A stretch of 63,907 nucleotides of DNA, the filler included, from Parasitella parasitica NRRL 2501 (Eukaryota; Fungi; Mucoromycota): the NCBI GenBank assembly GCA_025201805.1. It is 5 parts of 5 records of this genome, joined end to end, with 100 filler letters (N's around TTAATTAATTAA, not from the genome) between each part and the next. Parts side by side here need not be neighbours in the genome. Positions count along the whole stretch, not along the records: positions 26,595 to 50,063 come from MU619454.1; 4 more parts are not named here. One strand, given 5' to 3'. The translations under genes and the position numbers were made by a program. Shown piece after piece: positions 1 through 63,907 of the stretch (positions within the stretch are counted from its first letter, which is position 1; the number at the start of each line of letters is the position of its first letter). The notes beneath the pieces are model-generated. The model saw only the letters and a list, made by a program, of their open reading frames with translations, searched no databases and had not been told where the DNA came from.

Positions 1-357
1 CGATAATCATGCCTGTACTTGTGGCGCATAAGAAAGGCTTTGATTTGCTCTTTACCGCAGCCTATCATTGATTATATGCAATTCTTATATGTAAATTTGT
101 GATATCATCTGATAACTTTATAGATATCGATGAAAACATGGATACCAATGTTGTTTCCAGATAGAGGTCAGTCAATGCTAAGTTTTCCAAGTTAGATCTC
201 GGTTCCACGGTCATTTTAGCAAAAGTTATGAGCAAATATGTGATATTTATGATAAATATTGAAAAATAAAACTGGTTTTGCAGATAACTTGTGATAGAAA
301 GGTCGCACAGTGGAAAGCAAGTTATGCTCATATAGCGATAATCATGCCTGTACTTAT
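1..357. repeat. 335-bp tandem/dispersed repeat family (one unit plus start of the next; probably continues left of the window)
   Basis: CGATAATCATGCCTGTACTT at 1 recurs at 336 (period 335); the unit aligns by eye with 60632-60966; internal inverted motifs AAAAGTTAT/ATAACTT(G/T)T. Confidence 0.85.
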
Positions 358-1550
358 GGATGTATGATCTAATCTGGAACGGATGAAGTCTTGGCTTAAG
401 AAATGATTGCGACGGTTTAGCATTGATACATCACTTATGGTGATTATAAAGTAATAATCAGATGTATTGTTGAGATGTGCAAGATCAAAATAAGAAAAGT
501 ATAATATAAAACGTTGAATTAACGAGATACGAAATTACTTTATTAAAGATTCAACTTTGCATCTGCTATTTATACTTTTTACAACAACATAAATTTTTGG
601 TGACTTATTTAAAATAGTTGTCGATACTAATCGATAAGGATAATTCGCAAGCAACATCATATCCTTAACAGGGTACGATGTATTATTATACTACAAGGTT
701 ATTGATCTTTGATCTGACAGTACCTTATTGTTTGTCAACCATACAGATCTGTGTTACAGATAACTTTCCTGATATGAAACAAAGACTTTATTCTCCTGTT
801 TCGACAAGTATAACAACACATCATTGGACAATCTCCAATCTTTAATTGAAGTACACTATCATGATCTCCTAACCTACATTATGGCAGATCATGTATTATG
901 TTTCAAGGCATCTGAAAGAAACCATATTTTCGATTATTTTTTGTAATGACTCTTAAAAATTACGATCAGTCTTGTATATATGTGAACAACGATGTGCGAT
1001 TTTCATTCTTAGGGCCAAATTGATCATTGGCCTTTGCCAAATTCAACCAACATTTTTTCCAACGTCGGTATAAGGTGCTGTATCAGCAAGGAACATGCAA
1101 TACATGCACCTTCCTGTGCATAAAATATGGGTGCTAATCATCTATTGCTTGAGCCCTCACGCTTTTAACACATAATACAGTACTCTTTCGAACAAAAAAG
1201 AATATAGCCGCATGCTTCAAGGAGTTGTAGTAATAAAAGTAATAAAAAAAACCTAATGATGGTCGAGTAAACGTATGATCTCGACCATCAACAGTGTATA
1301 TTACTACAGCATCCAGCAAAAAGACAACCACCGCTATAACACAAGTTTTTTTAGGCATATTTTTCAAGAAGTTATAGCACTATATATAGTTGTCTTGATA
1401 TTTGTATGAGTTTGTTGATTGCCAAAGATTACTCTGCTACTGCATGCAAGCTGTGAAATGTGACAGGCTATAGGGTATAAAATCTATCGCTCAAAATTCG
1501 TTGCAAAACAAACCTTTCCTTCCAGCTGTAACTAACTACTCTATATTATT

Positions 1551-2649
1551 ATGAAAGAAGGCAACAATATCAGTGTGCGTGATGCTGTAGATCGATTAGA
1601 ACGGAGGTAAGTGCAACTTAGCTAACGTATAGCTTGACAATCAACATTTCTGTTAGTTTATCTGCAGGTAGCTTATTGTCTGTATACAGAGTTTACTGTT
1701 ATTAAAAAAAGGTTATCACAGAGAGAAATACAAGCTCACAATCTAGTACTGAAGACTTTAGTGTCCCTGGATATCTCAGAACTACAGCCTCATCGAATAA
1801 TAAACATAACAACAAACGAAAAATAGCACAGGACAATGACAACCGTGGAAAAAGACAGCAATTTAAAAATACAAACAGTATAGTGCCTACGAAGGTTACC
1901 CACTTGAGTCATCTGAATTATGTTTCGCACAAGTTTAATATGGCATTTATATATTAGGCGTATGATGGGAGTCTATACGAACGTCAGGAATCACGGGAGT
2001 CATCTGTATTTTCCATATCGTCTACGATTAGAGATGATACATTCGACGACGAAGATGCAAATCATGAACTGTTTGAAAAACTTTGTTTGTATGCCAAGTA
2101 TCTGCAATGGGTATTCTTATACGGCAAGGCGAAGGTTGCCTTTGAGCAGAAGAAAAAAGCAATCGAGGTATAAAAGCAAATTGAATCTAGCAGCTCACAA
2201 ATATGTATTAACATAAGACTAGGGTGATTTATTATTAGCTATTGAAGCAGTGAGAGAAAAGCGAACTCGAGAGGCAAAGTTGTTTAGAGAGAAGAATGAA
2301 ATGTTGGATGATGGTGATATTCGAAAGTATGTTCAACAAGCACAAAGAATAACAAATAAACTTAAGCAAAAGTTGGCGATGAAAGATTACGATCTCGGTA
2401 ATTTGTGTTGACGTTACAGGTTTGATAATTCACACTCACCAATTCGTTATAGCCGAAGAAAAAAAGGAGACGATGATGATTTTAGAAAATATGAATGATT
2501 TAAAAGCAAGTCGAATTGATTTTGCAGTAAAATAATCAATAACTCACCATTTCCTCCATATTTAGATCCCAATGTCTTCAGTTCACGAAAATATCAAGGA
2601 ATTGATAAAAGCAAGAGAACTGCTGAAAGATATAATTCAAATAATATGA
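1551..2649 (+). CDS. multi-exon coiled-coil protein, possibly QWRF/HAUS8 (augmin subunit)-like
   Basis: ATG at 1551 and several GT..AG introns; exons read ...ELFEKLCLYAKYLQWVFLYGKAKVAFEQKKKAIE / GDLLLAIEAVREKRTREAKLFREK... and end IIQII* at 2647-2649. Missed by the ORF track. Family call rests only on LQWxF followed by a coiled coil; exon boundaries approximate. Confidence 0.5.
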
Positions 2650-3144
2650 AAGATTCGTGCCATTTTTGAAAATATGATGTATACCCTGTGGTCGATCACG
2701 CTTTTGTTTAATATCAAATATTAAGAAAAATCTATTACAAATCTGAAAATATAACGAAATTCATTATCGAGTATCTGTAGATATATTACTTAATATGTCT
2801 AACTTGATCATGCGTTTGCATTGCGTGGATGCCAGAAAGATGATTTTGTTTTTGATGCTGTCTTTTCTTCGATGAAGAACACCTGGATTTTTTATACTAT
2901 ATTTTCTTTAGGTAGCACTGTTAAAAAAAAATTGGATTTCACGTTACATCTGGAAAAAAAGACTTTTTGGCAAATTTTATCGGATCAACAGGGCGAACGC
3001 GAACAGAGCCGAGATGAAGGTTTTTTGTACAACAATAACATGAAAGTTTATTTGTTGTATTTGTGGAGAGATAAATTATTGATTAAGAAATAAATATGTA
3101 TGAGATAGATTATGTACAGATTTTAAAAAAATATATTGTGTTTT

Positions 3145-3193
3145 TCACACAACATTGAATTGTTGATGTTGCTGCTGCATTCGCATTTGTAGC

Positions 3194-3224
<31 letters not shown>

Positions 3225-4338
3225 GCTGGCAGCCATTCTCAACGCGAAGATGGCGATTTAGGGCGTCCAATCTAGCAAAGGGCTTATGGCAGTGCATGCA
3301 AGCATAAGGTTTGATTCCCCAATGTAACTTTTCGTGTCTGTTGCGATCATGCTGACGAGCAAATTTTCTGCCGCACTCCGTACAAGCAAATGGACGATCG
3401 GCTGTATGTGTACGCATATGAGATGTGAGGTTGTATGGGCGAGTGAATGATTTACCGCATCCAGGATGAGGGCAAAGATGGTTTCCGCCGGATGATGCTG
3501 ATGAATTGGATCTTGCTCTACCACTCATCTTCTTGCAATCACTTGAACTTCTTCGAACAGATGTCTCAGAGCTGTATGCCAATTGGAACTCTTGTTGAAC
3601 TGAACCAGATAGTTTTGGTGGTTCAGAGACTCTTCGCGATCTATTTGCCTTTCTCACAGTCAAGCCAGTGTTGTCAATGGCATTGTAATCTGACATAGAT
3701 GGTGATGGGTAGCCTGCAATCCCCATATTGGGCGTAGTAGATCCTAATAACTCTTCGGTAGACATCAAGAGATTATAGTACAAGACAGATGGATCTGGAC
3801 CGTTCGATTGGAAGATGGTTGGATCGTCAAATGAGCAACTTGCCATCGAAACGGGCGACGATCCTCTATTGGGGGTCCAACTAAGCCAGTCTGTGTTGCT
3901 ACTAGGTTGAGCCAAAAGAAGGTTATCCAGGGTTGAGCCTGTAGAGTTCAGGATATCAGAGAAGGGAAGATCCATAGAAACCTGTTGTGGTTGTTGATCA
4001 AATTGGTTACAATGCTGAGCAATAAACTGATCTACAAAGTTTAATGAGGAATCCGAGTAAGAATGCTGGTGTTGATATTGATTTTGACGGATTGGAGTAG
4101 GTTCAGTAATTGAGATGCAAGGCTCGATCTTTAAGCTTAAATTGTTGTTTTCCATCATCTGCATACGAGAAACAGCATCAGACAAGCTATCAGTGCTTGA
4201 AAAGGGCGGAACCAAAGGAGCAATCAAAGGCATTTCACTGTTTTCTTGGTAGAGATAATCCAGATTATCCTTGTTATTATTCATATTCAAGTAAGGATCT
4301 TGGAGATTCCAGTTATTACCGTATTGTTGGGATTGCAT
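3145..4338 (-). CDS. CRZ1: C2H2 zinc-finger transcription factor, Crz1-like (calcineurin-responsive)
   Basis: Three fingers [23 protein letters not shown] / [21 protein letters not shown] / [17 protein letters not shown] match Crz1/CrzA-type fingers; PxIxIT docking motif PCISIT; Ser-rich region; C-terminal polyQ. Confidence 0.8.
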
Positions 4339-5599
4339 TATTAGAATGAAAAGTTTAACTTTGAAAAAAAAAAAGAAAGAATGAAATGAAAACCTTGCAT
4401 TTTATTTATACTAAATCTCGCCGTGTATTTTTAGATATCACAAGTTACACACGGTAGTTGTGTTGCTGAGCAATGTGACCTATGTATAATTCTACTTTAT
4501 TAATTATGACACGGTAAGCAGTGAAAGAAAGAGGATCTATAAGTGATTTTGTCATGATACAAGCTACACCCTCCTAATGTCTCCCATGTATATTGGTTTA
4601 TTCAATGATTATCATTGATTTAAGACATGTGCTGAACAATCCGTGAAGAAGTCTGTACTACACATCAGACATCATTTTTAATCTCTGTTTCTCTCTCAAT
4701 CACTAATTCTTGCTTTCACAGAAAATGAGGCTGATTCAAATCTCTCTCTTTCGTGCTTCAATCCAAAAATATTTTCAAGATGATGGTACAGACTGACGAA
4801 AACAGTCAAGTTTAAGTTTCACCTCCCTTGGCTACGGTATATCTGTGGTACAAGTTGAAATTACTATTTTGGGTGTTAGAAAATCTGGACATCCAAATGT
4901 GGAAAAATTATCAGTTGAGCCTTTTTGTTGAAGGTTTTGAGGGTGTTCCGTGGCTGGTAGGAATGATGTGTGTATATGATTGTTGTGATTTGAAACAGAG
5001 AGGGCTTATTTTTAGAGCTGCACGTATACATAACCCCCTTAAATGTTTATGAAAAATGCATAAATAACAATTTTAATTTAGGCATAATAGCTGTATTCAT
5101 CTGTATAGTAAAAGTATAAGGAGTGGTATCTATACTTTTGTTTGCATGATTATAGCATTGATATATGCATAGAAGGTTGCTATTAAAAGATATGCAACAC
5201 TTTAATCACGCACATACAACAGGTTATTTTAGCAGGAATTTATTCCATGCACTATCTATAAATAAAAATGGCTTGTCTCTATAGAAATTGTATTGTATTA
5301 AGCTTTTTTTTTAAGCAGAACGTAGATCTTGTAGCTTGCACTATATCCTGATCTAAATTTACAGATAATATTATGTGTCATGATGTAAATTTTATATATT
5401 TTGGCATTCTGTAAACTAAAATACGCTAGGCTAGTCTCCTCATTATAGACTTAATAGCATAATTTCACAAAGCACAACAAAAAAGCTCAAAGTACTTTTG
5501 TCAACAACAACTTGTAGAATAAATAATTTACATTGCGATCGGGGTCAATTTTCTTTTCAGGGGCATGATAATTTAGAGATATGTACTTTATTAAAAAAT

Positions 5600-6398
5600 C
5601 TATAAGTCGTAAGCACTCGTGATGGTTGTGGTATAACTCCCATCTTGATTTCTATCGACATGAACGCTGTCCAATCGATCTACAATAACTGTAGCCCCAG
5701 CGGCTTTTAATTGCTCAACTGTATGAGTTGTTGTACATGCAATGCACTGCATTCCAGCAGCAATAGCCGCCTGTACTCCACTGGGCGCATCCTCAAAGAC
5801 TAGACATTCTTTAGGCTCTTTACCCAAAATCGCTGCAGCTTTCAAATAGCCTTCTGGATGGGGCTTACCATGAGTAAGCTACATAACGTCCATCAATTTC
5901 TCTATTTCTTTTCTACATGTTATAAACTTACCATGTCTCCCGTAGCCATTTTCTCGGGTATTTGAATATTAAATTGTGATAATCGAGTAGTTGCCATTAA
6001 GTTTGTACCGGCAGTGTTCACTGTCCAATCTTTGGCTGAGATACTTTGTAATAAGTCCATTACACCAGGTAACACGATAACGCCTTCCTTCTCCAAAGCC
6101 AATTTTCCCTCTAGTTCATTGACATGTTCAATAGTAGCCAGCTCTGGTATCCAACATTGTAAAGTTTCAATAGTTCTACGTCCATGAGAGGTTTCAAGAA
6201 TCTTTTTGTACACAATAATAATAAGCAACCAAATCATACTGTTATTCCTTCTGCTGTTGTTTTTTTTACCTTGGCTGGATCTAGGTTATATTTCAATGCA
6301 AGATCTGTCCAAAATTTAATAACTTGAGGCGTTGTATCAATCAAAGTTCCATCAAGGTCAAAAATGAATGCATTCAGTTTTAAAGTTTGGATTGCCAT
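5600..6398 (-). CDS. HAD-superfamily phosphatase (GPP1/DOG1-like sugar or glycerol phosphatase), 3 exons
   Basis: Exon 1 MAIQTLKLNAFIFDLDGTLIDT (DxDGT), exon 2 SHGRRTIE, exon 3 GKPHPEGY...VFEDAPSGVQA; two GT-AG introns. Confidence 0.9.
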
Positions 6399-6774
6399 AT
6401 TTTGTGTTTTGTATATATTTTTGGAAAAAGAGCTTGTTAATTTTACATGTTTTTCAAGGGTTCAAATTTATTTACTAATCCAAGATATTTCTCCGTGGAT
6501 GTCGATTCTTCCGCTGACGTTTAATTTTACCCAAACATATCCAGTGGCGTCAAGGTGTGCATCAGTATGTAGAAAAGATGAAAGCCTGGTTTATTCAGAT
6601 GATAACACGAGCCTCAACATGTCGTATCGTTGGCCATTTAATATTCGTGGTCAAGATGTATTATGTGGCCTCAGTCGCATTATGAATAGCTTTTTTTTTT
6701 GTTTTCCGTAAAGCCACCACATAATGTAATTACAATTTATTATTATTGTGGGGGTAACAGATAAAGAAAAGTAT

Positions 6775-9715
6775 CTACAACTTGCTTTCGCGAGCAGCAG
6801 AACCATTAAGCTCAACTGCAGCATTAGAAATAGCAACGACATCTCGTTCAACGACACGGGTTTGGAAAATAACCTTATTGCCTTCCTTCCACATAGAAGT
6901 CTCAAGAGTTTCGCCAGGGAAGACATGTTTGGCAAAACGTGCCTTAATATTGGCAAATGAAGCAGGGTCATTGTTACCAAATGTCTTCAAAACGTGCTTG
7001 CCAGAGATACCGAATGAGCAAAGGCCGTGGAGAATAGGGACATCGAAGCCGCCGATTGCAGACATATCAGGGTCAATGTGCAATGGGTTATAATCTCCGC
7101 TCAAACGGTAGAGAGCAGCTTGATCTTCGCTGGTCTTTTCAGTAACAACCGCATCAGGCTTACGACTAGGAACAGCGTTGGTAGCAGAAGCAGCACCACG
7201 GTCAGCACCCTTGGATCGACCACCAAATCCACCGCTACCACGAATGAACAAAGTGAACTCGTTTTCAAACATGACTTCATTAGATTCATCAACGGTGGTA
7301 ACACCAATGATGACAGAGGCACCCTTGCCCTTATCAAGGATATCAATGACACGAGCTTGAGACTTGAGAGTACCACTTGTAGGAATAGTTTTCTTCAGAG
7401 ATAAAAATTGTTCACCGTGCAACAACATCATAGGATTGAAGTTGGGAAGGAAATCTCCCAGGGGAACAGTGTTCATGGTTGTGAAAGAAGGAATAACGCC
7501 AAAGGTAGGCAGTACACCAAAGTTTTCATCATTTTCATAGACAAAACGAGTATCAGTACGCTTGCAACCAACGCCTAAAGCATAGAGGATGGCCTCACGT
7601 TCTTCATATGAGAACTCAAGAGTTTCGAATTTCATCTTTTTGGCAGCTTCAATATCAAGACCACCTTCCTCCTTCTTGGGTGTGTCTTCTTCAACATTAC
7701 CAAAGTTGTCCATGAAACTTTGCAAAGAATCTTGTGTGGTTTCAGGGTTAGTGGCACGACCATCATCAAAGTTGACAATACGAGCCCAGTTGCTAGCTAC
7801 TTGTTCAGGCTTCAATTCACGGTTGGCAGGGAAACCGTAACCACCAGTGCGTTGCCAGCGAACCTTGGCAATCCAGCCACTGCCGACTTCAAAGATACTA
7901 CCAGTGTCTTGGTTGCTGCTGTGACCCAAGTAAGCCACCAAAGGAGCAACATATTCAGGCTTGAAAGCTTCAACCATCTCAGGAGGCATAATCGTAGCGG
8001 TCATACGAGTGCCAGCATTGGGAGCAATGACATTAGCAATAATGTTCTTACGCTGACCTTCAAGAGCCAATGTCTTTGTGAAGCCGACAATACCGAGCTT
8101 AGCAGCACTGTAATTAGTCTGACCAAAGTTGCCATACAAACCGACAGCAGAAGCAGTGTTGATAATGCGACCGTACTTTTGCTTGACAAAGTGAGGCCAT
8201 GCAGCTTGAACAACTTTGTAGGTGCCTCTCAAATGGACTCTGTGTACAAGGTCCCAGTCAGCATCAGTCATACGAGCAAAGGATTTGTCACGAAGAATAC
8301 CGGCATTGTTTACAATGATATCAATACGGCCAAATGCCTTGAGAGCAGTTTCAACAACTTTTTCACCCTCTTCAACAGAATCATAATTGGCAACAGCCTT
8401 ACCACCAGCTTTGCGGATTTCATCGACAACGAGATCGGCAGCACGGCTATCGGAACCTTGACCAGTTGCAGAACCCCCAAGATCATTGACGACGACAGAG
8501 GCTCCCAATTTAGCAAAGAGTAAAGCATAGGCCTTACCAAGTCCACCGCCAGCACCAGTAACAACAGCAACTTGACCATCAAATCTCAATTCGTCGGCCT
8601 TAGGATTAGCATCAGCTTGCTTAGCACGCTCCAGGAGGGCCAAGAAATCAGTGTCCATAATAGAGGTAGGGTGTTCATTGGCCTTTCCAAAGTCAGTAAT
8701 CTCATCCCATTTTGCCCCAACAGCAGCAGGAGTGAAAGAGTCATCAGCCTTGAATACGGCACCGGCGGAACGCTCCCATCTCAGTTTGGAGACAAATCCA
8801 CCGCCGACTTCATAGATACCACCAGTTTCTTCAGTGTTCTCAGCACAAAGATAGCCAACAACAGGAGTGACGAATTCAGGCTTGAGAGCAGCAAGGATCT
8901 CTGGGGGCATAACAGTTTCAGTCCTACATGCCAAGTGCACATTCACGTCAGAACCACACAATCCGAAAACATATACAATCTCTAGTCTTACATTCTAGAA
9001 GCAGCCATAGGGGCAATGGTATTACAGTGAATGTTATCCTTAGCACCTTCCTTGGCTAAAGAGTTGCTGAAACTAGCAAGAGCAAGCTTGGCTAAGAAAA
9101 TGGAAGATTCATGCAAAATTAAATAAAAAATTCCCATTACAAAAAAGCATGTAAATATTTACCAGCACTATAATTAGCTTGACCAAAGTTACCGTACAAG
9201 CCGGCAGCAGATGCGGTCATGATGATACGGCCATACTTTTGCTTCTTCATAATGGGCCAAGCAGCCTTGGTAACGGCATAGGAACCCTTAACATGAACGG
9301 CCATAATAAGATCCCAGTCAGAGTCTGTAATTCTAGCAAATGACTTGTCACGAAGGATACCAGCATTGTTGATGATGATATCCACGCGTCCAAATGCCTT
9401 CATGGCTGTGTCGACAATTTTATCACCGTCTTCAACAGAGTTGTAGTTGGCTACTGCTTTACCGCCTAGCTTTTGGATTTCGTCAACGACAATGTCGGCA
9501 GCCTTGGAGCTGGAACCATCACCGGTTGCAGAAACGCCCAGATCGTTTACAACGACACTGGCACCACGTTTGGCAAAGAAAAGAGCATAGGCCTTACCCA
9601 GACCTACTGATGTGTCAGTTTATGGGCATAAAAGTATTATTTTTGAAAGTTCTATACCTCCACCAGCGCCAGTAACAATAGCTACTCTCCCATCGTAACG
9701 AATATCGTTGGTCAT
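6775..9715 (-). CDS. FOX2: peroxisomal multifunctional beta-oxidation enzyme (hydratase-dehydrogenase, MFE-2)
   Basis: Two SDR domains ([13 protein letters not shown]; NNAGILRD; YSAAK) plus a MaoC-type hydratase ([14 protein letters not shown]); C-terminal PTS1 SKL; ATG at 9715 with three short introns. Confidence 0.95.
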
Positions 9716-10699
9716 TTTATATTGAATTTTTAATTGAGATAAACCAAAAGAAAAAGAAAAAGGACTTTTGTAGGTTTTTCTTGTTATAAATAAATACGGA
9801 ATACCTATAAAGCAATAAAGCTTTCACATGAAAGTGGAAGATATTCCAACCAATCATCATGTGATATTGTAAGCATCCAATATCCTGAATACATCTTCGC
9901 CCTTGCTTCTTGATTGAGTGTATAGGCGTGTTTTTTAAAAATTCAATCAGCAATACTGGTGTGTAGGTCTACCACGAACTACTTTCCTTTTCCTTGAGCC
10001 GTTGTATTCGGCAATTCAGCAGTGGGATGCATAGTTTCTCCGCTGAATGAATATAATGGGCCATACACGATGACTAAACTGCATTTATGTATCCCCACAT
10101 TATGGAATTTCCCATCTACGTAATTGAATCAAGAAACAATTCACATCATTTTGATGAGCTACAGCTGTGTATTCTGCCATCATTGCCCCTTTATTTATTC
10201 ATACAAGGCAACTTTTATGCAATCCATGAATAATACGAGATTGTTTGGCTCTTTTGCAGAGGAATCAATCTTGTTACACCAAGAATCATTCTTCACATGA
10301 TCCTTTCTTGTTCATTTATTCTTGGTGATGTATTTAGCCGGTGAATGCACACAACAATAGCGGAGTCATCTCGACATAGTGCCTGAAAAGAGTAACATAC
10401 AAATATAAATGAAAAGCTAAAGTGTGATACCACAGTGTATCTGTTCAATTCCGAAGGAAATTAATCCGAAAGGATGATGCCAGTGTGAGAAAATATTTCA
10501 GTCTATTAATGTGCATGCCAAAACTATGTACCTCTATGTTGCACCAGCCAAAGTCCTCTACTAAATTTGAAAAGTTTCAAAATTACAACAGAATTCCATT
10601 CCATAAAAGTTAATGCTACAGTCTGTTGTATTTAAATTTGCAGATTATAAGAAACATGCATACGAACAAAAGTCTCTGAAGGATTGTCAATTGAAACGA

Positions 10700-13150
10700 A
10701 GGGTTACTTAAAGACGTTATCTAGTCGATTTTTTATGATACAAGAACTTTATCAATATAACATAGCTCATAGACAAGCAAGTAAGTAAAGTGAAACAGCT
10801 AGAGTTCCTCAAATATGAGATGTTGCAAATGGTATGACCTCGAGAGCCATTTATATGTAGCTTCACTTTTATTTGAGTAAATATTAGCACGTTCCTTTTG
10901 CAGGCATCTCGTTTTATAAAACACTTTTCAAGGCAAAATCGAATTACTATTCGATAAAAAAGTTTGAAGCTTAAAAAATGTGTTTTATTTGGTAGAGTTT
11001 GTCTATAAACCGAAACGGCCCAACAGCTGATGGTCTTGATAGTAAAAATCAAGGCAATTGTTTTCCAGAAAGCCTGGTTAGCGCCAGACATTTCAGTGGA
11101 ACCTCACTTTCCACATCACCCTCACGAGAAGCAACAAGAAAAGAACCGCCATGAATGAGATGATGAGCAGTGAATTGTTTTGCGAGACTTACGGCAGAGA
11201 AGTGCATGTTCATAAGCAAAATTTCTTCACGTATGAACTTGTTAAACTGTTCATTATGTTCGGTTTCATAATGCACAGCTAGGCCAAAACGACGAATGTC
11301 ATCCATCAAATGATGCAGGAAATGAGCTTTGGGAGCAGTTGATGCGAAGCAAGGCTCAATCTTATAACAAGTGCTGATACAGTAGTTATCGATCTCCAGA
11401 CAGATGTCACTTAACTCAGTCGTGAGGCTATCGACTCTTCACAAATATTCATCAAGATGGTTATGTATACTACGCATGTACAGCAAAGAAGACAAAGAAC
11501 CAATAATCTCAAAACATTTTGTGGTCAAATTGAGCAGAGGGTCAGCTTCAATATCAAGAGTACTTCTCAGGCACATCGGCAAGATTTAAACCAATTTCTT
11601 GAAATCACGGCCAACAATAGAGCCATTATATCTCATAAGAGATCGAAAAGTTCTGGAATATGCTTTGCAACTATGGTACTTGGTAAAAGCAGCCTGAAGT
11701 CTGTTCTTGTCAGAAGTAGAAGAAAGCACGTTTTTCCACAGAAAGACAACCATGAATTTGGCAATTCCCAAAGGCAAAGTATGAAGCAGTTCAATAGGTG
11801 TGTCGTTGGTCGGATCAAACGCGCTCAGTCGCAAGAGATGCTCGCTATCATTTGTCTTACAGCTGGATGAGTCCTGGATTCGCTTAAGCGTCGTACGATC
11901 AGCAACTTGACCAACTTCGACTAGATAAGCCTTTGTTCTTGGAAGACAAGAATGCACAATGGGGTCTAAGAGCTTCATTGGATCAGTTTCCCATGCTACC
12001 CCATGTTGTGCTCTTGCATTCTTTTTCAGTCGTGGATTTGGATTAGCAGTATGGCAGATAATTAGTTATCCACGTGAAATGAGTAAAAAAGGAGTACCAA
12101 CAAGAACACGCTTATGGTGAGCTATAGAATAAACCTTATAGCAATTTCCAAGGACTAGTAAGTCATCAACTAAAGGAGAAAGCGTGTCATAGTCGTCAAA
12201 GTTTCAAGTATTAATTTTGGGAACCTCTTCTATCGAAAGAAAGAACCACAAGAGTCATCAAGTGGGTATCGAAGCTACTATATTGCTTAGATAAATTGTA
12301 AGACGTATCACCAGGAAATAGCTGATATTACTTCCATCCTCCGTATCGACAAAATCGCCAACCCAGATATCGAGGGTGCCATGAGTATGTACTGGGCTAT
12401 AAATTAATCTGCCATTTGTCATCTATCTGAAGATTTGTGGCTTCATGTGGAGTGAATTAAGCATCAACTGTACTAACGCTGGGGAATTAACAGAATCAGC
12501 CATTAGAATATCGATGTATTTGAGGGGAATTGGTTCATGAAAACAGTGTTTTGAATATCGCAAGGTAGTTTCCAATTTATCAGAAATGAGAAACAATTTT
12601 TATGAGAAAAAATTATAGTTTATTATATACTTTATATACAAATGGATATGGGACAGTGGTGTGAGGATGATATTAAGATCGGGAGATAGGATAGATTGTA
12701 TCTCTCCAAATGTCATGCCACGTTCAATGTCTTGACGGATTGGTTTCAGGCTGACATACTATGATGTTGGGAAGAATATCCAGCGGGTACTTTGTTGGAT
12801 TTTTAATACGGTGGAATTTGATGTAGAACTATGAAATGCCATATAATCACAACACGGAATAGCCTAAGATATTTTGGTCTTTGTCTGAGTTGCAGATATG
12901 TAGCGTATTTAGCAATAGAAGAACAATTTAGTACATGTATTTATATAATCTTGTATTTACAAGGCCTCTCCTTCTCCTGTTTTGTTGGTTTATTTCACAC
13001 ATACAAAACTTTCCTACAGAAGTTTTACTTGGTGTATTTCAGCACCTACCAATGTATTGTCAAGGCAATGTTCATGTGTTTGCAGGTCACGGTACCCTGC
13101 TGCTCGTTCTTTTATTGATGTTGATGCAAACAATGTCCAGCTTAATAGCT
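10700..13150 (-). mobile_element. decayed CACTA/EnSpm-related (Plavaka-type) DNA transposase remnant
   Basis: Fragments DTPIELLHTLPLGIAK and HFLHHLMDDIRRFG...ETEHNEQFNKFIR, plus LDIWVGDFV and PLVDDLLVL; many stops and frameshifts; ends approximate, TIRs not identified. Confidence 0.65.
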
Positions 13151-13590
13151 ATCTTTCTGCTAGACGTCCCATTCGATTACTCAAAACCCTAGCCGTGGTC
13201 GATACATACGCCAGTTGTCTTTCAGCCTGTCAGGCAGTCCATTTAAAGAGCCAATCTCGAAAAACGGATTTCTGACCATCATGGAATGATGTCCAAATTT
13301 TGTCGAACTCGAGTTTACGTACGTTAATCTGATAGTAGGTCATGTAGATAACAATGTACAAGTCTATATATATTAATAAAGCAAAAATATGTGTTCAGAC
13401 TGAGAATTGTTAATAGTGACATCTAGCAAAGATTAACATTAAGAAAGTATGTGATATATTTTATTGAAGCTTTTTTTTTCTAAATACAAAAAACGTATGG
13501 ATACGGTGAATAAGGGAAAATAGGATTAAAAAACGTGAATAGATATTACGTTAAACGATGCATCTATTTGAAAATGCGGATACTAGGAAA

Positions 13591-16491
13591 TTACTCTTCG
13601 TTGGTAGCAGCAGTGGCAGCGGCAGCGGCTTCCTTTTCAGCCTTCTTGGCTTCTCTAGCAGCCTCTTTGGCAGCATCTCTAGCTTCTCTAGCAGCCCTTT
13701 CCTCGGCTCTTCTTTTATCTTCAGCAGCACGCTTCTCCTCGTATTCCTTGTGCTTTTGTTCTTTTTCTTGTCTCTTTTCTTGTTCTTCCTTTTCATATTC
13801 ATAAAGCTCCAAGAGCTCTTCCTTGGCAGATTGAGCATCTTTCTTACCGCCACGAACGGTAATCTCATCAGGGTTAGTTGGAGAGGAAGAAGCGGGGGTT
13901 TCATCACCACGGTTGCCTGATCTAGGAAATTTGATAAACACGTTGTACTTGTCTTCGAGCTTCTTAACATAACGACCACTGGGGCCAATCAAGAAACGAT
14001 GGAATGCCTTGGGCACCTTCAAAGACAAAGTGACTTGATCAGCCAGGTTGGAAATTTGTGAGTTAATGCGATCCTTGGCAGCTTCTACATTAATCTTGGG
14101 ACCTTGAATGACAACCTTTACAGGGGCAGCATTCTTCTTGTCTTTCTTGGAGGCAACAAGCTTTTCTTCAGATTTGTTGTTCTCTCCAATATCAACCTTC
14201 ACACCAAGGTCATCCTTAAGTTTATTGATGTGAACACCGGCCTTACCAATGATATGAGCAGAAAAATTGGCAGGGATAAAGAATTCAGCACTAAATGGCT
14301 TGGAGAAATCAACCTGTTGGGCAGCATCGAAAGCCTTTTGCAAAGAAGTCATAACCCGGTTGACATCTTGGCTGAGGCCACGAACCTCAACCTTTTCGTT
14401 GGGACCGAAACGAATGATAGCATCCGATTCACCGATAATGGCGTTCAAAGTGGTACCTTTAGGGCCACGAAGAGCATCGTGGAACTCAACAGGGATCGAG
14501 GTAGTCTTGGAAATGTAATCAGAAGAATCGGCAGCAATCTTCTTCAATGCAGCAGAGGCATTTTCAAGAGAGGCCTTGGCAGCGGCCTTGTCGTCGCCAC
14601 CATAAATAAGTAAGATGGTAGTAGAGTTCTCTTTTTCATTAGGAACAGAAATGGTGACATTGTTGGTAGATTGAATGCGGTCGATAGCAGCACGTTGGCT
14701 AGAAAGAATGTATTGATGGAGATAAGATTCAATGTCGACAGAGCCAAAAACCTCAGGAGTCAGTTCGCGAACAATGTTGGAAATAGCTAATTGAGCAAGA
14801 GCAGCATCCTTCTCAACCTTACTAACAAATTCGAGATTGACGGCCTTCTTGAGTTCATCATATTGAGGTACACCGACTTGGACGTTGTGGTCATTCTCAA
14901 TCTTTTTGATACTGTTTTTGACCACCAAGTACTGGAGGGCAGATCGAGCATGCTTCAAGGCATCCTTCCCAGAAGATTTGTAGCTTTCAGACAAATCAAG
15001 TACACTGACATGAACAGCGCGAGCCTTTTCCATGACAACAGTCAAACCCTTAACCAAATCAGCTTCAGGGCCACGAATAGTAACATTCTCGGAAGGATCA
15101 TCGAAAGGAGGAAGCTCAACCGTACAGTTGGATTCAGCCAAAATTTCCTTGAGAGTCTCACCATTCTTACCATACAGATACTTATGCTGACGCTTAGGAA
15201 TGCTAATAGCTACAGTGCGGCTGGTGTTTGCGATATTGTCATAAATCTTCTCCAGAGCCTGCTTGGCTAATTGAATTTTCTCTTTATCGCCGGTGATAGA
15301 AATAGCCGTTACACGGTTAGTATTGCCATCCACAATCACAGCAGGGATATGGATCTTGACATCGAACTCCTCTTCCAACTTTTTGATGTTGTTGTTTTGA
15401 GGACCAGCAAGGAAGAGGTAAAACCTGCTATCCAAGTTGTCAATTTTGATAGTTTGTTTGGCGGCCTAAAATGACAGAAAACATGAATATCACACACACA
15501 CTCTCCCTCGCTCTCTCCAACAATGTTACACATTAGTGATTTCGTACCTTTTCGCCAACAATCTTTTGAATTTCTTCCTTGGCAATTCTGATGCCTTGAG
15601 CATCACCTACAATAGTAACGCTTACACTTTCATCTGAATCTTCGTTATGAACAAATTCTTCGTCGTCCTTGCGAGGAAAGTTGATACGAGTGTTGGATTT
15701 GGCTTCGATTTGCTTGAGATTGGCGCCCTTAGCACCGATGATGAAACGACGCGTGTTGGCAGGAACAGTGATATCTTCAGTAATCTATCAAATCCGATGT
15801 CTAAATGCCTAAATTTCTTTCTCCTCGCCCTTTATTTGCAACTTACTTTAATGACAAGACCAGCAATTAATTCTCTCTTGGCTCTAGCAACGTCAGCAGG
15901 AGAACCCTGGATAACAAAACTGGTTGTACCAGAACGGTTGGTAGAAGCAATAATGGTGGTGCCTGTCTCTTGAATGACCTTTTGGATGATATTGCTACTA
16001 TTAAAACCAAGAGGAGTGTTTGGCATGTTGGCAATTTGTTGGCTAGCAGGCAAGCCGAGAACATCAGTAACTTGGGTAGCGCCAGACTTCTTCTTTGAAC
16101 TGCCAGAAGCGGGAGCCATAGGTCTTGAGGGAGAGGAAGCAGGAGCCTTGACGCGAGAAGCATTAGAGGAGAACCAAGTGCTGGCAACAGGAGGGCAGGG
16201 AGAAGCAGACAGAGAAGGGAAAGCAGACTCAGAGTTCAAATCAAGTTCCTTCTTGGATTCAGGTTCTTTCTTGGGAGCAGACATATAAGTAGGTTTACCA
16301 ATGGGAGTAGGAAAATCACCAGCTATAAGAGGCTCATAGCTAGAATTATCCATCAAAACAACGGGATCATTAGGAGAAGGAGCAAAAGAATCTTGTTCAG
16401 CTTGTAGAGTTGATGGGTTGGCGGCCTGAGCGTGGAGAAGAGCTAATTTAGCAGCAGGAGACAAAGTATCCAAAGATTCGTTTGAAGTCAT
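13591..16491 (-). CDS. SCP160: multi-KH-domain RNA-binding protein, vigilin/Scp160-like, 3 exons
   Basis: N-terminal DLNSESAFPSL motif; repeated KH GxxG loops (IIGAKGANL, LYGKNGETL, IIGKAGVHI, LIGPSGRYV); two introns near 15785-15846 and 15467-15547. Confidence 0.8.
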
Positions 16492-16823
16492 AGTTTAGAA
16501 GAAGCAGGAAGCGAGAGTTGTACCGTGTTGTGATATGAGAAAAAGCAGCTTTTTTTTTTTATTTTTATAAAGATACGCTAATGATTTCTTTTCTGAATTT
16601 TTTAAATGGAAATTGTCAAAGGAAAGAAAGAGCAAAGAGCTGTGGACCCTTCGAAAATGGAGGGATAAACTGCTGTCTTTTTTGCCCTTTCAATTTCTGG
16701 CCAATGATACACTTACAGAACTATTGTAACGTGTGTGTTCGAAAGTAACTTGATGGACTTTTAATCAGGACACTGGCGTGTTCACACTCGACTTTTTTTG
16801 TTTTGGATTGTGCGTATTATATC

Positions 16824-18548
16824 ATGCTATTCTTCGTACTGCATATAGCCAATCTACTGGTAACAGCACAGTTTATTGATAACAAAGTGCCTAAGCCTTA
16901 CATGGTAAGAGAAGAAAAGCAAAAAGAAAACCGCCATCTCACTTTCTTGTCACTACATTAGGACGAAATTTTTCATGTACCTCAGGCACAGCAATACTGC
17001 CGTGGTGATTATTATACATGGGATCAAAAACTAACAACCCCACCAGGATTGTAAATGATGGCTTACTTTTAGCTTGTATGAATTTACTCTCATGCCATCT
17101 GTTCGTTAGATACATTGCCAGCAATATAATAGCATGGATTGGCAGCTTGTTCAGCTTCGATCTCTGTACTGTAAATTCATTGCGTTTCACAAATATATTG
17201 TTTTCAATTGGATTGTATTTAGTTTTGGTTTCCTTGGTAACGACATTGTATCCAGCAACAAAAAATTGCTCAAATACGAAGTTGTATGCATTGACATTAG
17301 CATGGTTTCCAATTGGTTTCTTTTACAACTTTTTATACTATACTGATCCTGGTTCAACTTTTTTGGTGCTGCTATCCTATTTACTGGTAAAAAAAAAGAG
17401 ATATACTATATCTGGTCTTGTAGGCATGGTTTCATTAGCATTTCGTCAGACAAATGTAGTCTGGCTTTGCCTATTTATGGTGGTGACCATCATTGATACA
17501 CTTTCAAATATCGGCGATAGTAAGAAGAATGATAATACAGGCGTACGTTTCTATAATCCAAAATGCTCATCTATTCAGCAGCCATGTAAGTACCTATGGA
17601 ATCAATAGAAATCGTTGATTTATTCTAAAACGTCAAAACAGCTGAAATGTTTCGGTCTATCTACAGTTTGACTATTAACACGCTCAAGAATATCAAGACT
17701 ATCTTACCAAACATTGCAACTTTTCTCTTGGGGATTGCCTCGTTTGCCGTATTTTTGATATGGAATGGCGGCATCGTCTTAGGTGATCGCTCAAACCATG
17801 CTGCTGGTCTGCATTTTCCCCAAATATTCTACTATTCTTCGTTTTTATCTTTTTTTGCTGCTCCATGGACATTGTCTTGTGCTCCTGTCCTGAAATTATT
17901 CGGTATCAAAAGGTAAATTGTCCCCATTGTTTGCTACAGCAGTAACTTGATCTGAACGGACTGTTATTAAGCTTAATCTATGGTGCTGCGTCGACTTTGA
18001 TTGCCTTGTTTCTTGTGTATAAATTCACGTAACGTATACATCTATCCTGATGAGCAGCCAAAAGTACTAAACGTTTATATACTAGACATGAGCACCCATT
18101 CATCTTGAGTGATAATAGACATTACACTTTCTACGTATGGCATAGAGTCTACAAACGTCATTGGATTGTGCGTTATGGATTAGCGCCTGTATATACAGTG
18201 AGTGAGTTTTTGAATATTCGAGCATTTTGTACGTATAAAATTTGTTGGATTTAGTCAGCTAGAAAACTCAACATATTTATAGCCGAACATACAAGCTTTC
18301 TTTTGGCATTGGGTTACTTTGTGGCACTTATGCTCTCCTTGGTCCCGTCTCCCTTACTTGAATTTCGATATTTCATCATTCCATTCTTATTCTATATGGT
18401 GCATATACCACCTCCCACTCAAATGATGCGAGCTGTTGTTGGTTTAGGCTTATATCTATCAATTCACGTTATCACTGTCTATCTTTTTGTATACAAACCA
18501 TTCATATGGACAGATCAACCAGACCGATTGCAAAGATTTTTGTGGTAA
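16824..18548 (+). CDS. ALG10: dolichyl-P-Glc alpha-1,2-glucosyltransferase (Die2/Alg10), multi-exon
   Basis: VPKPYM|[13 protein letters not shown]...[62 protein letters not shown]-terminal QRFLW. Confidence 0.95.
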
Positions 18549-18656
18549 AAGGAAAGATTACACTATATAGATTTCTGATTTTATTTAGAGATATTTATTC
18601 ACTACTACTGACGACATCGAACTATAAAAAAAAATTGATAGCGATACTTTAATGAA

Positions 18657-20632
18657 TTATCGCTTGCGTCTCTCATCATCACTATCATCATTGTCTTCAC
18701 GAACTCGTTTACCCTTCTTTGCCTTGTTTAAAAAGGTATCCAAACCGAAAACATCTTTATCGACCTTCTTTGGTTGACCCAATGTTTCCTTTTCAAATTC
18801 GACAGGTCCGCTAGAGCTCTCTCCACCTTCGGTACCTTGGAATCCTTTACGAACGCCAAACTTATCTTGCTTGATAGATCTTTCGAGATCCTCAGCATTG
18901 GCACTACCCAAAACTTCAGATTCATTGTTGTCGCCTCTGAATCTGTATATAGATGACCCAGACTGATTGAACAATGGTTTGTCGTAAGTGTTATATGCTA
19001 TTGAAGACATGGATTGTTAACGTCTGAATAAAGGTCCGCCTCATAAGAAACTTCTTACCATCGTCATCCTTAAAGCCAGAGCCTATACCCTCGGATTGAT
19101 TGAATAATCTTGCATCATACATGCTCTCTTTACTTAACGATGGTTTAGCTAAACCTAGCGCAATTTTTTCAGAGATATCACGACCTGATTCTCTGTAGAA
19201 TTTGATGAGCACAAGAAATTTCACTGCTATACATAAACAACTTACCGAGCAAGATGCTTTGCCTTTGCTTCTGTGCCCATTTTACTCATACGCATTTCTC
19301 TTTGCCTTTGCTTTTGACGATCATGTCTTAATTGATCACGCTCCCTTGCTTTTTCTTCGTCGCTATCTTCAACAGCACGTCTAGCGGGAGAGTCATCTTC
19401 GCTATCTGATTTATTGGATCCTGATTCGTCAGAGCTGTCATAATTTACCATGAGAGACGATGCGGAAGGTCTATTAGTCTGGGCAGATACAGAATCAGCC
19501 GATGAAGATGGTTTGAATCCAGCTCGTTCTTCACGAGCCTTTTGTGCCAGTTGTCGTAGTTTATCCTCTTCCGCTTCCTTTTGTTTTTGTGCTAATTTTT
19601 GTTGCATCAAGTTTCTTTGTCTTACTTCATCACGAGCATGTCTATCGGCAGCATACAATGCTTCAGAAAATTTAGCAAAGTTATCGTTGATTGTTAATTC
19701 TTGAAGTCCACGGCCATCAGCAGCTAAACGTTTATCGAGTGGAATGGTATAACCTTTGGTATTCTTCCAATTAGAAACACAGGGAGGGATGACCCATTCG
19801 GCTTGTTCTTTTGCTGTTAATTTACGAGGAGGTGAATGCATGACTGGGGCTGGAGGCGATGGTGGACCACGAGGAACTTTTTTATGTAAATGGCTGGGAG
19901 GCTCCATAGGGTCGATGGGCGCATCAACCATACGAATAATTCTTTGTTTAGCTCCAGAGTTATGTCCTTCACCCGCTTGACTTTGCGAAGGTGTATAGCG
20001 AATGTAAGTAGGATCTTTGTTGGTGCCACTGCCATTAGGTGGCCCGACGTTCTTGGGCTGCAGTGCTTTGATCTTGGAATTTACAATCTTTTCGAGCGCT
20101 AATCTTGTCTTTTCAGCAACACTTTGAACTTCTTCTTCGCCAGGTCTATCCATTACTAATTTGTCGACATCCATATCCTTGCGTTGATTGATGGGGACCA
20201 TATCCTTATAAGAGCTGTGAATAATACGATCATCGCTATGGCCTTGTCTAGCGATAGCATCGTACTTGACGTTGCCGTCTTCATCCACCTGCAATGTCAA
20301 AGCTCCTCCTTTACGATCAGCAGATGCTTTCTTATCTTTACGGCCCATATCCAAAGGATACTGTGCGATATGAATTTCAGGAAATGCGCCACCATTGCCG
20401 AAATCTTCAGCTACTCGAGGTCTAAAGCTTTTACGCTGACCATAGGGTGGAATTCTGCTTTGAGCTGACTTGGTGATGAGCTGACTGATCTGTTTTTCCA
20501 ACTGGGGCTCAGCTGAGGGTGCTGAATCCAATGTTTGACGAGGTTTTGGTAAAAGACTATAGTTTAGTTTTAGTTTGTATTTCATAAGAGGCATGTTTGT
20601 CAGGGCATCCTTTACCTGGAAAGTGAAGCCAT
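18657..20632 (-). CDS. PRP45: pre-mRNA splicing factor Prp45/SNW1 (SKIP)
   Basis: Short exon 1 ATGGCTTCACTTTCCAG|gtaaag (MASLS) splices to LLPKP; DFGNGGAFPEIHIAQYPLDMG, PPSPPAPVMHSPPRK, IPPCVSNWKNTKGYTIPLDKRL, GPVEFEK. Confidence 0.95.
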
Positions 20633-22961
20633 ATTTCGAATAAGGAAGAAAAAGCTTGAAATGAAAAAGGCAACCAGTCAATTTTTTTTACTCTACAAGT
20701 GGATGCGTCACCATCCTCCAAATGAAGAAGATGCAAGCTATAGTAGGTGGGTATTGGGTTTGAAGGAGAAAACGACTGCTTTTCATTAAAGTAATGTATT
20801 GGATCCAATGTTTGTAGACGGTGGTGCATCATTTCCTGAATGAGAAAACACTGTTGGGATATCGTTTCCTCTGCAGCACCGTTTGATCAGTTGTATCATG
20901 AATCAAGATTACGATTATTCTGTGTATAAGACAGCATGCCCAATAAGAATAGGTGCAACAAAAGATTAAGTAACCATAGCAACAGCAGATCAATTCACTT
21001 TGCTTGTATTCGTAAATATAGCAAACTGTCTTGATTCAATAGATTTCGATCAAGATATGGTTTTTTTCGTTGGACATGAATCGGTGATTAATCGATGTCA
21101 TACTTCACCAGAAGAGTGTGCTATTTACAGTTACTTGTGGTGCGATTCAAAGCTTTTCAGAAGGTGACGATGTGAAAACTTTTTAGATGACTTGTTGCAA
21201 ATGGGTGTAGCGAGTTACAAACAAATCAAAGACGACGAACCTAAATATTCTGCTATCATCAGTTTTTCGCAACAGATAAATCTCAATCTTCCTGTGAAAT
21301 ATTGGAACCAAGTGTTCATACAGAACATCTTAAGTCCTGCGTTGATTTAAGCTAGACGAACTGCAATGCCTTATGATGTACCTACAAAATGAAAAGATGG
21401 TGTTGTCTTGAGATGCGACAAATAACTTGCTTTGAGAAAGACAATGTTTGTCTTGTAGTACACAGTGCGTTCCTCATGAATTCCAAATCCTCATATCTTT
21501 GAATGTATTTCAACGAGATACGTTATAGACTATGTTAAAGCATGCGTATTTGGCCGACCAAAACTGAAGAATGCAACCCTCTCACCCACACTGGTTGGCT
21601 CGACAGTTACTGCTGTGTTTCTTCTACCCTCACTATCAGACATTTTGCGTAATCTGGAAAAAAATTTAACATTGAAGCTCTCTGAAGACGACCAAACACC
21701 TTTGGAAATCGACAATGATTTGCTTTAGGCGCTACTTTACTTCTTGACGAGTAATGTGTATAATGTAGGCAAGAGCATAATTGTACTTCATACGACATGC
21801 TCATCATTTCGCTTGCATCTTCGTACTAGCTAAATGACAGCCCTCTTGCATCGCGTTTTATGAAGCTTGCCAACAATTATTTAGATTGCGAGATTAATAA
21901 AACTCACAGTAATGCGCTTTTGTCCTTGACGACTCATGACAATTTAGGATGCCTGCCTGATTTGCGACATATCGATATACGTAGCTGCCTAGATACGTAT
22001 GTTGATTTAAAGAATGGTGAGATTGGGCGACGATGATGGGATAAATGAACGTATTAATACGTAAATAATGGAGCAAAAAGCATTATATGTTCGTTGTAAA
22101 ACAGCTTTACGTTTCAATGTAAGTACTGGCATGCTGATTGTCTATGCTAAAATGAAGTGGGAAGATGATTATGTATTTTTAATTCTGTTTATTTTTTTTT
22201 TTTTNNNNNNNNNNNNNNNNNNNNNNNNNNNNNNNNNNNNNNNNNNNNNNNNNNNNNNNNNNNNNNNNNNNNNNNNNNNNNNNNNNNNNNNNNNNNNNNN
22301 NNNNNNNNNNNNNNNNNNNNNNNNNNNNNNNNNNNNNNNNNNNNNNNNNNNNNNNNNNNNNNNNNNNNNNNNNNNNNNNNNNNNNNNNNNNNNNNNNNNN
22401 NNNNNNNNNNNNNNNNNNNNNNNNNNNNNNNNNNNNNNNNNNNNNNNNNNNNNNNNNNNNNNNNNNNNNNNNNNNNNNNTTCAATGATAGGCCATCCACT
22501 TGACATTAAGAGAGAACCAAAACTACAAATGTAAAGCAAAAAATATTTTTCAATTAGTAAAAAAGCTATTACAAGAACATAATAAATGATAATACCTGAA
22601 TGAACTACTGCACTAGAAACACGCCATTCTGTATATTGTTTTCTTTGCGATAGGTACTATAAAAGAATGCGTATGAGAGTATTAGTTATCTTGTTTTAGA
22701 AAACGTGTGTAATATTTACTGTTTTTAAGGAAAAAAATCAACTTTACCCAGAATCAAAGAGGCACAACGTATAATATCAACAGTAATGAACACAAATTGC
22801 ATGCGTTTGGATTGTAGATGATCAAGTATGAAAGTATATAATAGTAAGATAATAGCTTAATAGACGTAGAGAAGCAGCAAAAAAAAAAAAAAAAAAAAAG
22901 AAAAAAGAAGGCGTAGCCAATTTTTCAATACGACTGTGACCGTATTTTAGCGTAAACAGTA

Positions 22962-23840
22962 AATGCATGAAACACAGTGAACAATATAAAGAGGCAAAAC
23001 TTAGAGAAAAACTATAAACTGGTGCACCAAAGCTATATTGTGAAATTACTAGAAAAAAATATGTAAAAAAATACTTTTTAAAACTGTTATTTATTTTTTA
23101 GATGAAGCTCATCAAAATGTCAATTAAAAACTATCTTTTTATACTAGTTTTCCAAGGGTAAATGATTATGGTTATGAATGTTATGTCAAAAGTCTGATAA
23201 AATAAATCTGCCAAAGAATTACACCTTTATTCATAATACATCTCTCGATGTATTATATACACATTCATTACACTAGGGTTCTACTGTCTAGCTGCATAAT
23301 GTAAATCATGACTACCCATGATTTACTGTAAGACCCTGGGACTGATCTGAGATCCTGATGTGAGACCTTGCCATGTTATTGATATAACAATGAAGCTAAA
23401 TTATATTGGATTATTCATCCAGGACGTTTTGGCAGCGAGGATTGATAAAGAGATAACCAATGGCGGATTTGACGAGTGTTGGTGTTGTTTCTATTTGTTC
23501 TTGATATTGGATTACGTCTTCTTAAATCCATGCTAGCCTGGTCTTGACGATTGTAATCTTTGTGGAATATTCTGGGTAATTTGAAGTTCATATTGATACT
23601 ATTTACGGAGATTCTTTTTATGTGATGATCAGTTTATACTGATCTATAACATATATGATAAGACAAATTTGATGTTGTGGAATATGGCACCTTTTATGGT
23701 TTGAAAATTGGTTGCTTGGCTGAAAAGTTATTTCAATCTAAAGTCTTGATGAAAAGAGGGCAAAATGAGAAAAACAGTTATTTCAAGTCTCATAGTTTTT
23801 CTCTAGAATTTTAGTAATGACAGCCATGTTTAAATGCATT
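22962..23840. mobile_element. possible non-autonomous TIR element (degenerate inverted ends) containing a solo LTR
   Basis: AATGCAT..AAACA...TAGAGAAAAACTAT near 22962-23014 is an imperfect inverted match to ATAGTTTTTCTCTA...TGTTTAAATGCATT near 23792-23840. Confidence 0.35.
23179..23389 (-). mobile_element. solo LTR (211 bp), copy 1
   Basis: TGTTAT...ATAACA termini; 5-bp TSD ATGAA on both sides; near-identical reverse complement at 61540-61750. Confidence 0.9.
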
Positions 23841-24419
23841 GTAGCATTCGAATGGTGTATTACAACTGACATGTGGGTAATTTCTCTTGTCCCTACACTG
23901 CTCAATATACAAGCAACCGAAAATGCGAAATCTGCGACATGCAGCAGTATCATTTTGAAAATATTACGGTTGTAAGATATGCTTTGCTTTTTATTGGTAT
24001 TGTATTCAAATATATGGAGATTCTGATCTATCTTCAGTGCTGCTGCTTTCTCAAAAGGGAGACGATTTGATACTGATTTGTCATGATATAGTTACCAGCT
24101 ATACCTCAAGAACCTTTGATTGAGCACGTAGCTGAATTTAAAAAAACCAGCGCATTTTTCTGTTCTGAATGATTCAGTTAGCCAAAGAGAAACTCCCCAT
24201 TTCGAAACACTTTGATTGCATATTTGATGCCAAATTCAACACAAAGTCTCCAAGCATAATACAACATATTGATACAAAAAATGGTGCTCTATCTAACTAT
24301 GCCAAGATTAAAGTGAATTGCATTGAAAAATAATGGATAAATCCGAAAAACCGAAAAAAATATGTTTCTTTTTTTTTATTTTTGGCCCAAATGTCTGCTT
24401 TTTTATAGTTTAATGCATG

Positions 24420-24882
24420 TGTCATGAACTTGTCGAGCCTTCAAGCCCAAAAAATTATACATCTTGATCTAAAAATATATATCACCTTGTTCTTCCCTAA
24501 TCGATCCACATTGCATTCTTGCCTCTCTGATTCACACTGTCATTCTTGCCTTACTCATCCACATTATACTATTGACTTATTGATCCACGATATCCTATTT
24601 ACCTAATTGATTCACGTTATAGTAAATAGTCTAGTTCACATTTCAGTGAGCTAGACAGCTCGCAAAAAAGTATAAATAGAGGCCATTTTGACCAGCAAAG
24701 AAGAGTTTTCTTCGTCAGATCTCCTCATCGAATTCCCTTATTAAATATCCCTAGCAATCTTCTTATCTTTCTCCACCTTTCCCTTATAAAAACATAGCCT
24801 CCTTATTTGAAATAAACTTCTGCATATCTTCTCTTAGTACTCTGTCCCTGATTATCTAATAAGGCCGTAGATCCCTGATACA
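24420..24882 (+). mobile_element. probable solo LTR
   Basis: TGT...ACA termini, internal TATAAATA (~24671) and AATAAA (~24811); no TSD recognised. Confidence 0.45.
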
Positions 24883-25044
24883 TGGTGTGATTTAGAGAAT
24901 GGAACGATAGATTGTATCTATTGTCCATGAACATGTGATGTTGAGTTATAAATAAGGAACATGATCTATTGGGATATGTTCCTGAGTTGTGTTCAGGATT
25001 GAGTTTACTTGAGTTTGACTTCCGGTTGCGAAATTGACACATCA
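24880..25044 (-). repeat. ~165-bp dispersed repeat (short LTR-like), copy 1
   Basis: Reverse complement of 50421-50586 with few substitutions; TGATGTG/TGGTGTG imperfect inverted ends. Confidence 0.75.
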
Positions 25045-26380
25045 TATCTTTTCCTATTACAAATGGTCTTCCTCTTGCAATTTTTGATGTTTTTGTTTCG
25101 TAGCAAAAAAAAGTTATATTCTGAGTAAATACAAACGCATAAAGTCAAATTAAAAATCCCTCACATCAATAAGTTGATCGTACCCATATGCAATGGAATG
25201 GTATAACTAAAAGCAAGTAACTGAAAAAATTAAAATAAGACTCAAATGTCACGCATAGTCAATTCATGCCATTCGAGTTCGCATAACATATTAAGTCATA
25301 TAAATCAAATCGAATTACAAATACAATTTGAGATCTTATCAATGAATGTCGTGTGAAGGAAAACACTCCTGATCAAAGTGCTTTCCCTTACACAATAGAT
25401 ATTCAGAATAAGAATAATAATGACAAAGATATCAATTATGGCAGCTCGTCATTCAATGAGTTTTTCCCATCATTCTAGATGAGGATATCTTTAACAGAAT
25501 AACTAAAGTATGACGATAGCCATCCTAATACGGCCAATCAATGTTACGCAAATCTCCATCAATGGTGAAAGCATTCAGCATAATTTGCTTCTCCTTAAAA
25601 CCTAAAATCAAACAACGACAAATTAACGCATTGACTATAGGATCAATGCTTCATTCATGAAAACTGATTTTTTACAACAATTCAAATCCTATAAATACTA
25701 AGATGTTTTTCTCTAGATAAAACCTCAGCATACTTTTATAATAAAGAACCCCAAACTTGATTATAATTGTAATTTCATATCGCTTTTATTTTTACTTTTT
25801 TTTTTATTTCGTAAATCTTTCAAATTTACTGCACGCACCTTGACATTTGAGCAAGTCCGCATATCTTGTTGATTTCATGGCAGCCGAAACATTGCGATAT
25901 CCAGTGACAGTTGAGATATTATACTGATATTGCCCCAAAAAGCATATACATTTTAGGGTTTTGCCTATCTAGTGAATAATGGTAACATATATCTGAGCTT
26001 GAATTTACCAGTGTGAACATAGGCCATTAGTAGTGAAGCAGCTATTTCAATTGAGGAGCAAAACATGAACTCTATAAGAAATCTGGTTATGTATAAATAT
26101 GAATCAATGGCCAAGATGCTGTAAAATATGACTTTAATAGTTATTTTTATGTATCTTTATGTTTTGGTTAAAATAAATGCTACCTAATTATGACCATCAC
26201 CTTTTTCCCCGCTTAAAAGCATAATCTACAATCTTTGATATCTTTGCATACTATTAAGCGATAGAGACACAACCTTCAGCCAAAATCTTCTTTTTTTGCA
26301 GCACTTTACAACATATCCGAGTTTTATGCATGTATGGCCATGTTTCAGATTTTGCTATGTTTGGACCCTAAACCTCATTG

Positions 26381-26494
26381 TGAAATACATTCACCATGAT
26401 GATCTGCATTCCACTTCTAGATTCATCCAGTTACCTTAAATTGATATAAACTACATATGCGCACAGATAATAAGATGTGCAATACAGATTTATA
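26381..26494 (+). repeat. terminus of an LTR-like repeat, truncated by a gap
   Basis: TGAAATAC...GATGATCTGCATTCCAC...CAGATTTATA matches 62189-62300. Confidence 0.75.
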
Positions 26495-26615
26495 NNNNNN
26501 NNNNNNNNNNNNNNNNNNNNNNNNNNNNNNNNNNNNNNTTAATTAATTAANNNNNNNNNNNNNNNNNNNNNNNNNNNNNNNNNNNNNNNNNNNNTCAGAT
26601 TTGCACTTCGAATTC

Positions 26616-28085
26616 ATGGCTCTTTCCGACAAACAAACATTGACTACAGGAAGGAATCTCATTGGTGGAAACACTGGAGATTCTCGCCATAACCCAAACA
26701 AACAAAAAGACCCAATGCGCTCATACGCACAGGTAATCAAGTCTAATCAAGCAAGGGATTGCTTTGATTTAGGACGCAGGACAGCAGCTGAAATAGGAGA
26801 ACTGTCTGAGGGTGGAAAACTGTACATCCACGCCAAGGATAAAAACTCCATAGTAATTGACGGTGCTCAGTTTACTGAGGCAAATGTCAATTTTAAGGAA
26901 CTCGGCGTTCTACTTCGGGAGCAATACCCGGAAGCACTTGGACTTCGCATTCGTAATGCAACCAAAGGCACTCACTACTTCGAAATCAATTTTCGTACAG
27001 CAGCAGCCAGGGAAGAGGCCCTGAAGAAAGATTTTGCCTACAAAGACAAGAAGGTGACTGTCAGTCGAACCTTCCCCAAGGATGCTACTATCATTCGAGT
27101 TAGTATCAGTGATCTACCCTTTGAGGACGAGGCCATCCTCAAGGAACATATGAGCGATATCTTTAAATACCATGGTGAAATTCTGGAAATGGGTCTACTG
27201 TACACTGTACATGGTCACTGGTTCACCGGTCGAGGCTTTGTTACTTTGAACAGACTGCCGGGAAAGGACTATAAGGATTTGACACCTCAAATGGAATCTT
27301 GGGACGATAATGAAAATCTAACGCTCACGTACACTAACATGAAGCCTAGTTGTAGTCGCTGTCATGTCACCGATCATGTCTTCGGTAACTGCCCCACAAT
27401 GATACGTAAGATGAAGAAATGTTACATTTGTGGTCACTCTGATCATTTGCAAGCTGGCTGCCCAGAGGCTTGGTGGAACCTCAACAAGATGGCTAAAAAG
27501 ATTGCCAAACGTAATGCAGCCCATAAGTCGCCCAATCAGCCAAGTACTCCTGATGACACCACGATTATCAAGGAATCTGCCAATTCTGCTGCTCCCTCTC
27601 AGATAGCCTCTAAAGACGACTCGCCAACTATCGTCCAGCAGATTGAGGGGTCTACCTCAGAGCATGAAGGACCGTCGAAGGTTGCTGACGGTACGACTTC
27701 TACCCAGGCCGATCTGGTGGTAGATCACCATGATGCCCTGGGAGCTCCCGACCAAATTGACCCGGCTCTCCCGGAGAGTAGCAATGATGCCCACCATCAG
27801 GAGGAGAGAGAAGATATGTCTGATGCCGACATGGGCTCTGATGTTGATGATAGCGACTTGGACATGTTTGAAGCTGCCAAGGAAGCTGAAGAGACCAATG
27901 TCTCTATTGAACAAGTTCTGGCCAAACAACGTCTGCTGCTCAAGAAGGCCAAAAACAAGAAGCAGAAAACGATCAAACAGATGAAAGGTAACAAGGCGTT
28001 GGGCCATTCCAGTTTTGGGGCTCGCGTAAGTGGTGGGGTTGCTAAGGGGCAGAAGCAATCCACCAACACTTCTTTAACGTTATAA
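26616..28085 (+). CDS. LINE ORF1 (RRM-like region plus two CCHC zinc knuckles)
   Basis: CSRCHVTDHVFGNC and CYICGHSDHLQAGC; WFTGRGFVTL; first ATG at 26616. Confidence 0.9.
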   Translation: MALSDKQTLTTGRNLIGGNTGDSRHNPNKQKDPMRSYAQVIKSNQARDCFDLGRRTAAEIGELSEGGKLYIHAKDKNSIVIDGAQFTEANVNFKELGVLLREQYPEALGLRIRNATKGTHYFEINFRTAAAREEALKKDFAYKDKKVTVSRTFPKDATIIRVSISDLPFEDEAILKEHMSDIFKYHGEILEMGLLYTVHGHWFTGRGFVTLNRLPGKDYKDLTPQMESWDDNENLTLTYTNMKPSCSRCHVTDHVFGNCPTMIRKMKKCYICGHSDHLQAGCPEAWWNLNKMAKKIAKRNAAHKSPNQPSTPDDTTIIKESANSAAPSQIASKDDSPTIVQQIEGSTSEHEGPSKVADGTTSTQADLVVDHHDALGAPDQIDPALPESSNDAHHQEEREDMSDADMGSDVDDSDLDMFEAAKEAEETNVSIEQVLAKQRLLLKKAKNKKQKTIKQMKGNKALGHSSFGARVSGGVAKGQKQSTNTSLTL

Positions 28086-28090
28086 TTATT

Positions 28091-31000
28091 ATGAGTAATC
28101 ATAATAATTATAGCCAAACCTAGAATATCAAATTTGGATCACTTAATTGTAGATATCTACTCAAAGTCAACAATCCCCAATTATCTGATTCTTTTATTCG
28201 GTATTTGAGGTTGCAAAAATTTGACATTTTTGCCTGCCAAGAAACCCATATACCCTCACTACACTTTGAAGATCGGACAGCCATGCTCAACATGAAATTC
28301 CAATCTTATCAAAGCTTATGGACATCCCAATGTGGATTATTGAATTTTAACAAGAATATCAACATGGAAAAAATACACTCCTCCAATGATGGTAGATTTA
28401 TATTGGCGAAATTATCGGTACCTGCAGAGCCAAACTTTTTGCCTATATACGTACTCAACGTATATGCACCTGCGGATACTATACAAAACAAAACCGTTTT
28501 TTACAACAATTTGATAGCATATCTCAAATCGCTAGATAATTATGGTGATATACTGGAACGTCTGATTCTTGCTGGTGATTTCAATTTTCAGTATGATTTA
28601 CGATTGCCTGGCAACACACCTAGCAAGCAACCAACAGCATTTGTGAACTTTACAGATTCATTTCTGCATGACTGCAACAACAATTACAGCGATCCCTTTT
28701 TTGAAACTCTACCAACCTTTGTTCGAGGGCGAGTGATCAAAACCCTCGACTATATCATGGTTGGTCGGCTTTTAAAAGATCTCTACTTTGACAACAACAT
28801 CCAATACATTTCTCGTGAGTGGACAGATCACCATCTACTGACGGTCAGCTTGAAGATACAACTGTCGAATACTGGAAAAGGATTATGGCGAGCAAATCCA
28901 AACCTCGTTCATTATAAGTCTTATATTCAGAAGATTAACTCTGGTATTTCGCACTTTATGCAGAGCATCCTTGCTCATTCTTCTGATAGCAATCAAATCA
29001 AATGGGATCGCTTAAAAGGCTACGTTCGTAAGTTAACTAAAGCTTACTGCAGCAATCGTTCTTCCTGGCGAAAAGAACGCTTAAAAGAGCTTCAAAGCAA
29101 ACGAAATCAACTGATGAGACAGTACAAACACGATCAAACGGCTTTGCAGGAACGCCTACCAAAGCTTGAACATAATATAGCGTATCTGGAACATGAACTG
29201 GCTCGAAATGCAAGCTTAAAAGCGGGTAGACGTTGGCTTGACAACAACGAGAATTCAGCAGGTTTTCTGAAAGCGACTGGGGAACGTCGCCTTGCTCAGC
29301 GAAAGATGGACATTCTCATTCACCCCACCTCGAACGCCCTTTGCTCCTCTACAATGGAAAAGCTGGATGCGGTACATTCCTTTTATCATGTACTATACTC
29401 CCCAGAGCCAATTCATAGGTACTCAATGGATAAGTTGCTTAGAGGAATTCAGAAGACAATTTCTGTCGAAGACGCGGATTTCATTATCTCGCGTATAGAT
29501 ATCGATGATATCCTCCAATCTGCCGCTCGTTGTCCAAAGGTCAGCAGCCCTGGGCGGGACGGACTTCCATATCCTATCCTTCGTTTGATTTTGGCTCACC
29601 CTGAGTGTCAGAATTTGGCTCTTCAAATATATAATGACGCTTTAAATCTTGGTATCTTCCCTCCCTCTTGGCAGGAAACTTGCATAGTCCTCCTTCCAAA
29701 ACAAGGAGACCTTAAGGATCTTGCCAATTGGAGGCCCATCTCCCTGATAAATACTGATTGCAAGGTATTCACTAGAATTTTGAATTCTCGGGTGATTGAT
29801 GCTGCTAATCAGGTGATTACGCAACAACAAGCGGGTTTTATGCCTAACCGTTTTATTGGCGATCACGGCCTCGCTCTGCGAATTCTGATGGAAGACGCTC
29901 AACTATATTCCAACCGAGCTCTTGGGGTGGCCATCGATAGCGCTAAAGCATATGATTATGTCAACGAGAACTACATTTGCAAAGTATTGCAAAAGTTTGG
30001 TTTTCCCTCCACATTCATCACAAGCATTCGCAATTTGTTCTTTAAGAACCAAATAGTGATTAACGTTAACGGGTTTTTGACAGATTCTGTACAGCAGAAA
30101 CGGGGACTACGCCAGGGGGATTCCATTTCTCCAGTGCTCTTTAACTTTGCCTTGGAACCTCTACTGCTAGCCATCTTAAATGATCCCAATATCAAAGGAT
30201 ACTCCTTGAACACCAAAGCCGTCAAATCATCGAACCTTCAAGTGCCATCTCCTGCTCCCATTAAACTGTTAGCTTATGCTGATGATTTATTAGTCATTGT
30301 CAACAGTAGTGTCGAGATGCAGGCCATTCAGGATCATATATCATGCTATGGCCGTGCATCCAATGCTAGGGTTAATTATCATAAGTCGGTCGCTTTCCCC
30401 CTCTCTGGGGACAGGTCCATCGTACGTCCAGATTTGTTCCGCCTCTCACGGCGCCTTCAATTCCAATGGCACGATTCAAATAGTGCGTCCTATATGAAAT
30501 ACCTTGGGTACCCCATCTGGTTTGGTGTCCACCAAAGGACGAAGTTTTGTGAAGAAAGTATCCTCAAGTTACAGGCGTCCCTCGACCGCCACTTAACGCG
30601 TAATATCTCTGTGTACGGCCGGGCAAAAATGGCCAATACTTTGTTCCTGGCTAGATTCTGGCACGTATTGAGGATTACTACGTTCCCTTTGGCCTTTATC
30701 AGGAAGATATCCTCTATGATTTACCAATTTATATGCTACAGGATCTTTCCGCCTATGAGGAAATCTGTCATTTACTTACCCAAAGAAGATGGTGGTCTGG
30801 CAGTTTTCGACATAACTGTGCAACAACATATACTACAGCAGCGTTATGTCAGGGCTCTCCTGATAGACGCCCCAGGTGAGCAGCAGCTGCCTAGTTTCCT
30901 CCTGCAGCTCCTCTCAACGTTCATACAAGTAACGTATGGGGCTCCCTACGTGCAGTTACCATTGTTGTTTAAGAACTTTCGCTGGGGCTCGCCTTTGACT

Positions 31001-31981
31001 GGCCTACATTGCCTCCTCCCAATTTTGCGCTCTGTCGATGCCTTTTATATTGATGATTCCTGGGATCAAAGCCAACTGTCTTTTGACACGCTGCTGAACT
31101 TTCCTCTCGTTGCCCTATGTCAACAGGATGACGCTGCCCATAGCATTGTTCAACACAGACAGATACGACAAAAACCGGCCAGCACTTTCTTAGAACCAAG
31201 TCGCTTATCCGAGGCTCTAGTCTTTAAAGCTCGAAGCAGCTGTCCCAACCCTGGCCTGTTGACAAAGATTCTTCGAGCGGTAAATTCGGGTGCTCTGTCC
31301 TTCATCTCGTCCATCAACGTATACTTGTCTTCTCCCTCTGGCCCTTCTCTGAGTGCCGCGGGCAGTGGTGTTGACTTCTCGCCGTATTTTCGTTCTAAGT
31401 TCATCTACCAAGGAATATTGGTCTTGTCCATGACTAATTCTCAGCTGCGAACGATGTATATGCGAGATCACCCACCAATCAACCGCCCAGCGCTGGATGT
31501 TCATCGCTTTACTGCTATATCCTCCTTCCTCCATACGCGGATGCCCAGCTCAGCGCGTAATCTTTGGTTTCGTTTGCTACATAACAAAGTCTCATCTAAG
31601 GTGAATTTGCGGCCTATCCTCAAGCTGCCGGATGAAATGTGTGTTTTCTGTGGCGGTCGTGAGACTACTGCCCACATGTTGTTCACTTGCCCATCTCATG
31701 CTGATGCTTGGCAAAACTACTTTGCCTTGGTCTTTGTGCCTTCTGGTCCACTGAATATGGATCAGGTATCTCAAGATGTAATGTCGTTAAACCTACAGGG
31801 ATACCGTCTTCTGGACTCCGAATTGAAAGTTTCTGTTTTCGAAGCGGTTACATGTCTACTGACTTCTGTCTGGCGTGCCAAATGGCAACACTATTTTGAT
31901 GCAGTTGCCCCTGACAACCAATCCATCGTGGATCGTGCCATGGTCAATTTGCGACACTTATCGGCTCTTAACATTTTGTAA
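28091..31981 (+). pseudogene. LINE ORF2 (APE endonuclease, reverse transcriptase, zf-RVT) with one premature stop at codon 11
   Basis: ATG 28091 MSNHNNYSQT*NIKFGSLNCR is in frame with the 28205 ORF; CQETH, AGDFN, LDYI, TDHH, WRPISL, GLRQGDSISP, AYADD, CVFC..ET..H..C. Confidence 0.9.
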
Positions 31982-33362
31982 TATAGTTTTTTTGCCCCTC
32001 CTCGAGACAGGTCACTTTTCTTAATACACCTGCTCCCATATTAATTTTTAATTTTATATGAGTTTATTTTAATAAATCTTCATACCTACAAAAAAAAAAA
32101 TATACACTTTATTCCTCGCAGGATTGTGTTTATTTTGCTGTGTTCTTGTTTTATTTTATTTAATTCTTTATCATATTTAAGCATCTGCCGTACAGATTGC
32201 AACATTTTCTAGTTAGTCATTTAGTATAAATATCTCTTTCAATTGAAAGTTCTAATAAAAAATAACTTTTTATTCTTTTTTTTATTGGTTTCATTTGACA
32301 AGACATCATTAGACGTTATTTTCTGTGTTGCTTAATTATTTGTAAGTTACATGATGATAACAGAGAGGATCAACTGGATGATGTTTATTAGCATAGCTCT
32401 AATTCATTTCGTAATTTTTAGCTTGCTAGTTACATTTAAATCCAATATCCTTCAAGTTAAAAGATCAAACCGATCATAATACGAACTTTTCTCATTTATC
32501 CGTTTCAAGAACCAATTTTAGTAGTAATAATGACCGCATTAAAAGGAATTTCTTCAAATACTTGCAAATGATGGACTCTTCAGATCATGCGAATAACACT
32601 AACAAATAAATCGTAGATTGGGGGTATTGACTTAAGGCTGGGCCTAGGTTCATGTTACACAAATAATTCAAATTTGGCGTGAATTAGCTTTTGTAAAGGT
32701 AGCTCAAAAACTATTTGAAGATGTTCCGTACATTCATTTTATATGGACAGCCAATTACCTGGTTTTTAGTATCTTCAAATTCTTGGCATAACACACGTTT
32801 GTCATCCTCTATGTTTTGATCTGTCTCCTGGCAAGGGCAGCTCTTCTGGAGCATAGACAATGAACCATACGATACCATATAGTCTTCGCTGAGTAGTGCA
32901 TGTTTTACTTGTAAATTGTCTCCATTCAGCTCTCCTGATATCGTCGTTGAATTAGTGCCCAATGTTCAAATTCTCCACGTCTCTTGGAATGGCCGTTTGA
33001 TGTTTTATTATCTCGTTGTAGAATATTCCATCTTGATATTTCAGCAATGCTACGAAAGTTTGCAAATTCAGAATCTCATCAAAGTCTCAACAGATGGATT
33101 TGTAATTATAATATAAGTAAAGACTTTTATAGTGTCGTTGTAATAATGATAATAAAAATTGGACGAACGAAAAGTAATTTTTGGTGCACAAAAATTGTTT
33201 ATAGTGCATGATTCCGGAGTACTTGATGCAGCAATTGATTATTGTTATCTAATAAACTGTTCTATAGGGATTCATCGTAGTATCTTGTTGGAAAACGTCA
33301 TAAGAAAGAATTGAATATTACTGCCACTTTTGGCGTAAATGTTTGCAATGTATAAATGTGTA

Positions 33363-33480
33363 GACCCGCCGAGCGCAACCCTGCGCCCTAATGGGCGAGT
33401 ATTTAGATATTTGCCCCAAAATTATTATTCTAATAATAATTTGGGGCTCCGGGCCGCCCGGCGGCCTGAATTATTAGGTC
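33363..33480. other. GC-rich multi-hairpin islet (double-hairpin-element-like; possible NUMT)
   Basis: GCGCA-ACCC-TGCGC, CGCCC-TAAT-GGGCG, GCCCCAAAATTATTA..TAATAATTTGGGGC, GGCCGC-CCG-GCGGCC within AT-rich DNA. Confidence 0.5.
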
Positions 33481-35050
33481 ATTATTTTTACACAATTCTA
33501 AGTTAAGGGATCTGCTAACCAACCACTTCTGAATAACTCGGAGAAACTACCAATATTATCTGATTGAAGTGGGTTGCTATTGAAAATAGACATGTTAATA
33601 TGAAGCTTTTAGTGATGGAAAGTTGAATACAATTAGGACTGTATTACGTCAAATAAGGATCGTCAAAGAAGAATTGCCGAATGCAAAAAGGAACAGGGTC
33701 ACTAGCACAAGGTTTGAGTACACTTGATGAGGAAAGAATTATGGAAGCAAGATCTAGCCTAATAGAAGCTAGAACATTTCGCTTGTATCTGAAGTTGTGA
33801 TTTTAAACTCTTCATCTAGTACAGCCAAACTGTGCGTCAAGTCGCAAACCACAGCATATATTCGTTACATAAACCTTTTCTTGAACCTCATTTGTGATAG
33901 TAGTGTTAATTTAGATACGTTTGTTTTCATATTGAAGTTTAGTACGTAAGAGCTTAGAGTCAATGTCTTGTATAATATGTACAAGACATGCATATAAAGA
34001 TTGCCGATCTCTATTTTTTTTACACAAATAGAATGCATTGAAAATGTATGTTGTAGATTGATTCATATCAGGTACAGCTTTTACTGCAAAAACGGAAGTT
34101 TATAATTGTTTTAATGAACAGCTTTTCATAGCGTTCTTTTCCAAAAAAAATAATCATATTCAATCTGCGTATATCCTTTACACAAATAAATAAGAGATAA
34201 TGGCAAAGTCATACAGGAAACTTTGCCCAAATAGAGATTTTCTTTGTGCGGTAATACGTATAGTGTAGGTAATGAGACCTATATGTACACAGCCCATTTT
34301 AGTACCCTGCATGTACGAGACAGGATCTTATATTTTTTGTTGGCAATTAACTGTAATTGCTTGTGTAGATGCGCAGTTATACATAGCATGTTTACTTGCA
34401 GTGATATACGTTGTCTTGTGGATACTCATGGAATGAAGTAAAATCATATTCTGCAATAAAGCCCACCAAAAATAGCATGGGGCTCTCCGTGTTTTTATCT
34501 AGTGTCGTGATATTAGGACAAACACATACTCACAAAAAAGATCTACATCTTTAAAGAAAAAAACAAAACTACAGATTGAGGAGAGGGAGACACATGCTGG
34601 AGATAATCCTGTTCTCGGATCTGCATTGAGACAGAGATCTCTGTGTATTTGTTTGTTCTGAGGAGCTTGCTTCATGTGTAGTGCAAACGTTGGCTAAAGT
34701 TGGCTAAATTTATCCACTCAAAGAGTTTTACTCAACAAGCGATTTGAAAAGGAATATCAATCTGGTTATGTGATAAAGGAGATGCAATTGAAGTATCTTA
34801 TGGCGTAATAATAACAACGAATAAATGCGACACATGAAAAAACAAGTTGGCCCAAAGAAGGTATAGCATTGTATGCAGTAACTCGCCCCTTCTTTATGCT
34901 GCATCGTACATTCATACAACAAGATTTAGTATTTGCAACAGATAAACAAATTTGGCATCATCTTTGATCCTGCCTATAAAAGAGGCGTAGAATTCCTAGC
35001 TTTTTGTTCTTCATTCTTTCTCATCAGGATATCAATATCTTTTAAACAAA

Positions 35051-35818
35051 ATGCGTTTCAATCCTATTTCTCTTGGCTTAGTTGCTACCATTTTTATGGC
35101 AGCTTGTGTTCGTGCTGGCCCAGTTGGTGATGTTGCTGGCGGTGATGTTGCAGGCGATGTTGGAAATGGTGGTGTTCGTGATGCTGTTACTGATTTAACT
35201 GGCGACCTTGGTAATGGTGGTGTAGATGAGACTGTCAAGGATGTAACTGATGGTTTAAATGTCAAGAGATCAGCCAGACTTTCTCGCAGAAAATTATTAA
35301 GACGCCAGGATGCCGCCGAAGAAGGTGCTGCTGGTGAAGAAGGTGCTGCTGGTGAAGAAAGTGCTGCTGCTGAAGAAGGTGCTGCTGCTGAAGAAGGTGC
35401 TGCCGAAGAAGGTGCTGTTACCGAAGATGGTGCTGCTAAAAAAGGTGCTACTAAAGTCGTTACTGCTCCCGCCCCCAAAGGTGAAGAAAGTACACACACA
35501 GGCTTAGGTAGACGTGAAACTGAAGAAGATGAAGAAGAAGAAGAAGAAGATGAGGAAGAAGAAGATGAAGAAGAAGAAGAAAGCAAGAAGGGCAAGAGAT
35601 CTGAAGAAGACGAGGAGGAAGAAGAAGCAGATGAGGAAGAAGAAGAAGAAGGAGACAAGAAAGGCAAGAGATCTGAAAAAGACGAGGAGGAAAAAGATGA
35701 AGAAGAGGCTGATGAACAAGACGTAGAAGCTGATGAAGAAGAAGCTGATGAACAAGACGTAGAAGCTGATGAAGAAGAGGCTGATGAGCTTGGCGATGAA
35801 GATCCCAAGGCTCATTAA
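35051..35818 (+). CDS. secreted acidic repeat protein SP1 (Kex2-type precursor)
   Basis: Signal peptide MRFNPISLGLVATIFMAACVRA; KR-SARLSRRKLLRR cassette; EEGAA repeats; GRR and 2x KKGKR followed by poly-E/D; TATAAAAG at ~34975; AATAAA downstream; intronless. Confidence 0.85.
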   Translation: MRFNPISLGLVATIFMAACVRAGPVGDVAGGDVAGDVGNGGVRDAVTDLTGDLGNGGVDETVKDVTDGLNVKRSARLSRRKLLRRQDAAEEGAAGEEGAAGEESAAAEEGAAAEEGAAEEGAVTEDGAAKKGATKVVTAPAPKGEESTHTGLGRRETEEDEEEEEEDEEEEDEEEEESKKGKRSEEDEEEEEADEEEEEEGDKKGKRSEKDEEEKDEEEADEQDVEADEEEADEQDVEADEEEADELGDEDPKAH

Positions 35819-36535
35819 ATTTCTTTGCGTTTTATAACAAAGCCATGTTTATCTTTTACGATATAGTTTCATTTCATTTTTCTTTGTATTCCTAAATTTA
35901 ATCAATAAATAAAACCACCTTTGCTTGTTCAGTACTTACCTCTGAAGTTGAGCTACCTGCTTGAGGAGTAGTTTTGTATGAGTAAGGAGTTGAAGCCACC
36001 CCTCATATGTATACTGTCTCCAAACGCAAATTTTTTCGTACAAAGGAGCTCTTTAATAGATCCTCGTTTCGGTGTTTTATTACTACCGCACATTATATTG
36101 AATACATATTGCAAGTTGTCAACATATACAACAAGTGTTCACGTGTAAGCTACTTTTATTAATTTTATACATTGATTTCTTTCCGTATGAAATGACTAGT
36201 AAAAGAATCGTGCCTGATGCCAACATTGATGCCACAAATTAGGGTTTAGAAATAAAATATGGTGTATAGACAATGCAAATAGATATTAAAAACTTTTCTG
36301 GTAAATAAGCTCATTTTAACAGCACTTAAATATCTTCTAGGAAAAGACATGTATTAAAAAAAAGGAGGAAAACGAGGAGAGGTTTCAAACATATGGATAA
36401 GACCACATTTATTAGAGTCGTAAATGGTTAAACCATTGACAGTTGTTGCGTCTATAAAAGATAGATTATCGACTCGTATTGTTTTTCCATCTACTTAACT
36501 TTTATTCTTAATCTTTTATATATACAACATTTAAT

Positions 36536-37522
36536 ATGCGTTTTAATATTCTTTCTCTTTGCTCAATTGCTACAGCATTCATTTCAGCATCCTTTGTTAG
36601 CTGTCTCGATATGTCACCTGGTACAAATGTAGCTGCAGCTTGTGCTATCAATGGATGTGTTCCTTTTGGTCAATCTTCAGGTGGAAAAGATATATTAAAG
36701 CGATCTTTGAGATTATCTCGAAGAAGGCTATCAAAACGCCATGGTTCTCATAAACACAAGGAGCAAGATGTAGCCGACACTTCCGAAGATTCAGAAGTCT
36801 ATGCATCTAGCTTTGACGATTCTGATCTTTTTGTTAATACAGCAGATGATGAATCTGCTAATTCTGCATCATCTAAAGATGTGGATATCGATCTTCCTTC
36901 ACTCAAGGATGTAGACATTGATCTTTCCTTGGTCGGCGATGACGATATTAATTCTGCTACAGCTGAAGAAGAAGCTGATGTGAATCCTGTGTCTACCGGT
37001 GATGTTACTCCTTACCCAGCGGTCCAAACTTATCCAGAGGTCCAAGCCTATCCAGAGGTTCAAGCCTATCCTGGCTATGAAACAACCCAAGATATCACCA
37101 GTACTACTGATTATGAGTCTGAACTTGAGCCAATTATTAATGATACCGTTGAATGGCCCAGTATGACTGAAGATTTGATTGAAGAGGCCGATGAAGATGA
37201 AGATGAAGATGAAGATGAAGATGAAGATGAAGAAGATGAAGAAGAAGAAGACGAGGAAGAAGAAGATGAGGAAGAAGAAGATGAGGAAGAAGAAGATGAG
37301 GAAGAAGAAGATGAGGATGAAGATGAAGATGAAGATGAAGATGATGATGAAGATGAAGATGAAGACGATCTTGCGTATAACTATTATTTGGCAGAAGCTG
37401 TTACAGCTGCTACAGCTGCTGTTACAGACGCTACAGCTGCTGTTACAAACGCTACAGCTGTTGTTACAGACGCTGCAGCAGATGCTACTACAGATGCTAC
37501 AGCAAGCGCTGTTACTTATTAA
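36536..37522 (+). CDS. secreted acidic repeat protein SP2
   Basis: Signal peptide MRFNILSLCSIATAFISASFVSC; KR-SLRLSRRRLSKR cassette; YPEVQA repeats; ~60-residue poly-D/E; C-terminal AVTxATA heptads; TATAAAAG at ~36453. Confidence 0.85.
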   Translation: MRFNILSLCSIATAFISASFVSCLDMSPGTNVAAACAINGCVPFGQSSGGKDILKRSLRLSRRRLSKRHGSHKHKEQDVADTSEDSEVYASSFDDSDLFVNTADDESANSASSKDVDIDLPSLKDVDIDLSLVGDDDINSATAEEEADVNPVSTGDVTPYPAVQTYPEVQAYPEVQAYPGYETTQDITSTTDYESELEPIINDTVEWPSMTEDLIEEADEDEDEDEDEDEDEEDEEEEDEEEEDEEEEDEEEEDEEEEDEDEDEDEDEDDDEDEDEDDLAYNYYLAEAVTAATAAVTDATAAVTNATAVVTDAAADATTDATASAVTY

Positions 37523-38586
37523 ATCAGCTTCTCTGCTAGAAATTCAGTGCCAAAAGTCTTTCTTTATTAGTATCTACAAAGACGTAGTGTAAAAGTCTAT
37601 ATATAATCAATATTGGAAAATAAAATGATTTTTATTTGTTCCATCCAAAAGAAAAAAAAGTTTTCTGCTGATTTCCGGTAATGAATAGAGGATCTGCGTT
37701 CCAACATGTGAACATGCAATCAAACTTTAGGGGTAATTTTTTACTGCTCAACTTGATTAACTCGTATGTTTCTTCATACACATACATGTAAGACTACCTA
37801 TGTAGAGATGGCAGGAATTATGATAGTCTCTGTATAGTATTAAAAAAAAAAAAGCTCAGAATTATGATATGCGCAACGTTTACCAGATATTTTATACTTT
37901 TCCCAATAATAAATATGATACTACTATATAGCAACTATAGTGCACGCTAATTAGCATTGTAACAAAATTGAAAGCTAATAGTAATCTGAAGGAACAACAA
38001 AGACTCACAATATCAGATAAATGAAACTTGTGATCCCTAGTCTACTCGATGGGTTTATAATATAAAGTACAGATCATTTTTTTAGACTAGTCCATGCATG
38101 CAAGACGATCCTTTTACTTTTGACCCTTATTCACTTGCTTAATGTGCAAGTACCTAGCTGTACTTTAGTTGGAAATGTACGATGCCATCTATACAATCAA
38201 ATAAGCGTATATCTGCACTTGACAATAATTGGTACTGTGTAAATCGTTAAATAAGAAAGTAAGGATATCATTCTCTGGTAAAATTACCAGAGAATTGTCC
38301 AACATTATACATATAGATTAAGGAGGCCCTTAGATAACGTAGATGTGGAAGTTAGAATTTATGTACAAGCTGACGAAAATTAGGGACACTGTGTTGGGCT
38401 TTCTTGGTAAAAAAAATAAGAAAAAAGCCCCCTTGGAAAATCATGTACCTCGTTTAAGCTAGCAAAAAGCTTGGCTTCCAAGCGCTTTTTATTCGCGGAA
38501 AAAAGTCAGAGCGATGGATTCAGGGTATAAATACTCGCCCAATTTTCGTGAAAGTGCTTTCTCTTTAGCCATCCGTATTATAAACA

Positions 38587-39189
38587 ATGCGCTTCACTGT
38601 TATTTCTGCTGCCATCTTTCTGGCCATAACCTCTTGTTACTCTGTTGATGCTACTTTAGAAGGTTCTGCATCTCATAATGTAATATCTGTCACGGGCGTA
38701 TCTGGCATCCCAAACAAAGCTGAAAAAAGATCGTTTACTTCTCGTAGCAGAGCTTTTACCCGCGAAAACCATCAACGCCGTAATGGCTCATTACTGCCTA
38801 ACATTGTCCTTCCATCAATCACACCAGCTCAGCCTGCTCCAGCTGCCGCTCCCCCAGCCCCACAGGCTGTATCTTACCCTGCTGCTCAAGGCTATTCCCT
38901 GCCTCAAACTGCCAGCTATCCAGTAACGCAACCAATCACACAACCAGCAACAAGCTACCCACCTCCACAAACAGCAAACTACCCACCGGCACAAGCAGTA
39001 AACTATCTCCCACAGCCACCAGTTCAAAATTACAGTCCCCAGCCAAATCTTGCTTTACCTACTCTTGTGCAAGCGCCAGCAAAAAAAGAAGAAGATGATG
39101 ATGATGAAGACGAGGAAGAAGAAGATGAAGACGAAGAAGATGAAGAAGATTATGATGCAGACGATCTTGTTACCCGTCGTCGTCGCTAA
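38587..39189 (+). CDS. secreted P/Q/Y-repeat acidic protein SP3
   Basis: Signal peptide MRFTVISAAIFLAITSCYSVDA; KRSFTSR-SRAFTRENHQRR; (S/N)YPxxQ repeats; poly-D/E; C-terminus YDADDLVTRRRR; TATAAATA at ~38526. Confidence 0.85.
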   Translation: MRFTVISAAIFLAITSCYSVDATLEGSASHNVISVTGVSGIPNKAEKRSFTSRSRAFTRENHQRRNGSLLPNIVLPSITPAQPAPAAAPPAPQAVSYPAAQGYSLPQTASYPVTQPITQPATSYPPPQTANYPPAQAVNYLPQPPVQNYSPQPNLALPTLVQAPAKKEEDDDDEDEEEEDEDEEDEEDYDADDLVTRRRR

Positions 39190-40113
39190 ACTATTTTAGC
39201 TTTTAAAAGCAATCTTTTTGTAAAGTACATTTAATAAAATCATATAAATAATAGCATATTCCATCTAGTTAACTTCTGTAATTCTATAAAAATTGATGCT
39301 TGCTACACGAACCATTTTTATCTTGAGATAGGGATGTGCAGGAATTTAAGCTAAGAGAGGATAGATAGGACGTCAGCGGATAGTATAGAATACCGAGATT
39401 AAAGGAGTATCACCATTAAAGCCTGTATTGCTTTTGGTCAAATGCGATGTCTGCATGTACTAATTACTTACGTTTACCAAGATAGACCTCCTTTATTAGC
39501 CATGCATTTCCAAGTACACTCTACGATTATTAAGAATTCCTAGAATACAACAAGCAGAGAGCAGCTAAACGGATCAGCCGTCGTTTCATTGAGTCGATCT
39601 TTGAATACTCGTCAAGTTTTTTTGTAAGAGATGCAACGCTTTAAGATCCGTGCGACCTCTGTGTGTACCTTTTTCAAGCTTGGTTGCTTTGATTTGGCAG
39701 CTTGCATGCATTTTTGTCACTCATACACACATCTGAAAGATGTGAAGAGTAATTTTTCCAAATAATACAAAACTACTTTCATAAATCCAAGATGATGCGG
39801 AAATGTCGGTGTTGACAATTATATATTGATAAAAGGCGGCTGATTCTACCTAGAGAGTGAAAATTACTCTTTCTAAATCGATGCAGACATTTTATCCTCT
39901 CCTACGCAATCTACAGATCTCCTTGCCATAGGATCAATGGTCGAATATCAAAACTACATGTATATGCTTTTGGTGATAATAGATTCAATTGTATAAAATA
40001 ACGTATAGATAAGACTTATTCTATTTCTACCTGACAAGCTACATGAGATAAAAGGAACAAGAAAATTTTTGCTTTATCTGCATGTTTCTTCCATTCAGAA
40101 TATAATTAACACC

Positions 40114-40743
40114 ATGCGCTATACTATTTTACACGTTGGAATACTTACCACAATGGCCTTTACAGCTTTTGCAGATATATCTGATCTCTTTGAAGACACA
40201 ATTGGAGAAAGTAACAGAGATGTGTTGGATAAAGTTGTCAGCAATCAGTTTGCTGGAAGTGTCGTCAATGCTATGCCTGCTTCTTCTCCACAAACAAGTT
40301 ATTTCCAAGCAGTTCCTGCAAATTACTATCCTCAAACTGGTTCTGCAAGTTACTATCCTCAGGCAGTTCCTGCAAATTACCCTCAGTCTGTCCCTGCAAA
40401 TTACCCACAGGCAGCTCCTGCAAATTACCCTCAAGCAGCTCCTGCAAATTACCCTCAAGCAGCTCCTGCAAATTTCCCCCAAGTAGCTACAGCCTATAGT
40501 CGTCCAGCAACTGATAATATGGCTCAAGGTTCATCTTCACCTGATATTCAATATATTCCATATCGCGTACCCGAGAATTCTATTAGTAAATTTAAAGGCA
40601 ATGGCTATGTTAATGAGAAAGAAGATGATGATGATGACGAAGATGAAGATGAAGAAGATGAAGAAGAGGAGGATGAAGAGGAAGAGGATGAGGAAGAATT
40701 CGACGCAGATGATTTAATCACTCGTCGTCGTCGCCGTCGTTAA
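40114..40743 (+). CDS. secreted P/Q/Y-repeat acidic protein SP4
   Basis: True start at ATG 40114 (MRYTILHVGILTTMAFTAFA signal peptide); PANYPQAA 24-bp tandem repeats; poly-D/E; C-terminus FDADDLITRRRRRR. Confidence 0.85.
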   Translation: MRYTILHVGILTTMAFTAFADISDLFEDTIGESNRDVLDKVVSNQFAGSVVNAMPASSPQTSYFQAVPANYYPQTGSASYYPQAVPANYPQSVPANYPQAAPANYPQAAPANYPQAAPANFPQVATAYSRPATDNMAQGSSSPDIQYIPYRVPENSISKFKGNGYVNEKEDDDDDEDEDEEDEEEEDEEEEDEEEFDADDLITRRRRRR

Positions 40744-41180
40744 AAACGCAACACTAGCGCTTTTAGTAAACTATCTTTTTCTTTCTGTTTATTGTAAATA
40801 AACTATACTATTTTATGGTCACTGTTCCTGAATTTCACGAGTATTCAATTTTCTTTTAATCCTTTAGTGTTATGGCAAAACACGGGGAACCAAATATTCT
40901 GTGAGGTTGCAAAAGCGTGCAGTACCAAGAAAATAGAAATAAACATAAACATAAACAAAGAGATCACCTGCCTTGCAAATAATGCAAGCATTACCGACTA
41001 CATGTATCGAGAATCAAGATCTTTCAATGACATGTCAAATTTTGGTTGCATATGAAAAGCAGATCCAAGGTCTTATGTAAATGAATGTAATGCCATACAG
41101 TCTGCAGGTAAACAGTTGGAAATTCAAGCATATATATATAACAACCAAACTTTTTGGAAAAGTAGAAAAAATATCTTCTA

Positions 41181-41540
41181 ATGAAATCCACCAAGCTTAT
41201 CCTTGCCTTGGCTTTGGCTTTCATCTATACCTTGTTGGTTGCATGTGCTGATGCAAAGAAATCAATCAAAAAACGAAGCTTGGCAAGATTCAGTGCAAGA
41301 TCTACTGATTCTGAGGTTATTTACATTTCTGACAATGCTCCAGCATTAAAGGCCGCTAAGGCTGATATTCCATCTGTCACCTCACCTGTCGACCAAAGGA
41401 AATTCAAAGGTACAACTACGGCCCCGGTTGCTACTACGAAAAAAGCAAAGAAGGTTAGACCTTACGATCCTGAACATGAGGAACATGAGGGAGAAGAGGC
41501 GGATGAAAATGAAGAGGATGAGGATGAGGTTGGAAATTAG
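41181..41540 (+). CDS. small secreted protein SP5 with basic N-region and acidic tail
   Basis: Signal peptide MKSTKLILALALAFIYTLLVACADA; KKRSLARFSAR; C-terminal EHEEHEGEEADENEEDEDE; TATATATAA upstream, AATAAA downstream. Confidence 0.8.
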   Translation: MKSTKLILALALAFIYTLLVACADAKKSIKKRSLARFSARSTDSEVIYISDNAPALKAAKADIPSVTSPVDQRKFKGTTTAPVATTKKAKKVRPYDPEHEEHEGEEADENEEDEDEVGN

Positions 41541-41662
41541 TGTAGCACATTTCTAAGCACACATGTACCAAATAAATGGAACAGCATAACGCTTGATTTA
41601 TTTATATAATATATATTGCTACATCGTTACATAATATATTCGTTGATAGAGGATATAGTCAA

Positions 41663-43759
41663 TTATTTCATAAGCTTGTTAAACTTCCAGCAATTGAACC
41701 AAAGATGATTATCGGGAGAAACAGGGATAAGGCCTTTACTCTTGTATGAATTGATGTGGTTTCGAATGGGTGTCTCTCCATTGGAGAAAAGCTTGGGCTG
41801 AACCACAGCTAAAATGTAGGTCATAAGTAAATCTCCAGTTAATCCTTCTAAACCAAGTATTTCGACTTCATCCTCGAGCGGGTTTGCAACAAAATCATAT
41901 TCGGACCAGATATCACCACCACCCCACGAACCGCCTTCATTGGAAGCGGCTACACTTGTAGCTGCTTTATGGAACTTTTGACGTTTCAAAGTATATAAAC
42001 CATCTCTTTTGCATTTGAAGGCGTTGATTTTCTTGACTTCAACATCAGGAGTCAATAGCTGTACAGACAACGTGGCATGAAAATAGTAACTTGGGATACA
42101 GTCAGATTGATTTGCGTAATATGAATTTACGAACGATATCAATAGGTCAGGCTGACCAGGCCGATTGGAGCTGATTGTCCAGAAGTTTTTTTCTGTTTCC
42201 GAGCTATTCTCATTTCTATAACCATAGTTATGATCATCGCTGTCGTCTGAATCACTGTCATCTGAATCATTATCACTGCTACCTCCAATCACAATGATCT
42301 TTTTGCCATTTTTTAGAGTTTTTGTCAAAGACAATAAACGTTCCATGGTGTGCAAATCCTCGAGGTTCGTGATGGTCTTCTTCAGGATCTCAAGAGGGTC
42401 ATTCCTTACTTTTGGAGGCAAAGGATGCTTGGTTAGAATAGCATCACGGATAGGAATCAAGTCTTTATCACATACAGCAAGACGGGGAAAGTTGTCAACT
42501 GCAAACTGGCGGAACCAGCCTTTAGTGAGCGTAGTACAGATTCGAAGAAGGGCAGAGCGGTAAGCAAATGCAGGGTCCAATGTTAGTTTTGGCAGCAAGA
42601 ATCGCTCAAGAGAGATGACCATAGCCTCTTCTTTCACGCACTGTATTTGCTTTTCGTAGGGTGCTTTTTCAAATAACTCGCGCGACACCATGGCCTTGGA
42701 CTTGTCAGTCTTCAATTGGTCGTAGATGGGTTCATTTCCGTACATGACAATAGCGTGAACATCATCATGCGGTATGTGGCGAGTGACAAATAAATCGTCA
42801 TCACGACCAAGAAAGTCCTCGTTGGATACATCCAAGCTGATATGAGCGCCAGGAGTACCTCTGAATGCTTCGACTTCTAAGGTACGAGTTTTTAAAAAGT
42901 CTTCGAGTTCGGCCGATCTTGCAGGAGGTGTCAAGGGTTTGCTTTTTTCAGCGCGAATACCAAAGTTAACAGATGTTGAGCCATTAGAGCTGGATGCCAG
43001 TAATACGCGAAGACCATGAAGATCAGCAATGTGCTTTTCGAAGTAGGCCGGCCAGAAAATATGAGATGTCTTGAGCGCTTCTAACAATTCAATGGGGGAC
43101 ACAATGCATTGGAGACCTTTGCTGGGACCAATGGAGAAGTTCATGTAGATACCACTATCTTTTCCGCTATTGCACATACTCAATATTTGGCCAGCAGAAG
43201 AGACTTCGGGAGAGACTTGTTCATTTGCAGCTATTTCGATTTCAAATTTCATGCTCGATTCCTTGTTTTTACCAGAAATTTTGTATAAATGCTCTGGGAT
43301 TGTCTTGAGCTTCTTTTTAATATCATTAGGCAATGGTCTTCTCTTGACGACATTGGCATTCAAAGGTTGCATGACGAGCTTAATTTCGAGGTTACAATTG
43401 CTTTGCTCGCTTTTTATAAGCTCTATTGCTTGTTGCGCAGTAGCTACAATATCCCAATCAGCACATGGGCGGAAGGAGGGAAACCAGAAGGCAGCAGCAC
43501 GAGATCCAATGATGACTGGATTGGCTTGGTTGCTCTCCTCCTTGTTGTCGCTTTGGATTTTTTCAAGATATTTCACAACGCTGACTGCTCCTTCAGCTAC
43601 AACAAATGAGGCAGGAAGCTTTACCACTTCACGAACATCCGCAGCAGAGGGTGATGAAGAACTAGTTTCTCCAACACTGAACACACCATCTGTACGACTA
43701 CGTTTATCACTGCCTGACTTTTTGGGCTCGTTGGTCTTTGTGCGCTTCTTACCAGACAT
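41663..43759 (-). CDS. intronless 698-aa putative Pol-beta-superfamily nucleotidyltransferase-like protein of phage type
   Basis: IIGSRAAAFWFPSFRPCADWD (hGS...DxD), then LKTSHIFW...KHIADL, HDDVH, EEAMVISLERF, ALLRICTTLTKGWFRQFAVDNF; motif order recalled from an uncharacterised tailed-phage family (possibly DUF7275, not verified); K/R-rich N-terminus. Confidence 0.7.
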   Translation of the reverse strand: MSGKKRTKTNEPKKSGSDKRSRTDGVFSVGETSSSSPSAADVREVVKLPASFVVAEGAVSVVKYLEKIQSDNKEESNQANPVIIGSRAAAFWFPSFRPCADWDIVATAQQAIELIKSEQSNCNLEIKLVMQPLNANVVKRRPLPNDIKKKLKTIPEHLYKISGKNKESSMKFEIEIAANEQVSPEVSSAGQILSMCNSGKDSGIYMNFSIGPSKGLQCIVSPIELLEALKTSHIFWPAYFEKHIADLHGLRVLLASSSNGSTSVNFGIRAEKSKPLTPPARSAELEDFLKTRTLEVEAFRGTPGAHISLDVSNEDFLGRDDDLFVTRHIPHDDVHAIVMYGNEPIYDQLKTDKSKAMVSRELFEKAPYEKQIQCVKEEAMVISLERFLLPKLTLDPAFAYRSALLRICTTLTKGWFRQFAVDNFPRLAVCDKDLIPIRDAILTKHPLPPKVRNDPLEILKKTITNLEDLHTMERLLSLTKTLKNGKKIIVIGGSSDNDSDDSDSDDSDDHNYGYRNENSSETEKNFWTISSNRPGQPDLLISFVNSYYANQSDCIPSYYFHATLSVQLLTPDVEVKKINAFKCKRDGLYTLKRQKFHKAATSVAASNEGGSWGGGDIWSEYDFVANPLEDEVEILGLEGLTGDLLMTYILAVVQPKLFSNGETPIRNHINSYKSKGLIPVSPDNHLWFNCWKFNKLMK

Positions 43760-44528
43760 GTTTTGTAGGATTAATTGATGGAGAAAACGAAAACGAGAAA
43801 AAAGAAAAGAAATACTTGTATTTCAATCAAGTTTTTTGCAAGCTTTTATTTAATCAACACCCGTTTGAGAGTATCATGTTACTAGATTTTTGCAGCTGAT
43901 TGAAAGCTTTATTTAACATTATCAAGATACATGAAACATTTGGCTTCTCAAAACTCAAATATGTATGTATTTAAACAATAAACGAGGAATTCAATCGGCT
44001 TGATGTAATCTAAAGCGCAATCCATCATTCTGCTAGTTCGCATAGTTTCAATGGGCACTATGACACTCTCCCGTATAACTGCACATAGTTTTGTACGAGA
44101 TAACGTATGATGGTGAAAGTGGACAGGTTCTGGCCTTGTCGTAGCAGTTATTACGTTGCGCTTACATTGTTATGCTTTGATGATATAGTCCAACTGTCCT
44201 GAGAAAAGTTGGTCGGTCCCTCGTTTGTATATACTCTGACATGTATGCATACTTATGACAAGGTATGTGATAATATTATACTCACAAAAAAGATCGGCCT
44301 TGTGTAGAAGAGGTTGTCCCATGATTTGTATTTCATAGATAAAGAAATTCACAGGGATGAAATCTCTTTATCCTCCTTGCAAACCTGCCACACTTGCCAA
44401 TACAAAAACCACTTTTTATTCGATCATATTGTAATGGAGATGTTAGAGCAAGGAAACAATACAATTATCTTACCTCTTTGCTAAATAGACAATCATTAAC
44501 TTTTTCTTCTAATACATATACAAGCAAA

Positions 44529-44890
44529 ATGCGTTTCGAACTATATCTTGGTTTATTTACTGCCGTTTTCATGGCAGCTTCTGTGCTCGGTAATACTATG
44601 GGCAATGTTGCTAAATCTGACTTCAATCATGGTCTTCCTTGTGCATTCAAACATGTTGGTATAAAAAGATCAGTTAAACTTACTCCCAGGAATTTATCGA
44701 AACGTAGAAGTGGTACTGACGCTTCTGGTCCTGGAGAATCCAGTGGTAGTCCGCATTTCTGACCAAATTACTATTTAAGTTGCTGATGATGATTTAACTG
44801 TGTGTATTGACGCTGAAGGCAATAAAAAATTAATTTGCAGTGAAATGAGAAAAGGCAAGGGTGATGAACCAAGCATATATAGGAGGTAGT
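44529..44890 (+). pseudogene. truncated or decaying paralogue SP6 of the secreted family
   Basis: ATG 44529 MRFELYLGLFTAVFMAASVLG (close to the SP1 signal peptide); KR-SVKLTPRNLSKR cassette; stop at 44760-44762; a shifted frame continues ..VADDDLTVCIDAEG..RKGKGDEPSIYRR*. Confidence 0.6.
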
Positions 44891-45428
44891 CGACGTTGAA
44901 CGTCCGGTGTCAACAAATTAATGTTATTTGAGGAGACGTTTGCTCATAATAACAATGCTCTTTATCCGCCTTCTTTCATGTATGAATTCAAGGAATCACA
45001 CAACGCCCTGCTTAATGTGAAAATGACGCTGTTTACTGTAAGCTATGCCATCAAGTCCAAGTTCATATCAGTATTTACAAGTACAAGCATAGCTTGAACG
45101 TCTGTGGAGAAACCTGTATAGGTCATTTTTCTTAACCAAATCAACTTTACCAAACATATTTCTGTGGTTTAATTTTCTACTGGAGCTTTTGAAGTTGCAA
45201 TCATGGGAAAGACAGTACAAAAAAACTTTTTTTTGTAATTCTTTTCATCGTTTCCATAGTTGCCTCTAAAAGAATGTTAAGGTAGTGTCTTGTGACTAAA
45301 AAAAATATTGTCAGACCCGTCAGAGCATCAATCTTAATCCTTTACATTTCGACCTATGAAACAGAAACACTGTTCAGTCCTGGACGCAGGAAAATTGGAC
45401 CGTACTAGACAACAGTAACGCCACAACT

Positions 45429-46747
45429 ATGGATACGACATACGACCCGAATACATTTCTAAGCGATAGCCAAGCAGCAGTGCTTCAATTTCAAGATTTA
45501 TTCGGACAGGATGAATTGGAGTTTGGAGAAGATAATTCCTCATATTATGATGAATTAACTTTTGGTGTGTACACTTAAAATACAACGACAGAGAAGGCTA
45601 AAATTAACATCATGTATAAATAGTCCCAGATCACACCAACCTGGTTGATACAATCGAACCCTCAGAACTAATTAATCAGAACTATGTTGAGAACATGATC
45701 GGTACCATTATTACAGACGCACCTGTAACGAAAAGACGACGCAGCGGCTCTTGTAGCTCGAACTCGTCATTATCTTCCTACACATCGTCATCTTCTTCAT
45801 CTGAAGGAGAAAGCAAAACATTTTCATCGTTCAGTTCTCGAAGATCAAGCCTCAGTAGCGATTCTGAAGATGAGCAAGAAGAAATAATCGCTCCTTTTAT
45901 GCATCGTCGGCAAATGGAAGAAATGATTTTGGATAAAATCACAAACCAACTCGACGGTGAAAAATTACCTGGTATTTTAACCATCATATCTAAGGAACAA
46001 CAGGAAGAAGAAGAAGAAGTAGAGATTGATCTAGCTCGATTAAATCGAGACCAATTATCGAGGGTATTGTCATATATTGATGCCTGCCTCAAGGAAAAAC
46101 AGGGTGGGCCCAAAGTCAAACTTTCAAATTACACCTTAAAACCAAAACCCATTGCTCCTACATTGGCACAGCAGCAGCAGAAGCAACAACAAACAACGTA
46201 CCGCAGCAATCGCCGTAATCGTAAAAGATCAATTGTCGAGACGGGTCACACTGTTTGTGGATCGACACACTCTCAATTGTCATCCTCACATGGACCACTA
46301 TCCATGTCGGCACTGACAGAACTGGAATCAAGTAGTAACTACAAGAAATCAATCAGCAAACGAAAAAGAAGAGCAAAGAAAAGAAAATCAGAAGACGATA
46401 TGACAGTTCAGATGCCTAATAAACATCATACATTCAAGGATAGCATTGCTTCAACGAAGCCAAAACGAAAAACAGCAGTTCATAAGCGTAAATTACTTGA
46501 ACGAATGCTGCAGTCATCCAGTGACAGTGAGGACGATGACGCAGATGGATGTTCTGGCATCATTGTATTTGGCAACGAACAAATGGATCTTGCTGTCACT
46601 CAAAACAAAACAATTGTACATCAGGAGAGAAGACTATCTATAATTCAGAAAAACATCACACACAAGATAACAGAACCGGATAATGGTGTCAACCGTGGTA
46701 TTCAAGAAGATGATTATGACGATGAGTTGATCGATATCATGATGTAA
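45429..46747 (+). CDS. ET (extra-terminal/NET) domain-containing nuclear protein, 2 exons
   Basis: ILDKITNQLDGEKLPGILTII...EVEIDLARLNRDQLSRVLSYI resembles the BET/Taf14 ET domain; ATG 45429, intron ~45565-45623; basic NLS-like KRKRRAKKRK. Confidence 0.65.
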
Positions 46748-47633
46748 AGCTTTATAATCCTTCGTTCTTTTTCTGTACATTATTTCAATTTTCATATCTT
46801 TGTTTATTTAGTTTTCTGTGTCATAATAATTTTTGTAATAAAAAGTAAATCCCCCCCCCCCCATTATAGCCATACATGGAAGCGTATTATTATTCAACAC
46901 GGGCTTTCCTATGTAGACTTTTCAAATCCTTTTATCTTGGTCTTGTCTGTACGATAAAAATTACACCACAGGAATCAAAAACATTAAGAACCACCTTATT
47001 TACAAGGTATAATCACTATTTGCGTTGCATGCAAAAACAATCAGCAGAAAACTGTGAAGCTCAAGGTGTTGCACCTATAGAATACCATGGTTACCACTAT
47101 TTCGGCTCAGTTGTCATGGCGACTGTTCCCGATCGGTTCTAAGTTTAAATGTAATTCTATCGAGTGGAATTAATTTTGTAATGTCTTGCAAAAGAAACCA
47201 TCTATTTGGTTCTACTTACTTGAATTGTAAAGCTGAACTTATTACCGATGAATGATCCACATTCATAATGATTAACTAATTAAATATAAATAGGTCTTGC
47301 TAGTCTGAATAATACTGTAACGGTATATCAAGCTAAATTCCGAAAGGAGAGACAGATGATTTTGGTTACTTTTTGTAAACAATTATAAATCGAAATGTCA
47401 CTTAGTCAATAGTATTAAAAGGTCAAAATCAAAAATACTACCCTCTATTAATATTGAGTTATCCCCACTTTTTATATTTGTTTACTTACCTTTAAAGAGT
47501 ATTGCCTCCATCGAAAGGCGAGCCCAGTATCTCTTTTCTGTACAAAAAAAGATAGGGCTAAATTGTTGAATTGTGTGCGCTTGGCAGTGATGGGGCTTTG
47601 GTCGAAGCAGGGAAAAGTTACTCCAAACGAAAG

Positions 47634-47682
47634 GCAACCAAGGCAACCAAGGCAACCAAGGCCAGCAAGGCCAGCAAGGCCA
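47634..47682. repeat. 9-bp minisatellite (CAAGGCAAC/CAAGGCCAG)
   Basis: About 5 tandem 9-mers. Confidence 0.8.
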
Positions 47683-48799
47683 ATTGCAAATGCTGAGACT
47701 TGGTCGCGACACATTGTTGTGAGCATTGATAAAGCCTATTTTTTTTTTCCAAAATCCTTTTCCGTCTCCAAAACTCTGTAGCCATCTTCTGTGGTCTTTT
47801 TTTTTTCCGAGTCAACGAATTTGTAAAAGTAGCCAAGCCGGTATCTTGATTAGTTTGGTTGGAGCCCGAAGAGGGAGAGCGAGTTAGAGTCGAGTGCTCA
47901 AAAACATTAGCTTCCACAAATTCTGTGTATATACGTTGTTTAACATTGTTGTGATTTTTCTGGACTCTTGTTTTTTTTTGGGTATTCCAATACTTTTCAA
48001 TAAAGAGATGTACAGCTTATCACAGTCTTTATTTTTTTCTGCAATGTAAATCTTGTCTTCTTTGCTAGTTTTGGATGGGATGTGGTGTTTGGAACCAATT
48101 TTTACCTGTGTTGGTCCAAATTCTCAATTTATCAATATCCTTAGCCTGCCGAAGCAAGTTGTAGCTGCGATTTCAGAAATCGCTGGCTTGTTGTCAATGT
48201 TTGCATTCTGTCTTGTTGCTGTCTTGTTCTTAGTTGTTGATTTTGCTGTTGTAACTGAAAGGATAATGCATCTAATAGGGAATTGTGGAGAGAGTTATGT
48301 CCAACTTCTTTGTTTCGATTGTTGTTGATTGTATGCATCTTGAAAGTAAATTGGCAGATTTAGTCCGCAAGACTGACTGGTCTGATATTGTTCTTCTTAA
48401 TCATCAATAGAAATAAGGCGTCTTTTGCGACCATTCAAAGCGGATGACATAGATGGAATATTATTAACAAGATCAAATGCGAAAATAGTGGTTGATATGT
48501 ATTTTTTTTATAGAATAAATCGAAAATGTGAAGGTTTATTGATGATTTTTAATTTTAGGGCTCTAATAATAAACAATATTTTCGGTTTGAATCAAATTGT
48601 ACCCAAGAAAAGGTAAGAGCATTTCAGGACTTAATTTTACTGTCTCAAATGCAGGAAAATATTTAGTATCTTTCACTCGATTATTAGTATCGTTCACTCA
48701 TTTACCTTCTAAATTTGAAAGTTTCATTGGTTGAAAGAATATCTTTCAATCAGGGCCAACCAATGAAAACACGTGTTCTAATTGAAACTCCGAGCCTCA

Positions 48800-49260
48800 A
48801 ATTGCAAACTGTTTTTGCTGATAACTTTTGATAGGGACATCGCCCATTGGAAACCAAGCTATGATCGGATAGCGATGATCATACCTGTTTTATGGGCGCA
48901 TAAGACAGGCTATATTTTTGTCTATACCGAAGCCAACCAGCGATTATATGCAATTTTGATATGAAAATTTGTAAATATTGTTATGCGCAGAGGATATATG
49001 AACATAATCTGCTCAAAGAGTGTATAACTGCATACAAATAAAATCAGACACAAAACACTAATGACTGTATTGATAATGTGTTTGCAAGATATGCCAAGTC
49101 TTTCAAGTTAGATCGCGGTTTACGGTTCCCTTAGCAGAAGTCATGACCAAATGTTTGAATTATGAACTGTTTCTGCCGATAACTTTTGTTATAGACATCG
49201 CAAAGGGCACAACCCTGACCATATGCCTCCTGTATTACTCAAGCTTAAATCAATTGTCAA
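48800..49260. repeat. diverged copy of the 335-bp repeat family
   Basis: AACTGTTTTTGC.GATAACTTTTGATAG.GACATCGCCC...ATAGCGATGATCAT...GCGCATAAGACAGGCT matches the unit. Confidence 0.75.
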
Positions 49261-49818
49261 TTTTGATTTCACAATTAAGTACACAAAACAGTTATAATAA
49301 TGTATATTGTGCTCTCCCTAGCATAATGAAGACATTGTGTATAAAATCATCTACTGGATGTATCGGTAACAGCGTGCAGAGAGTTTATATTTTTTTTTTT
49401 TTTTTTTTGATATAGTACTTGTATTGAACTCTGGTTTGAAGCATGATCAAGACTATTTTAAGTGAACTTATTATCTCTTCATATGATCAAATAGCCCCAA
49501 TAAACATATCTCAAGTAAAACTTTTTTTGTATTGCAACGAATTTTGATTGATCCATCTCTTATCATCGAGTTAAAAGATGTGAATCCAATTGAGTGGCCA
49601 TTATGTCGTATAATATGTGATAAAAGTTATTTTGTGTGTAAATGGTTCGTCTATTACTTCTAGTGATGAGATCATGGTATAACGAATAATTCCAGGCAAG
49701 ACGTTCATCATTAAAAAAGCAATTAGCAAGTGGCCTGAAATATAGTAAGCAAGAACGGCATCATGACGCACAACTCGGTTAGTTGAGGTCTTAACTATGT
49801 AAAAGTGTAATAAAAATA

Positions 49819-49921
49819 CGAGCTTTTTAACACCCCCCGAACTATGGTGAAAAAAATCGACCTTCGCTTCGCTTCGGTGATATTTTTCGACCTTCGTTCT
49901 TATTGGGGGGTACACAGCTCG
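49819..49921 (-). other. ~100-nt conserved hairpin, copy A (GCGAAGC cap on the minus strand)
   Basis: Nested stems CGAGCT/AGCTCG, ACCCCCC/GGGGGGT, GAAC/GTTC, GGTGAAAAA/TTTTTCGACC and apex ACC-TTCGCTTCGCTTC-GGT; related to 62664-62755. Confidence 0.7.
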
Positions 49922-50420
49922 CGCCTGCAGCGGGCTGTCCCACTTAACACAGTGCTACATCAAACGAAATAAGAAACAATGAGTGGAAATAACATTTATG
50001 TATTGTATAAAGATACGATATATTATGATTATTTGGTATTTTTTGTTTAAATCCTCGAAGTTGNNNNNNNNNNNNNNNNNNNNNNNNNNNNNNNNNNNNN
50101 NNNNNNNTTAATTAATTAANNNNNNNNNNNNNNNNNNNNNNNNNNNNNNNNNNNNNNNNNNNNAGTTAGTTATCAATGGCTTTAAAGTTTTTCGTAGATA
50201 CTGCAATTTCAGATAGAATGGCTGTGGAAAGAAAAATATATGAAACAAAGTTATTCACATGAATCTCTGTGCATTTAACCTTGCACCAAAAATGTTTCAA
50301 CTTTGCACAAAATTTATTTTGGTCGTGCTGCGCCAAAACGTTTTTTGGCAGTGCACCTAAATGTTTTTGCTAGTGCACCAATAATTTCTGGAAATAGTGT
50401 ATGTAAATTTGAGATATCAT

Positions 50421-50586
50421 TGATGTGTCAATTTCCCAACCGGAAGTCAAACTCAAGTAAACTCAATCCTGAACACAATTTAGGAACATCATCCCAATGG
50501 ATCATGTTCCTTTCTTATAACTCAACATGACATGTTCATGGACAATAGATACAATCTATCGCTCCATTCTCTAAATCACACCATGT
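50421..50586 (+). repeat. ~165-bp dispersed repeat, copy 2
   Basis: Reverse complement of 24880-25044. Confidence 0.75.
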
Positions 50587-50589
50587 CTC

Positions 50590-52274
50590 ACACTTGTATT
50601 AGATGATACATAGATCACAAACGTAAAAGTTCATGCAAAGAGGACAACAAGACATCGAGTTAAACAGAGAGTAAAGTTCCCTACTATAGACTACAGAATG
50701 TGTTAGACAAATTACATATATAAGAGCAAATTTATGGTATCGACTAATGTTGATAAAATTGAGCAATGTTGAGCTGTTGCTGATGGTTCTGTAATTGCTG
50801 AAGCTGCTGTTGTTGTTTTTGCTGATCAATGTAATGTTGATAGGCCTCTCCAGGAGAAGGTTCAGCATCAAACAAAGTATTTGGATGAGTGGCAAAGTCA
50901 ATTTTAGTAATAAGTTCAAGCATCAAAGGCCAAGTTTGTTCCCAGTGGGTACCCACAGTAAAAGACATGGTGGCTGGTAAAGTATTTAACAAACGATCCA
51001 GAATGTGAGTGGTTGGGATGCCTTGATCATCATACGTTTCATCAAGAAGTATTGAATCATCAGGCAGATTGAGATGTATTCGGTTAATGATGTCATGTAC
51101 AAGAGGGCAAGTTAATAGATAATGAAATCTATTAGCACTTGGTGCTCCACATCTGCAAGAAGAAAGAGGAAAACCAGGGAGATGGTGAAGACGCCATTTG
51201 ACTAGTCTTAGTCTTTCTAAACGAGAGCATGGATAGTAAAGTAGAGGATCATAGCCAGAAGTATCAACTCTAAGAGCCCGTTTACATGAGGATTTTTGAT
51301 TTGTCCATTTGTCAATTTGCGTCTCTTGAAAATCTTCGCATATAAAACGCGCGTTGGTGGGTATTGGAGATGCTTTGTACTTTTTCCAAAGTTTGTTCGA
51401 GCTGAGGCGTCGCCAAAGAGCAGGAGCTATCTTTAGTCGTTGATGTGTGAACAGTATACCAGATATCAGAGTAAAAGGACACGCATACATTTGGAGAGAA
51501 TACCAAAATTTGAACGTCAATATCTGAGCACGGGTATACATGGTAGGAAGATTTGCCATCATATTCAGTACCATAGAAGGAGCATTGTGATTAGCAGACC
51601 TGTTGAGTGTCATGTTTAGGCAAGTAGCCTGAGTCTTGTCGAGAAGCGTAGCAGAAGTAGCATTCAGACCAAGAAGAGCAAGAGCATATTCCATAACAGG
51701 ACGAACAAATACACGATAGACCTTCAGTGACAGCATTAGGCCAAAGCCATATTGATGAACACCAAGGCGCCGAAACAGAGACATAGTTGAGCGAGCTTTT
51801 TTAGTGCTATTATTCAGAAGAGCAGCTGTGTCAATACCAGATACATTAAACGGGATACCGAGGTATTCATATGAAGACATGATTGGAACATCAATCCCGT
51901 AGAGCTTAATAGGTCGCCGTATTGAATGATAATTAACCAGTGCGCATTTAGTGGGGCTCCATTGAAAATCAAATTGTAAAGAGTATTCCTCACAAAGTCG
52001 AACCAACAGAGGCATGTCACGGCGATGAGCAATCAGGCAAACATCATCAGCATATAATAAACAGTGTATAGCGGTTTGTTGACGGATTACACCGAGAGGC
52101 GAGAGAGCAGCGCTACTGGCTGCTTCCGAAAGATTAGAGCCTTCACCATACTTTATGTAATCAAGCGTTGGTGCTTCAGCAGGGACATTGGTAGCAGAGT
52201 CATCACCAGCAGAGTTACGAGCTCGAACAGCGATATCCACATGTAACGGGAATCGAACTGGAGCTGTACGTAAC
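50590..52274 (-). mobile_element. non-LTR retrotransposon, 3' part (RT C-terminal half plus Cys/His finger); clade differs from the L1 above
   Basis: LLYADD, WSPTKC, YEYLGIPF, YRVFVRPVMEYAL, RLVKWR...CRCG...RFHYLLTC; 5' part in a gap. Confidence 0.85.
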
Positions 52275-53054
52275 NNNNNNNNNNNNNNNNNNNNNNNNNN
52301 NNNNNNNNNNNNNNNNNNNNNNNNNNNNNNNNNNNNNNNNNNNNNNNNNNNNNNNNNNNNNNNNNNNNNNNNNNNNNNNNNNNNNNNNNNNNNNNNNNNN
52401 NNNNNNNNNNNNNNNNNNNNNNNNNNNNNNNNNNNNNNNNNNNNNNNNNNNNNNNNNNNNNNNNNNNNNNNNNNNNNNNNNNNNNNNNNNNNNNNNNNNN
52501 NNNNNNNNNNNNNNNNNNNNNNNNNNNNNNNNNNNNNNNNNNNNNNNNNNNNNNNNNNNNNNNNNNNNNNNNNNNNNNNNNNNNNNNNNNNNNNNNNNNN
52601 NNNNNNNNNNNNNNNNNNNNNNNNNNNNNNNNNNNNNNNNNNNNNNNNNNNNNNNNNNNNNNNNNNNNNNNNNNNNNNNNNNNNNNNNNNNNNNNNNNNN
52701 NNNNNNNNNNNNNNNNNNNNNNNNNNNNNNNNNNNNNNNNNNNNNNNNNNNNNNNNNNNNNNNNNNNNNNNNNNNNNNNNNNNNNNNNNNNNNNNNNNNN
52801 NNNNNNNNNNNNNNNNNNNNNNNNNNNNNNNNNNNNNNNNNNNNNNNNNNNNNNNNNNNNNNNNNNNNNNNNNNNNNNNNNNNNNNNNNNNNNNNNNNNN
52901 NNNNNNNNNNNNNNNNNNNNNNNNNNNNNNNNNNNNNNNNNNNNNNNNNNNNNNNNNNNNNNNNNNNNNNNNNNNNNNNNNNNNNNNNNNNNNNNNNNNN
53001 NNNNNNNNNNNNNNNNNNNNNNNNNNNNNNNNNNNNNNNNNNNNNNNNNNNNNN

Positions 53055-53386
53055 GGATCTTCTCATGGCTATGAATAAACTATTGCTATTTATACTAAAT
53101 GTGGAATTTAAAGATAAAGAAATATACCATGATGATGTGATGTATGATTGACCAATAAACCTGATAGAAAGATTGAAAGTAGATGTTGATGAAGATAGAA
53201 ATTGACAACTACAACATTAATTGGTGTATTGTAGATATAAAAAATTTATGGACTTGTTTATAGGCAAGATCTTTATGAATATACCTTTAGGTAACTAAAA
53301 TGTTTATTAAAGTTTATATCACGAAATTGACATTAAAGTTGTACAATTCCGCGGGTAAACCAATGTACAAATTCTGTTCTATGACA
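53055..53386 (-). mobile_element. 3' LTR of the chromovirus (partial)
   Basis: On the minus strand a PPT GGGGGAAGG (53398-53390) is followed by TAA and TGTCAT; runs into a gap. Confidence 0.7.
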
Positions 53387-53406
53387 TTACCTTCCCCCAG
53401 ATGTTG

Positions 53407-56400
53407 TTAAACCCGTTTATTTTTCTTACTTAATCTACTATTTAATTTGTTTGTAGAAGATAATGTAGAGTTTGTTGTGAAACTGCTCTCTTCACTATTT
53501 GTTGATGCTTTACGTTTTGATTTATGTGAAAAATATTTTTGGCAGTTGTCATTTTTAACTGTTGATATATCATTCTTGTAGTTGTCTTTCCATGAAAACT
53601 TTTCTGGAACTTTTCCGATTCTTTGCCAATATTGTGTAATAAACTTGGGATCAACAAAATTACTTTCTGGTTCATACGAATCATGCTTTGATGTGTAGTT
53701 TTTCCATCTGACATTATATAAGTATTTTCCTTTTACCTTTTTATGACCGATTATAGCTTCTACATCATAAAATTTATCTGTTGAGATAATTGGGTCTTGA
53801 GATACCATTTTTAAAAGAGATGGAGGGAAATTTTTAGGTTCGAGTTGTCCTTTTTCATTCTCCAAGACATAAGAACCACCTTTTGTTATTCTTTTTACTT
53901 TGTACATGCCAATGTAATTGGGGTCTAATTTGCTTCCTTTTTCAGTGACCTTAATCATCACATGTGCTCCTTCTGGGATGCTTATTAATTTGTGTGTGGC
54001 ATCAAACCTTTGTTTTTGTTTTCCCACAACAATTAAGGTGCGCTCGTGGATTGCCGGAAAGACTACCTCCGTCATGTTTTTGATGCGCTCCAAAAGCGCT
54101 TGATTTATTTGTTCTCTTGTTGCAGTATCTTTTTCTTTGCTAAAATCTTCAAAGTCTCCTGCAGTTCGTCCAAACATCATTGTGAATGGTGCTGTTTTTG
54201 TTCTTTCATTATGTTTACAATTTAAATATAACATTGTCGAAGGGACATAAAGATCCCAATCAGCCGAGGCGCCAACAACGCGTTTTTTGATTACGTTTAC
54301 AGCACTTTGTACAAAGCGTTCAGAAATTCCGTTAGCTCTAGGGTGGTAGCGGCTCACTAGGCGATGCTCAAAACCACTATGCTCAGCTAATAAAGCTACG
54401 CATTCGTTCAAGAACTCTGATCCATTATCGGATTGAATGACTCTAGGTATTCCAAAAGTAGATATTAGATTTACAAGTTCTTTCACAATTGATAGAGCTG
54501 ATTTGTCTTGGATAGGCTTTAATACACCATAACGAGTTGCAATATCAACCATTATCATCAAGTAATTATTACCCTGAGTGGATGTTTTGAAAGGTCCTGC
54601 TAAATCCAAGCCCCAACTATCTCCAGGTAATGTGCTAGTTATTGGCCTTAAAGGATGATAACCTTTTCTGACAATGTTAAATTGTTGACATGGTGTACAG
54701 GATTTGACTAATTCAGATGCTTCAGTTTTTAGATCTTTCCAGTATATGCCTTTACGTTTGAGTGCATAGTATATTGCATCAGAACCAAAGTGTCCTTTAA
54801 GGTGTTCATCTATTAATAACTCTTTTCTTTCTTGGGGTGTAGGCGGTGTCATGTACTCTCCACTGTTGACATCAGGTAAAGACTTGTCTAATATAGCAGC
54901 ACGGCTGATTAACTTTAAACTACCCTCCCCCAGTTCATTTGACAGGTGGGAAGATTCAAAAAGTCTAGATAGCATATCACAAAGCTTATTGTCGAGACCT
55001 GGTAAATGAACGATGGTAAAATCATATTGAAGAATGATATCCAACCAGTTTATCATCATTATATTGGCAATTTTTTGTGTATGGAGATAACACAATGCCT
55101 TGTGATCAGTATATAACACAAAATGTGCTCCCCAAAGGTACTGTATTTATGAAATTTTTTCAGGGCATAAACCACGGCTAATAATTCTTTTTTTGTAGCT
55201 GAGTAGTTTCGCTCACTTGTGGATAATGTTTTGGCATGCATGGAAATGTACTTAGTCTCACCGTTAATCCGTTGAAATAATAATACACCTATGCCCACAT
55301 TGGAGGCATCACAACCCACATAGAATTTTTCCTGCAAATTTGGAAAAGATAATACAGTATCGTGAAGGAGTGCGTTTTTAAGATTTTCAAAAGCTGCTTG
55401 ATGCTCATCATTCCATAAAGTTTCAACATGCTTAGAGTAACGCAATGGATTTAGAGGTGCCATGATAGTGGAAATATTAGGAATCAGGTTGGAAAAGTAT
55501 TGGATGAGTCCAGTATATCTCTAGATATCTTTGTAAGTTTTTGGTTTAGGAAAGTTCATTACATTGACTAATTTCCTTCGATCCATGGAGACACCTCTAG
55601 GGCTGATACGAAATCCCAGTAAGTGAATTTCTTTTTGGAAAAATTTGCATTTAGAAGGTTGTAATTTGAGATTGACCTCTGTAAGTTTTTCAATCACTTT
55701 TTGTACATGAATACGATGCATTTCTATTGAAGGGCTAAAAATAACTATGTCATCAATAAAGTGTCTCGTGAATGCAGATAGCTCGCTATTGCTAAAGATA
55801 TGGCTAAGTAGCCTTTGGGTATGGCTGCTAATATGCTTAATCCCGAAGACACAGCCTAAAGGAGTGTATTGGATTCCTTTCCAAGTAAAATTTAACTTGT
55901 GTTTGTGCAGGGGATTGAATGATAGCGCATTGAAAGCCGATTTTAGATCGCAAGTACTATAGACATTTGCAGAATGGAGGTCTTCAAATAATTCATTAAT
56001 AATGGGTAATGGCATCCTGTCTGTATCTTGAAGCAAAGCATTTATATGCCGAGGGTCATGACAAACACGATGTCCCGTAATTTCTCCTTTTCCATTAGTT
56101 TTCTTAACCACAGTTATAGGGCAATTCCATTCTGAGCTAGTTGTTGATCTTTCAATAAAGTTTTCATCAAGCCATGTAGCTATTTGTTTGTCAACAATGT
56201 CATAATAAACAAGAGGGACAGGGTAAGGTCGCCTAAATCCTGTTTTGCCAGGTGGTGTCTCAATAGATACTACACTTTCGGGCAAATTACAAAATGTACC
56301 ATTTGGTATTTGTTGATTTTTATCAATTGCTGGTTGAATAAATGCTAAAGCATTTTCATATTCTATTTTACTACCAGCTGGAGAATTTTCGCTATTAGCA

Positions 56401-56999
56401 TTCTCTTCTTCAATTTCGTTTAGTAGTTCGCTGTTGTCGTTGGAATATTTGCGAAATTGATCAGGTGAGCATTTAGGATTAGAAGCTTCAAAAGAAATGG
56501 GCAATCCTGAGATTGCTATACCGAAGGTACTCATAAAATCAGTTCCTATGCTTAAATCATATTCATTTGTTAGATTCATAACTTCGAAGATACGATTATT
56601 AATAGTGATATTATTGCAAGTGATGCTACGAATTTTACAAGTTCCAATGCGTTTGATAATGGAATTAGAATCAGCTAAGCGTATTTCATTGTTTATATTG
56701 TCAAAGGAAGATTTAAAGTAATCAATATTCATTTTATTTTTGATACAAAATTTATGATTTACTGAGGAGAAGTTTGCTCCAGTATCAAGAAGTGCGAAAG
56801 CAGGCTGATTCTCTATTTTTACAGGAAATGTAATAGAGTCATTAATGTTTGAAAAATCTTTTGTTACAGGAGGTGACTTACATTTGGTGGCATTACGATT
56901 TTGCTCATCTGCAAATTGCTTCCAAGGGCTAGTATTATCATATTCATCTTCTTCATTATCTTGAGCTGATGAGTTGAGTTCAGGATGTTCATTGCTGCG
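53407..56999 (-). mobile_element. Ty3/Gypsy chromovirus pol (PR-RT-RNaseH-INT-chromodomain), disabled
   Basis: LLDTGANFS, RVCHDPR, FIDD, CDASNVGIG, YTDHKAL, HHCC, DLAGP, SDNGSEF, chromodomain YDVEAIIGH...YNVRWKNY...SYEPESN; in-frame stop at 55521-55523 and a 5-bp insertion near 55140. Confidence 0.93.
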
Positions 57000-57149
57000 N
57001 NNNNNNNNNAGTAGATAAGGTTTGGATTAAAGGGGGTAATAAAAGCGGGAAAATAAGGTTAATTTGGCAAGAGGTTTTTCCGAAAAAGTATATAAGAAGG
57101 TCAATTTGCAACGCGCGAGAAACTACCTATACTTCTCTTCGGTAGTATA

Positions 57150-57957
57150 GTCAAAGTATAAGATTTATTTATATAAAGTACTGTATATAAGATAAATTGC
57201 GGATAAGGTGGATACTTATTATAAAATAAGCCCATGAGTACCAGTTACTCCCCTCCGACTTGTAAAAATGAAAAATGAAATCAAAAAACATCTGAGAACG
57301 ATGCAAAAGTATGGTAAAAAGAAAAAATAAGGTAGTAAATCAAGATTAAGCATGAAAAAAAGGTGTGATGGACCGACGAGAGCCGTTAATCCATGCGACA
57401 AAAGGAGATTGATCTGTGTATGAAGCAGGGTTAATGGGCTCATCTGATGGTAGACAAATGGATTCAAGGTTAAATAGAAACTGTTGTAGCGCTGCCCAAC
57501 GAGCGGTCAAGTAAAATTTGTCAGTGTATGATCTCGGGGGCGATTTAGGTAGTGAATTCAAGAAAGCATGAATGTCCATATCTAGATTTTCACAAATTTG
57601 GAAACATTGCAGTACGTGTAATTGGGTGGTTAGGGCGTTGATCTGATTACAATTGCGGCAGGCCTGTGGCTTTCCAGGGAACCAGCCCATTCGCCAACGA
57701 ATGAGTCGACTCCTTTCATGCACTGTCATTGGCAAGTACATAATTGGATCGATGCCGAGGGTAGTACGACAATGACCTGCATATATAAACTTGGATTGAG
57801 TGGAGTGCCATTGATCTAAAAGAAATTGGTTGATTTGTAGCTTGAGATCAGCGTTGTCTATATAAATTTGGTGTGTTCTACTAGTAATGGGGAGGTCTGT
57901 GGTTAATTGTTGCCAGATGGGGTTGCGATTTCGAAGTTTTTTGAGGTAGCAGGTTCG
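57150..57957 (-). mobile_element. 5'-truncated non-LTR retrotransposon 3' fragment (same type as 50590-52274)
   Basis: DPIMYLPMTVHERSRLIRWRMGWFPGKPQACRNC...HVLQC; bracketed by the 14-bp direct repeat TCTTCGGTAGTATA (57136-57149, 57958-57971). Confidence 0.7.
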
Positions 57958-58034
57958 TCTTCGGTAGTATAAATTAAAGTTTTTATTTAATAAGATAGTA
58001 GCTATAAAGATCTTCGCTATTTAGNNNNNNNNNN

Positions 58035-59721
58035 ATTCATTTGTTAGATTCATAACTTCGAAGATACGATTATTAATAGTGATATTATTGCAAGTGATGC
58101 TACGAATTTTACAAGTTCCAATGCGTTTGATAATGGAATTAGAATCAGCTAAGCGTATTTCATTGTTTATATTGTCAGAGGAAGATTTAAAGTAATCAAT
58201 ATTCATTTTATTTTTGATACAAAATTTATGATTTACTGAGGAGAAGTTTGCTCCAGTATCAAGAAGTGCGAAAGCAGGCTGATTCTCTATTTTTACAGGA
58301 AATGTAATAGAGTCATTAATGTTTGAAAAATCTTTTGTTACAGGAGGTGACTTACATTTGGTGGCATTACAATTTTGCTCATCTGCAAATTGCTTCCAAG
58401 GGCTAGTATTATCATATTCATCTTCTTCATTATCTTGAGCTGATGAGTTGAGTTCAGGATGTTCATTGCTGCGACGGGCCATTCTTGATGTTTTCATGGA
58501 AGATGATCTTTTGTTTTTAAATTCCACGCATCTATGGCCTGGAAACCATGTTGCTTTAAGGCAGTAAGTGCACAATTTGTCTTTGATACTACTGGATAAA
58601 TTATTGTTATTATAGGAGTTGTGAGCCTTAGTAGTAGTATCTGAGTTGGCTACTTTATTGGCTATTATACCATTAGTACGCATCCTTTTGGAGGGAGGCG
58701 CAAAACCAGAGTCTTCACCCGAAGCCAGAACGAGATCCATTATTTGGTTGATTGAAGTTGGAAGACTTGAACCAAAATGCGTGGCAATAGCTACTTGAGA
58801 ACGAGAACGAACATTGTCTCTCAAGGAAACAAAGAAAGCCACAGCCAGTTGAGTACCATCCTCCAGACCAGCCTCACGACGGAGCTTTTGATATCTGCTA
58901 GCATATTCTCTGGTAGATTCTGATGAGTCTTGACGAAGAGCCCCAACCTCAGCCATCAACATGAATTTCCTGTAAGGAGTGTCAAAAAAGTTCAATATTT
59001 GCACACGAGCTTCAGACCACGGAAGTAGTTTGTTAGCCAAGTTTTCTTCGAACCAAGAGATTTGTTCAGAGTTGAGACACATAGGTGAGAGACGTTCCCA
59101 ATTAGTATCAAAAGGCTGGATATGGGCACGAAGGATTGTCTCGAAGGCAGTACAGAAGTCGAAAGCTGAGTCAAATACATCTTGATTATGTTTCCATATG
59201 GAATCTCCTTTCAATTGAAGAAAAGGCAAACCGGAAGGAACGACTGCACGTTGTGAATGAGGCACAGAAATAGGAGGATCGGCATGCAATGAGGATTTAA
59301 AAGAAGAGAGAGACGACTGGAATTTTTCCAAGGATTCATGGGCAGCGATGTATGAGTTGTAAGCACTAGTGGTTTGTTCAGAGTTTTCATCTTGCTCCAT
59401 CAACAGACTGTATTTGGCAAATAAAATGCTTGCTTTTTTTGTGAGTTTGTTCAAAACATCTTGAGAACGGGTAGCAGTTTCATGAGGAGATTGGTAATCC
59501 AAAGAGGTCATATCTACAGGAAGCTCAGTTTCATTCAAAGCTCTAGAGGATTCGGCATCTGTCATTGTCTCATCTTCATCTACTTGTTGAGAGGGGCCGA
59601 CAGAAAGATCAGAAGCAGAAGCAATGGGGATAGTAGCCAAAGGGCCGTCATTGGGATGGTTGTCTTCTGTTGGAGTAGAAGACGGATCTTGCGAAGAGGT
59701 TACTTTTCTTGTTAAAGCCAT
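58035..59721 (-). mobile_element. Gag-protease of the same Ty3/Gypsy family
   Basis: Capsid-like LRQDSSESTREYASRY, knuckle CTYC..W.PGH.C, LLDTGANFS; 58035-58472 is nearly identical to 56562-56999. Confidence 0.9.
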
Positions 59722-60369
59722 GATGTCTTGAGGATAACAAATTTAAAAAGTAAAATGTGAAAATCAGAAGAAACACTAAAATAAAATACTTTTTAAGATG
59801 TTGTTTTATTTTATNNNNNNNNNNNNNNNNNNNNNNNNNNNNNNNNNNNNNNNNNNNNTTAATTAATTAANNNNNNNNNNNNNNNNNNNNNNNNNNNNNN
59901 NNNNNNNNNNNNNNAATAGACTTTATAAATGAAAATTCTAAATGTCAAGCTTGTTAATCCTACAGTATATACGGCTAATCAATGTATCATTTATATTATC
60001 TACTATTGAAATAAATCCATCTGCAATTTGAAACCCTAATGAATACGCGAGAACAATTTATGAGAGATAAATACGATACCAATTATAGTGCTTCTATTTT
60101 CTATGTTGTGCACAAATGGGCATAATGGCGTAAACATGAGCATTTCACATAGTATGCACTTTTGAGCATAGTATTAAGCATACGGGCAGATTATATGAAG
60201 AGCACATATGAGCTTAACAATAAGCATATGTGCTGTTTTGTCTATTATGCACATTGTGCATATTAATGTATTATTAACCATATTCACTGTGCATAATAGC
60301 TTAGGCTTTAGTGGTATGCCCACTTGGGCATAATAAGGTAATAATGCGCATACTACTTCGGCCGTAGTG

Positions 60370-61012
60370 ATATGCAATGCTGATATGAAAATATGTGATA
60401 TCATCTGATAACTTTATAGATATCAATAAAAACATCAATGTCAATGTTGTTTCTAGATAGCGCCAAGTCAATGCCAAGTTTTCCAATTTAGATCATGGTC
60501 TTATGGTCATTTTAGCAAAAGTTATAAGCAAATATCTGATATTTATGATAAATATTGAAAAATAAAACTGTTTTCGCACATAACTTTTGATAAACACATC
60601 GCCCAAAGGGAATCAAGTAATGCTCAGATAGCGATGATCATGCCTGATTTGATGGCGCATAAGACAGGCTTTGATTTGCTCTTTATCGCAGCCTATCAGC
60701 GATTATATGCAATTTGGATATGTAAATTTGTGATGTCATCGCATAACTTTATAGATATCGATGAAAACACGGATACCAACGTTGTTGCCAGATAGCGCCA
60801 AGTCAATGCCACGTTTTCCAACTTAGATCATGGCCTTATGGTCATTTTAACAAAAGTTATTAGCAAATATCTGTTATTTATTAGAAATATTGAAAAATAA
60901 AACTGTTTTTGCACATAACTTTTGATAGAGACATTGCCCAGTGGACTCCAAGTTATGCTCATATAGCGATAATCATGCCTGATTTGATGGCGCATAAGAC
61001 AGGCTTTGATTT
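60370..61012. repeat. ~2 tandem units of the 335-bp repeat
   Basis: CGAT.ATCATGCCTGATTTGATGGCGCATAAGACAGGC at 60632 and 60967 (period 335). Confidence 0.88.
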
Positions 61013-61539
61013 AGTTCTATAGTTGTTGACTCCTAAAAAGTTAAATAGTTGACGAAGGTGCTCGACTTTTCCACTCGTTTTGTATCCGTGGTATTAGTAT
61101 TTTTAATTAACGAGTCTTTTTCTCATTTTTCTTCATCAAAAACCAATATTTTTGGATGAAACAAAGACCGGCCAACTCAGAAGCACTTTCGGAGTTCCAA
61201 ATTGGGTCGAAAACTATTTAAACTCCGCTTTAAATATTAAGTCTCGAAATATTATACTTAATGTTTGTGACAAAAATATGTTAGTTATAAATTTATTCAC
61301 AATATGTTTATTGGTTGTAAAAAGCAAGGAGATAATATTCAATTGACATATTTTACCTCGTAATAATACGTAGTTGAAATCTGTCAAGTCGAAAATAAAA
61401 AAATATTAAAGTTTCATGCGAGAAGTTGCATCTAACTTATTGAAGACTAAACTTTGCCTATATGCTATATATGTTTTGACAGCTGCATGAATTTTTTGTA
61501 GCACATTAAGAATACTAGTTTTTTGCAAGTAAAACTATT

Positions 61540-61750
61540 TGTTATATCAATAACATGGCAAAGTCTCACATCAGGATCTCAGATCAGTCCCAGGGTCTTA
61601 CAGTAAATCATGGGTAGTCATGATTTACATTATGCAGCTAGACAGTAGAACCCTAGTGTAATGAATGTGTATATAATACATCGAGAGATGTATTATGAAT
61701 AAAGGTGTAATTCTTTGGCAGATTTATTTTATCAGACTTTTGACATAACA
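61540..61750 (+). mobile_element. solo LTR (211 bp), copy 2
   Basis: TGTTAT...ATAACA termini, 5-bp TSD CTATT, internal AATAAA. Confidence 0.9.
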
Positions 61751-62188
61751 CTATTCTTGATAAGATTCATGATGTATTATCAAGGTTATAGAGTCGGTTG
61801 CCAAAAAATTTGCGAAGGTTAGGGACTTGAAACAGGTGATTGGAAGAAAGGATAAGGTTACCCAGTTTTAGGATGCTGGAATGAAGACAATGGTTAATAC
61901 TCTTGGATCTTTACCGGCCATTTCTGAGAGGCTAAAACGTCGACAAAGGCGGAAATTTCTACAATTGGGAAAAGGATATTCCAACCATATCCAAATTAAT
62001 GCCTGAAAAGCCCTTTAATTGCAAGGATATCAATTATTACACTACAGGACTATTCATCTTTGGTCTGAAAGTGTCTTGATTTTTCTCAATAAAAGACTAC
62101 CGTGTTGTGCCTGTGTCAAAGGGCGCAGCGAAATGTTATTTAAATGTTATATAAAAGAAGTAATAAAGATTCTTCTGAATAGGACCTA

Positions 62189-62756
62189 TGAAATACGTTC
62201 ACTATGATGATCTGCATTCCACTTTTAGATTCATCCAGTTACCTTAAATTGATATAGACTACATATACGCACAGATAATAAAATGCGCGATGCAGATTTA
62301 TACTATATAAGATGTAAGCTAGAGATGGCACCGTTAGGATGGATGACGCTATAGACTTATACTTATATCTCGACACGAGCCTTAGACATTTACAAAAACT
62401 AGTGTATGCTACGAACTTATGCTATATAAGATTTATGCTTCAGCTGCGTATTTTCCCAGTTTCTAGATACGCACCACAAGACATATACTTATATCCATGA
62501 TACTAGCTACAGATACATCATGTACTACAGACTTGTACAATATGTATAATGCTATAGATATGCTTATGAAATGCTATATAGACGTGCTAAATATACTGAT
62601 ATATGCTAATAAGATGAATACCAAGTGATATACACTCAGACATGTACTATTAATATAGACCGGACGAGCTGTATCACACCGCCACGTTCGGTTAAATTTT
62701 CACCTTCGCTTCGCTACGGTAAATTTACCCTTCACTAAAGCGGTGTACAGCTCGTG
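62189..62756. mobile_element. LTR-like repeat ending in hairpin copy B (62664-62755), truncated by a gap
   Basis: Starts TGAAATAC as at 26381; hairpin ACGAGCTGTA/TACAGCTCGT, CACCGC/GCGGTG, GGTTAAATTT/AAATTTACC with apex ACC-TTCGCTTCGCTAC-GGT. Confidence 0.6.
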
Positions 62757-62857
62757 NNNNNNNNNNNNNNNNNNNNNNNNNNNNNNNNNNNNNNNNNNNN
62801 TTAATTAATTAANNNNNNNNNNNNNNNNNNNNNNNNNNNNNNNNNNNNNNNNNNNNG

Positions 62858-63907
62858 AGTGATTCCAAGCATAGAAAATGTTATTGAACAATTGCGTCTC
62901 GTCTGCTTGGGGAAAAACCATTGAATTGTAGTCTTCTAACCACCATTGATCCAGATCAGAAGAAAGAAGGAACTCCTGGTATGGTGGCAAGGGATCGTTG
63001 GCTTGAAGAGTTGCTGCTTCCTCAACAAGATTGACAGGCGGTGATGGAGAAGCTGGAACCTCATTTATCGAGGTCAAAGAGCTGGCCGAGGAGGAAACAG
63101 AGGATATAGAATTTGAAGTTTGGTGGGATGGCCAGTCCTCTTCTTCGTCACGTCGAGTAGGGAAACATCTTCCCTTGGCAAGGCACTCCATTTCGATTGT
63201 CATGGTATCGAATCGCATATCTGGGTTGTGGCGTCGTAGCCAAGGCATACCCAGAATTACCTCAAAGCTGGCTCCTTCGATGATTCGAAGAGTTATCACT
63301 TCTTCGTGCATCGAATTATCTAAACGCAAAGTGATAGTGGTGGTGGTGCGGCTGACATACACAGAATTGTTGGCAAGTCTGAAAAACATTTCTTCACCAG
63401 GAGCATTGTGTTCGACTTCCAAATTGAGACGCTGAACCAGTTCAGACGAGATAAAATTGGATGAAGCTCCAGTGTCAACCATGGCTTCGGTTGTTGTAAC
63501 AAATTCCTCATCGTCACCATAGTAGAGGAAAGCAGGCAAGATAAAGAGAGCGAAATGGTCAGACATTGCAGTAGATCTGATGTGGTTAAGGTGTTGCTGT
63601 TCCTCGTATAAAAGTCTTGGGCGCTTGACAGCTGGTACATGCTCTTGACCAGAACGCATGTTGATAATAGCTTGGTTTACAATGGAACCAAGAGAACCTT
63701 GCATTTTTTTAGGCTTGTTTGGGCAATTCAAAACTTGATGATTGGCTTCGCCACAATACATACATAAGTTATTGAGTCTTCTGAACTCCTTCACCGTGGC
63801 GGACAAGGGTTTATAATTGTTGATGGCTCCCAGCTCCATGGGGGTGGCAGTGGTAGAAGAAAAAGGTACTTGAGTGTTGTTCATTGGAGTATTGTTATTG
63901 TTTTGAG
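62858..63907 (-). mobile_element. Ty3/Gypsy Gag C-terminus plus aspartic protease (second family), partial
   Basis: PMELG, CMYCGEANHQVLNC, AMVDTGASSNFIS, VILGMPWLRRHNP. Confidence 0.88.

Follow-up and report, generated by a model that had tools for sequence, protein, structure and literature searches.

A syntenic gene cluster confined to Mucorales encodes acidic, predicted disordered proteins with signal-like N-termini

Kex2-processed repeat proteins (KEPs), which include the yeast alpha-factor precursor and Ustilago maydis Rep1, begin with an ER signal peptide, after which come segments delimited by conserved KR or RR pairs, a layout shared by the six-gene cluster described here (g1 to g6). 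KEPs have repeated bounded units, whereas in the cluster only g1 comes near to this and g2-g5 have long non-repeated or low-complexity regions. Near-identical peptide units bounded by KR/RR, by which KEPs are recognized, were not found in g1-g6, and g2-g6 have no repeated bounded units. The cluster also shows no sequence similarity to characterised KEPs, and what is conserved in it is the termini of a large product. The acidic matrix proteins of biominerals (shells, teeth, otoliths) share with the cluster a secretory signal, disorder, very long D/E runs and a pI of about 4. However, there is no homology between them. In addition, P/Q/Y repeats and Arg-rich cassettes are features of the cluster proteins, as is a strictly conserved D/E order that finishes with [YF]DADDLVT.

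Fungal wall proteins (GPI-anchored proteins, PIR proteins and hydrophobins) resemble the cluster in their signal peptides, repeats and low complexity, and PIR proteins are known Kex2 substrates. GPI-anchored proteins are ruled out by the absence of a C-terminal hydrophobic attachment signal. No C-terminal hydrophobic segment was found in the six proteins: five of them end in a hydrophilic stretch of 20 residues (mean Kyte-Doolittle value -1.4 to -2.5), and the final 20 of g2 are Ala/Thr/Val/Asp-rich (mean +0.46) with no hydrophobic signal. The proteins in the window contain no DGQ-containing repeat (Q-[IV]-x-D-G-Q-[IV]-Q) and Pfam gave no match at the gathering score, which excludes PIR proteins. 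Hydrophobins and small cysteine-rich effectors are excluded by the lack of a conserved multi-cysteine pattern; each protein has 0-4 cysteines, none conserved in the mature parts. Without a GPI signal or PIR repeat, wall attachment, if any, would be ionic. Oomycete RxLR-dEER effectors have, like the cluster, a signal peptide, an Arg/Leu motif ~30-50 residues further on and then acidic residues. RSLR occurs literally in g2, but RxLR is present only in g2 (in the window and the Mucor copies) and not in g1, g3-g6 or the Parasitella g2. This lack of conservation, together with disordered models that contain no folded (WY-type) effector domain, rules out such effectors, and, unlike them, the family has been retained in Mucor species that are saprotrophs.

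In the window, a stretch of 63,907 nucleotides, the cluster comprises six ORFs, all on the + strand. The features of the locus are as follows.

35051..35818, + strand: g1, 255 aa; signal-like N-terminus, G/D/V-rich putative pro-region, cassette, E/A-rich and poly-E domain
35264-35305, + strand: g1 cassette, KR-SARLSRRKLLRR
36536..37522, + strand: g2, 328 aa; signal-like N-terminus, short Cys-containing putative pro-region, cassette, YPEVQA repeats, 60-residue D/E run, A/T/V-rich tail
36698-36739, + strand: g2 cassette, KR-SLRLSRRRLSKR
38587..39189, + strand: g3, 200 aa; signal-like N-terminus, cassette, conserved NGS-LLP(D/N)IVLPSI, P/Q/Y-rich repeats, acidic tract, C-terminal motif
38725-38781, + strand: g3 cassette, KR-SFTSRSRAFTRENHQRR
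39109-39186, + strand: invariant C-terminus of g3, ...EDEEDEEDYDADDLVT-RRRR
40114..40743, + strand: g4, 209 aa, its ATG within a TTG-ORF beginning at 40069; signal-like N-terminus, conserved ADISDLFEDT... segment, six ANYPQAxP repeats, acidic tract, Arg tail, no N-terminal dibasic cassette
40663-40740, + strand: g4 tail, ...EEEFDADDLIT-RRRRRR
41181..41540, + strand: g5, 119 aa; signal-like N-terminus (MKS...), KKR-SLARFSAR segment, conserved acidic C-terminus ...RPYDPE(H/Q)EEHEGEEADE
41663-43759, - strand: DUF7275 gene, 698 aa, between g5 and g6
44529..44762, + strand: g6, 77-aa ORF; signal-like N-terminus, putative pro-region and cassette only, no acidic tract
44664-44708, + strand: g6 cassette, KR-SVKLTPRNLSKRR
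44780..44890, + strand: possibly a second exon of g6, or the rest of it in a shifted frame (...ADDDLT...YRR-stop), from a reading of the sequence

We conclude that g1-g5 (35051-41540) are genuine genes and that g6 is weak. The original prediction of an array of six co-directional genes thus stands as to direction, but the 698-aa gene on the minus strand breaks the array, and the members are not equivalent: five are solid and one, which has neither an acidic tract nor a Mucor orthologue, is probably a decaying copy. The array does not extend to 44890 as proposed, because the g6 frame stops at 44760-44762 and 44890 can be reached only by a change of frame. The genes are intronless, as had been stated; RNA-like contigs run through g2 and g3 without joints, masked D/E repeats excepted, and every orthologue is a single ORF. 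TATA-like boxes had been placed about 50-85 bp upstream of most genes. Such boxes were confirmed for g1 (-76), g2 (-83), g3 (-61), g4 (-122) and g5 (-46); none was found upstream of g6. A search for a promoter motif common to the six upstream regions gave merely one 8-mer present in four of them, which is unconvincing.

Five of the six proteins (g1-g4 and g6) begin with MRF or MRY, as first noted, and g5 begins with MKS. In all six, a basic residue at position 2-3 precedes a hydrophobic core within residues 5-20, with a mean Kyte-Doolittle value of 1.8-3.2 over 10 residues, and positions -3/-1 then hold small residues, a layout that fits the n/h/c pattern of signal peptides. By this heuristic (basic residue, Kyte-Doolittle core, -3/-1 residues), which is not a dedicated predictor, the expected signal peptide is likely present in each protein. 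The N-termini are conserved between paralogues (hhalign 96.7% for g1-g2, 88.7% for g1-g3). Since hhalign aligned the signal peptides only, homology of the cassettes rests on the visible motif in g1, g2 and their orthologues. This motif, KR-S-x-R-L-S-R-R-x-L-x-[KR]-R, is present in g1, g2 and g6; g3 and g5 carry diverged forms, and g4 lacks it. YP..Q or YPQ repeats occur in g2, g3 and g4, D/E runs of 20-60 residues in g1-g4, and a poly-Arg tail in g3 and g4, so that the genes share the modules in differing combinations. The [KR]R pairs are 4-17 times commoner than in shuffled sequences for g1-g4 and g6, and seven g1 orthologues have the same excess at equivalent positions despite their diverged sequence. 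An AlphaFold2 model of g3 is disordered (pLDDT 54, pTM 0.13), and the Atlas models have pLDDT values of 0.41 (g3) and 0.37 (g2). The family proteins are thus predicted to be intrinsically disordered.

Comparison with other genomes revealed 1:1 syntenic orthologues of g1-g5 in Parasitella parasitica and Mucor lusitanicus, with dN/dS values of 0.09-0.36 across the five genes. These values indicate that the cluster is under purifying selection, and the proposal of an old paralogous cluster is borne out. The flanking genes (BET-domain, PGK, aconitase, ABC transporter and RhoGAP) are conserved as well. The g1+g3 pair beside the BET-domain gene is the old core; the locus therefore represents conserved synteny and not the TE-rich compartment originally suggested, a single lineage-specific LINE lying upstream. 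A profile search of 1.84 billion proteins found nine relatives at E <= 1e-10, and all named ones are from Mucorales and called merely 'hypothetical protein'. A PDB profile search returned only low-complexity TAF9 tails (E about 1e-3), and Protein Atlas searches yielded no usable relatives. NCBI/UniProt accessions of the Mucor orthologues were not found in the literature, nor were the JGI ids 1350937, 1350938, 1337973 and 1464551 in those supplementary tables with text available. The cluster matches no described family and is restricted to Mucorales, in agreement with the claim of an undescribed system.

The g1 orthologues, read from syntenic loci in Parasitella, M. lusitanicus, Cokeromyces, L005 and L009, each have two to three conserved internal [KR]R sites, and their dN/dS is 0.29-0.36. 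In the window copy (net charge -65), the acidic domain is interrupted by the conserved dibasic sites RR154, KR182 and KR206. A protein homologue search with g1, in which poly-E words swamped the query, gave one match. The g2 protein has a net charge of -93 and orthologues in Parasitella and M. lusitanicus (dN/dS about 0.30). The best conserved member is g3, which is 81% identical to the Parasitella copy (dN/dS 0.22) and whose NGS sequon is kept in 12 of 14 aligned sequences; its orthologue in M. lusitanicus is KAF1806546.1. Its paralogue g4 (tblastn of g4 against g3, E 2e-19; dN/dS 0.09-0.34) has its sole dibasic site in the tail. Both end in the motif ...EDEEDEED[YF]DADDLVT-R(0-6). The Arg tail is 0 to 6 residues long, and the 20 residues before it are almost invariant in 31 proteins; one natural homologue has its C-terminus exactly at ...[YF]DADDLVT. 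Codons within the motif differ synonymously, and selection therefore acts on the protein. It is unusual for a 'low-complexity' tract to keep an exact D/E order so nearly perfectly, which suggests a specific partner.

The last two members are less well kept. The M. lusitanicus orthologue of g5 has 129 aa (dN/dS 0.24), g5 has a single dibasic site, and the Parasitella copy is cut down to a 49-aa ORF. The g6 ORF resembles the g1 N-terminus (E 2e-5), but just 44462-44570 aligns to Parasitella, where the ORF ends after 20 codons, and conservation is limited to the first ~40 nt of coding sequence. No counterpart was found in Mucor. Judging from these alignments, g6 is probably a partial paralogue of g1/g2 that is decaying or specific to the lineage. 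The segment at 44780..44890, which is not conserved in Parasitella, would join g6 only via a hypothetical 34-nt intron (44746-44779, GTAGTC...CTGAC...AAG). Since g5 and g6 are degraded in Parasitella, not all cluster members are indispensable.

The reading that we favor, and consider rather probable, is a vertically inherited Mucorales cluster of disordered polyanionic secretory pre-pro-proteins, processed by kexin and possibly serving as wall or matrix components, with g6 decaying. Sequence and conservation suggest that a cleavable N-terminal signal peptide would direct the proteins into the ER. In the late Golgi, a kexin (Kex2-type) protease may then cut at the conserved dibasic sites, as the clustering and conservation of the [KR]R pairs suggest. 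These cuts would remove the N-terminal pro-piece and the Arg-rich cassette, and g1 would yield several acidic peptides. In g3 and g4, the Arg run at the C-terminus could be a variable removable cap, which a Kex1-type carboxypeptidase would trim to ...[YF]DADDLVT. The released P/Q/Y-rich poly-D/E polypeptides would act extracellularly, and composition leads us to speculate that they would most likely serve as polyanions bound non-covalently in the chitosan-rich wall or the sporangial matrix, where they would be counter-ions or Ca2+ binders. Any 'charge capping' would be partial at best, since basic modules of +6 to +8 are too weakly charged to offset tracts of -25 to -90. Mucorales walls, unlike those of Dikarya, contain chitosan, glucuronans and polyphosphate, and to our knowledge their protein components are almost unknown. 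A wall or matrix role is possible given this textbook picture of a chitosan-rich wall and the composition of the proteins.

More tentatively, and with a fairly low chance of being right, the g1/g3 pair and its derivatives could form a Mucorales-specific extracellular polyelectrolyte system. The proteins would be latent polyanions with removable cationic modules (Arg cassette, poly-Arg tail), activated by kexin and carboxypeptidase, and ...EDEEDEED[YF]DADDLVT would be a hitherto unrecognised motif by which they dock to, or assemble in, the chitosan-rich wall or sporangial matrix. If true, they would be structural wall proteins held in place by ionic binding, a class that is new and lacks a Dikarya counterpart. 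M. lusitanicus is a genetically tractable opportunistic pathogen, and the presence of the cluster there, where it spans ~8 kb, provides concrete genes with which to ask how proteins stay in a polycationic wall and whether these proteins shape the spore or sporangium surface. If the proteins are ordinary dispensable secreted fillers, the value is in annotation only.

It is unlikely that the genes encode precursors of small bioactive peptides, i.e. signals or antimicrobials derived from the Arg-rich cassette or the g1 acidic peptides, with the acidic parts acting as carriers or neutralising pro-pieces. The dibasic-bounded cassette is conserved among g1, g2 and g6 and between species, and g1 carries repeated KKGKR-SE[EK]DEEE units and two to three loosely similar acidic units, each after a dibasic site. 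Kex2-type repeat precursors have been reported from Mucoromycota, their roles not being known (PMC6339444, PMC7329392). However, the cassette has internal RR sites, so kexin would fragment it, and repeat-like units are found in g1 only. In g3 and g4, conservation peaks at the start of the mature protein and in the acidic C-terminal motif rather than in a repeated core peptide, and there are no modifying enzymes nearby.

The invariance of the C-terminal ~20 residues, D/E order included, suggests a conserved partner and would also suit luminal residents of the secretory pathway or vacuole (Ca2+ buffers or cargo-sorting factors), with the motif as a retention or sorting signal. The acidic tails of the ER proteins calreticulin and calsequestrin buffer Ca2+. 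We consider this quite unlikely: the proteins have no H/KDEL-type signal, and members are lost or degraded in some species (g5 and g6 in Parasitella, g1 missing from Blakeslea). Housekeeping luminal proteins are usually less lineage-restricted than this family.

We judge it very unlikely that the cluster is a toolkit for calcium oxalate biomineralisation in sporangia, the specific idea first put forward, with poly-D/E proteins nucleating or shaping the sporangial crystals. The extreme acidity of the D/E runs (20-60 residues) and confinement to Mucorales are consistent with it, and matrix proteins of other biominerals are likewise extremely acidic. Against it, no protein tied to Mucorales crystals was found in the literature on Mucorales calcium oxalate and acidic wall proteins, and mineral binding alone does not account for the exact C-terminal motif and the P/Q/Y repeats. 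Finally, that the ORFs are chance frames in GAA/GAT-rich simple repeats is hardly credible and is refuted for g1-g5, holding partly for g6 only: low-complexity DNA is abundant and long alternative ORFs occur in other frames and on the opposite strand, but synteny with 1:1 orthology across genera, dN/dS well below 1, synonymous variation with invariant protein motifs and RNA-like coverage confined to the ORFs all argue against it.

Transcription, the absence of which had been named as refuting the original prediction, is indicated by contigs of a public run (X7), whose RNA nature is inferred and whose contigs give no strand. They cover g1-g5, including the 3' end of g1, 36525-37179 and 37375-37567 in g2, g3 from 38581 and 41191-41434 in g5. 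Between g1 and g2 and between g2 and g3 the depth falls to zero, whereas a DNA run covers these spacers evenly. The read mapping spanned 6 kb, reaching from the 3' part of g1 to g5. CT..AC-ended joints, seen in the RNA-like run only, reveal an antisense RNA.

39423..40148, - strand: spliced transcript between g3 and g4
about 40088-40148, - strand: antisense intron across the g4 ATG
39565-39668, - strand: antisense intron
39423-39471, - strand: antisense intron

Because this spliced antisense RNA overlaps the 5' end of g4, sense transcription of g4 is not proven despite the RNA-like contigs. The g3-g4 spacer (39190-40128) contains no minus-strand ORF of at least 60 aa. The minus-strand 5' splice sites are GTAAGT, and a further, low-depth joint is located at 38235-38287.

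The original prediction, an array of six co-oriented secreted-protein genes, was largely right. Five of the genes (g1-g5) are solid. The sixth (g6), which we read as a partial duplicate, either decaying or lineage-specific, is separated from g5 by a DUF7275 gene on which the prediction was silent. A BET-domain gene lies downstream of the cluster. The features are:

26601-31981, + strand: LINE-like non-LTR retrotransposon, apparently intact, upstream of the cluster; ORF1 of 494 aa with a Cys/His knuckle-like segment, ORF2 of 1258 aa with RVT_1 (reverse transcriptase) and zf-RVT domains
35051-35818, + strand: g1, ORF of 255 aa
36536-37522, + strand: g2, ORF of 328 aa
38587-39189, + strand: g3, ORF of 200 aa
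40114-40743, + strand: g4, ORF of 209 aa counted from the first ATG
41181-41540, + strand: g5, ORF of 119 aa
41663-43759, minus strand: DUF7275 gene, intronless, 698 aa, with DUF7277, DUF7275 and DUF7276 domains (Pfam)
44529-44762, + strand: g6, ORF of 77 aa

The cluster is conserved, under purifying selection and, with the public sequencing run X7 taken as RNA, transcribed. In the closest relative, Parasitella parasitica contig LN723314 (its g3 is 79% and its DUF7275 protein 85% identical at the amino-acid level), genes of 258, 293, 206 and 177 aa occur in the same order and orientation, followed by the DUF7275 and BET genes. Mucor lusitanicus has genes of 299, 280, 227, 160/173 and 129 aa and then the BET gene; the DUF7275 gene is absent at its cluster. 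The cluster genes in both are all single uninterrupted ORFs and clear 1:1 orthologues of g1-g5. Their dN/dS ratios (Nei-Gojobori) are 0.22-0.36 in the comparison with Parasitella and 0.09-0.30 in that with Mucor; for the DUF7275 gene next to them the ratio is 0.13. Contigs of X7 match the window at 99% or more and cover the g1 3' end, g2, g3, the g4 region and g5. X7 depth is zero in the spacers at 35800-36400 and 37600-38000, where the DNA run X1 is uniform, and splice-like joints present in X7 are absent in X1. We infer that X7 is a transcriptome. Its contigs start 11 nt (g2) and 6 nt (g3) before the ATG and pass through both ORFs without a joint, the masked acidic repeats excepted. This supports the predicted lack of introns for g2 and g3.

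The cluster is confined to Mucorales and has no match among described families; none of the six proteins reached the Pfam gathering score. A profile built from 14 g3 orthologues and searched against 1.84 billion representative proteins gave 43 matches at E <= 1e-3, only nine of them at E <= 1e-10, and matches lacking the C-terminal motif described below are low-complexity noise. The named members come from Mucor spp., Parasitella, Cokeromyces, Benjaminiella, Blakeslea and Gilbertella, all Mucorales and all annotated hypothetical. The gene orders at related loci are:

Cokeromyces: RhoGAP, ABC transporter, g1-like, g3-like, BET; a bZIP gene follows after about 7 kb, past four small uncharacterised genes
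GCA_025528875.1: ABC transporter, g1-like, g3-like, two small uncharacterised minus-strand genes, BET, bZIP
JGI Mucorales contig: g1-like, g3-like, a 481-aa g4-like gene, BET
Blakeslea: RhoGAP and ABC genes as in Cokeromyces, beside a g3-like gene; no g1

By this comparison, g1 and g3 beside BET form the ancient core to which g2, g4 and g5 were added later, g4 being found also in the JGI contig. The predicted TE-rich compartment did not hold up: the setting is one of conserved synteny among ordinary genes, and the DUF7275 gene and the LINE are lineage-specific insertions. Parasitella has no counterpart of the LINE at this position, and its alignment to the window begins only at 33986. Only this genome and Parasitella have the DUF7275 gene within the cluster. 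Its family numbers dozens of copies in Rhizophagus and other Glomeromycotina, and Mucor bainieri has several. This copy-number pattern and the presence or absence at the cluster suggest that the gene is mobile or otherwise proliferating.

All six proteins have signal-peptide-like starts: residues 5-20 include a hydrophobic core, and a plausible cleavage site has small residues at its -3/-1 positions. Five begin with MRF or MRY, as predicted, and g5 with MKS. The predicted modules are real, each in some of the genes only. The Arg-rich cationic cassette, KR-S-x-R-L-S-R-R-x-L-x-[KR]-R, is almost identical in g1 and g2. A clear copy is present in g6, a longer, diverged one in g3 (KR-SFTSRSRAFTR...RR), a short form in g5 (KKR-SLARFSAR) and none in g4. 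YP..Q or YPQ repeats number three in g2, four in g3 and six in g4. The longest D/E runs are 20 (g1), 60 (g2), 21 (g3) and 26 (g4) residues, with net charges of -65, -93, -13 and -26, respectively, and pI ~4. The C-terminal ends are [YF]DADDL[VI]T followed by 4 Arg in g3 and 6 in g4. Relative to shuffled sequences, g1-g4 and g6 show strong clustering of their basic residues as [KR]R pairs (P <= 0.009), which was not seen in g5. AlphaFold2 on the g3 alignment gave pLDDT 54 and pTM 0.13, with helices only at the signal and, briefly, the cassette; Atlas models have pLDDT 0.41 and 0.37. The products combine secretory-type N-termini with conserved dibasic sites, extreme acidity and predicted disorder.

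Seven g1 orthologues retain the cassette dibasic sites; within the acidic domain they also keep one to three internal sites, typically G-L-[KR]-R-R-[SE] and K-[KR]-R-S, which persist although the flanking sequence diverges. In g3, the segment right after the second dibasic site, (N-G-S)-L-L-P-D-I-V-L-P-S-I, is nearly invariant, and its N-glycosylation sequon is present in 12 of the 14 aligned sequences. The last 20-25 residues of g3/g4, E-D-E-[DE]-E-E-D-E-E-[DE]-[YF]-D-A-D-D-L-V-T, hardly vary among 31 proteins, D/E order included, with 0 to 6 trailing Arg. Codons of this motif vary synonymously (GAA/GAG, GAT/GAC, CTT/TTA, CGT/CGC), which places the constraint on the protein. Residue-by-residue retention of D/E order across Mucorales families is unusual for an acidic repeat. 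In the C-terminal stretches at 39109-39186 and 40663-40740, the Arg residues of the tails are encoded solely by CGT or CGC in all species examined.

We propose that the proteins enter the ER and that kexin would cut at KR/RR, which would take off the pro-piece with the cassette and break g1 into fragments. Trimming of the Arg tail would leave the conserved DADDLVT end, and one natural homologue has precisely this end. More speculatively, the freed polyanions might be held by ionic binding in the polycationic chitosan wall or sporangial matrix, or bind Ca2+, and the invariant C-terminal motif might imply a specific partner. The products could instead be bioactive-peptide precursors, an oxalate biomineralisation toolkit, or luminal Ca2+ buffers or sorting factors. 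Chance ORFs are excluded, for g1-g5 only.

Kex2-processed repeat proteins are the nearest operational class, whose definition only g1 approaches; they have been reported in Mucoromycota with no function assigned (surveys PMC6339444, PMC7329392). GPI proteins, PIR proteins, hydrophobins and RxLR effectors were each ruled out by a missing defining feature. The literature searched did not mention the Mucor orthologue accessions, and the accessions and JGI ids tried did not occur in the supplementary tables searched of transcriptome, secretome or epigenome papers. At the sequence level, the proposal of an undescribed secreted family is supported, and the cluster is best filed under lineage-restricted secreted, dibasic-processed, low-complexity proteins. 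Being conserved and open to direct tests in Mucor lusitanicus, it is of some note.

tblastn (E 2e-19) identifies g3 and g4 as clear paralogues, and the signal peptides align with hhalign probabilities of 96.7% (g1-g2), 88.7% (g1-g3) and 66% (g2-g3). A Gilbertella member joins a g1-like G-rich pro-region to a g3-type body. Together with the g1/g2 cassette, these observations support the predicted old paralogous family with common modules; the 'shuffling' of modules also predicted is not needed to account for it. The TATA-like boxes expected about 50-85 bp upstream were found at -76 (g1), -83 (g2) and -61 (g3); those of g4 (-122) and g5 (-46) fall outside this range, and none was found for g6. 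No convincing promoter word is common to the upstream regions of g1-g6.

The g6 frame ends at a stop at 44760-44762, so the predicted end at 44890 would require a frame change. A hypothetical intron of 34 nt at 44746-44779, containing a CTGAC branch-like site, is one way to reach it; the extension would add a segment with ADDDLT, ending RR. Similarity of g6 is restricted to the g1 N-terminal module (E 2e-5). The Parasitella alignment in this region is limited to 44462-44570, the Parasitella ORF stops after 20 codons, and no counterpart was found in Mucor. The Parasitella g5 and g6 counterparts (LN723314 12555-12704 and 15732-15935) are unannotated and encode 49 aa and 20 aa after Met; their truncation reflects either real gene decay or assembly errors. 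LN723314 has N runs inside the g1 orthologue.

Four X7 joints at 38235-40440 have CT..AC ends, equivalent to minus-strand GT-AG introns (~40088-40148, 39565-39668, 39423-39471 and, at low depth, 38235-38287), two of them with GTAAGT donors. They mark a spliced antisense/intergenic transcript, apparently non-coding, that extends from within g4 over the g4 start codon and on into the g3-g4 spacer, perhaps past g3. Upstream of the BET-domain ORF, a short + strand ORF at ~45429-45578, MDTTYDP...LQFQDLFGQDELEFGEDNSSYYDELTFG, is kept in Parasitella (LN723314 16528-16677). A distant Mucorales contig (L005 17313-17495) also has it, annotated there as a gene of 60 aa in its own right. The ORF probably represents a first exon, unannotated so far, of the BET-domain gene; in contrast to the genes of the cluster, the BET-domain gene would then contain an intron.
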